From Catajapyx aquilonaris (lineage: Eukaryota), in NCBI GenBank assembly GCA_000934665.2, contig JYFJ02002484.1, positions 1 to 56,034 on the forward strand: a DNA stretch of 56,034 nucleotides, given 5' to 3'. The notes under the pieces were generated by a model. That model saw only the letters and a list, made by a program, of their open reading frames with translations, made no database searches and was not told where the DNA came from. This document shows positions 1-56,034 of this stretch, in pieces. How positions within the stretch are numbered: the first letter of the stretch is position 1; each line of letters begins with the position of its first letter. Made by a program: the position numbers and the translations under genes.

Positions 1-3000
1 GAAATTCGTATGTCGAGAGACCTAATTGTTATCGAGGGTTGAAGGAAATTGTTGGGGACGCTTTCTCCCACCCCCCCCCCCACCCCATTGTTGAACTACC
101 AGTTGTTGAGCAGGATTATAATAGGTCAAAATTGTGTTGACTAAAATTAAATTGCAGCTAGTCCTGGAATTAATTAATTAACTCTGGAGTAGGGTGCTGC
201 CTCTGTGTGGTGAACACACTTTACAATGTCACAGGTAATATGATAATTTTTATAATTTAATACTCTGTCAAAACTACATTAATCTGTGCACTGGACATGA
301 ACATGAGATATTCAAGAAATGTGATTTCTGAAAAATTAATATTTCGGCTTCAAATAATAACGATGCCATTGAGGTAACAAAATTCACATGTGTTCAAAGG
401 ACACGTAAAGTTGACAAATGTGATGTACTATAATAATGCAAAATTTATTCAAACTTTAATAGCTGTTAATAAAAATGTAATCAAGCATGTCTCCGGATGA
501 GTTGAATATTTTATTAGAGGGTTTTGAATTCCTTATAAAATCAGAAGGAGTCCGAATCTTCACGTATGCCCACAACCCTCATTTTTATGCAGTTTTTAGA
601 TGAACTTCACGCGGAAATTTTGCGTTGTCGGGTTTGGAATACCAGACGGAAACACTGGTATAATTGTAATGAAAGTTGACGTCGAGTACAGAGTATTCCA
701 CAAAGCACTGGAGTGGATTTAATACAATTTTGCACTAAGCTATTACACTCTTCAACTGTAACTCCCCCATCATTTCGCAGCATTCCGCTCAAAAATTTCC
801 CAGAAGAGCATTTAAATTCCAACCAACGGATCTGTTTAAAAAATTACGCGCTGCAGCTGCCAAAAAAATTTCAGTATAAAACCAATGTCGAAATCAACAT
901 GAAGCCATGTCGCACATCGCAAAAAGCGCTTTTCCACAGAATGGCATGACTGTGGTCTTCTTGCTGCATATCGCCCCAACTATCAGAATAACTCAACCGC
1001 ACTGGACCGCAGCGTAATCATATGCCCGAGCCTTGATAATCGGCTTAGCGTTTCGATTGGTATATAGTAAATGAAATGGTGCACGCCTATTGAGCTCGTA
1101 TTGGGCAATTTCGTAATGACCACGTATAACACGCTGCAAAAAAAATCAATTGCGCAGTACTTGCTTGTCTCCTAACCGTGACACACGTTACTCTTGATAA
1201 TCACTCGATCACTGATCAGAAGGGTTAATGAATGAAGCGCTGATAATGACTGTAAGCAAAATAGGAGTCAATAAACTAAATGAGTAATTAGTATTTGCTC
1301 ATGTTCAGTGATGCAAATTGCGTTTGTGTTGTCCTCCTTTGGGCTTATTGGAGGTGTAAACAATGTGTCTTACAGTTAGTTGTACGGTTCACTAAAAAAA
1401 ACAATTTGAAGCAGATTTAATATGCACAGTGCACAGCGCAGGTGTTGACCCAAAGAGAGATTCGAATGCGCTGTTGAAAAGTACACAACTCGTGGTTCAG
1501 TCTAATAATTAATTGCACTATGAGAGTGCCACTTTATACAGCTGTACATTAGTAATTCGACAGCCGCTGTGCAAATATGGAGAACGGTAAATAATGCAGT
1601 AATAAAACAGGTTTCATTGCAAACAGCGGTTTCTACAATTACGGGGATCATTTATGGTTCGCAGTGAAACTGTTAGGGGCCCAGATTCCGGATCGAAAAT
1701 GCAATGTTATTGGGAGGGGGGGGGGGGNGGGAAAGTACATCGGATCAAAAGTTGGGATGGTAAAAATATATATAATGGACGCAAAAACTAGTTTGTGACC
1801 GCGGCTATTGAAGTTTAAATATCACAAACAAGGGCTTGTTCCGGGTTGCATTGGTTTTGAACTGCAGTATTATACTGCTGCTCTGTTGCGGGCGTGTACA
1901 TGCATGTTTCAGGTGTGGTTGGATTATTAGGCCGCAGCCATATCGCTTCTGAAGTCTATATTTCAGGATCGAATAGTAAATTTTAGCCTGCCTTGCGTGT
2001 GTGTTTTCGCGGCCAGACTTTTCAATTTCCTTCGACTCTAAAAATATAACTGAGTTGATTAATAAAGTAATTAAAATATGACCACATACAAAGGCAGAAG
2101 CTTGCCACTGTCTTGTACTCGTAAGAGAAGGCATAGCCTGCAGTTTGTGGAATAAATTTGTAATGTCTTCTTCAGACAGGGTTCCTCTCAAGAAGCGCAA
2201 CTAACTCTCTATTGTCTTAGACAGACAAGGAACAATATAAAAGGCACGTCACTCCGGGAAAACTTCTGAAGGCCTCACATCAATTGCTTTTCCCAGAATT
2301 TGACATCTGACATGCTTCTCCAAACTGCCAAACAAAGATGACAACGATGCTGCTGTACAGTACGTGTACCTAATCAATAATAAAGGACGCGAACTATACC
2401 GTACTGTCTTGCACTTATTACTGATATCACTTTGAGTTCCAATATCAATATGGCCAGTCACAATACAAAATATGTGCAATATGCATGTTTCAATTGATTG
2501 CACAGCCTTCTATTCCTGTATGATATTCTCTTTGAAATAATTAATAAGAATATTTTAATATTACTTGTAATTCAGACACTCAAAAAACACTATCACACAA
2601 AACACTTTAGAGAGTTACATGCCAGAAAAAAAGAGAAAACAGCAGGGTCTTTCCACTCTCCCTCGTAACATCCACTGGGGAACAAAAAAACTCCGGGGAA
2701 AAAGTTATGAAAATAGTCGCCCCGTGTGTCTGCAAACTTATCGCCCTCGCATCTGGATGTCTCTGCTGGGGTCTTCTGGCATGGGTTTAGGGGGAAGAGA
2801 CACCGCTGGAATTTCAGGAGGAAGCAAAAGGAGCCTTCAAAAACTTCCATCCCTAGACTACTGTCTTACGGAGTATTTATCAGATGAAGAAAGATGGGGA
2901 GGACGGTTTGGTACAGAAGGAAGGTATCAGGGAACAAGTCTCCATCTTGGAAAATCCGGGAAGTAATTGAGCTTGTCTAGTCAAAACCGGGGAGGGGAGA

Positions 3001-6000
3001 AGAAAAGAGGGGACATCCCACAAGTGCGACTGAAATTGGAATGTCTCCAATATGGCGACCGACAAGGGAAGGGAGAGAAAAAGTGTAGACGGAAGCAGAA
3101 GGGGGGAGGAAAGCCAGTAGATGTCTAAATTTACGACTTGATAATGCGACTGGAGAGTATGGAGAGAAGAGGTACAATTCGGAATAACCGGTTGTTATGA
3201 AATAGTCACACGCCATTTGTCATAAGGAGGGAGAGGATGACCGATAAAAATTGTATATAAAAAGGGAGTCAGGTTTCAGGTCTTGTTCTAGTCCGGAAAT
3301 GGAGACTTATTGCTTGCTGACTCGTTGCGAAAAGCTTGGCTGGAAAATAAGGGGAAAAGGAGGAGACGGATGAGTAAGGTTTTCGTGGTTGAGAGATTAA
3401 TTGGGAGCCAGAACGAGAGAGACAAAATCAGCGGAATTATGGCACACGCAAGCAAAATCTCCTCCACTGTACAATCTAAAAAAAAAACTGCATGGTTTAC
3501 AGACATAGCTATCCAAAGCTATGTGTTGCATCATGCTAGGATGAAACAACGCGGAGGTGGAAAGGTACATATGCTTATAAAATGAAATAATATTTTAAAA
3601 ATTGACATATTCCACCAAAAATTGCACAGTTCTCTCCAATTCAACCTTCCATTGAAAAAAACTCATCACGTGCCACTGATTTTCGTATGACACCAGGGTC
3701 TCCCTAACATTTCCTGACCGAGTGGTATAAAGATAGGAAGTGTGACACGCTGTCCTCGGAAAGAACTGGATGGCAGTAGGAAATGGCATCGGTGCATTCA
3801 GTAGCAATCGAGCTGGAAGGAGGAGGGCTGGATATAGTGTCCCATACAAAACTCTTGGTCCATTGTCAAGTGCGAGGAGGGATTAGGATGCTGTCCTTTG
3901 GCAGCTTAGGCCAACTTTATTCCCCTGGCCCGAGTCCAAAGGGGTCCCTGAGCTACATTCTGGTGCGGGTTTTCCAACGAGAGAGAGAGAGAGAGAGAGC
4001 TGCAGGGAAGAAAGTACGGCAGAAACCAAATGAGAGGTCTCTGAAGCCATTAGCAGCACAAGCGCGCTGGGTATTAGGGCTGCGGCTTGATTCGTGTTAT
4101 GGCCATTTGAGAGAGCCCATCGATTGTTGGGTACACATCCCACACACCCGCCGAAAAATCTGCAGATTTCCTGGAGTGTATCCAGAAGGTACTCAGCACT
4201 TTCGTATACCCGCATGCGGGTCATCGATGACTTGTGTTCCAGATGGACGGCCATCAAAGAGATCAGTTGATGGAACCCCCAGCAGCTTCCAAAAGACAAT
4301 ATTTATGGGTGGCCCGTTAATACGAAGCAGGTGTTGCGACGAGTACTTTTTTTTAGTAAGAAAATACTCCTTCCCTATTTTTCTCCTGCAGGCTCATTTT
4401 TTTTGTTGGGCGCCAGCAGGCCTCATCTCCTGGGAGAAGATGAGGAGATGGGGAAGGGGGGGAAAAGCCAGGCCCTTTTTTCCATGGATGTTGCGATTGG
4501 GTGCTCTCTCAGCAGGGAGCGAACCATCGAGCCCTTCGTGGTGAATGAGAAATGAGCTCGGCGCCAGCCAGAATAGCAAAAAAAAAGTGCGGGAGGGGGA
4601 GGGGAGAGGGGAAACCACCTGCCTCTTGCCACTTCCCCCAATCACGATACTGATTACGTGTCAAAGATGAAGCCCACCAATTACCACCTGACTCCCAGAT
4701 GATGATTTTCTCCGCCAATTTTTCCCCCTCAGCCATGTCATACTGCTATTACAATGTGGCGATCAATATCGTTCGAATATTAAATTTTTTTCGCTATTAG
4801 GCGTTAATTTCTATACTGAAGGAATAACAATTGATTTTCCTAATTGTAATAATACATTACACTGTAAACAAAAATACAGTACTGGACAAATTGCTTCATC
4901 CTGGCTTATATGCAACCGCACCCTTGTACCATATGCAGCGTAACTTTCAGGCGTAAAAATTCTGAAGGCCAATTACACAGTACGGACTATTTGCTGTAAT
5001 GATTGACCTCATAAGGTCCGATTGGTGCGACTATTGCAAAGTCCATTAGGACGTTCCAGCAGATTATTAACTAAAACTCCACGAATTATGAACACTGCGC
5101 ATAAAAAATTATCTCACTTTTTTTTTTAATTGACACGAACTTTGCACCTAGTCCTGATTAATTTTAATCCTAGTAACATTTGACATGCAGTCGAGTGCTA
5201 ATTAATCCGCAAGCAGCAAACCGCATTATGCGGGTAGGTAGTTTAGTAAGGGTCACTCGGGTATCACATCGCATTCATTGCTGCAGGGGCACGTAGATGG
5301 TAAATAAATCATACCTAACGACATTCTGGGGTTACAATATGTTACAAGCAATTCGCAGAAAAGTACAGGGTGTTTCGCTACGATTTCTAGGAGCATTCTG
5401 TGTAGATATGTTATTTTGAGCAGTATTGTTATTGAAATAACGGGGTTCAAACACACGACAGGTAATCCTGGAATTATTACGAGACATCCTGCAGCAAACA
5501 CTCATAATAAATTTTGCCTGAGTGGACCAGCATGAGTCCAGAGAGAGACTAAGCGAGAAGACTATAGAGATGCCTGGTGTGATATACGCCTCCGTTATTT
5601 CCACCGGACCCCAGCAGTGTGGAATATTAATTAGCAGCATCTCTTCCTCCAGCAAATCACAAGCACAAGTCGCGCTAGCTTCAAAGGCGGCCTTATGCAA
5701 ATTACACCGAGATAATATTTTGGTACAAAATGTTGGGAGGGGGAGCCGTGGACATGAATGCAGTAGAAATGTGGTAGCCCCTCTCTCGGCCAGCTTCCAC
5801 ATGCGGCATAATACCCACTTCAGATTGTTTAGAAAGTCTCATAAGTGTACAGTGTGGTTAGAATAGCTGGTCCAACATGTGTGTCCACAGGCACAATGTG
5901 CTAAGCTCACGATCCAAAGACTGGGTGCGAACCCAGCTAGTCGCAGAAGGTATGACTAGTGCTAATATTGAGCAACACTATTATAATAATTATTATAATA

Positions 6001-9000
6001 AAATGAATAATTAAAATTGGTATAAAATTAACAATATTCGCCCCAAATATACAAAATATCCAATAGTTGCTCTAGTTATGAATTTATTCTTTGCCCATTC
6101 CAGTTGAAATGTGACCATCCGCAGAGTGACAGCGCAGAGTGTTGAATATTCATTGAAACAATTCAGCGTCGTATAGTAGGCATAAGTACCATAAAGTTGC
6201 CCGAGCAATAAATTTTATCCGGGAGCAACTTCTTCTTGTCGGATTAACCAGTTCATATCTCCAAAAATATATGACAACTATGAGCGGTATTCAGGTGGGG
6301 TGTGGCCGGTACGTGCCAAGCTAACGATAGCTAATTAACGTCAAAATGTGGAATGGAGAATCCCGCAGCCTTCCGCGGGGAGACACTCCGTGTTGTTAAT
6401 TCAAATAACTGCTGCACATCGATTTTTTAAAAAGTGCAGTCAGGGTTATACTCTGGTTTCCACGCACACCATTTCCATAATCGGCTTTAGATCCCCACCT
6501 CTCTGATGTGGCACGGGCCAGCCGGAATTTAACACATACACACAAAAAATCTGGTCGTGTTTGACACTTCTACAGTATAGTTGCAGTTACACTGCTGTGT
6601 AAAAATTTATATTTGGGTGGGGGAGGTGTTACAGTAAATATGATAGCTCGGAACTATTGTGGGCATAACCCAGTTTTTGTACAGCATAACGCTTGAAGCC
6701 AGGTCGCTGACTTGGCTGTCATTAATGTGGAGGAATGATCATAACTTACTGAGGAGGTAACCAGCAGGACGACCCTATTTGTATGGCTTATCGCAATAAA
6801 CGTGGCAGTAATGTCAGATCAATAGGACCCTAGAGTAACCAACTAGTGTGTAATGGACCACTTTTCCTCATTTTGAGGAAGAGGCGTTTAGGGTCTATGA
6901 CATGCCCTGAGGGTAGTGTCAGATATGATGGGACTTAGTTTGCTGATAGGCACAGCACATCGATTCTCTCCTGCTATGTACACTATAAGAGCAGAATATG
7001 GTTGACGTAACTAAAACTATCTGAGTAACCAAAACTACCGGTATTTGGGTAAAAAAAATCTAAATAAATAATTTATTGTCCAATGCCTGTAGTATTCATT
7101 CCAAGTATCCAGATGACATTTTACAATTTTTCGCCGTCATTGTCAAGCACTGTCGCGCTCTAACACAGCCGTCAAGCAACAACCTCTCTTTGACGCTCAA
7201 ATCAATGGCGTCAATAACTACAACGCTGCTATTGTATTTGCACACTGACATGACATGATGATATCGTTCCGGCCACATCGTTCCGCATAACAAGCAAGCT
7301 TTAATTGACAAACACCGAGCAAGTATTCTTGCCAACTGCTTTCGACTCACCCTGTACCTATACCAGTTTACAATAACATATACCATATCGAGACACTTTT
7401 TTTGTATCACGCCAGGAAGGTGCAGCAGAGCGTGAAGTTTCCAGCACTATTTGATGGGGAAAATTCGCACATGTCCGCGCTGGCAATGAGAACTGCCTCC
7501 CAAAAAAAGGATGGGTGAATACCAGGTGTGAAAAATTTGTCGCCCGATTTCACATCCACCTACAGTTTACCTGGTTACAGAGAGAAGCAGGGGGGAAAAA
7601 TACTTTGGGGCGGATATCATGCGGGAGGCATCGCCCACACGACGACAGAGTTCGCTACTTGAATACCCAAATCCCCTAGAAAATTGCTTGTCCCCACTTG
7701 AATACATTACGGAGAGGTTTTAGCACCCAATAAAACGCTGAGATGTTATGACGCCATTGTGATCCGAGGATCCGGCTCCTGGAATCGGAGGCGCTTTTAT
7801 GACTTATTTCTGGCACCTTTTTTTTTCTCTCGCACGACCCAGATGAATTACGAGTAAGAATTTCCATATAATCCCTTATTAGGTCGTAAAAAATTAATAC
7901 CCACCTGCGACCTGTCTCACTTCGCATCAAAAATTCAAATCGTAACATTTTCGGAGCCTATGACGCTGCCTATCACTTATTGGGAGCTAAAACTAATCTG
8001 TAGTTATATTCTGAGCCACATTAAATCCGTTAAAGGGCGAGATGAATTTCGTGAGATGAAAATGTGAGCTTCAATTTTGTGCAAGAATAAATCAACCGCA
8101 ATTAAGGCGGTTCAGTACACAAAATTTAGCATCAAAAACATATGGAATTTTACAAACTAGTTCCAACACATCGAGGAAAATGTCTTTCTACTAATAGGCT
8201 TATTCTCTCCGTCGGATGTTTGTCCGACCTGATACTACCACTTTCTCTCGCACGACCTGAGCGTGGCGGGAGTGTGCAGATGGAGGGTGCGCATTCTATG
8301 CCTGAAGACTAGTACTACGTGGTACATTGGACGGCCATCACCTTAAAATGTTTAGTTGCCACTGTCGTACTGATTATAAAGGTTTTGCCAAAATAATAAT
8401 AATAATAAGCTTATCGGCAGGAAAACTCCATCGCAGGCCATCCATGTTCACGTGTATTTCCATGGCACAACTTTTGTAATTGAGGAGAGCTGGGGTAAAA
8501 TTTTCACCAATGTGGTTTTTAATCTAAAAGTTCAGTCATGTAGTTGCCCCTAATCATCTAATTAAAAGTATACCTGCTGGGCAGAAAGCAACCGCGTCAA
8601 TTCAGTAAAAAAACTTTACAACACTCTCATTTTCTCGTTTCTATCAGTTGACATATAGAGGTGGCGGGGAAGCCGCAAACCACACGCAAGTTAATGCAAC
8701 ATGTTGTTTTAAATAATAAAATTTCAAACTCGAAATGCAACATACACTATTTTGTGTGCCTAGAAGGTGGAGGTTAACCGATGCCCATATTCGCGGAGAG
8801 TTTCGCATTAATATGCAATGGCTACAAAGATGCAGTGATGCAACATGTTATTGGCACATTCAACCAACGTTGCCAGCCCGGAGCTAATGTCAGTACGTAG
8901 GAAGTAAAAATCATGCAGTGTTTGGTTATCCAAGCTATGAGTGCCAGAATTAAATGGCCCGTATCGGTGTGTCACGGTTGTAAAAATTCCTGACTGTAGG

Positions 9001-10307
9001 CCCTCGTCCATCATCCTCATAGTCCCTCGCCTGCTATTTTCATTGCTATAAGCAAACAACTGGATGTGAAACATTTGTCAAATGACAACATTGAAGAGGA
9101 TGCAACGTCCCGACTCAACTCTCCCAAGTTGAGTCCGATTTTGCAGTAAAATAACACCGAAACGTATAGCTCCATAGGCATGGAACTGGTGATATTATCA
9201 CTGAAGATATTTTTTATCTCTCCGAATATTATGAAAATAGTCGCTAATTAGGAATTTCTTTGCTTTAAAAGCCTGAGCTGAACAATTAAGCTTACATCTC
9301 CATCCAGGGTTAACATTTTAGCTACATTTTTTCATATTTAGTTTTTTTTGCAACTGGTTCACTCAACTCCAGGAGTTATTTACAAAAGAAATCATCTGGT
9401 TATATGTCCCATGGTTATTATGTCCCAACATGTCTTTTTTTCCAGCCTCATTTCGATGCCGCACGTAGAGTATATTCACGACCGAGGAATATCCCTTTTT
9501 GTACCGTAGTATCGCCTCCCTCTGATGGCAACCCTGGACGCAAGCGTGCTGCTGGTCGACTATCTCATCGCGACAATGGGTCAGGAGGGGAAGTCATAAT
9601 TGTAGAGCAGCCAGGCGCCATAGCAGTTGGTCCTGGCCCTTCCCTAATAGCCTACCCGTGTAGTTACTTTGTGAGTGACGCCAATCCTTGATGAGGTCAC
9701 ATCCCCGACGGCGCTGGGGAGAGAGAGACCGACGATGATAACAATGACGAGGTAGTGGAGGGGCTAGACAGGTGTGGGGGGGCTTATCCTGCCAAGCTCC
9801 GTCACTGACGTCACAGAGGAAATAATGATCCGGCACCACGTTTTAGAAACGAGCCTTTATCATCCTGCCTCCCAATGTGTTATCAGGAGCCCGAGAGAGA
9901 GAGAGGCATCTAGCCTGGGACTATGGCTACACTGATCCGTCACTGGCTCGGATTTTGCGGGGACTCGGTTTTTATTAAAGAGTGTTCGCTGGAGCTGGAT
10001 CCACGTCTCCGTCTACTCACGTCCCGCACTCCAAATAACTACCATCAGAGTAGGAGGGATTTCATTTGTGAAGCCATATAAACTGCCAGCCGCCCCCTGC
10101 TATCTGTTCCGATACGCACACGGTTACACCCACGGCAACGGGCAAGTCCAGCCGCAGCCTAATCCACTTTACTCTGCACATAATTATATGACATAATTAG
10201 TCCAGCCCATGTGTGAGAGCCTAGGGGTTGGGGATGCTGAAGAACTCCCAGGATTACGCATGCGCAAAGTGCAAGGGTTGCCAGACGCACACTGAATTAA
10301 AACTTAC
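1..10307 (-). other. Probable GRIP intron (>10.3 kb) running off the window
   Basis: Donor GTAAGT at 10307-10302. No PDZ2-like coding sequence was found on the minus strand in 1-10307 by eye; a short divergent exon could have been missed. Confidence 0.6.
3979..3999. repeat. (GA)10 microsatellite
   Basis: Direct reading. Shorter GA/CT tracts also lie near 12040, 15032 and 20211. Confidence 0.9.
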
Positions 10308-10517
10308 GAGACGAGGGCATCTGGTACTCTACTTCGAGCATGACCCGGTCCTGTGCGCCCCTGAGCAGGTTGACGATCTCGTCGTGTCTGAGTCCCGTGG
10401 TCCTGATCCCGTTGACGGCCACCAGGTAGTCGCCCACGGCCAGGGCGTCGCTTCTGGAGGCGATGCTCCCTGGGCGGAGGTTGAGGATCTGGGGTCGGCA
10501 TCCCTTGTCCGTGCCTC
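10308..10517 (-). CDS. GRIP1: Internal coding exon (210 nt, phase 1-1) of a GRIP-family multi-PDZ scaffold; C-terminal part of PDZ1
   Basis: Minus strand reads ttttggtgtttcag|GA GGC ACG ... TCG TCT C|gtaagt. Translation GGTDKGCRPQILNLRPGSIASRSDALAVGDYLVAVNGIRTTGLRHDEIVNLLRGAQDRVMLEVEYQMPSS closely resembles vertebrate GRIP1 PDZ1 as recalled ([68 protein letters not shown]). Strong GC3 bias against flanks. The symbol denotes the family; an invertebrate Grip would be co-orthologous to GRIP1/2. Confidence 0.95.
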
Positions 10518-10541
10518 CTGAAACACCAAAAGGGATGCCGA
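10495..10541 (-). other. Inverted repeat / predicted pre-mRNA hairpin across the 3' splice site
   Basis: tcggcatccctt (10495-10506, exonic) is the exact reverse complement of aagggatgccga (10530-10541, intronic). Confidence 0.85.
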
Positions 10542-13500
10542 TGTCAACTCTGGTCCACTGCCAATAGTCACGAGGGGGCTTGACTGGGGGGTAAATATCT
10601 GGGGCTTTTGATTTCGAGTACTCTTAGCTGAAGGAGGGACCAGTAGAAACCAGAGAGTAAAACCAACAGAGTCACCATGCAACAACGAAGGACGATCCGG
10701 TTGCACACACACTTTGCGGGATATAAGTGGAGATAAAATATCACAGTTCGAGCTGTCACACCTTGAATTGCAAGTGTGTCAAAAAAAACGTCGGTTTTCC
10801 TTAGTTTGTGTTCATAGAATCGTAAGTGCTAAAATCCCACAAGTGGAAATGTCAAAGGCTCTAAGCGCCAAAGGGAGAGATTTGAGTTTATTTCAAATGA
10901 GAAGTTTACCTTCAGTATCACGAATGAATTTTAGGCACTTTGAACCTCCTGCACGGGCACATAACTTAGAACATTTTGTATGCAGAATCTCAATTTCTAA
11001 TTATCTGACCTGTGGCATTTCCACTCTTCAATTATTAAATGAGTAGGTCATTATCAAAACCAGGTTATCTTCATCGGTAAAAATCCTTCATAAAATAGGA
11101 ATTTCATATTTAGTGAGTCTTTTCACGGCCCAGGGTACCTTTCCCAATGGAAGGTGAACCAGAGGTGAAAATGTTACTATAATTACAAGTATATTGAAAA
11201 TAAGAATAATTTAGAGCTCAGTTGAGACGCCTGCTGTAACGGCTGGAAATTTCACACCAATGAGGTTTGATAATTGGCCTACTTTTTCTTGTTATGATAA
11301 CTGTCATCTTTTCGAAATAAATCCTGTTTACTTCCGGACGTTTTCCCACCACCTCATTGGTATACCCCCCAATCAGTTGATGCACCCGCGAACTCACAGG
11401 AGAAAGCAATCAATATTCTATAATTCAATATGGGACGAACAACACTGTAACACAGGATGCCCATTTTTCTTTCCCATTCTCGAAAAATAACAAACAAAAA
11501 CCATCAGCGAGTTTAGAAAGAAAATATTGACTTCCGGATTGGGAGGGTTGGAAGCCAGCGATTCCCAATGGAAAAATGGGGTCGCAAGTGGTGTGCGGTG
11601 TGGTTTGGATAGATCGACGAGGTTCGGATTGAACGAAAGAACGTTTCAACTTGTGCTAGGTTTAAGCCCGAAAAAAATTTGAAGTAGAAAAAAAAAATCT
11701 GCTTTTCAAACCCCTCCCTTACACTTCCTCCTCCTGCTCATTTTTTCCATTCTTGGAGCCTTGCTCACCTCCGCAGACTCCTTGTTTGCCTGTCAACTTC
11801 TCTTTGGCAGCAGGAGGAGAAAGTTTTTCTTTAGGGGGGAGAAAAGTGAGGAAAGAGAGAAGTAGTAAGAGGAAGGGGGAAAAAAAGGTAAGGGAGGTGA
11901 ATAGCAAAAGGACCCTCGGCCCGAAATCAGGCGAGGTAATTGCCTTTCCTTCGCCTGCACTCGGTTTCATCTCGCTCTCTTCAAGTCCTCTCGCACGCAG
12001 ACTGCGAATTTTGCAGTAGCCGGCCATATTTTTTTTTCGTTCTCTCTCTCTCTCTAATTCTACCTACCCCCTTCCAACTTCGGAAATGGAACTGCAATTT
12101 ATTCCTTCTGGCCACTCCGCGCCACTTCATGGAACATAATGGACACTGGAAAGTCCATCTGCGCTCAACAACGCTGCCGATAAAAGAACTACTTGCGGAC
12201 AATATTGGGCGCTTCTGAATTTACGGCCGCAACGTGCCGGACGAAAATTATTAAAAAATCGACGATTCTCAAAGCCCCCTCAATCAACCGGTTGAATGCT
12301 GCGAGTGATGTGAATCTGTCCAAAACTGCTCCGATATTAGGATACCACCCCGCTCATATATACATTCGACCAAAAACTAAATTTCCACCACTTTTTCAAA
12401 GGCTGCTCTTTACTAAAGGCGCCACCAGTTTGTTAAAAAATTTGTTGCAATTATTCCTCATATGTTTTAGTCTAAAGTGTGAACCAGCTTAAGTTTCACC
12501 CATTATATATCTTGGCTCTAAACCAGAGTGAGAGAGAAGAACCTTCCCGCCTTTTGAAACAATAATTCAAAGCAAGTTATAAACTCCCATGTTCTTGGGA
12601 TTAGTTTGGTGGGTGGGGTTTTGAGTGTGCCGCAGTATGGCGTGTACGTATTGGGATTGGGGACCCTAAATCACAGCCATGATTCATTACTCTGTATCTC
12701 TCAGGCAGTTTCCCCCCCTCTCATCGTCTGTGACATTGAGATATGTCTCGGAGCAAGACAGAGAAACCCATAGGGTAACTTCCTCTCGGCAGGTAATCTG
12801 GTTCCTTTCGCTCTGGTGATGAACACGAGCGCTTCCCCTGACAAGCTTTGCAAAGAGACCCTATATATACAATGTGCCGCTCTAACTTTATGGATTAGGC
12901 AAATACTTGATGGGCTCGAGAGCATACGCAGCACTACAAGATTGTGTGCGCCTGCATGGAGTCGATTATTAGCAAAATTACTGCACTGACGGTGAAAGTG
13001 TAATTGCCACTTCATTATTTTGAACGCGCTCAACACTCTGTGTTGCTTCAGGGGGGGAAAGTAAATAAACCAGTGTAATCTAGTTGCTATGAGTAGGTTA
13101 TTGCATACAGACCGTTGATTCATATAACCATTGTTGTTACTGCTACGTTAAAATAACAATAGTAGTAAGGTGATGGAATTTCAGCAGTCTTTCGAAGCCA
13201 CAGAAATTTTCTCACCACTCGTGCGTGAGAGCAAAGACAGTATCATTTGCAAAATATTAACTCTAGTTAAATCCAAATTGCCCTGGAGCATCACAAAAAA
13301 AATATTCCTCGACCTTTTCTTTACACTTTGCAATGCACAACGTCAAAGGGGATAATACTGTTTGGAATTTCCTCGCGAGTTTTAAATGCTAACGATGAAG
13401 TTCATGAAAGCTAATCTTTGAAGAGAATTCCTTCACCTTTTGATGGGAGTAGCTGGCGGAAGTCGAGGATTAGGGAGAGACTCTAGGTTGGATGAGGATG

Positions 13501-16500
13501 AGCTATAATACAAGGTGAAAGTAGCCGTGCTTTGGCAGTTATGAAGCCAAGGTTGAAAAGGAAGCTGCGGCAGGAAGGCTTCAAAACCGAAATCCCTTCA
13601 TTCATCAACTTTTGTGGTCTCGTCTCCAAGTGTCACGTGATCCAATTTTCGCTTGCGTTGGATATATACTGAAGGAAAAAGTTGCGGCTCATTTTATGAC
13701 ATGGGGCCCAAGGTGGAAGGAATTAGTTTTGGGGAGAGAAAATCCAGCAAACCAGGCGACGCCTGCTGCCAACGTCTCAACTTCTCTTTAGTCCGCCTTC
13801 TCTTTATATTCGTCGACTATTCGTCGTCTAATGAAGAGTTTTTTTTGCGAATTCCACGGATTACATCGAAAAAAACACAAACAAAAAATAAATTGCGAAT
13901 TCAGGGGAATGGAAAGTTTGCAAACTGGCAGGGAGGGGCCTTTGTGCTAGCTTTGAAAAGAGCATCGTGGGGAATGCCATATTCCAAGCGCAATGTTGAT
14001 TTCGACTAATCTTGCAATTTGTTCCAGAACTTACCATTTACACAGTGCACGAAAATCACCTGCCACTCTAAATCTCTACAGATCAAAGCGAAATTCTGAC
14101 AAACTTCTGAGTTAAAAACGTGGGGGGCTTTAGAAGCATGAATATTTTCGCCATTTCAGCAGTCACTAAACCGCTGTAACTGAAATCAGTTTTCTGCAGT
14201 ACTTTAGGCCATAATACGACGTATGAAATGTAACTATTTTTTTTATTTCCTTTGCAGTATTTCTATACAGTTCTTAACCAGTTTTTCCGACTCCATCCTG
14301 ATATGAAGTAGTGTAAAACAAATTGATGGACTTTGCTTGGACTCAAATAAAATCAGACTCGCCAATTTTTTCCCCTAAAATTAGTCAAACTGGACATATA
14401 AAAAAGTTTAAGTTGACATTTTCACTAATAAAAGTTCAAAGTTTGCAAACTTGTAATAGCTTAATGCCTGTCCTGACAGTATAACTCTCTGAAATGGAGC
14501 ACAACACTTCGATATTAATAAATCCGGTTGCTCGGCCTCTTCAGAATATTTTAAAAACATATTGCGGCAGAACTTGAAATAGCATTTTGGATAGCTGGCC
14601 AGGCATGTAATCCTGCATAAATCCCCCCAGATGCAGGCTTGGCACGGTCAGTTGTTTTCAGTCAGTCCCAGTTTTCCAGACCCCAGGATCGATCTTGCTT
14701 ACAACCCAACCAAAAGAAAAAATTTCAGAAAAAAATATTATGATGTCACTCAATATTTCTGGCACGAAACCAACCAAACATGACAACGCAGGTTGTTTCA
14801 TTACCCCCACAGCAGGTCGTGTCGAGACCTCCACAAAATGACCTGTGGGGGGTCATAAGTAAGGCTTGTTGGACACCATCCGCCCCCAACAACCCAATCT
14901 GTTCGAAATGACCCTGTCCGCGAAAATATTATTAACGCTTTTCGGGTTTTCTCTTGAGGGGGATTCCCTTATCCACGCGTCCAGATGAAGCCTTGCCAGG
15001 ACATCTATTTTGAGATAAGGCAACGCAGATACTCTCTCTCTCTCTCTCATAAGCTTTTCCTCTCTCCCCCCAGTGCAATTCCCATCAATTGTTGGCCTTC
15101 CCCACGTTTTATTTTTTTCCCACTCTCTGAAGTGCGCTAACCATTCTAAATGTGCAGGAGTTGTGACGTTTAGTGGTGGATTTCGTCATCGGTTTTTGGC
15201 CAAGCATCAGTGGCTGGCCGCAGTGCTCTGCGACACTTTGGCCATCCGGGGGTTGGCAAGAGGCCTTTGGGACAAGTGCTGGGGGTGACGTCGGTCGTAA
15301 ACACTAGGGAGGAGGGGTGGTAGAGAGAAGTGTTGCCAAACGAGCTGCCACCGCATTGGCTTGGCCAGGACATAGGCGCAAATGAGCCTTTGATAGGTTA
15401 TCAGTGTCGTGCTCTGGCTTTATCCTCAAGGACCACCTTTCCTTCTCCGCAGGTCCAGAGTATCCCCAACTAATTTTGCAATTGATTAACACTGGAGTTC
15501 AAGTTGAGGGGGGAGAGGAAAGAGAACAGGGGGGGAGGGGGGTGTTCTGTGCAGCTCGAAACAAGAAAGTTGCTAATCTCGTTTGCCGGAACCATCCCAA
15601 AGTATAAACTCAATTTGAGCTAACCGCTGCTGCGGTCACGACTTCTCTTTGGTCATAGTGGGGAACAGGAGCTATAAGTATGGTCAGCGAGACATGCTCG
15701 GATAGGTTGCTGGTCAGACATTACTTTTTCAAAAAAAAAAACTTGTTACATGCACTAGACCGTAGGTTATGTATATTGTACAACACCAGCCCCGCCTTGT
15801 TGTTGTTTTAGCGCAATTACATCCTTTGTTTAGAACCGACTGCGGCTAGGTCGTAATTACAGCATGGTTACAGTAACTGGGTCTCATTATAGGTCATGAT
15901 GGGCAAGACGAAAAAATTTCGTGGGTCATCTCCTTTGTGGCTCAAATAAGGATTACGAAATGTGGAACCCAATTTTATCTGCTTTCTAGCAGCGGAGCCC
16001 GTTCTTCGCACAGTCATGGTGAAGTACGAGTAATCCAGGATTGTCGTAGACCAGAAAAATCCTAAATAAAAGTACGGTTTTCGGACTTTTCCGTCAATCC
16101 GCGGCACGTAAACCATAACTCTCTTAGTAGTCCGAGAGTGGGTTAGGTACCCCGGACATACAGACAAACTTTCTTATATGAGATACAACGCAAAATAATC
16201 ACTTTTAAACCCAACTTCATTCTTGTAAAAAAATATCGACATATTTCGTAAATGTTGGTAAAGAAACGGCATATTGTTCAGCTACTGTATAAACCCGCCC
16301 TAACCAACACGGATGGATGTGACGTCCGCTCATAGTGTGCGGCCGGTGTCATACAGTGCTCGGGCCTCATATTGCACCACAACATATCCGTTTTTGGCCA
16401 GAGGAACTGAACTCGCACTTTTTTTATATACCTAACTTTCTAGCCTCCGACCAATATTGCGGGAGTGATAATTTCCCCAACTCATGTCCGCACAACCTGC

Positions 16501-19001
16501 AGAGTTTATCAGCAAACTGTACTAGGTATTTTTTTATTTTAAAAAAATGCGGGTTGTTATCTTCTCACAAGGATTGGAGATATACACCTGGAAGTGACGC
16601 AACCTCACCTTTTCTGTCCCTGCAAAAAGATCCAAGCCTTGCCAATCAAGCAGAGCTGCATTTTGCAGTGGAGGAAGTCTCTGCGAAAATGGAATCGTGG
16701 CTCTTTCCCACAGGCAGTTAAAACATGGGGCCTCATTTCCAGGCGCGTGGGTATGACAGTCGGTTATTAAAAAGTTTTTCCACTGGTTCTAGGGAAAAGC
16801 CACCACCAGGATGATGATGATGGTGCCCTAGAATCTTCTTCTTTTTTGGGGGGAGGATCTCCAAAAAAAAGAAAGGATGAAGGATTCCGAACTAATCTGG
16901 CAGATGCTGCTAGTGATGCAGCTTTCGGTCAAGCCACCAGAATTATGCCGACGACTGCATTTGCACTCCTCAGCGGTTTCTTCAAATTAAAAATCTGATG
17001 CAAAGTACTTTGCAGCTCCTCACTTTCTGATTAGAGCTGCTGCTGCTGGTTGGAAAGCTTCAGAATATGAAAACCTAGCAGTTTGAGCCACATGATTAAA
17101 ATCGGATGACTGACCCCCTCAGGTGACATGCGACACCTTTAATCTATCGTCGCACTTTCCATTAATTACCATTCGTAAAATTTGGTGGGGGAAGAAGGTT
17201 TTTGGGCCGGATCCAGAGCCGAATCTACCGAAAACAATTGGGGAGAAAATGGCGTGTGAAGTTTGTTGAGGAAGTAGGTTGGGATGGGGGTGTAAATTAC
17301 GAGTCTCAATTAGGCACCTGGAGAGAGGTGGCTGGGTCATGTCGACCCCACCTCAGGGTCCATTGGCAGCGTTGCAGACAAGCCCAAGCGCTTACTAATG
17401 GCCTGCTTATCTAGGCTTTTCCCGGAGAGAGGAGGCTGGCCCCACTTATCTCCGGTTGCTAGAGTCGAGATTAGTGACACTCCCGGGTTATAAGATTTGC
17501 ACGGTGTCCCCTCCCCCCCTCCTACTTTCCGGGACTCATTGGTATGTATCTCCGGTCCTTGCACCGCGGAGAGACTTCCCGGAGGCTTCCCAATCCCCGG
17601 AGGAATAGGCAGGGAAAAGGGATTTGGCCAATCCAGGACCGTACTCCATGGACGTTGGAACGAAGGGGGTTTCACATTTTGAGACTGGGCGAACCTGGAG
17701 GGGGGGAATCAAATAATAAAAATATGGGCGATACGGATGGCTCTAGTGTGCAATCACGTCAAATAAAACCGCTTGAAAAATGATACGCACGTTACATGGT
17801 AATAGGAAAGGAAGCCAGAGGTGAGGAAATTCGCTAGGTCAGTCAGGTTATAGCCAGTTGGAGCAGCCAATACCATGGTGTAACGAAATATGTGCAGATA
17901 TCAATGCTGGGAATAAAATTAATAAGAGCGAGAGTTGCATGACAATATTGACGTATAAATATGCCACTTGGATAAGTAATCTCAACTGAAAATTATCCTC
18001 AGTCCATACACGATAAATTATAATAAATTCGTAGCATCGCCCATATAGCAATATTGTTAAACGTAGGCTACATTTACGTAGCTATTCATTGCTGACAGAT
18101 CTGATGTAACATGCCTGTAAATATACATGATATTGTTATCATAATTATATTGTAGGCCATTGTGACCGCAGTGTTCTGATCACATCGAACAATGCAGAGT
18201 AATTTACAAGATTAGTGATCACACGCGTTGTCGTGGACACACATCGTGAGTTCGCTATATTTTACTTTTTCCAGCATTATATAGAGCCCTTATTAAAAAG
18301 GCATAGTTTTTTCTACACAATCAAAGCGATGTAACCATCATGTTTCTAATATTTACAGATTACATATCAGACGCTTTAAATGAACAGACAGTGTATGAAT
18401 GTAAATGTGAATTAAAGCATTGCTTCATAATGAGAGTTATTAAGGATTTAAAAAAATGGAAATGTAGCAGAGGTAGCAATATTATTCCAGCGCAACATTC
18501 ACAAAGCAATATCACTCCATTCATCGTATTAAAAATTACAAACGTACGAGCGTCAAAATAACTTCCAAGCCCTCCAGGATCTACCTGACGCTTTTGAACA
18601 TTCCTCCAATCCAATTCAGTCACAATAACATCAATTAGCCAGCTGCGCCAATTGCTGGGGAAAAAATCCGCACGAATCCCACTAAAGTCCGTTCCTATAA
18701 TATGAAAGTCGGACTCTCTCTCTCTCGCTTGGGATGGAAAAAAAAAATCGCGCGTTTCAACTTACAGCGATAAAATAGGGGGCAAGAGCTGGCGCTGAAA
18801 CACACGCAGCTGGTGCTTGTGCAATCGCCATTTTTGCACCACCAAAAAAAAGGCTTACCATTCTTCCACTTCTCACGTGCCGTCCTCCCCCAAAAAATGT
18901 AGAGAGAAGGACGTGCTAAAAAATGATTACTTGGAAGCGCGAACACAATCGCGCTTTTGTGCTAAAGGACATCCGTCATTCTTGCCGCTAATTAATTCCT
19001 T

Positions 19002-19035
19002 CCCCCCCCCCCCCCCCCCCNCCCCCCCCCCCCCC
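19002..19035. repeat. Poly-C tract (~34 nt) with an ambiguous base
   Basis: Homopolymer with n at 19021, so the length is unreliable. A poly-G tract at about 1716-1731 also contains an n (1728). Confidence 0.9.
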
Positions 19036-21023
19036 AATGCTACCCGAACCCCAAAGCGATAAATTCTCCTGGAAACCTCCCGGAGAAAGTTGTCGAAAAA
19101 AAAATCCAGAGGAAAAGATGGAAGAGTGCTAAACCGTATAGTGTTGGCCATTTACTTTTGCAAATGATCCTACTGTTTCGATGCATCCGAGTGTAAAGAG
19201 CAGGATCCGCGTCGATCAGAGCCTGTTTTTCCATTAGTCCTTCCTGGAAATTACACTGTGCATTGGATGGCAAAGTGAAAGAGCCAACAAGAGGGGTGGG
19301 GGGTGGGGGCTTTAGAGGCACCAACAACACCCCCTCCCGGACCAAACCCCGCCATGTTGACGTCGCTGCCAACGAGGACAAACTGGGGATAGTAGTCGAA
19401 ACTTTTTGCATGGATATAGCTACAGAGAAGGGCTCTCTCAGTACTCATCCTTGTATCGAATCAATAGGATGTATGGAGCCACCCCCTGTTTTTTTTTTTT
19501 TTGTGGGAGGATGGGAGGCAGAAATTCAAAGAGTGGCTTTCGAATGCAAATCTGAATTGTCGCTGCGTTTCATTCACATGGAAGGGAATTGGCCAAAAAA
19601 AGTGCATACGTTTGTAATCACTGTGCATTGAGCAAGTCCTCTATCATACGTACAGTTGTAATTTTGGACATATAAAAAAAAATCAGGCTGAAATCCCCGA
19701 GTCGACAGTTCAATATGGGGCATCAGGTGAAATGCTGACTCCTGCAACCGGATTACAAGAGAAGCAACAATGCAACTTTTTTTGTAGAAATGATTTGCTG
19801 CAGAGGTAAGTTTGCAATCAACTTGTACACAAAAATATGGGAGTGCAGTTGACACACTAGTTACACCTTTCTTTCAGTATGTCGTGGCAAAAAAATATAT
19901 TTTGCCTGCTTGGTAATGGCGGTAAAAATGAGACCCCGTGCAATATTCGCAATGTGCAAAATGTCGAAAATGGCAGTCAGCAGTGAGCAATAACCTAAGT
20001 GCTTGGCCCTTCCAGTTTTTGAGGATTACGCGGCAACTGGCTGCATAAATTAAAACGCAATATTAAAGACAGTGCTCTAAAAAAATTCTCGCAAAAGCAA
20101 GTGACGGGACCGGGACTGCTTAATTAATTGATGAAAAGGACCCCCTCATAATGGTGAATTAATGTCCTGGTGGCAAGGGAAGGCTTGATTACTTTCTGCA
20201 GAGAAAGTGCAGAGAGAGAGACAGAGAGAGAGAGAAAACTACCACCCTCTGTACTTAAAACACGTGTGTATTTGTCTGGCGCACTGTTTCCACGTGAAGC
20301 AAACTTTCCCTTGCGGCTCCATAAAGAGCGTTTCCCAGTCCGTATGGTTTAATTGCCAGCAGTGTTATTTGGGAGACTGGAGCTGCGGCAATAAGGAACA
20401 AACAATCGCACTAAAAGCAAGCAAGCCTCCCCCACCAAATTGAATTCCGCCGAGGTGGTCTAGGGAGGGTGTTTGAAAGTGGGTGGGTTGGGTGAAGTCT
20501 GGCTATAAGACCTCCAATAGGAGAATAGGACCTGTCACTCTCGATATTAACCGAAGATTAATCAGACAGGTCTGTGAACTTATATTGCGCGAGAAACCCC
20601 CTGCGATTCAATATATTGCCATGTAAAATTCGGAGTGGCAATGCTGCGTGTAATTACAGGTTCTTGAATAGTGCATAATTTGCCATATTTATTAACTAAT
20701 TGTTGCCAACATTGAGTGACATCCGGTAATGATTCCGGCTCTTACTGTAAGTCAAGAAGCGTTGGAAAAAAAAGGTGTGAAGCAGGTGCAAAATTGTATG
20801 GGAAAAACTGCCTCAAGGAAAATAAGTGAGCCATCATGTTACTTGATGGGCGTTTCAGAGATAGTTGATGGGCATCACCCAAAAAAAATAATAAGTTGCC
20901 GAAAAATTAAAGCAGTTGATTGCACACAAGCATCGTTAGTTTCCCTGCGATAGAGCCAATATTACTTGGCGGAAAAATATGGTAGTTTAATTTTGAAACA
21001 ACTAAAAATTATCACATTCAATA

Positions 21024-21123
21024 ATTTTGGTAACAGACGGCAAGGTAAATATTTTGACTAAACAATGACATTTAAATGTTATTGTTTAGTCAAAATATTT
21101 ACCTTGCCGTCTGTTACCAAAAT
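21024..21123. repeat. 100-bp near-perfect palindrome (50-bp arms, no spacer, one mismatch)
   Basis: Checked base by base around the centre ttt|aaa (21073/21074): 49 of 50 pairs match; the mismatch is g21067/t21080. Confidence 0.97.
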
Positions 21124-24100
21124 AGTAAAATGAGACGACGCGACGAGAGTACACCTGAGCTGGTTTTAATATGGCGAGTAATGTATACGTCTCAGCAAGT
21201 AATTATTTTCCGTGCTGGTGATCATAACCTGCAACATAACATTGTATTACAGTCGCGCTTCATGCTTGCTTATTCAGGAGCCCCACAGCAACTGATGAGC
21301 ATGCTGGGAATAAGATCATCCCATTTTGGACTTACTAGGTCTTCATTTCCCATGCTTCAATTTTAGTTAGCTAGTCAAACTCCGGTAAAAGGCGAGTACC
21401 GTATTAAATTACCATCATCAATTTAACAGTGTAAACTACACCTTCTGCCCATATCAGACAATGGACTCAGTGTCTGCAATATTATTTTCACAGATAGCAG
21501 GAATCCCTGTAAGTTTACAGTCATATAGATTTCATTTACGCTGCAAAATGTTAAATATGAATATTGTTCCATTTCAATGCATTGGAAAGAAATAATATTT
21601 GCATCGCATGTGCAACATTATTGTGTACGTGGCATCTGGCTGAATAAATATGTGCCATAGCCTTCTGTAACTGACTGCCCCTTTTATGTTTGATAACGAC
21701 TTTTATGTCAATAAAATATGCCGATGTAAAATTCCACCATATAAAAACCTTCATTATTTATTCACCTGCACTGTTGACTATACTTACACACAATGTACTG
21801 CATAATGACACAGTAAGGGTCTGATAATAACCATGTTCTCCTTCGGGCGAGACCAGGCAACAGCATCAATAATTATTACTATGCGGTAAGCTTACTTTAT
21901 ATTTCCGTGCCTTATCTTTAGCCGTGTTACACTGAATTATACACAGCCGCCTAGAATATCTGCGAGTGATAGTCGGTCCGCAGCACAATTAATTTATTCA
22001 TCTGGTGATAGTTCATACTCACGTCGGAGCTGTGATGGTGAAAGAGCTCTTGGATAAACAGATGGGCGACTCAACCCGGATTTTCAACCCTTAATCGGAT
22101 TACTATGAAATGTTTAATAGACACCCAGTTCTGCTTTTCCACGGGAGCGATTTAGTGACATATATTACAGTTCCCTCTGCTGTCGAGCGGTGAAAAGAGA
22201 AAACCAACCAACCGAAGCACAAACGACCGTATAATGTTCTATTCACTGAAATGGGCGGGCAATGTGCTACAAAATTAACTTAAATCCGTGCGGCATCTGA
22301 ATGTTGCATTAGATGCTCTCAGGTACAGTGTACTGATGCATACCATGCAGGGGGATCACCACAGGCAAAGTGAAATTATTTAACCAACGGTTTATTATTC
22401 CAGTGTCTTTCCAACAGTTGATACAATGAGTATGCTTAGCACATTTAACTTCAGGCGTTTTGTAGCATGACAGCAACAATGGATGCTGCACAGGGTGTTC
22501 AAAAAGTTGAGATTTGCAGCTTATTCTCAGAATGATCGTACTTTGACTGGTATATATGCACATAAGATTAGAACGAGTCAGAAATCCGAACTGTCAAGGC
22601 ACCAGCACCTCTTTCCTAGCTCTAGTAAACTTTTGAGAGCCCGTCCTTGATCTCACAACCCGCTGACGAGTGGGTAAACTGGCATCTTTCATCATCTCCC
22701 CAGAGTTTGGAGACGGCCAATGATAGGGGCGCAGCATATGCAAAGAAAGGAAGGTATATAGAGAGCCCCACCACCTCTCTCGTTGTTTTTTTTCCTCTCT
22801 GTCTATATCTTCAGCTCTTTCTCCTCCGAGTTCAGGCGTCCGCACCCTCATAATGCGTGTAGCGCAGAGTTCATCGCCTGCCAAGTGTCTCCCAAAATGG
22901 CTCTTAAGGCAGAATACGGCCTGCTTCCGGATCCCTCACTTGATTCATTTTAGGAGCCTGCCTCGCAAATGAGGCAGCTTGGATCTGCGCATGATTTGTA
23001 CCTCACTTTTACGTGTTTCTCTCATTTTTCTGTAAAGAAAAAGTGCGTAAATATGCTCATTATTTTAAGTAACGAGAGGCTCTGAATAATTGGAAGCATG
23101 CAGAGCTGACAAGTTATAGCAAATAGTAGAAAAATGACATCCGTCAGCAAAGTAAAAACTATGAAAAAAATAGTCACACTGCCAAAGTGCTTCAGGATTT
23201 TTTTTAAACATGTAAAATGATACACTGCGTCGCATGATAAGACCTTGTTGCCTGTTTGTCTTCAGTACGTTGCCTGAAGCCCTTTCAGCATTAACGATGA
23301 ATTGTGTGCAAGTCTGTGCATCTCGGGCAGGTGTAATTTTTGCATGTAATTGTGCTGGGGCCAAAGAGAAGCCCATGTGCGTAGTGTGTATATAGGACTG
23401 ACCCTAGTTGTTCCTGCTCTTCCAGCATTGATATTTATGTGAGTAATTCCAGGGGTGGTGACACCAGACCGTCCCTTAAGAGTCAAACAGACCTTCCCCG
23501 GCTTGGCATGTGAGTTATAAACTGGGTTCCGGAGCAGGAAATGTGAATGAGCTTTCAGGTTAAAAGTGAAGAGATGAGGATGAAGGAGGCCAGAGATGAA
23601 GCGAGGCCATTTCCGGACCAAATTGTATAAATTAAGCCTGGGATATAGTACGGTGTAGTCCCTTCAGTACCTCTGCCCCTACAAGCACTAGTTTGAATAA
23701 TACCAATTCACATGAGGCTCAATGGGAGAAAAAAAAGGAACACTGCCCACTAACTTCATTATATCAAGGATAATGAAAGTGCCAACTTGTAAATGTATGG
23801 TATCAGCCATATAAAATTCAAATTATACAAATTGCTGCCAGGAATTTGGAAAATCTCTGATTAAATAATATGCGTCACTATTTGCAAACGTGCAAAATAT
23901 TCTGGCCAACGTTGCACTTCATTTTGATGGTCCATATCTTTGGGTCTCAAATTCACATCCGTTGGAACAGGTGCCTCTCACTTCAGCAGACTGCAGCTTT
24001 TTACAGCTTTTCTCTCTCAAACCCCCCCTGAAAGTACTCTTCTTCACAATGGCACGTCCGCACTAGTTTTTCCCCCAGCTTTTACGCCAGCCTGCAGATA

Positions 24101-27073
24101 CAATCAGAAGCTCAAACAGAAAAAAATAAACGATGCGTGACACGACATAAAATACCTTGACTGCTGCAATATCTTTCGAGAACGCACTTGAGGCACGAAA
24201 AAATGTGAGCAAATCTGGACCAGCCGGTGTCGTAAATTACTCCGTTTTATAAGTGATGTTGTCTTTGTCTCCACCCACAAACATGTAGACTTTGTTTACA
24301 ATGAAAATTATAAATTTTAATTGCAAAAGCCATGACAGTTAGTAAGTTCAGTTATGCCCACTAAATTAATTATTTATAACTCTAATTAGAAGCTGTATCC
24401 CTCAGGGCTCGTGTATACATTAAAATATCGTGTGTTTATTTTAATAGTCGCACAAACAAATGGCAACTAAAAATACTACACAGTAAACATAACATTGCAA
24501 CAGGCAAAACTATGAGTTCAGGTTCCGTTTACTATTTTTCATGCTCAGTTTAGTGTAAAAATAATGAGTCATAAAAACAGTGCACAACGACCCGAGCTGT
24601 ACTGTACACGAGTGTAAAAGTTAAAATGTCACCGTGGCAAACTCTATGCCATAACAACTCAAAACTGAAAACATATGTAACTCTACGTCAAATTTAAGCT
24701 ACATCGTAATATAATATTTGTGCCCTACACTTCATCATGATTATTACATTGACATTGAAACCCATACATAGAAAATTACTGCCCCTGAGTAATGTAGACC
24801 AGCATTTATTTTGAGTCGACATCGATCTTCACATATCACCCTTTAAAGATGGTGATTGATTGTGGAGCAATAAGGAGGAGGCAGATCCGGCTTTAAAAGT
24901 CAAACATCCCACTCGAGAAATCAGTGTAATCTCTTTATACCCTACTACACAGGAAGGCTGAGGCCGATACAATACATTCACTCGGCAATCTACCAACTTC
25001 CAAATGCATTACGATAGCGGCTTAAACGCAGGCTTTAAATGCACCACTGTGCTAAATCAACAATGCAATATCTCAGCTTTCTTTGTTTATAAAGGCACGC
25101 TGCTTATATTCATAGAGTACATAAACCCATGTTGTAACCCCCTCTCTTCATGTGTATATATATTTACAACATTCCGGTAGGTATTTCCACCGCAGCTCAC
25201 GTCTTTTCCCCCCCTTCGTTGTCGCTCGAGATGTTATAAATGCGCACAAATACTTAGTGTCGAGGCAGAGTGAGTACGAAACGATGTTTTTCCAGGCGAG
25301 GAGACACGGCTCAGGAGCATTTTTAAGAGATCTTCCCCATACCTATTGCACTCCACACAACCTCGCTCCAACAACTAGAATTCCAGCTGGAAACTTTTAT
25401 GGGCACGAGTTATCCATCGCCCAAAGCTGCACTCTCTTTCTTATTTTTTTTTCGAGCAAGAAAAAAATATTACTTTATGTCTCAGTTTTAGAGCTTTGCG
25501 AAAAAAAGCACACGTGAGCAGTAGCATCTCTATAGGTACTACACATGTGACAATGCATGAAAAATTGGAACATTGACTGACAACTACCATATGTATAAAA
25601 TTAAAACTAAAACAAATTTGACATGAATATTCACACTAAAAATGCTAAATCAGCTTGGAATTATTCGTCTGGAATTACCTTGCAATTTCTTCGTACTTCT
25701 TAATGTAGAAGGTACACATGATTAAGAAGGGTGTTACTTTTCTGTCACACTTTAGAAATTGGCAAATAACTTCCCTGCAGGACGAGTGCTAATGACTTGG
25801 CTCGACGCAGCACATAAGCACCGTGCTGGTGTGTGCAAATCAGCTTCCAGAAACAAGCTTACCTTCGTCCTCAGCGTTTCCTACAAGTTGTTTATCTAAG
25901 GGAAGCGACACAAGACTCATTAACCGATAATAATAATCTTTTTAGTGCTGCCAAAAGGGAGGGAAGACTTGATTCTCTCCCAGGCTCAGAGAGCGTCATT
26001 GACTTTAACCTGCTGTCAACGTCTTTCACTAACTTAGTTGCCGTCTTATTAGCTCACAGAGGAAAGCCTGACGTGTCTATGCTTACAGTATTATGGGCTT
26101 ATGGTGCAACCTGCTCGCTACGCAATCCTTGTTTATTATGATTAAATCGGTATAGATGCCAACCTAATTGCCTCTTCCGCCTCCAAACATTGAGACACTA
26201 TGTGCAACTAATAATAAATAATATCTCATCTGTCCAATAAAACAGGTTCCAACTTTTTTACTTGCGGCAGATAAATAAAGAAGTATTAAGTGTGGAAATA
26301 ATTGTCTGTTTAGGTGCAATCGTACAAAACATTATGTGAATATAATATTTTATGTCAGTACTAATTAATTTGCGGTCTTGAGTAACCTGGTACATTCTGT
26401 GCATGCTTATTATTTCAACATGCATATATAACAAAAGCAAAATGTGCCCTAAAGCTACTTGCCCATTAGTGCTTGTTCTTTTTTTTCCTCTGTGTAAGTA
26501 GAGAACGTACTGTAGGCCTACACTATGTACAGTGCAGTAAGGGGGTCATTTTTTTCAAGCTGCAAGTTCACTTCAGTCCATACAATATATAGTCACATTA
26601 CGCAGGACTCGTTCCATTAATGGATGGAATCGAAATTCCAATTTTAAAATGGGCTTCCAGTTAGGGCTCACCACATATGGGGGCATTCGTTAAACAAGAG
26701 AAGGATAGAGTGGCAATAAGCAGAGTAAAATTAGCTTAGTATTGCATCCGTACAGTACAGACTGTAATTGCCGATGAAACCCTATAATTACAGTGCTTGT
26801 TTCGTACAACATTGCCATGTATCTTATACACAAGGGTGGTACGCGCACTTACACTCGGATTTAGGACTTGTAATTTGAAGGTGAAATAAAAAATAGCAAT
26901 TTTCTGTTATAAACTCGCAAGAAGCCTAAATCAGAAAGGAATAATGGTCCACATTATTTTATTTGAATTCATATTATAGCGTCAGTTATTTTATTCTGTG
27001 AGATAGTCATACTCTGATGATTGATGTTTTGTTCAAAACAAGGTCATTTCCCCCTATTTGCCAAAAATGTTTG

Positions 27074-27113
27074 GACGTTAATTATAAATTCCGCCGCCAT
27101 TATAATTAACGTC
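27074..27113. repeat. 14-bp perfect inverted repeat with 12-nt spacer
   Basis: gacgttaattataa (27074-27087) - attccgccgcca - ttataattaacgtc (27100-27113). Confidence 0.9.
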
Positions 27114-30100
27114 ATTCATTTAGATCACTAAACCCGCAATTAATATAATGGCAGGTTGGTAACCACTGAAGTTTGAACAAAATGCCACTATAATATTACG
27201 ATGGGTGCTTATATGACAATATTTTCTCCCATATTCATGAAAAGCACGAAATATTGTTCGGTACTGTTCGTATACGACGAATCATCGGAGCTGACAGTGT
27301 CGACATTACGCCCATCTTATTGCGTTATGAGCAGCAAAGTGTCCTACCAGAAAATATCAATAATTCGGGATAAAATGTTTGCTCCGGTTGCAGTGTCCGC
27401 TCATTTTCAGGGACTCCTCTGTGAGGAGATATAAGGTGTCACGGTGGTTGACAGTTACCGGCGTATTTAAGGGACACTGACAGGCGAGTAACTCCTACCG
27501 CACGAGCTTGTCTCCCATACGCCAGGTTGGCCACAGATTTAGTAGATTTTAGCAGACACGTCCGAAAAGTCCGTATCCTCCAGCGCATAAAACCCAACTG
27601 TCAAATCTGCGGGAGCGTCAATTATTCGGTGAGGGTTGTTCTTACATTCCCAGTAGGCCCATCGGATGACAAATGCGTATGGACATCTTTTGGAGCAAAA
27701 AATATATTTAAAAATGAAAAAATAATCTGCTTGGAGTAATTTTATACCATCACTATTATCTCAAATGTGCTTTTTTTAAAGAAGACGTCTGTATATAGGC
27801 AGTGCTTGGCTTTTAAAAATAATGGCTGGCCTGGAGTGGTTTGCTACTAGTGGAATCGAGAGGAATATTGCGGCTTGCCTGCAGGAGAAAGGGGGGAAAA
27901 GAATGAGTCAAAAGCACCTTCCTATGGCTGGAGAAACTCCGGCCTCACAAGTTGGGTTCTCTCTCAACCTCCCCCCCACGAAAACTTTCTGGGCATATTG
28001 TAAGACACTCTTAGTGTACCTTGCACGCGGCTGCGTGTAATGAGATTACCTAAGCAAGATGGGAACGAGGGCAGACGGAGAAAAGAGGACGACGAGGCAA
28101 AAGGAGATATTAAAGCTGTCGGTTGCAGGTGTTATCTTTGGCGTAGGAATTTGTTTCCCGTCCCTTCCACCAACCAACCAACCAACCAAAGAAGAAGAAG
28201 AAAAAAAGTTTGGATGAAAATCTGTCGCGTTCGACTACCACTTTTTTTTACACGTCTTTTGCCAACCATTCTCTGGAAGTTTGTAAAAACGGAGGTGACA
28301 AATGAAGGGAGTTGGCGTGATTGCTTCTGGAGAAAGTCAAGAATTGCTTCTGAGGTACTATTGCAACCCGTCTAAACGAATAATCTGATTCAAATTTGGC
28401 TTGGAAAAAAAACGGGGGGCGGTATTTACTACATCGGGCTGTAAAATATTCCGTCACCGACAGGAAAGTTTGAAGCAGCTGAATTCCACGTCGCTTCTTC
28501 GTCATACTCGCTTCACTGAAGCATTTCTGGCAACGTCACAAAAATAGCCCTAGTGTCAAGTTTTACGACTCGTGTCACAAGCCGCGAAGGGGGGAAAACC
28601 CCTCTCTCTTCTTCTCGGAAGAATTTTTATAATCACATTGTATTTTTACGACAGGCTGTAGTTAAGAACTATAACTATTATTGGAGATAATAGCTTCATT
28701 TTATTGGGGGTAGTTAATTTGAAAATTGGTCTAGCGGCAACTAGAATTAATCATAGATTAAGATGGAGCACCTTGCAGGATACCATGGATTATTATTTTT
28801 ACTTAGTCGCTAATTTTAAAACACTAAGTCCCAGAAAATGTGTATGACTAGTATCATGCCAGAGTGACATAATTATACAACTTGTAGTACTATTTTTGTG
28901 TCCTGCCTTTTCCTGTCCTACCCTACTTTTTTGCATTATTTTTGTCTGGTATCATACCATACCACGCATACTAACATCATTCTCCTCGCAATTTACACGT
29001 CACAGGTGTTTGGCACGCACCCTCTTCCTTCCTGCAACGCAAGCACATACTCGACTCTCCAAAATAATCCGACTTGTACTGTACAACCTGACTCCCCAAT
29101 TAAAGTGCAACTGATCTTCTTACTGAAGTGGTAATCTCTAAGAAAACATGCAAAAAAAAACTCTTCAAGACACACTGTGTAATCCTTCGCTCTACGACTC
29201 ATGAATCTTAGAGCCCACAACATGAAGGGGATTACCTCACTTTACTGTACATAGCTGCTTACTTACGTTTGGGCGACCTCCGATTACACTTGGGCGCCTT
29301 GATCCTCTTTCGGAGGCTGGGCAGTGATGGAAAGTTAAAGGAGAACATGTGCGCTAAAATGGCGTCCGAGACGCGACGTCGAGGTGAGGCAACTGAGGCC
29401 TAGTCTGGGAGCGTGGCAGAAAAGCGTGCCTTGAGCGGAGGATGCTCGCGAGTCACTGGCCCTTCTCGAAAATAAAACTAACCGCGGGGACACACATCTT
29501 TGCAGGAAGTTTTGGAGCTTTGCCCAGGGCCCGTGCAGTGGTACCCAGATTGCTCAGGGATGCCCAAACCAAAGGTGCTTCCAGGGCCGGTTGTTGAACT
29601 ATAGTGGGGCAGGTCTGTACTAAACTTAAAAATGATGAGGTCACACTATCAAAGGTGACTCAATTTCGTGTGAATGCGCCACCTGTATTATAGTATGGCG
29701 TATATTGTTTCGTGGTAGGGGAAAATATGAATATTTTCCGATAGTGATGTTGAAATGAATGGTCCGGGGCTCACAGCAGCGAATTAGGCTGTTCAAAGTG
29801 AATGCTCATTTTGGGGAGATGGGAAGCTTATGTATAGTACCGCTTTCACGAGCTGAATACAGAATTTGGAACGTGTTTCCGTTCATTTCACAGCATAATA
29901 CCTGTGATCAATGTACCTGAAACAAGTGAAAAAACACGAGTGTTTTTACTTTATATTTTATGAAGACCTACAATGCAGAATAATATTAATAGAATTATTT
30001 CTCTAGATGTGACAGTTTGAAAATTTTTGAATCAAAACAACATTAGAACCATTGATCGTATATGAAATCAGCTTTCGAGAATCTGAAGGTTACAAAGTTG

Positions 30101-33100
30101 GCATAATTTTAGCTCAACAATGTGGAGGAATTATCTGTAATTAGTTAGAAGTCCACATTGTTCAGAGTTTAACTGAATTTGTCAGAGTGTATTTCAAAGC
30201 GTTTCGAACCCCCCAATTAACTCTGCCTGTGATGGTTTCAAAGTTATACAACTCTCTTTGTTTTACTGGTACAGCAGCTATACGAAATGACTCGCTCACT
30301 GTGGAGGTAATTACGGTGAATAATACAAGTCGTCGGAAGGGCAGGAGGAAAAAAAAGAGAGTACAATATTTCATTTCGAAAAAAAAGCGTGCTCGTTTTG
30401 ACTAAGTGTCACCTGACTTGACAGGGGCAGGAAAATACACCCAAGCAGTTGGTACCAGGTGGAGTGACTGCAAGATGTTTTCAAGGCAATTACTGTTAGG
30501 CCTACTAGACATATTCGATCCGTCATTCTGCTCAGATGTCACGTCACCTTCGCGTCGCTTCTAAACTCTGGAGGATGCCAAAAAATATTATTTTGACAAT
30601 ATTAAATCTGCTAAGGCGGCAAAAAAAATGTCCGGTTGTCGTTTGTTCCGGGTATATAATTACATTAATGCTCTTGACATTGTTGAATGCACAATTGCAA
30701 AAGTATGACTCGACCTTTTCGGCTAGCACGACATGTGAAACTGCGTAACGAAGTTAGATTGGTTAAACAATGCAGAGTTCGTGCCGTTCATAAAAAATAA
30801 TATTAAATTAGGTATTTACAGAGTGATTGTCAGATGTTGCATTTTGCGCGAGGTACATGCTTCGGACACTCTTGACTGCCAGATGCAGCCAACAAATAAA
30901 ATAGCAGGTGCCCTTTACGCCTAGCGGGTTCTAAATAAAACTTAGTTTAGGTTTCGCTGAAAAGGTCACGCTTCTCCAGCAGATGTAGTACAGTGTATTT
31001 CAGTTGTTGCTATACATTCAGAGTAAATCAGTGTTGAAGTTCTCTCAACAATAAAAGGCTGGCTAAAATACGCAGGGCAATATTTCACCAAGGTAAACTC
31101 ATACATTGATATTATTAATCAGGTACACTCCATAGCTTTGCTTTTATTACAGTAAACTCATTATGGGAAACTTTCTTCATCTTTGGAAATAGTGAACAGT
31201 TTTTACTCAAAACAATACTTTTCCTACTCAGCAAAGGTTGAATAATTGTTTTATTGGGGAAGGAAGGATATAACGTAATGATATTTATTCCTTCAATGGA
31301 TACGTTGGGCTACTTAGTTTCAGGATTGCTCAAACTTTATAATGAAAACCGAACTGGAGCTACAGATGTTTGAACACTAATGGCACATCAAGGAAGTGAT
31401 GTTTGGTCGTCACTGCCGTGTTTACCTTGGCCATTAGAAAGAAAGAGTGGTATATAGCTGAGTGCGGCAGGGTAAAACGATCCCTGCATTATCCTGCTCT
31501 TACTGCCAACCTTTATTCTCTTCTGCATTGCAGAGAGGCCTGGAACGCAGGAGCAATTTTCCTTGGGTAACCTGCTGCACTTTGAATCTAGGAGATAGGT
31601 CTTGTATTTTATTAACATGGAAAATGCAATAATTTATTCGTGGTAATGTCGGCAGGCACTGTATATTTCATTAAACTTCCTCAGACTAAAGTGAAACTGT
31701 ACTCCCGACTGTACAGACACTTAGAAGTTTTATCAACGTAAGATGTACGATTAAGTTGCGATAATCCTGGCATTTGCCGTACAGTGAAGCACTAAGTAAT
31801 GCAGATTACAGTATGAGCAAATAAAAGAAGCCGCTCCAGCAGAGTGGCGACAGGTACTCTCTCACCGCACATCGTATAGCCTGAAATAAACGTAGCCAAG
31901 TTGGCAAGAAGCCTGTGGTCAATCTGACGAGAAGGACATGCCCTCGACCTATTGCTGAATATCGCTCCACGCCTACAGCACCACCTCCTCATCCAAGCTG
32001 CACGCCAACTCGTAAAGTCCAGGATTTCTACTATCTTTTCCGCCAAAAGTACTCCACCTACTCACTTTTGCAACTATCTCACCCATTTCTCACTCTTTTT
32101 CAAACCTTCCTGTATAATACGTAATGGCAATATTTAAAATGGTGAAAATAATGATTTAATTTTAAATAATACCATGGGTTGAATTCTAAAATTACTGCCA
32201 TTTCTACGTTGCGCAGTAATAGCAATTGTTTCATACTACAGAGCAATTAAATTTACTGTACGTGCCTCGGAGATGACCGAATTGTAATATTCCATGTAAT
32301 ACCACTGCAGGTGAACCGCACACAACCCTAATGTATCTACATTATCTGAAGTACAATACATAACTTATACCTTACGTTTCGTCAACACAGCCTAGTTACA
32401 TAGTATGCAATATTTACAAACTTGTATGCGGAATTCAGTAACGAGTAGTTCAACTACATGAATTTAATAATAAGGGCAACTTTAACAAAAACTTAACAAT
32501 TTAACAATTTAAGCAATATTCCGATTCATAAACCATGTTTAACACTTGAAATGAATTAGTAAATAGGCTACTTTCGTGTTTAACTCAGACAACCTGATTT
32601 CCACAGTAGGCAGTTCAAACAACGTACGCTTGACCATTTTGACATGTAGCCTACAGTATACAAAACACACCACATCCAACCCAATATCCACCCTCTGTGG
32701 CACACACACTTCATGAAAACTTCATGCGTGTATCCGCAAAATGTATTGTACTTCCAAAATCGGATCTGGGGCCACGCAGGCACCAACCCACGCCATTAAT
32801 AATTACCCCACCCCAACTTTTGTTGCCGACCCCAGTATTGCCTTCAGCTTCTGATATTATTCCGTGCTGCCCCATGCAAATAGAGCTGCATCACAACTGG
32901 GAGACACCTTCTGCCTCTGAAATCCGAAATGATTTCTACGCGACCACCCAGCGCCAGTTTGAAAAGCTTCCAAGAAGTTCCGCCAAAAATCGAGGCCCTC
33001 ATTTCTCTGAGATAGCCACAGTAGGAAGCCAAATAACAGCGGAGACTACAGCTCCTATACCGAAGATGACAGCGATTTTAATCAGCGGCTAATCCATATC

Positions 33101-34681
33101 CCTATTGTTATTCCAGACCGCAGCTCAGAAGTAGGTGACGTTATTATTTCCTGACGGGGAATCCCCCGCAACCTTCCCAGCTACTTCTGGCCCTACCCCT
33201 GCTTCCAATTAATCCTGGTGATATAGAAGCATGCCCTCCTTCTCATTCTGCCAGCGTCTTGGAAGAAGACTTTTCCTTCGCCATGGGGAGTCTGAGCACG
33301 CCGAAACTAGAGGGGGGGAAAATTAAACCTGATGCTGCTAGGAGGGTTTTGCCACGCCAAAAATATCACCCCCCCCCTTTCCCTTCCCCTTTCTCCGTAG
33401 CCACTAGGATGCCATACCGTAGTTTCCAGATGCAATCGCATCCCGAGACATGCTCAAGTGTTGCGGCAGAGTGCTTCACAAACAAGGCGAAATTACCATC
33501 AGGATGGGGGAATAGGCTTTCCGATTGGTGGCAGATTAATTATTAACTCTAGGGCTGTAAGTCCCTTAGTGTGCATTTACGATGCCACAACTGTCTCGGG
33601 GGCGACTCAGCAATCACAGGGCCCGTAGACTGCTTAGTGGGCCTAATTACTTGCGACTCCTAGTATCACATGGTCCCGGCAGATGTCTTCTTATTCAGCA
33701 TCTCTTATGTTACAAGGCTGGATCCCAAAGACGGATGCTTCTGACCGAAAGCATTTGAACACTGCCTTCAAGATGTCATCTTGAGCGGAATCCATGAACC
33801 GGAGCCAAATGGAACGGGAGGGATATAATTTGACCAGGAGCCAACAGAAACACGGTTGGGAGCGGGTCTTAACCGGACTGGATAAATACACATGGTAACC
33901 ACATTCACGGCAATAAAAAGAACACAGGAGCTTTTCAGTGATGGGAGTTGGGACATGCCCGATGTGGGATTGCAATTAACGCGGATTACGTAACACTTTT
34001 AATTATATGCGGTGACGAAATGATTAGCAGCTATCAGCGACATATGTTTCTATATATTTTACTTATTAGTATTCAAAATTCATAATCTGGTTGATCGCTC
34101 CCTATCCTTCTGATGACGCAACGTAATTGATACCAAAATGCTAGGGCCTCGTAAGTGATTAGGAAAATAAGCCCCGCAAACAGTGTATCCGTTCAACTCT
34201 GCGGTAACACGACCTGCGTAAAAATTCGGCCCCCCCCCTCCCTCCGGAATGTACCCGGGGTTATTTAACCTTTGAACCGTCGAGCTGGCTCCTATTTCGT
34301 GGGCAACAACAGGCACCGAGGCCCTCATGTAGATTTGATGTGCGGGTGTTATTACCGACTTGACATTATGACACGGAGGGCCATGGGTAGCCCAGGCAAT
34401 GGAATGCAGCGCTCTGTGCAAGTGCTCAATCATTGATGAGCCGAGGTGCATGCATAGTGTGTGTCCGTGTGTCTGTGCAAATGCAATGCATGGGAATAGT
34501 GCCTGGCTTTAGAAAAGGGCTTTGGTACGAAGCCGAGTTGGCAGTGTTTGGGCCTCGACACCGAGTTGGCAGTGAATGAATCCAGCAAGTCCAGGGTACC
34601 CCTGGGAATCCTCCTGCAGTCTCATAAGGAACCAAATCGCATGTACACACACAGCAGAGAAAGAGAGAGGGGAAAATAGGA

Positions 34682-34693
34682 CAAGATGGCGGC
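34682..34693 (+). promoter_or_regulatory. YY1/Pleiohomeotic consensus site
   Basis: Exact CAAGATGGCGGC, just downstream of a GAGAG-rich tract. Motif match only. Confidence 0.4.
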
Positions 34694-36548
34694 CTCCTCC
34701 TTTTCCTTATTCAGGACCGCCATTCAGGGCAGATGAAGCGTGAAGCATGGTTTCTATTGACTGGCCATGGCTTCTTCTTCTTTTCTACGGTGATGGAGTG
34801 CGCTTATGGCTGGTGGAGATGCGCGGATTTTATATATGCCTGCCGCGTCTGCACTACCAGAATAGGATCCGGGTTTCTTCCGGGATATTATCCGGGATCT
34901 AGATGGCCACGCAGATTCATAGTTACAGTCTGGAAGACCCGGATGGGTGGGGCAAGGTACTTAAATATGATGGAGTTGGAAATATTGGCTGGTGAGTAAT
35001 TCTTATGGATTCTAAAATATTTTTGAGCAAAATTGCACTCAAGGAGTGACGATCTTCCTAGAGAATTTGCATGTTTGTAAGTATAATAGAAGCCAAATTT
35101 TATTTCCATTTCATGGAGCATGCTACAAATTATTATTAGCAATTTTGACAAAGGGCACATCCGTAAGTAGGCCAATATAATTTTTGCTGCGGGCTACTGC
35201 GAGCAAATGTTACGAAATATGAATCATAATTTTTATCGATTAAGCAATTATTATAATTCGACATAGAAAGTTGTGGTTTTCTGCGTACTGTATTTGGCCT
35301 GAAATTGCAACAAACCACACTAAAAAATAATGCGCTATTTGCATTTGTTGCGAGCCAGGAAAAACTATGTGCATTTTATTAATTTTAACAAAATGAAATA
35401 ATTATGTGTTCTCGAACTGGCCATTGCAGTTTTGGCAAGATGTCCTCTCCCTCAAACCCAATAAATAAAGTAGAAGGGGGAAGGAAGCACACCTCAGGCA
35501 GCATCAGCAGACTTTGGTGGCAGTAACTACGGATTTCTTTTTATCGACATTGAAGTTAAACCCCGAGTCCAGCGGTCGCAGCGGTGGGTCCACCTGCAAG
35601 ATCCGCACGCACTGCGAGATGAATCTTTCAGGTGACAGAAACCAATACCTTTTAAATCTTTTCCGAACTTCTCCAAGGACACTAAACCCCTAAGTGGATC
35701 TGCCCCAATAAATTTTCCTCCAGTCCACACCGCAAGAACCCCCTCCCTTTCCTGTGGCAGAAAACCCAATGTAACTATAGTACAGCTCATTCGATTACTT
35801 ACTCCACATAGAATTGCACAAAATTTAAATAAATGTATATAGATAGATATTTTTATTTGGAAGACAGTCCAGTATCGTGTTGTGTCTAGCTTCATTAAAA
35901 ATTAGAATAAATGTAATAATGAGCAAATTCTCTCATGTTAGCGGAACAGGCTAGGTAGCAGAAAAATTAATTATACATTAAAAAAAAACATTTCGTATCG
36001 TAATACAGAGGTTATATTTAATACTTTTCATCGATAAAGTGTAAGTGACGTTAATTTGTGTGTCTCCTGCAAATCACAGCCAGTGCATGCTGCGCCGCCT
36101 TATATTCCCTGCACATGACGCACATAGATGCAAATTGGCCTGCGGCTTTTGACCATGTTTATAGTGGAAACCCCCGAATTTGCGTTGAGGTCGTGGATGT
36201 CGCGGGGTCGGCGACATAAACCCCCCGCTCCAGGATTGGGGATCAGCTCCACAAAGCGCCATGAACGGTTGCCACGTCCACTGATAAACCGTTTCTGTAC
36301 GCCCGTAAAACTTAATTCGCGCGTAGATAAATCGGGACTAGTGGGATTTTTCATGCGGGGGTGTGCCACTGCCAGCAGGTGTTGCTAATGGCGATTGTCA
36401 GTATTAAAGATAGGCTGCTGCCGCGGGTCATTTGCATGAGGACGTGTATCCGGATGATCATTGCAGGGAATGCCCCGGGTGTGCGCCCATGCATGCGGAT
36501 ATGTCTATATATGGCTTAGAGTGTAATTGACGACTGCAGATAACTCAC

Positions 36549-36620
36549 CAGAGATGATCAGGCCCAAGGTGCACCCGTCCTTCTTCAGAAGCTCAACCAC
36601 TGAAGTTCCGCGTCTTTCAC
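36549..36620 (-). CDS. GRIP1: Internal coding exon (72 nt, phase 1-1) of the GRIP-family gene; PDZ1 betaA, carboxylate-binding loop and betaB
   Basis: cctttcttctgcag|GT GAA AGA CGC GGA ... ATC ATC TCT G|gtgagt encodes (G)ERRGTSVVELLKKDGCTLGLIIS(G). This resembles GRIP1 [25 protein letters not shown] and joins the 10517 exon in frame. Confidence 0.95.
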
Positions 36621-39051
36621 CTGCAGAAGAAAGGATATTTTTTTATACAAAATGTCGGGCAGTTTCGAAACATTATAACAAGGCGACAGCTTGTGGTGAA
36701 ACTGCCCTTATAGAGTTGTTATGGAGACGCTGTGTGGTGACTACCTGAGATAATTACATCATTTTGGCCAAGTTCGGTCAAGTTTTCTGCTTGTACCCAT
36801 AGAGTAAGAAACCAGCAAAGTGGGCCAGTTAGATCGCTGAAGTGCATTAATCCTGCAGAGGGTTTTTGCACCCTTTGGATACAAGGGTACGGTCTGTTGT
36901 CGTACAGTCTTTAATGGCAGCAATTAATCTCGGTGTGGTGAATGGCGAAAGAGCTTGACTCTGTAACTGGATGCCTCTGCTCTTGTATCAACAAGAAGAG
37001 GAGGAGCAGGAGTTGTGTGGGCAGGGGAAGAGAAAAGCCCGCGTCAGACGCACTGCAGGATTAATTAGGATGCAGTTGATAGATACTTGCAATGCTTGTG
37101 TTGGGCACCGCCTTGTTCTACCTTGCCTCCTGCTAATTGCCTCTCTCTTGTCCTACTTCCCTCCCAACTCTGGATGGTGTGCCAGGAGAAGACAGAATAT
37201 ATATCCCAAGCATCATAATATGCAGCTCGGTATGATATTGGAGGACGTCGCGACGTAAGGTGAAGCACTGCGACCCACATTTTTTGAGGCCCTCCTCTGA
37301 GGCCAAGTTTATTACCAGAGGCTTGGAAAGGAAGCAGGATGGAGAAATCGATGGTTTGGGTCCCGGATAACGTTTTCCCCATCATCTCAGTTGCTCGTAA
37401 AAAGTGGCAAGAAGCAGTAAGGACTTCGATTCAATCTCCTATCCCCTGTAGCTGGTGATTAAAAAACTGGGGAGGCTGGAAGGGACTTCTAATGTGACTG
37501 CTGCTGAAAATGGTATTTATTTAATTTGAGTGGAAATAGAGGGGATCTTATGGGGGTTACGTATAAGAATAGTGGGGGCGTTGGGTCGAACGAGGAGAAA
37601 AACAGAGGTAAATGGTGCTGTCTCTCATGCCTTGATCCAACATCAAAGTTTACGATGGCATCACGAAAGCTCAGTTTCTTCTTTCTGGTTTTATTGTCCT
37701 TCCCTGAGAGACGGGCAACCCCTTTAAGCATACGTTTGGGGGCCACTATTATTTGGAAGGTAGAAACTGAGTCGGCGATATTCAAGTGGGTCGCAACACT
37801 GTGTTGGCTGAATGAACACTTTGATGTAAACTACTGCACTGCACAACACAATGCATAAATAAAATATTGAAAACAATGAATTTTTAATGGTGGACATGAA
37901 TTCGGATTTTACGTATTTATTTGACGTTTGGTCACTGCTCGTGGATATCATATGCATGAATATAAATAATTAGCTTGACACCACATGAACGTATATTAGA
38001 CTTCTCGCAATGTTGAAATGTGGAAATATTTTGCAACAACCCGTTTACCATTGTGCTCATAAGAACAGTGACAGGCAGCATATTAATTTTATACGGTGTG
38101 TTACTATTTTCATGTCGAGTATAATGTGCATGAAGGACAAAATAATTATCTTTTTATTCGCCTGGCCATAATATTTATTGAATATTTCGGAGATATTTTT
38201 CATGGCAATAAATCGGTTGGAATAAGCACACACACTTCACAGGTATAAACAACTATGAATTCAGTGGGCCTGCAGGCCTGCATCATGTTTACATTGCATA
38301 TTTAATTATTTATTACAGGTCGCTTTATGAATATTGTACTGCAATATTTACAGACCTATATGCTTTTATGACCTGTAATTTTGAGATTATTACATTGCGA
38401 GTAATTATTTGTATTATTTAAAGCTTCTGACAGTGCATGCGGGAAATATACAGTGTACTCTACCGCATTCTTTCTTGGAATTATTTAATAAATAAGGATA
38501 GGTAATATTTCTGTGTTTCTTTTTTTGCTGTCAAACTATAGGTACATTACTGGATGTATACAGTGTATGAAAAAGTGCACAGCTTGCACGATAAAAAGAG
38601 CCCTGTATTTAGTAAGTCATCTTTCAAGCGGTACAAAATTATAGCGCAAATTGCTTGCGAACACGCTTAAAACTTCAGCTGCAGTTTTTTTTAAACAAGA
38701 CCACAGTATCAAAGCAATAAAAAATAACTCTCTGCTAAGAAAGCAAGTTAAGCAACCATCTTAGCCACACTCATCGCAAAACAAAAACCCATCTCCTTTT
38801 GTAATGATTCGACGAAAAGCCAGCGTAAATGCGGAATACTTGTGCCTAGAAGAGAAAAGCTAGCTAGAGAGAGAAAAAAAGAGAGAAGAGAGTGTGGTCT
38901 CGGTTAGTTTATCTGGCTGATCCTTGCGGCCTCCCCCCCCCCCCCCTCCCCCGATGAAGGCATGTTTAAAAGTGCTTACACAGCGGTCTGAGTAGGAGGC
39001 AAAGTGGTTTTGGGAATTGCAACTTTCCTGGACCTGTTTGAGTTTGTGCGT

Positions 39052-39088
<37 letters not shown>

Positions 39089-39957
39089 GAAAACTTTCCG
39101 GCGGAATCCATTTTCTTTATAGGGACCTTTATGTTAGTATAGTTGTAGCTGCTAGATGTGCCTACAAGCATGAATATTCTGAGAGTGCTAGATAGCTGCA
39201 AGGTTGGTACCCAACTCGTCTTGGGTGCAGTTCTTGCCCAGAAACATTGAGGACTTCACACTACTTGAATAATTCAGAGTAACCACTCACTGCTTCTAGT
39301 GGTGCTTGTATTTCAAAATGTTTACTCCTTGGGAAACTTCATTTTATAAAGTGTGCACGAGTATGTTAATGCCGCTGCACGGCGAGGGGGGGTTGTTCTG
39401 CAAGCTTAGAGTGCAAATGGCATGGAGTGAGAGGACCACGGGGCTGGGATGGGGGATCATGCTATGCTGGCTTTGTTGGAAGCTTCCATCTCCTCACGCT
39501 CTAAAGGCTTATCCTATACGTCTCCATTACCAGGCATTGCCACACATTATTATTAATTACGGGCGTGGTCTGCAGAGTCGAGCAGAAAATTGTTGTGCAG
39601 AGGGACTCTGTGCTGACCAAGTCTTCATTTTCAGAGAAGAGTGAAGAGGAAGAAGTTGTGGAGTGTTGACCACAGCAACGACGTCTGTATAAAACACTCA
39701 TGCACTAATTTTCTTCAATCCTGATTGTTGATAATGGAGTAAACAATCCATAACTTCTTCCCTTGACTTGGACACTGCAGCACCCTGTACGTATATATAG
39801 GGTGAAATATTACAGAGCAACTAAACTGTACAGGTCTGATTGGTCGTGAAAAAGTTGGGGGATGGCGAAATTGCAAGGGAGGCTGCAGTAACAGCGATTG
39901 ATTTGGAGGGAGAGAAAAAAGAGAGGAAGGTCTGTAGTTAACGTCAGCAGCACTCAC
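36621..39957 (-). other. GT-AG intron of 3,337 nt (phase 1)
   Basis: Donor GTGAGT at 39957-39952 and acceptor CTGCAG ending at 36621. Confidence 0.78.
39055..39085. repeat. (GA)15 microsatellite
   Basis: Direct reading. Confidence 0.95.
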
Positions 39958-40032
39958 CCATCAATTCGCCGGCTCCAAACTCGTCTTCCGCCGTTTCTTC
40001 GGCCGACGGCGAGGGCATGTCTGGATCATCCT
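39958..40032 (-). CDS. GRIP1: Internal coding exon (75 nt, phase 1-1); acidic N-terminal linker preceding PDZ1
   Basis: ccttttgtgctttcag|AG GAT GAT CCA ... TTG ATG G|gtgagt has canonical splice sites and an open frame xDDPDMPSPSAEETAEDEFGAGELM(G), phase-compatible with the 36620 exon. No recognisable homology; the call rests on splice signals, phase and position. Confidence 0.8.
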
Positions 40033-41683
40033 CTGAAAGCACAAAAGGCCACGAGTCATGTACTGCAACTCAACTGCTACATTTTCACTCAATATTAGCT
40101 CATATAACATAATTTGGTTAAGACAGTGTATGAACACAGCGCCTTTTGAGATACTGCATGATGTGGTAGTTACAGCTGTTATTTAAATAGTAGTAACATT
40201 AGCTCATACACTGCAATAAATATTTCAAGCGTGCCTACAGTACTTCATCCATATTCACAAAAAGAGTTCTACATCTCGATTGAACTCAAATGTTTCAGCG
40301 CCCCGATGAAAGCCATCCTTATTGACTCGAGCAATTCCCTCATCCAAAAAAGCGTGGAGGGGAAAGTCGCCATTAAATCCGAGCGACATGAAAGCGTCTC
40401 CTTTGTCGCAAACAGGTCATTATAGGCATAGGTTTGTCACAAAGCTCCCCTTCTGAAATATACAACAAAGTCGTTCGCGGTAGCTGGGGGAAAAAAACAA
40501 GCTTTAAAAAACAAACGCATGGAGAATTTAAGCACTGTTAGCTCGGTTAAAAAGAGAGAAGAATCGTTTACAGTTGGGAGGCAACCCTCGAGACCAATTA
40601 GACAGCCATTTGTGACGACGTAACGAGGTTAAGAGCTCTCAAAGCGGTTATTACTCCTCAATGACGAGATAAGATTGGATGGCTGGTAGGCCACATCGAT
40701 GACATATCTGCTAAGGCAGCCGGAGGAAAAATATACCAAGACTCTGCAGGTTTGACAGTGATGCAACGGAGATCTCTAGAGATATATAGTTCGGAGCGCA
40801 TACTTTTACTGGAACTCTCATAAGTCACACAAGGGGTTTATTCTTGTAAATAAATAAATAAGGCCAAGGGACCAACATGATATCGTGTGAACTGTACTGA
40901 GTGTGCGATGCTGCAGTTTTCATACAGATGAATCCACAACATTGAGGCTGCAAAGATAGGACTTAGGCTCTCGAATTAGGGCGCGCTGTCCATGGGAATA
41001 GAACCAGTTGACGGAACTAATTTCGAGGGCGCTAGACCTAGTGTATACTACAGGCCTTGTTGGAAAATTCGGATCCGCGTGAAAGGAAACGGCTGGAAGG
41101 GGAGAAATAAATGAGAGCTAGGGCCATAATAACACCGTGATGAATGATGCCCACACTACTAATTGGAACGGAGGGGAAAGATGGAGATGTCATAGGTCGC
41201 CTCACTGCCAACTGTTGCCTTACACGGAACACGTGTGACATCTTGTTCCGAGACGAAGGAACAATATCTCAACGGAGGTCATCACTTGAACCTGAACTTG
41301 ATGGAGCAGTTTCTTCAAACACTGTTGCCGAAATTTTGGTTGTGAGGCCCTACTCGTAATGATGGCTATTCATGATTTTAGTTTGATAAAAGTAGGCTAT
41401 AGTTGAAGCGATGGTGCAATAGGCCCTTAATAACAAAAGTTATTTAAAAATCCGGCAAAATTCCAGGCTTCGCAGGACACTCTTTATTCACCAAAAAAAA
41501 CTGCGTCCCCTTCTGTCCCATCCCACAATCCTCATATCCCATATATTATTGCAGTCCCCTGACTCTCGGACATTACTTAACCATCGGGGGGCTGGCCTTA
41601 TTTTCTCTGCTCGACTCTGAGACAACTGATATAGAGCACTCCGGCAGAAGTTTCAAAACAGTTATGCCCAGCAGAGAGAAAAA

Positions 41684-41712
41684 AAGAAGAAGAAGAGGAA
41701 GAAGAAGAAGAA
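41684..41712. repeat. Imperfect (GAA)n microsatellite
   Basis: aagaagaagaagaggaagaagaagaagaa. Confidence 0.85.
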
Positions 41713-44030
41713 AAGCTAGAGAAAAGAAAGCAATCTGGCATTGAGCCTGAGTGTATATAGGGTAAGGCAGCAGGCGTAGACGAGAAAAAGCGGTGGAAAT
41801 GCCAGCCTGTTAGCGGAGTGTGACGCAGGCATAAATCAGCGACGGTGGATGGGGAACTTTTGCGAGGTTGTGTCCGATCTGGATGTTACGGGGAGGGGGG
41901 GTTTCTCAGGGAGGATGGAGGGCATCGACGACATGAGGGGTGAGGTTCTACATTTAGACCAACATTCGTCAGAATCCTTCCGCCTACTCCTTCAACAAGA
42001 TTACGCAACATCTTTGTGAGAGTAATATTGCGAAAAATGTTCGGCAACAACTATCTTCAATCTAATTTACAGTGAGTGAGATGAAGCCGGAGTTTAAATA
42101 TTTGGTCGTTCAGACATCAAATGGAGACACTTTTTCATTCCGCTCTGACCGTATAAATATTGAATAATATTGTGACCTGCCCCTAGGCACCTTTTCTGGC
42201 TGCCCATTGCGGCAGTGAATGAATCCAATTACGGGGATCACACTAGATTATCCCCATAAGTGGATTTCCTGCCTGGAGTATTTCATTCCGGAGAACAGGA
42301 AAGTAAATTGGCGCATTTTATGCACACGGTATATAATAAAAGAAGTGGTTTTTTTCCCTGAATGACCTGCGTATTCGTGACCATACCCATTCAGAGGCAG
42401 GGTTACTGTACTTTTGTCACTTGTTAGTAATCACTCCCGCTCATTTTTTAAGGTTTATGAGCCCTAAACCCAAGTTTATACTTGGCATGTGCTGTAGTTG
42501 GAATAGTGGCCGAGAAAAGACGCATAGAAGAAATTGCTCTTATTCGCTCAGCTGGTTCTCTCAGACTATATACCACCACCATCTTTCTTGGTCCACTTTG
42601 TGCAGTATATTGCTTTTTTTTCTCTCTTTCCTTCTCCTCCTTACTTCCTTCTATCTCGTAGCCTTCTTTTGCAGAGAAGCAATGTTGTGCTCTGGCGAGT
42701 GAGAGCAAGAAGACCCTCGCTTTCATTGGATTGGCCCACACTATTCCGGGCATCAAAGCGGCGATTTCTAAACGCATAACGAAAAGAACAAGCTAATAAA
42801 TCAAGGATAGGCTATAGGACCGTGGACTGAGGGGGGCCCAGAAAATTCATCGACGCATTTTAGCTGGCAGAGAGAGAGCTAGAGAGGATTTATACACAGT
42901 GGGAGTTACAGGGGATATCATTTTAAACCATTGGCACATCAATAATGTCGGAATCTAATGGGGCGAGGACGCTAGGGGACGCTAACGTAACACGAAGTCA
43001 GGAGGACGGGTCCATTTGTTCTGTTTTGGCGTTTTGGGAAATGGAGCGAGAATTGCTAGTTAGTAGGACCTGACTATTTGGGAAGCGAGAGTGTTAAATA
43101 ACATTACTGGGAAGGTATGGTGTGCTCATGAGGCCAGAACTGGAGGGGTATAAATAGTGTGGTTAGGGGTCGGTTGAACTAGGTCGGATTCATTAAAAAG
43201 TCAGATTCTTGATGTGTCCGATGTAAAGTGAGTTGGAATTGAGGCGTCTGTTTTACATAAAGATTATTTAGACTGTAATAACACTTTTGAAACAGTTACT
43301 ATTAGAGATTTTTCACAAATGTGAGCTGTTATGGTTACGTGGACTTATCCTTTTAAAAATCTGCCAAATTCGATGCCTATTGCTCCAATACAGGTCATTC
43401 CCCGCAGGAAATATTTTGCAATTCAGATCTTTACGGAATGATTAACTTCGGCCTAACATTAGCAGCTTTTTTTGATAACTTCTAAGAAGTGAATGTTTTA
43501 AAGTGGCTACTAAAAATAAGCATCTTTATTTGGCGAAAACAAGCGGCAATTATAAAACGTTCGCCTCAGTTGTAACGCGCTGTATAAATCCTCTTGTTAC
43601 TTATCATTTCACAATAATGGCCATGAGGATGCTCTGCCGCAATAGTTCTTAGACGCGTTTAATAATTAACACGATGCAAATCATCCATGAACTAAAGCTT
43701 ATGTCACAGTGTTTGAAGTGTGCAATAGATTAATTAATGCAAAAGGGCAAGAAGGTAAGACGCACTAATGAAAAGTAAGTAACAAGCTCTTTGTGTTTGC
43801 ACGAGCATGACGGAATGAAAAGTAACCTAAAGTTCCTAGCGGCATAAGCGCAAGAACCTAAAGAATCTTACACTAAATTAACAATTACTTCATATCCTGA
43901 TGATGCACAGACTCAAGTCATGCTGCCGCTTGATTTGTTAAATTATAGAAGCGTTGCTTAAGGCGTGTAGAATATGCATCAACAACTGTGAGCCCCCAGT
44001 GGTCTATTAATTTTGCAGATAGTAACAAGA

Positions 44031-44132
44031 GGGCGGGATAAGACGCTGCAGTGGCGCATGCACATCGGGATCTACCAGTGGGAATGCGCATGCGCGACTG
44101 GAATGACTAATCCATCACTAACTCCACCCAAT
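44031..44132. promoter_or_regulatory. Promoter-like motif cluster (GC box, two NRF1/Erect-wing-like sites, CCAAT)
   Basis: GGGCGGG 44031-44037; GCGCATGCAC 44054-44063; TGCGCATGCGC 44085-44095; CCAAT 44128-44132. Motif matches only. Confidence 0.35.
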
Positions 44133-46070
44133 TGTGGGACCATGTATCGCAAAACTTGTATTATTTAAAGCAGTCCCTACAGACACTTTCCGACACACCT
44201 TGTGATATAGCTGCATGTCATTATTTTCAAAACGACGTTTTTGTGTGATGGCAAAGTTTCCCCTGGGATTTTATGCCGGGAGGACTATTGGGGGGAGCAG
44301 AGACCACCATTCGCATTCATCACTTGTCCCCCCCCCCCCTCCCCATAGGAGGCGGCAGTCGGCATGCATCAAGCACATGCCCAAAATTTCATGGGTAATT
44401 CTATCATGATTTCATTTTACACCTAAAAAAAATTTCGTCGCACATGGATGGAGCCATGAAAGCAGGTTTAGTAACTCACAAGGACCGGTCCCCCACCACC
44501 GAATTGACTTTTTTTGAAAATTCACATCCGATATTATTAGCCTTCATAAGAGTGGAAACGGGCATAAATTGAATAATAAAAAATGTCCTACTGCACCACC
44601 ACCATTGGAGCCTTGAATGATTAATTTACAGCCAATTTGTGCGATTTAGATCTCATTTGAATAAATTAGCCAAAAATACGGAACAGATAGATTGCAATAC
44701 ATTTAATAAACTTTTAACCTTTGGAATGTCAAACTTCACAGGTTTTATTGAACATGTTTGCACATAATTTTAGACATTAAAATTTCATTATGGATATAGC
44801 CAGATCCAGTGGCGAAATGTGGTAGAAATGAGCAAAAGTCGATGAAATCCAGCCGGTTATAAGGGTCAAGCTGGTCATGGTCCCATTAAAGAAGGTGCAG
44901 AGAAAGGAGGGGGCTCATCTTTACCAAAAGGTCGCATGCTATGATTACATGGCATTAATTGGGATCCGTCTCCCTGAATGGCCGGGTCCAAGTTTCTGGC
45001 TGCTCAGCCGCCGGATCCGCCACGGAATTGCCGCCAATTGAGGCAAAACCCGCCGCAGAATGCTCTGGAAAATGGCCTAATTACGGCACCCGGAATTGCC
45101 GGCCAGGTAATGGTCTTAATTGGAAAGATGTTTGAGCGGATGAGGTGGAGTTAATTCGTTTGCTTCCCGAAATGTTTCAGGGGTGGATGGAAAGTCTGGG
45201 ATTAAAATATTCCCAGTTCTACATCACCCCAAGCTCGAATCACTTCCCACAGCTCGTAATAAAGCAGAGAGGGAAAGAGTTTGGATTAGTTTGTAGTCTA
45301 AAACTCAGGGTCACTTTTACTGAAGCGGCCCACTTACATAACTTCATAGATCAGCGCATATTAATAGTCTCAATCAAAGCTATACCTGACTTCCTAAAGT
45401 GCAACATCATCTAAAGTAATTTCAAAGATCGCTGCTGGGAGGTTTAATAAATGACCGTACTTTTGATTAGTCCTCAAAAACAGGTTTGTTGATACATGTT
45501 TTTCTTGCTGACTAAGGGAAACACTGAAAACACGATCTAATTACTTCTGCAACTGAGCAACTCAATGCATCAGGAAGAGGATCTAAAAAGCCAATACTGC
45601 TGGTTTTGAAATACAAACATGTTTCATGCAACATCATATTCAGTTTCAAAACCTTGCTAGACTTGCACTATTGGCTTTTATAGGATCCTACAAAAGTGAA
45701 TTTATAGGTTGTCAGTGTATTTTGCGGATTTTTTTTTGCGTTTGCTCCGGGCAAAATGGAATGGTGGGAATATTTGCTTGATTACCTGCCTGTTATTGCT
45801 AAATTGAATGCAAAGCCTGTATTTACAGTAGGTGTATACGGTTACAGTATGTCATGGGAAACATGTGGGTGTGACAGTGTACTAAAAATGTTGACGTTTC
45901 ACAAAATTATATTATAAAATGTTTAGAACAGTTTCTCAGGAAAGTGTCAATGTTGGCAAAATGTGAAATGTGTAATATACATTATTTACACATTGTAACT
46001 GTTTAATAAACAAACAGTGGCGCATTGCGTAAATATACATTCAATCGTACCAAGTATAGTACATTCAATC

Positions 46071-46071
<1 letters not shown>

Positions 46072-46098
<27 letters not shown>
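46072..46098. repeat. (TTA)9 microsatellite preceded by a 13-bp direct repeat
   Basis: TTA run read directly; tacattcaatcgt occurs at 46036-46048 and 46060-46072. Confidence 0.9.
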
Positions 46099-46102
<4 letters not shown>

Positions 46103-49100
46103 TACCACTAATTTAATCAAACTGTTGCAATAAATTGCACGTCATCACCCAACAATGCACCAAATTTTGACATTACTAAAGGCTCGTTGCCGTTCAAGTG
46201 AAACAATTACCATAAAAGCACTAATGCCACTGACATATTGATACACCACACGAGTGATATTACGTGCCTTTCAGGTGGAATTTCATTAATTTGGCCAACA
46301 ATTAAACGAATACAAAACGCCAATGATTGTTCCACATTTCAACCCGAATGTATAATAATTAGTTTTATTCCTCTTGCTGTCCTGCTGTGTTGACACATGC
46401 AATGATGGCCACATTCGCAGCTAAAAGTGACGTAACTATATATAAAATCGTGTCGTAAATCGCCAACTACTAAGTACACATTTGGTACTAAGTCAGATGA
46501 CCATGATTACACCACGTATAAAAGTGTGCGCGGTGCAAACCCAGCATTGAAATGTTCACAAGCGCAGCATGATTGCAGCCATGGTCTGTCAACTTATAAA
46601 TCCCCATCTTCGTCCTAATCTCATTACCAGGCCAGTCTATTACAGATGGAATGTACACACACCACCATGCCAGCAACCGAGGGAAGAGATGAGTTGGCAG
46701 TGTTACCCTGCAGCGTGTGTACCGGTCGGGATTGTCGCCGGCCATTTGTGGCATGGCGGGAATCTGTGCAAATTACAAGAGAGAAAGTCCCATTCATCAA
46801 GTCGAGTAGCCACCAAAACTCGCGGAGAGAACGTTCCTTGCTGCTAAGGCGTAACGCGTTCCCTTTTCTTCTTTTTTTTCGGTCAGCGTTACGTTTTACG
46901 AACAGTCGCCAAACTTGCTGATTATTCGCATTACGTGCCTGGAGATATATTATTCTTAGCTGCTAAAAGGGACCACCAGGACTTGTTAGAAAATTTGAAT
47001 AAAGTTTGCTTTTTGCAGCCGCACGAAAAGTAAACCTTAATTAAGTGCACGTTTACTTATTGGAGCATCAAGTTTCCCTCAAGAGATACTGCACTAAACA
47101 CAATTTTTTTCTTCTTTTCATGCCAACTTCTGAATATGGAGGCTTTTAAAATCCGGCCTGTTAAACTATTGCTTATGAGCATAATGAAGTTTCTCATTAA
47201 GGGGCATCTCCTAAAATAACTTTTTAGAACCTGTTGTTGAACTGAGAGCCTTCTCCTTTCAAATAAGTTGAGGCTGTGTTACCGCAATTACCAAGGAAGA
47301 TATTTTGGTTCCATGCACAATACCAGCTTTTGATGAGAGGGTTCTCCGAAAGCCTGCCAAGAGTAACAATAAAAACAATGGAGCCCTTTCTCTCCCGAGT
47401 TAAGAATTTGTTTTCTGAAGGTAATTAATTTGCTTGCTAACATGTGAACAACTTTATTTTGAGGCCCACTAAAATGTGAGGTAGCTGCCATATTTATGCA
47501 ATATTTTTCTGTTAGTTTTTCAGGTTGACAACTTTAAAGTTGTAGTTGGCGGACTGCTATCATAAACGCCGCTGTTTACATCAGTTTACATAAATGCAAT
47601 TGCATCATTGCAAATAGAAGGGCAAATAGAAGGGTGATTGCACGTTTATTTTTATTTGCCCGTGCTCATGAGGGTGTGTATACTAAACAGCGACAGTAAA
47701 TTTGCTCTACTAGCAGTTATTTGTCCCGAAAAAACAATATTTAAAAAGTGGTATTAAAACCTAAGCTCGCATCAAACAGTTCTGGCGTTCACATTCCAGC
47801 AAAAAAATAATAATACTCTTACTATTTTTAGGATAAAATTATGTATTTCTGGCATATATTAATACGGGCTTCCAACACACCTGCGAAACTCATTACAGAT
47901 TCATAGTTGTAGTGACAAACACAGTGCGACAGATACACAATATCGATCTCATCATAGCCACTCTGGCGCAGCAGATCAATTATATGACTCAAGAGCTGAA
48001 TAATTATCAAAGTGCGGTTGCGCTGCTGTTTATTACCGCGTACTTTCGACATCATGTTCTTTGAATTCGTAATGTACCAGGTTCCTCTCATTATAAACAC
48101 TTTGTGCAACATGTCATGTTCAATGTTGGAAAATTTTGCACTATAGTAACAGTCTGCCCTTGTTTCCGATCCGTCCAATGAGCATCCCAGAGATCATCTT
48201 CCAAGCACCGATCGTAAAACGCTACTCAACTTCTCCAAGTCGGCAAGATGTAAAGTTGTACAAATGGACACAAGTTTAGTTTTTTGTATCCAAAGTACAG
48301 TATTTGAGCTGGGGAGCCCTACGTCCGTCCTCATCCGACGGGTAAAAAAAAGAAAAGAAACAAGGCAGCGAATGTCTTCATCCGACATCAAGTGTTAGGG
48401 TTGCGTGCAGAGTTGGCTCTCTAGGAATGAGTAGCACCACGGGGAGTCACTAAGTGGAAGGCAAGAGGAGCATTTTTTTCCACTTTTAAGAGCCCCCGAC
48501 TGTTGAGATTGCCTCGAGACCTCCCCCAACCAGCAGCCAGCAGGCCCAAGAAAGAAAATGTTCCGACGGACTTCTTCCGCAAGAAGAAGAAAAAAAAGGC
48601 AAGAATAACATTGGACGCCTGAAACAGTCCAAACTTGCAGCACCTAACCGGGATTAAAATCCGCTGCTATGTACCTCCAGGGACTATTATTGAAGTTGCT
48701 GCACCTTGTACGGACCATTCACACTTGTTTGTAGTCTCAATTTTTTTCCAATTTTTTTTAAAATATTTTTATACTATCCAAGATGGTAGAATTCTCATGG
48801 AAAAATCCACTACCAATGGTTCCTTTTTTTAAAGCCTTTTTTGGGGGGGAAGAAAGAGGGCCGTCTCCTCCTATATGCAGCAGCTAGCAGGCGCTTTCAA
48901 CTTCCTTGGTTGTCGTCGGACCTCGCACTGGCGCATTGATTTCCGCTCAACACCGATCGATCACTTGTTTAGCAGCGTGGAAAAGGCGCGCCTGTACGGA
49001 AATCGTCGCTGAGATCTGGCGGGCCAATTCGTCGCTCCCTGCCTGCTGCCGCCAGCGGGCCGCCCCGGAGACGAATTATTGCCATACGCCTTACTGCAGC

Positions 49101-52016
49101 ATACTGGCCCACACAGACCCGTTTTTCTCTTTCAAAAAAAGAGAAGACAGTACCGGTATTAAAAATTTGCAAAATTTTTACAAGTGTTATTTCGACAAAG
49201 TTTGCCCGAAGGTTATGTTTACGTAAGAATACCGGCCACGCACGTAATTTGAACATGCCTGGTAATCAAGGCAGAATGAAACCAACCTCGCCCAATTTTT
49301 TTCTCCCTGGTCCCAGCCAAAAGCAGCGGCGATGAGAAATTTTCTGAATGAGTAAACAATTCGCTCGCTTAGGGCATTTCCCCTGCTCTTTGATCTCGCT
49401 CCATCGATTAGCCCTTGAGAACTAACGAAACTATAGCCTTTTACCATTTTCCCCAACCATACACACCCTGTAGAAACCGGCCATTACCTTTTGTTCCTTT
49501 CTTTCGACTCTTTTTTTTGACTAGGCGTGGAATCACACGCCAATAGCTGGGTCTCCCATTTGCATCAATTGATCTGCCGTCCAATGGCACTTGTTTTCCT
49601 GGCGAAGAGGCTCTAGTGCAATTGGCTGATCTTCACCGCCAAAGTGACTGCGGGGCTCAATTGTTCCCACTTAACACCGAGGCTGAGTAGTCCCAACTCA
49701 CAATTGCTGCCTAATTGCCTCAGAGTGTTCTGTTTAAAGTGCGGGGGTCCAACTATAGATCTCTCCACTGCGGTGCTGCTGCTCTGCCTCCCCCAAAACT
49801 CTACACCGCTACCCCCCTCTCCTGATGTCATGCCCACTGACACGTACTGTAGCAGGACTATACAGAGAGAAGGGGGAGCTTCGTAATACGGAAACTCATT
49901 TGGCTCCGGGTACTCTCGATATAGAGGAATTTATGGGCAGACGCATTCTCTTTTTGGGGGAGGCCTGACGGGCAGTGTGGTTGGTCTAATTGGAGGAATC
50001 GCCAGACGTGTTGATACACTTTTTAGGCATAGGTTGGGGTAGAGTTGAATTGGTTACTGACCACTATCGACAATAATGTAGATCAGCTGAGAATGTTTGA
50101 TTCGGACTTAGTTCTGACTCCAACGCTAGTATAGACATGTACGAAAGTATGGCTGTAACGCGTCTGAAAAAGGTTTAGGTCCGAATTTTGTGGAGCAATT
50201 TGAAACTGCATAAAGTGGGTTCAAAGCAAGAGGTGGCTATTTCATAGACCTAAAAACGCACAAAAAAATCTCTAATGCATCGTTTTACAGCCAACGTCCC
50301 TCTTTTGCAGCAATATAAAAAGTACACTTGCTGCAGTACAGTATATGCAATGTTCTACTGGTCAGACCAATAGATACCATTTGCATGAAATAATCCTTTA
50401 ATGACTACCCTATCGTAATAATTACAGCAGGAATAAATCTGACCATGGCCTAAACCCAGTTGACCCACATCAGAGCGGGCCAAATTACACTTTCATGCCC
50501 ATTATGACTTGGCTGTCAGCCTCACCTGACTTAAATGAAATCATATTCTCCCGCACCGTGCATGCACGCCATCGTCACCAGAGTTCGCGCAATTAATTTT
50601 TCATCTGCTTGCCCCCCCTCCCATCACAAAATACTTTAAAAACCCGCCCCGTGGTTTTGCTCAACTCCAGTTTGAGGCCCAAAAGTAACGCCAAGTTGAC
50701 CTTTTCAACGCACGTAAAACCAAAGAAAGAACCAGGCTTCCAGGAAGCCACACCCTCTGCATAATGAATGCAGATTGACACGTGAGGTCACACTTATGGC
50801 GACGGTAGAAGAGTCGCAGGAACAAAATGTTGGTACCCACAATATGATCAACCTGAGCAAGATCAATTAAGACCTTTCTGCCATCCTTCCCCATCCGTTC
50901 CGGCTACGACTTTATATATTGGGCGCGTCCTTAAAATGCCAACCGTGCCAAGATGATCAAGTCTTCAAGCCCAGGCAGACGTCAAAGCTTTGGGTTCCCT
51001 GGGAATCACTGCCCTCTGGAGAGAGAGAGTCCCCATTTTTAGGACGGGGGGGCTGGATTCACCTACTTTCCTTTGCTCTCTCACAGGATCGATTCTGTAG
51101 GCAAATTACGTTCTTAAATAAAATTCCATGTTGGGCTTTATGGGGGGCGCTACAGTGTTGCCATATATAGGGAACGACCGGTTGCACCAGGACTTGAAAA
51201 AGAATTTCCAGCCGAAATATTTTTCTGGAGACCTAATGAGTACATATGAGTGAATTTTTTTCGGTGCTGTGCCTGCAGCCGGTGTGTGTGTGTATACCTA
51301 GCAGCAACATGGATCAAACGGTGGCCGTAATTACATACCGGGCTAGACCGCAGAAAGCCTCGCCTGTCGACCGCATTCCTGGCGACGACAATAAGCGACA
51401 TACAGGACAAAACAGGTCTGCAATTCCGGGCTCGGTCGGACAAGTTGATACTCTGAATGGCGTCGCTGGACACCGTGATAGGTATGCAATTTACTTGGAC
51501 ACGATGACCACATCCATGAGGTCGAGTTGGGTCATCCGAACTCCAGAAAAAAATAGATTGTCGCCAATTAATTAATTTCCAGGCAGTCTTAACAATGAAT
51601 ATTTTTGTCCAGACCTCCAGACACGTCATTCTGCCAGTCATGGAACCACCTTGCTTATAGGCCACAAGCACAGCTGCAGCCTCCTGAGAAACTCTTCTGC
51701 GGGAAGATCGAAATGCTTCAGAAGAAAAAAAAAAGTCGGAGAATACGTGCCGTCATTCTTCAGACCCCCCTTTTTTCTCTCCACCTTTTCTTATACCGGC
51801 ACATATTTTTACTCCCCACTTCTTCCCCCTTTTTTTCCTCCTCCCACTTATTTTTTTTTCCTTAACGGGAGTCAGTTCCGGTATGACGACTCATTGGAAA
51901 GCAACCCCGCCGGAGAACCAGAAAAAAAGAGAAACTGGGGAAGAAAAGAAAAACACGTCTGCTGGAAAATCTGCAACAGATGCTGCAGCTCCCTTCAATT
52001 CTTCCAAGTGTGTATA

Positions 52017-52158
52017 CAGGGTGATCCAAAACACTAATATGGCTATTGTAATCAAGCTGGTTATTTTATCAGAAAAAAACGAATATGGTGACTGATAAAT
52101 AACAGTAACTGGTACAATATAAGCAGCTTAGTGGCGACAAATGTTTTGGATCACCCTG
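52017..52158. mobile_element. 142-bp non-autonomous MITE, Tc1/mariner type
   Basis: Perfect 17-bp TIRs CAGGGTGATCCAAAACA (52017-52033) and TGTTTTGGATCACCCTG (52142-52158). TA on the left and TG on the right (possibly a mutated TA target-site duplication). AT-rich non-coding interior. Confidence 0.8.
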
Positions 52159-52620
52159 TGTGTATGTACCGTACCTTCAACTTTTTTTTCCATCTCTCTT
52201 CCAGCAATTACGAGCCAGAGGATGTTTCAAGTGATTCGGAAATCCCTCTTGTTAGCCGCTGTGGATATCAGGCGACAGGACGCCCATCGTTCATTTGGAG
52301 TGGGTTATTACCCCAAAAAATCCCTTTCCCATCATCGCCCGTCTGTCCGTTCTTGGAGCCAGAGGGGGGGAAAAAAAGGTCGGGTAAAGTTAGGAAAAAA
52401 ATTCTTCTGGTCCGATACTTTTTTTCGGTACCAACCCTCCCCCCCCCCTCCCCCCGACGGATTGGAGCGACACGATAATAGCAAACCTCGGGACAGGCTT
52501 AAAGGGGCTCGTCTTTTCTGGGACAAAATAATTGGCAAGCTTACCATGCAAGTAGGTATAAGTCACGTCTATTTTGACTGTATTGCGCCTCGGAGTTCTT
52601 GACGGTTTAATTTTCGAATA

Positions 52621-52691
52621 ATAGGTAAGGGAAGGTAAGGTTAGGGTAAAGTTAGGTTAGGTTAGGTTAGGTTAGGATAGGTTAGGTTAGG
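52621..52691 (+). repeat. Interstitial (TTAGG)n telomere-like repeat
   Basis: Seven TTAGG plus one ATAGG at 52652-52691, preceded by degenerate units ATAGG, TAAGG, GAAGG, TAAGG, TTAGG. TTAGG is the ancestral arthropod telomere motif. Confidence 0.9.
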
Positions 52692-55600
52692 TGCATTCTG
52701 TGCATTTTGTAGACCTACAATTAGCCTATATTAGTTTGCACGATGGTGCATTCGTCCAATTTTGAGCCTATAGTCTGTGAATATTGACAACTTGGGCAAG
52801 TTTCGCGAACATGCTATGTCCTGTAACATATTCCCTTCCTGCAGTACTAATGGAAGCCACTTAAAACGGAATGACGAGTAAATGAACAGCTCGGCAAGAA
52901 ATTTTCCACGTCATTTCCTTCCTGCCTTCAAAAAAAAATCCCTCTCGCGTCTGATGCCATTTAAACATCTGCTTAAACTTTGCAATTCGTTCACATCGCT
53001 AATTGTAATTGGATAAACCGGCAGCTTAATCAGTAGAACACACAAACAGCCGGAATGGCGGAAGAGGAAGTCGGAGAACCTTCGCCTTTTCCCAGGTGAG
53101 ACGGATGAAAAGCCAGCTGTGAACTCCCTTTCCGGAGGCAAAGGATTCCTCCCAAGTGTGGGTGGTGGGCTGCAAAAAAAAAACTTCGAAAAAAAAACCA
53201 CCCGAAAAGCCTAGGGGAGATGTGGAATGAGAAGAAGCGGCTTTGAGACTGGAATCCACCGAAGGGAAAATTACCGTCTCTTGAGGAAAGATACACGAGT
53301 ACAATAACCAATCCTCCTCGTGAGAAGCGCCTCTTTTTATACTCCCCCAACTCCCCAGTATATCACAGGGAGAAATTGCAACCGAATACGTATATCTATA
53401 TCATAAAAGGAGTCGCTTTGTGGCGCGCCTGCCTCAACTTGGCGCCGAAATATATATGGCTCCCGCTAGGATAAGAATACAATAACCCTGAAAGCAGAAG
53501 CACTAGTGGGAGACTAGAGCATCAGGCTCCTTCAGACCCCATAAGTCAGGCCGATTCAGTCCCTTTTAAATGGGCGCCGACACCAGGCCCAATTTCTTAT
53601 GCAGTCTGCGATATTAAGACGCACAGCTTCTCTTGTAGTACCTTACATTGTATGCTTTCAGTGCATTACGAGAAAGAGCGTCCGATTAGAAGAGTGTTAG
53701 TTCTAATCACTGGTCGGGAGACAGGTCTTTCCAGGAAAGAAAGGGAGCTCTGAGAGAGAATATGGGGAGAAGTGGACGAGTCGAGAAAAGTAAACGGTCA
53801 GTCAGGAGTGGTCTGCAGTATAAAGAAAGAGGAAAAAAAGTCGACGAAGGAAACAAGGGAAAGGTTTGTGTCCTTAGAAGTGGTATTAAAAGGCTGGCCG
53901 GGACTCCTGAGACTCGCGCAGGAGAGAGTTTCAATCTGACCGTCCACAAACCTGGTGACGATCCGTATAAATAGTGTGCTCAAGTGTACCAGTACAATAT
54001 GTTCAAGATATTGGTTGGGAGCAACAATTGTTTATGCAGAGTACTATAGCATACATTTTCATGTGTTCAGCTGCATATGGCTACACCGGACATGCTCCAA
54101 AACTTACATCATTATGCAGAGTTGAATGCTGAATACTGATCAGCTGATATAACCTTCCGCTAACTGTTTAATGTAACTCCCCATTGCTATCTTATCTCCC
54201 GTTTCATATTCAGCACAACATAATTTTGTCGATTTAGTTAATCAAGCTTGCATTTCTTGAATATTTGAGGGGATATTATGTACACTCCATTTAGCACAGT
54301 ATGCTCATTCAAAAGTGACTGTCACAGCAGTCTGTGTCATAATGTGGGAAACTAATGCTCTTTATTTATTTTTTAAATTATAAAATAATGATGTTTGGAT
54401 AAAGGCATCACTTCAAGTAGCCATAGCCTACACGTACATCTCTACTTGCGGTACTTCAACAGCTTATGACACAAGTGCACCTTCGAGGCAGGTTTCATCT
54501 CATGCAATAAGCACACGCAATGTCTGCAGGTCTGCAAGTGTCTGTGTACCTTTTCCGGTAGTAACGTATATACTTATACTGTAGTTACGAAGCCTGTGTC
54601 TTGAGGATTAATAATTAAGCTGCTCAAAACTGAAAGCACACGAGGCGTTGCCTTCGATGTACTCGTAGTTTGGACGCCTTTGAAGCGGAATTAATCATCT
54701 CAATCTAATAAACTATTACTCGCATGCGTGCCCTACGGTAATGTATAACTTGCTGATGCTGTGGTCTCTTTGAAAAGCATAGGCCTACATTTTTTCGTGT
54801 AAATGAAGGACGCGAATGAACGACGATAATGACACGAACGACATCTTGGTAATGATTCCTTGATTCCTTTCACCGGAGTGAAGTTAAGAGAAAAAAAATG
54901 AACAATAAAGGTTCATGCGATATACCCCGTAAGGGGTGAAAGCATTACCCACACTTATTATATTATCATTATATTATTACCCTTTGCTGCGATATTAGAG
55001 TAAATTCTTCCAGAAAGCAGCATTGATGTCATTGTAGTGTTCAAAATGTGACTTTTCATATTATTTCATTTATTATAAAACCTATAATATTGTAACAATA
55101 AAATTATACTGGATGTCTCGTACCAGTTGCAGACTATAAGTTGCCACTCAGAATCGCTTTTCTAGCTCAAAAAAATCATGTAGTTGTCCTCAATTTCACA
55201 AAAATGGCTCCATTGCCATCCTAAAAGATGTCCAAAGTAGGCCTACTAGGAATAATACGAAGGCATGTAAGCCCTGCTACTGCCACTGCTGCGAGCCAAA
55301 ATTCGGGGATAAAGTGGAACCCACTTTTCTTGACCCAATGAGCTTGTTGAATTCATCTCCTCCAGTTTCATTACAAATAAAAGTGAGATTGTGTATTATT
55401 TTCCCTCCTCCGCTGATAGATTATAATAATTATTCTGATTAACTGCAGCCTACAATAATAATTATTGATACAAAAATTTGTATACATGGAACGATGTAAG
55501 CGAAAAATAGGCTTCCGCTATATCATAAGGAGACTAGTTATTTGTGCCAGGTGGAACAGTTGTTGCAAGCAGTGTAACTATGTTGCCTTTCAGAGATTCA

Positions 55601-56034
55601 TAAAAACATATTTTCAGAGCTCAAAGGTGTTTAGTGCACAAACACGACTGCTGAACATATGAAAAATAGAGCACGTACTGCAGCTGAGACATTATTGCAT
55701 CCTCTTGTTAGTATGTTTGCGAAGACAATAATAAACCATGTATATACGACGTCATGTGCTTGTACTATCAGGGTCAAAAAGATTGTCGGACTGTTATGGA
55801 ATCGTCCGCGACTTTTTCTCCCGCCAATCAGTGTGCCAGGTGCAGGTGATTTGGGCGAGTGCCATCGACAGCTTTCCTCCCGCGACCTTATGACACGTGC
55901 TCGAATTTTCATCGGTGGGGGGGAGGGGGGGTGCTGATTAGGCGAGGAAGGGGCGATGGTGGGAGTATTTTGGGTGGTGGTAAGCGGGGAGGGGGGAGAG
56001 AGAGATAAACACGTGAGAATGCAAGGCAGATAAA

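What the first reader, a model, noticed from the sequence alone, without database searches (positions are those of the whole stretch)
10495..10541. Hairpin placing the PDZ1-exon 3' splice site at its apex: candidate splicing switch or ADAR recoding duplex
Seen: the pre-mRNA reads UCGGCAUCCCUU-UUG-GUGUUU-CAG|G-AGGCAC-GGAC-AAGGGAUGCCGA. A perfect 12-bp intron-exon stem and an inner 6-bp stem (two G-U pairs, valid only on the transcribed strand) put AG|G in the terminal loop and bury the pyrimidine tract. The exon is 210 nt, phase 1-1, so skipping keeps the frame and deletes most of PDZ1. Established: structures masking 3' splice sites modulate splicing, and intronic editing-complementary sequences guide ADAR recoding in neural genes. 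Inference: structure-controlled inclusion of PDZ1, and/or A-to-I editing of the paired Lys codon AAG (10506-10504, K to R or E) in the betaB-betaC loop.
Basis: partly seen in the sequence, partly recalled or inferred. Interest (0 to 1): 0.75.

Follow-up and report, generated by a model that had tools for sequence, protein, structure and literature searches.

The report
Hairpin over a GRIP splice acceptor
A very stable RNA hairpin really does span the splice acceptor of the first PDZ exon of an invertebrate GRIP scaffold gene, but distant relatives lack it and no RNA data exist, so it is more likely a tolerated mutational by-product than a proven splicing or editing switch.

Summary
The hairpin is real. 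It has a 12-bp perfect intron-exon stem plus 2+6 inner pairs, CAG|G as tetraloop and -28.5 kcal/mol. It sits on the acceptor of the 210-nt, phase 1-1 PDZ1 exon of a single-copy GRIP gene. It is an outlier: 0 of 100 inferred acceptors of this genome exceed 8 bp. The chance rate is 5-9 x 10^-5 per acceptor, so a handful are expected per genome, and short perfect inverted repeats are about 15-fold over shuffle here. Function is unshown. Nine orthologous acceptors (6 distinct, distant animals) have stems of only 4-6 bp; no close relative or RNA run was available. Best reading (0.55): a lineage-restricted by-product (chance or template switch), tolerated because the AG and branch point lie outside the helix; the exon is mostly included. 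Rivals: RELL2-like structure/ADAR-controlled skipping (0.30) and Lys recoding (0.12; conservative change, edge-of-helix geometry). The scan has noted similar unproven splice-site hairpins in other genes of this genome.

The parts
10530..10541 (-). Intronic (5') arm of the 12-bp perfect stem, positions -24 to -13 of the acceptor; includes the 5' part of the pyrimidine tract
10521..10529 (-). Inner intronic strand: 2 pairs, G.G mismatch, 6-bp stem with two G-U pairs (3' part of the pyrimidine tract)
10517..10520 (-). Tetraloop CAG|G carrying the 3' splice site; predicted unpaired (p about 1.0)
10507..10516 (-). Inner exonic strand, mismatch and bulged C
10495..10506 (-). Exonic (3') arm: four whole codons, Lys-Gly-Cys-Arg; A10506 and A10505 are the proposed editing sites
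10543..10547 (-). Branch-point-like TTGAC, A at 10544 (-27), three bases outside the stem (motif match only)
10308..10517 (-). GRIP PDZ1 exon, 210 nt, phase 1-1, GC3 59 of 69 codons
36549..36620 (-). Upstream GRIP exon (72 nt; first strand and carboxylate-binding loop of PDZ1), followed by a 26,031-nt intron
10628..10670 (-). Pyrimidine-rich candidate alternative acceptor (exon would start at 10627; +110 nt shifts the frame to a stop at 10331-10329); 6.9 bits, 20th percentile; use not shown

Best explanation
A real, single-copy, lineage-restricted local hairpin across the PDZ1 acceptor of GRIP that arose as a mutational by-product and is tolerated rather than used as a switch. Shown: the complementarity, its predicted stability, the gene structure, and its absence from distant orthologues. 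Inferred origin: a pyrimidine tract facing a purine- and GC-rich exon start gave a weak hairpin, and chance substitutions or one short template switch made the free intronic arm a perfect reverse complement of four codons. Inferred behaviour: the hairpin probably folds in the nascent RNA and briefly competes with U2AF for the tract. The tract is transcribed before its partner, CAG|G is displayed in the loop, the branch point lies outside the stem, and both splice sites are of normal strength. So the exon is included in the great majority of transcripts, with at most a small kinetic penalty or low-level incidental editing.
For: The per-acceptor chance rate is 5-9 x 10^-5; with an assumed, unmeasured 10^5 acceptors, 5-9 such sites are expected per genome. 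Perfect inverted repeats of at least 12 bp with loops up to 30 nt number 12 in 390,784 bases versus a mean of 0.8 in 10 shuffles; 6 of the 12 have 12-14-bp arms, this one included. The stem is absent from 9 of 9 orthologous acceptors (6 distinct; stems 4-6 bp). The outer stem is all Watson-Crick, as a DNA-level event would leave it. Template switching creates perfect stems in one step (PMC8794818 abstract; PMC5453318 passages). The context is GC-rich: intron end 0.52, above all 100 controls; exon start 0.67. AG unpaired, branch-point motif outside the stem, acceptor score at the 43rd percentile. The arm residues all occur in homologues, so the protein shows no distortion.
Against: The site is the most structured of 101 acceptors examined: 47-nt MFE -28.5 versus a mean of -6.2 and best -15.2; tract unpaired probability 0.09 versus a mean of 0.47 and lowest 0.19. 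Only 1 of 5,000 composition-keeping shuffles folded as well. Splicing signals are usually kept single-stranded by selection (PMC2077896 abstract), so persistence may imply use. The orthologues tested are distant (seven at 60% protein identity; two matched only partly), so their lack of the stem does not exclude a younger functional element. The inverted-repeat excess is partly repeat-derived (6 of 12 have 19-43-bp arms; two share an arm sequence) and was not seen at any of the 100 control acceptors. The genome encodes an ADAR with dsRNA-binding domains.
Confidence: 0.55

Rival explanations
1. A functional, lineage-specific splicing element of the RELL2 exon 3 type. The exonic purine-rich arm pairs with the pyrimidine tract; ADAR or another dsRNA binder stabilises the duplex and excludes U2AF. 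The result is in-frame skipping (GRIP lacking most of PDZ1), slower splicing, or a shift to the upstream acceptor at 10627, which frameshifts to a premature stop and would lower GRIP by nonsense-mediated decay.
For: Same anatomy as RELL2 exon 3, where ADAR2 binds a GA-rich exon / Py-tract duplex and blocks U2AF65 (PMC7005744 passages). Extreme stability and tract burial relative to 100 controls. Symmetric phase 1-1 exon. An alternative acceptor is present 110 nt upstream. ADAR is encoded in the genome.
Against: Not conserved in 9 distant orthologous acceptors. 0 of 148 homologous proteins with both flanking anchors lack the exon (weak, because the searches were seeded with this exon). The AG itself is not sequestered. 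The arm has no GAAGGAGA motif as in RELL2. Skipping would leave an orphan first strand of PDZ1.
Confidence: 0.3
2. An ADAR recoding duplex: the upstream intron acts as editing-complementary sequence, and A10505 or A10506 of the Lys codon is deaminated before the 26-kb intron is removed, giving Arg or Glu in the loop after strand B of PDZ1.
For: About 20 bp of duplex, comparable to the 15-bp ECS proposed for fly synapsin (PMC1660579 passages). A10505 lies in an AAG context (neighbour preference recalled, not tested). ADAR is present, and GRIP is a synaptic scaffold.
Against: The Lys adenosines lie at the inner edge of the perfect helix, with a bulge and a mismatch within 5 bp on their 5' side; the ADAR2 deaminase domain is suggested to need more than five base pairs there (PMC4333395 passages). 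Both pair with U, with no A.C mismatch. K to R or E is seen genomically in 7 of 52 homologous motifs, so the effect would be small. Grip has 0 rows in a fly exonic editing table where cac and Syt1 are found (PMC5319793 S9 Table). The duplex is not conserved in distant orthologues.
Confidence: 0.12
3. Assembly artefact, or a fragment of a transposon or MITE inserted at the acceptor.
For: MITE-like inverted repeats occur in this window (21012-21135), and a high-copy repeat lies about 350 nt away (10897-11175).
Against: Contigs of three runs reproduce 9436-11066 with no differences, and depth over 10238-10771 is single-copy at 80% likeness. One arm is conserved coding sequence. A DNA search of the genome finds this place only.
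Confidence: 0.03

Closest known systems
Human RELL2 exon 3: ADAR2-bound duplex between exonic GA-rich sequence and upstream polypyrimidine tract (Tang et al. 2020, PMC7005744; passages read)
   Same: Local intron-exon duplex that buries the pyrimidine tract using a purine-rich exonic arm near the 3' splice site.
   Different: RELL2 has shown ADAR2 binding, U2AF65 exclusion, an editing footprint, and frameshifting skipping with NMD. Here none is shown, skipping would be in frame, the arm lacks GAAGGAGA, and the AG is in a tetraloop.
cTNT intron 4 stem-loop, MBNL1 versus U2AF65 (as summarised in review PMC7404189; passages)
   Same: A stem-loop at the intron 3' end competes with the single-stranded state that U2AF65 needs.
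   Different: No trans factor or alternative exon is known here; the partner strand is coding exon.
Intronic editing-site complementary sequences, e.g. Drosophila synapsin (PMC1660579; passages)
   Same: Short exon-intron duplex covering a recodable codon in a synaptic gene.
   Different: In synapsin the ECS is in the downstream intron and editing is shown. Here it would be the upstream intron's own tract, and neither editing nor conservation is shown.
Short template-switch mutations creating perfect inverted repeats (PMC5453318 passages; PMC8794818 abstract)
   Same: A perfect, all-Watson-Crick short stem with a short spacer, present in one lineage.
   Different: The diagnostic mutation cluster against a close outgroup could not be tested.
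GRIP1/GRIP2 family (7-PDZ scaffold; PDB 2qt5)
   Same: The exon encodes PDZ1 (E 1.1e-28 to 2qt5; 64-75% to chelicerate and mollusc GRIPs); intron position conserved; remaining PDZ exons on contig C427.
   Different: The review passages read (PMC6502786) list GRIP1a-e and N-terminal palmitoylation variants and do not describe a PDZ1-exon skip or editing.

Membership tests
GRIP gene, PDZ1 exon | PDZ1 homology and downstream tandem PDZ exons of a single gene | tested here: met
Splice-site-masking hairpin (RELL2/cTNT type) | Stable local duplex predicted to bury the pyrimidine tract | tested here: met
Splice-site-masking hairpin (RELL2/cTNT type) | The acceptor AG itself is base-paired | tested here: not met
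   CAG|G unpaired at p about 1.0; not required in every known case
Splice-site-masking hairpin (RELL2/cTNT type) | The exon is alternatively spliced | not testable with these tools
   No RNA holder listed; 0 of 148 homologous proteins lack the exon, but the set is biased
Splice-site-masking hairpin (RELL2/cTNT type) | Conservation or compensatory change of both arms | tested here: inconclusive
   Absent in 9 of 9 distant orthologous acceptors; no close relative held
Splice-site-masking hairpin (RELL2/cTNT type) | Stem-breaking and stem-restoring mutations change and rescue inclusion | not testable with these tools
   Needs a minigene
ADAR recoding site with intronic ECS | ADAR with dsRBDs encoded in the genome | tested here: met
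   C396: dsrm hits upstream of A_deamin, best match ADAR2
ADAR recoding site with intronic ECS | Duplex of about 15-20 bp or more with the target A well inside it | tested here: inconclusive
   20 bp in all, but a bulge and a mismatch lie within 5 bp 5' of the Lys adenosines
ADAR recoding site with intronic ECS | A-to-G difference between RNA and DNA | not testable with these tools
   No RNA run
Template-switch product | Perfect Watson-Crick arms with short spacer | tested here: met
Template-switch product | Clustered differences in one arm against a close outgroup | not testable with these tools
   No close relative held

The most novel reading that the evidence does not exclude
One 47-nt hairpin couples ADAR and splicing in an arthropod GRIP: ADAR binding holds the pyrimidine tract closed and diverts splicing to a PDZ1-less or NMD-bound form, while deamination of the Lys adenosines both recodes PDZ1 and weakens the stem, reopening the acceptor. 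This would be a self-releasing editing-splicing switch on a synaptic scaffold, not found described for any GRIP in searches.
Probability: 0.07. Interest if true: 0.65.

Novelty: new member of a known kind. Interest (0 to 1): 0.28.

Why it matters
If functional, it would be a compact invertebrate example of the RELL2-type coupling of RNA structure, ADAR and acceptor choice, and a first case of regulated PDZ1 inclusion or recoding in a GRIP (not found in searches). It is small enough for a clean minigene test. If incidental, it still shows that a near -29 kcal/mol stem over the pyrimidine tract of a deeply conserved exon can persist when the AG and branch point stay exposed. Both kinds of element are already known, so the gain is an example, not a new principle.

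Tried and rejected
No RNA holder was listed for 10200-10800. Run X5, of the same species label, covered only repeats in 6500-14500, so it gave neither expression nor polymorphism data. The sample's own contigs show no variant in the hairpin, which is uninformative because they may be the source of the window. No relatives are held for this genome; a single-protein metagenome scan found none; no look-alike windows exist in the scan and no neighbouring notes. Rfam: 0 matches in the window. A long-range duplex scan of exon tiles against the pre-mRNA gave only irregular GC-rich pairings and had no control, so it was not used. An extension of the stem over the branch point was unstable between contexts (pair probability 0.43 at most). 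Folding with A replaced by G does not model inosine and was discarded. Locus L024 (41% identity, a different PDZ protein) was dropped from the orthologue count, leaving 9 of 10. 21 of 121 inferred junctions were dropped by a score filter before the control counts. The in-frame reading of the intron end (10623-10518) has no ATG and only chance-level PDZ likeness; rejected as an alternative first exon. Supplements of PMC5365144 carry no gene names in the table searched (positive controls failed), and 57 of its 69 files were not searched. Of PMC5319793 only files 11-13 were searched; 10 files were unreadable and 6 not searched; they may bear on fly Grip editing. No structure or complex prediction was run, as it could not decide the question.

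Full report
Observation. It folds into 12 Watson-Crick pairs, two more pairs, a G.G mismatch, a bulged C and a 6-bp inner stem with two G-U pairs, closed by the tetraloop CAG|G. MFE is -28.5 kcal/mol, z -6.1, 0 of 200 shuffles. The helix keeps pair probabilities of 0.96-0.99 (outer) and 0.91 (inner) in contexts from 47 to 500 nt at 15-37 C, and the loop is open. Assembled contigs of three runs of one sample reproduce 9436-11066 with no differences and at single-copy depth; these may be the window's own source and are not independent.

Gene. The exon is a PDZ domain, closest to GRIP1 PDZ1 and 64-75% identical to chelicerate and mollusc GRIPs. The upstream exon is 36620-36549, the intron is 26,031 nt, and the PDZ1 exon is 10517-10308 (210 nt). 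The remaining PDZ exons lie on contig C427. Both junctions are phase 1 and the next exon begins ag|CT ACC, so skipping keeps the frame; a contig gap lies between, so an unseen exon cannot be excluded. The host is an arthropod-like animal: closest homologues are chelicerate, and TTAGG-type repeats lie at 52624-52687 (their telomeric meaning is recalled).

Is it more than chance? I inferred 121 junctions from myosin, kinase, kinesin, dynein and deaminase matches in this genome and kept 100 after a score filter; these are predictions, not transcripts. Their longest intron-exon stems are 3-8 bp. In 9,900 recombined pairs, 3 reach 11 bp and none 12. The 47-nt MFE of controls averages -6.2 (best -15.2), and tract accessibility averages 0.47 (lowest 0.19) against 0.09 here. 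Nine other acceptors of the same gene have 4-7-bp stems. Shuffling the intron end against the fixed exon gives 12 bp in 26 of 300,000 trials, and an equal MFE in 1 of 5,000. The genome-typical rate is 20 of 400,000. So this is a one-in-10,000 to one-in-20,000 acceptor. With an assumed 10^5 acceptors, 5-9 are expected per genome by chance alone, and a scan for striking features will pick them out. Perfect inverted repeats of 12 bp or more with short loops number 12 in 390,784 gene-centred bases, against 0.8 in shuffles. Six of these have 12-14-bp arms (this one included) and six have 19-43-bp arms and are probably repeat-derived. The context is GC-rich: intron end 0.52, above all 100 controls (partly the arm itself); GC3 59 of 69.

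Conservation. No relative genome is held. A profile scan of metagenomes gave 10 loci, of which 9 are GRIP PDZ1 orthologues with the intron at the same position and phase. L015-L021 (4 distinct sequences, 60% protein identity) have 5-bp stems and MFE -7 to -8. L022 and L023 have 4 and 6 bp, and an extra intron inside PDZ1. The hairpin is therefore not deeply conserved; these animals are too distant to exclude a younger functional element. The four arm residues each occur in homologues (K 44, G 21, C 6, R 24 of 52 distinct motifs, from 186 of 279 proteins held). All wobble positions fit the intronic arm, which 236 of 20,000 synonymous resamplings do; this follows equally from selection or from the intron having been copied from the exon.

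Splicing reading. The closest precedent is RELL2 exon 3, where ADAR2 binds a duplex between exonic GA-rich sequence and the upstream pyrimidine tract and excludes U2AF65 (PMC7005744, passages). The cTNT stem-loop is similar (review PMC7404189, passages). Pairing at 3' splice sites is associated with more skipping (PMC11802449, abstract), and splicing motifs tend to be single-stranded (PMC2077896, abstract). Here the tract is buried but the AG is not. A branch-point-like TTGAC has its A at -27, three bases outside the stem, and the acceptor scores at the 43rd percentile. The best alternative acceptor (exon start 10627, 20th percentile) adds 110 nt and shifts the frame to a stop at 10331-10329; an in-frame one at 10583 is weak (3rd percentile). 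None of 148 homologous proteins with both flanking anchors lacks the exon, but my searches were seeded with it, so this is weak.

Editing reading. The genome encodes an ADAR2-like gene with dsRNA-binding motifs. The duplex is as long as the 15-bp ECS proposed for fly synapsin (PMC1660579, passages). Against: the Lys adenosines sit at the inner edge of the perfect helix, paired to U, with a bulge and a mismatch within 5 bp on their 5' side, where ADAR2's catalytic domain is suggested to need more than five pairs (PMC4333395, passages). R and E are genomically encoded there in 5 and 2 of 52 motifs. Grip has no row in a fly exonic editing table in which cac and Syt1 appear (PMC5319793, S9 Table search). 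PMC9479739 passages added nothing decisive.

Most likely account. An incidental, lineage-restricted hairpin, made by chance complementarity or a short template switch. Such events create perfect stems in one step (PMC8794818, abstract; PMC5453318, passages). It is tolerated because the AG and branch point stay exposed and the tract is made before its partner. Origin and in vivo behaviour are inferred, not shown. I give this 0.55, structure-controlled splicing 0.30, recoding 0.12 and artefact 0.03. The exceptional stability is the main reason not to go lower on function.

Novelty. Searches returned no paper, judged from listings and abstract starts, on PDZ1 skipping or editing in GRIP; the review passages read (PMC6502786) list other isoforms. 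The library lacks most subscription papers. The kind of element is known, and the scan's unchecked notes list similar unproven splice-site hairpins in MARK, mastermind and FoxP genes of this genome. Verdict: a real, unusually strong candidate of a known kind, function unproven; interest 0.28.

Noticed in passing
window 21012-21135: MITE-like inverted repeat (62-nt arms, 90% complementary, 43 bp perfect) inside the 26-kb GRIP intron.
   Followed up: no
window 8183-8374 and about 10897-11175: High-copy interspersed repeats (summed depth up to hundreds of times single copy) in the introns flanking the PDZ1 exon; some contigs join the two regions on opposite strands (8183 to 11039), so they may be related inverted copies bracketing the exon.
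   Followed up: no
window 10628-10670 (-): Long pyrimidine-rich stretch ending in CAG, 110 nt upstream of the true acceptor; its use would frameshift to a premature stop.
   Followed up: partly
window 10308-10517 (-): The PDZ1 exon has very high GC3 (59 of 69 codons) and is open over most of its length in all three minus-strand frames.
   Followed up: partly
window 27074-27113: 14-bp perfect AT-rich inverted repeat with a 12-nt loop.
   Followed up: no
window 52624-52687: Short interstitial TTAGG-type tandem repeat.
   Followed up: no
window 6500-14500: The sample's contigs run for 1.6-17 kb with almost no alternative alleles, suggesting very low heterozygosity.
   Followed up: no
L022:40-714 and L023:129-702: GRIP orthologues with an additional intron splitting the PDZ1 exon, so the 210-nt exon is not universal.
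   Followed up: partly
L140 (G000:C396) and L141 (G000:C855): Two similar adenosine-deaminase loci with near-identical junction sequences, probably paralogues; C396 has dsRNA-binding motifs upstream. C3633 and C3271 carry further A_deamin genes.
   Followed up: partly
L091:3282-3326 and L142:923-967: The same short inverted-repeat arm occurs in two unrelated gene loci, pointing to a small hairpin repeat family in this genome.
   Followed up: no
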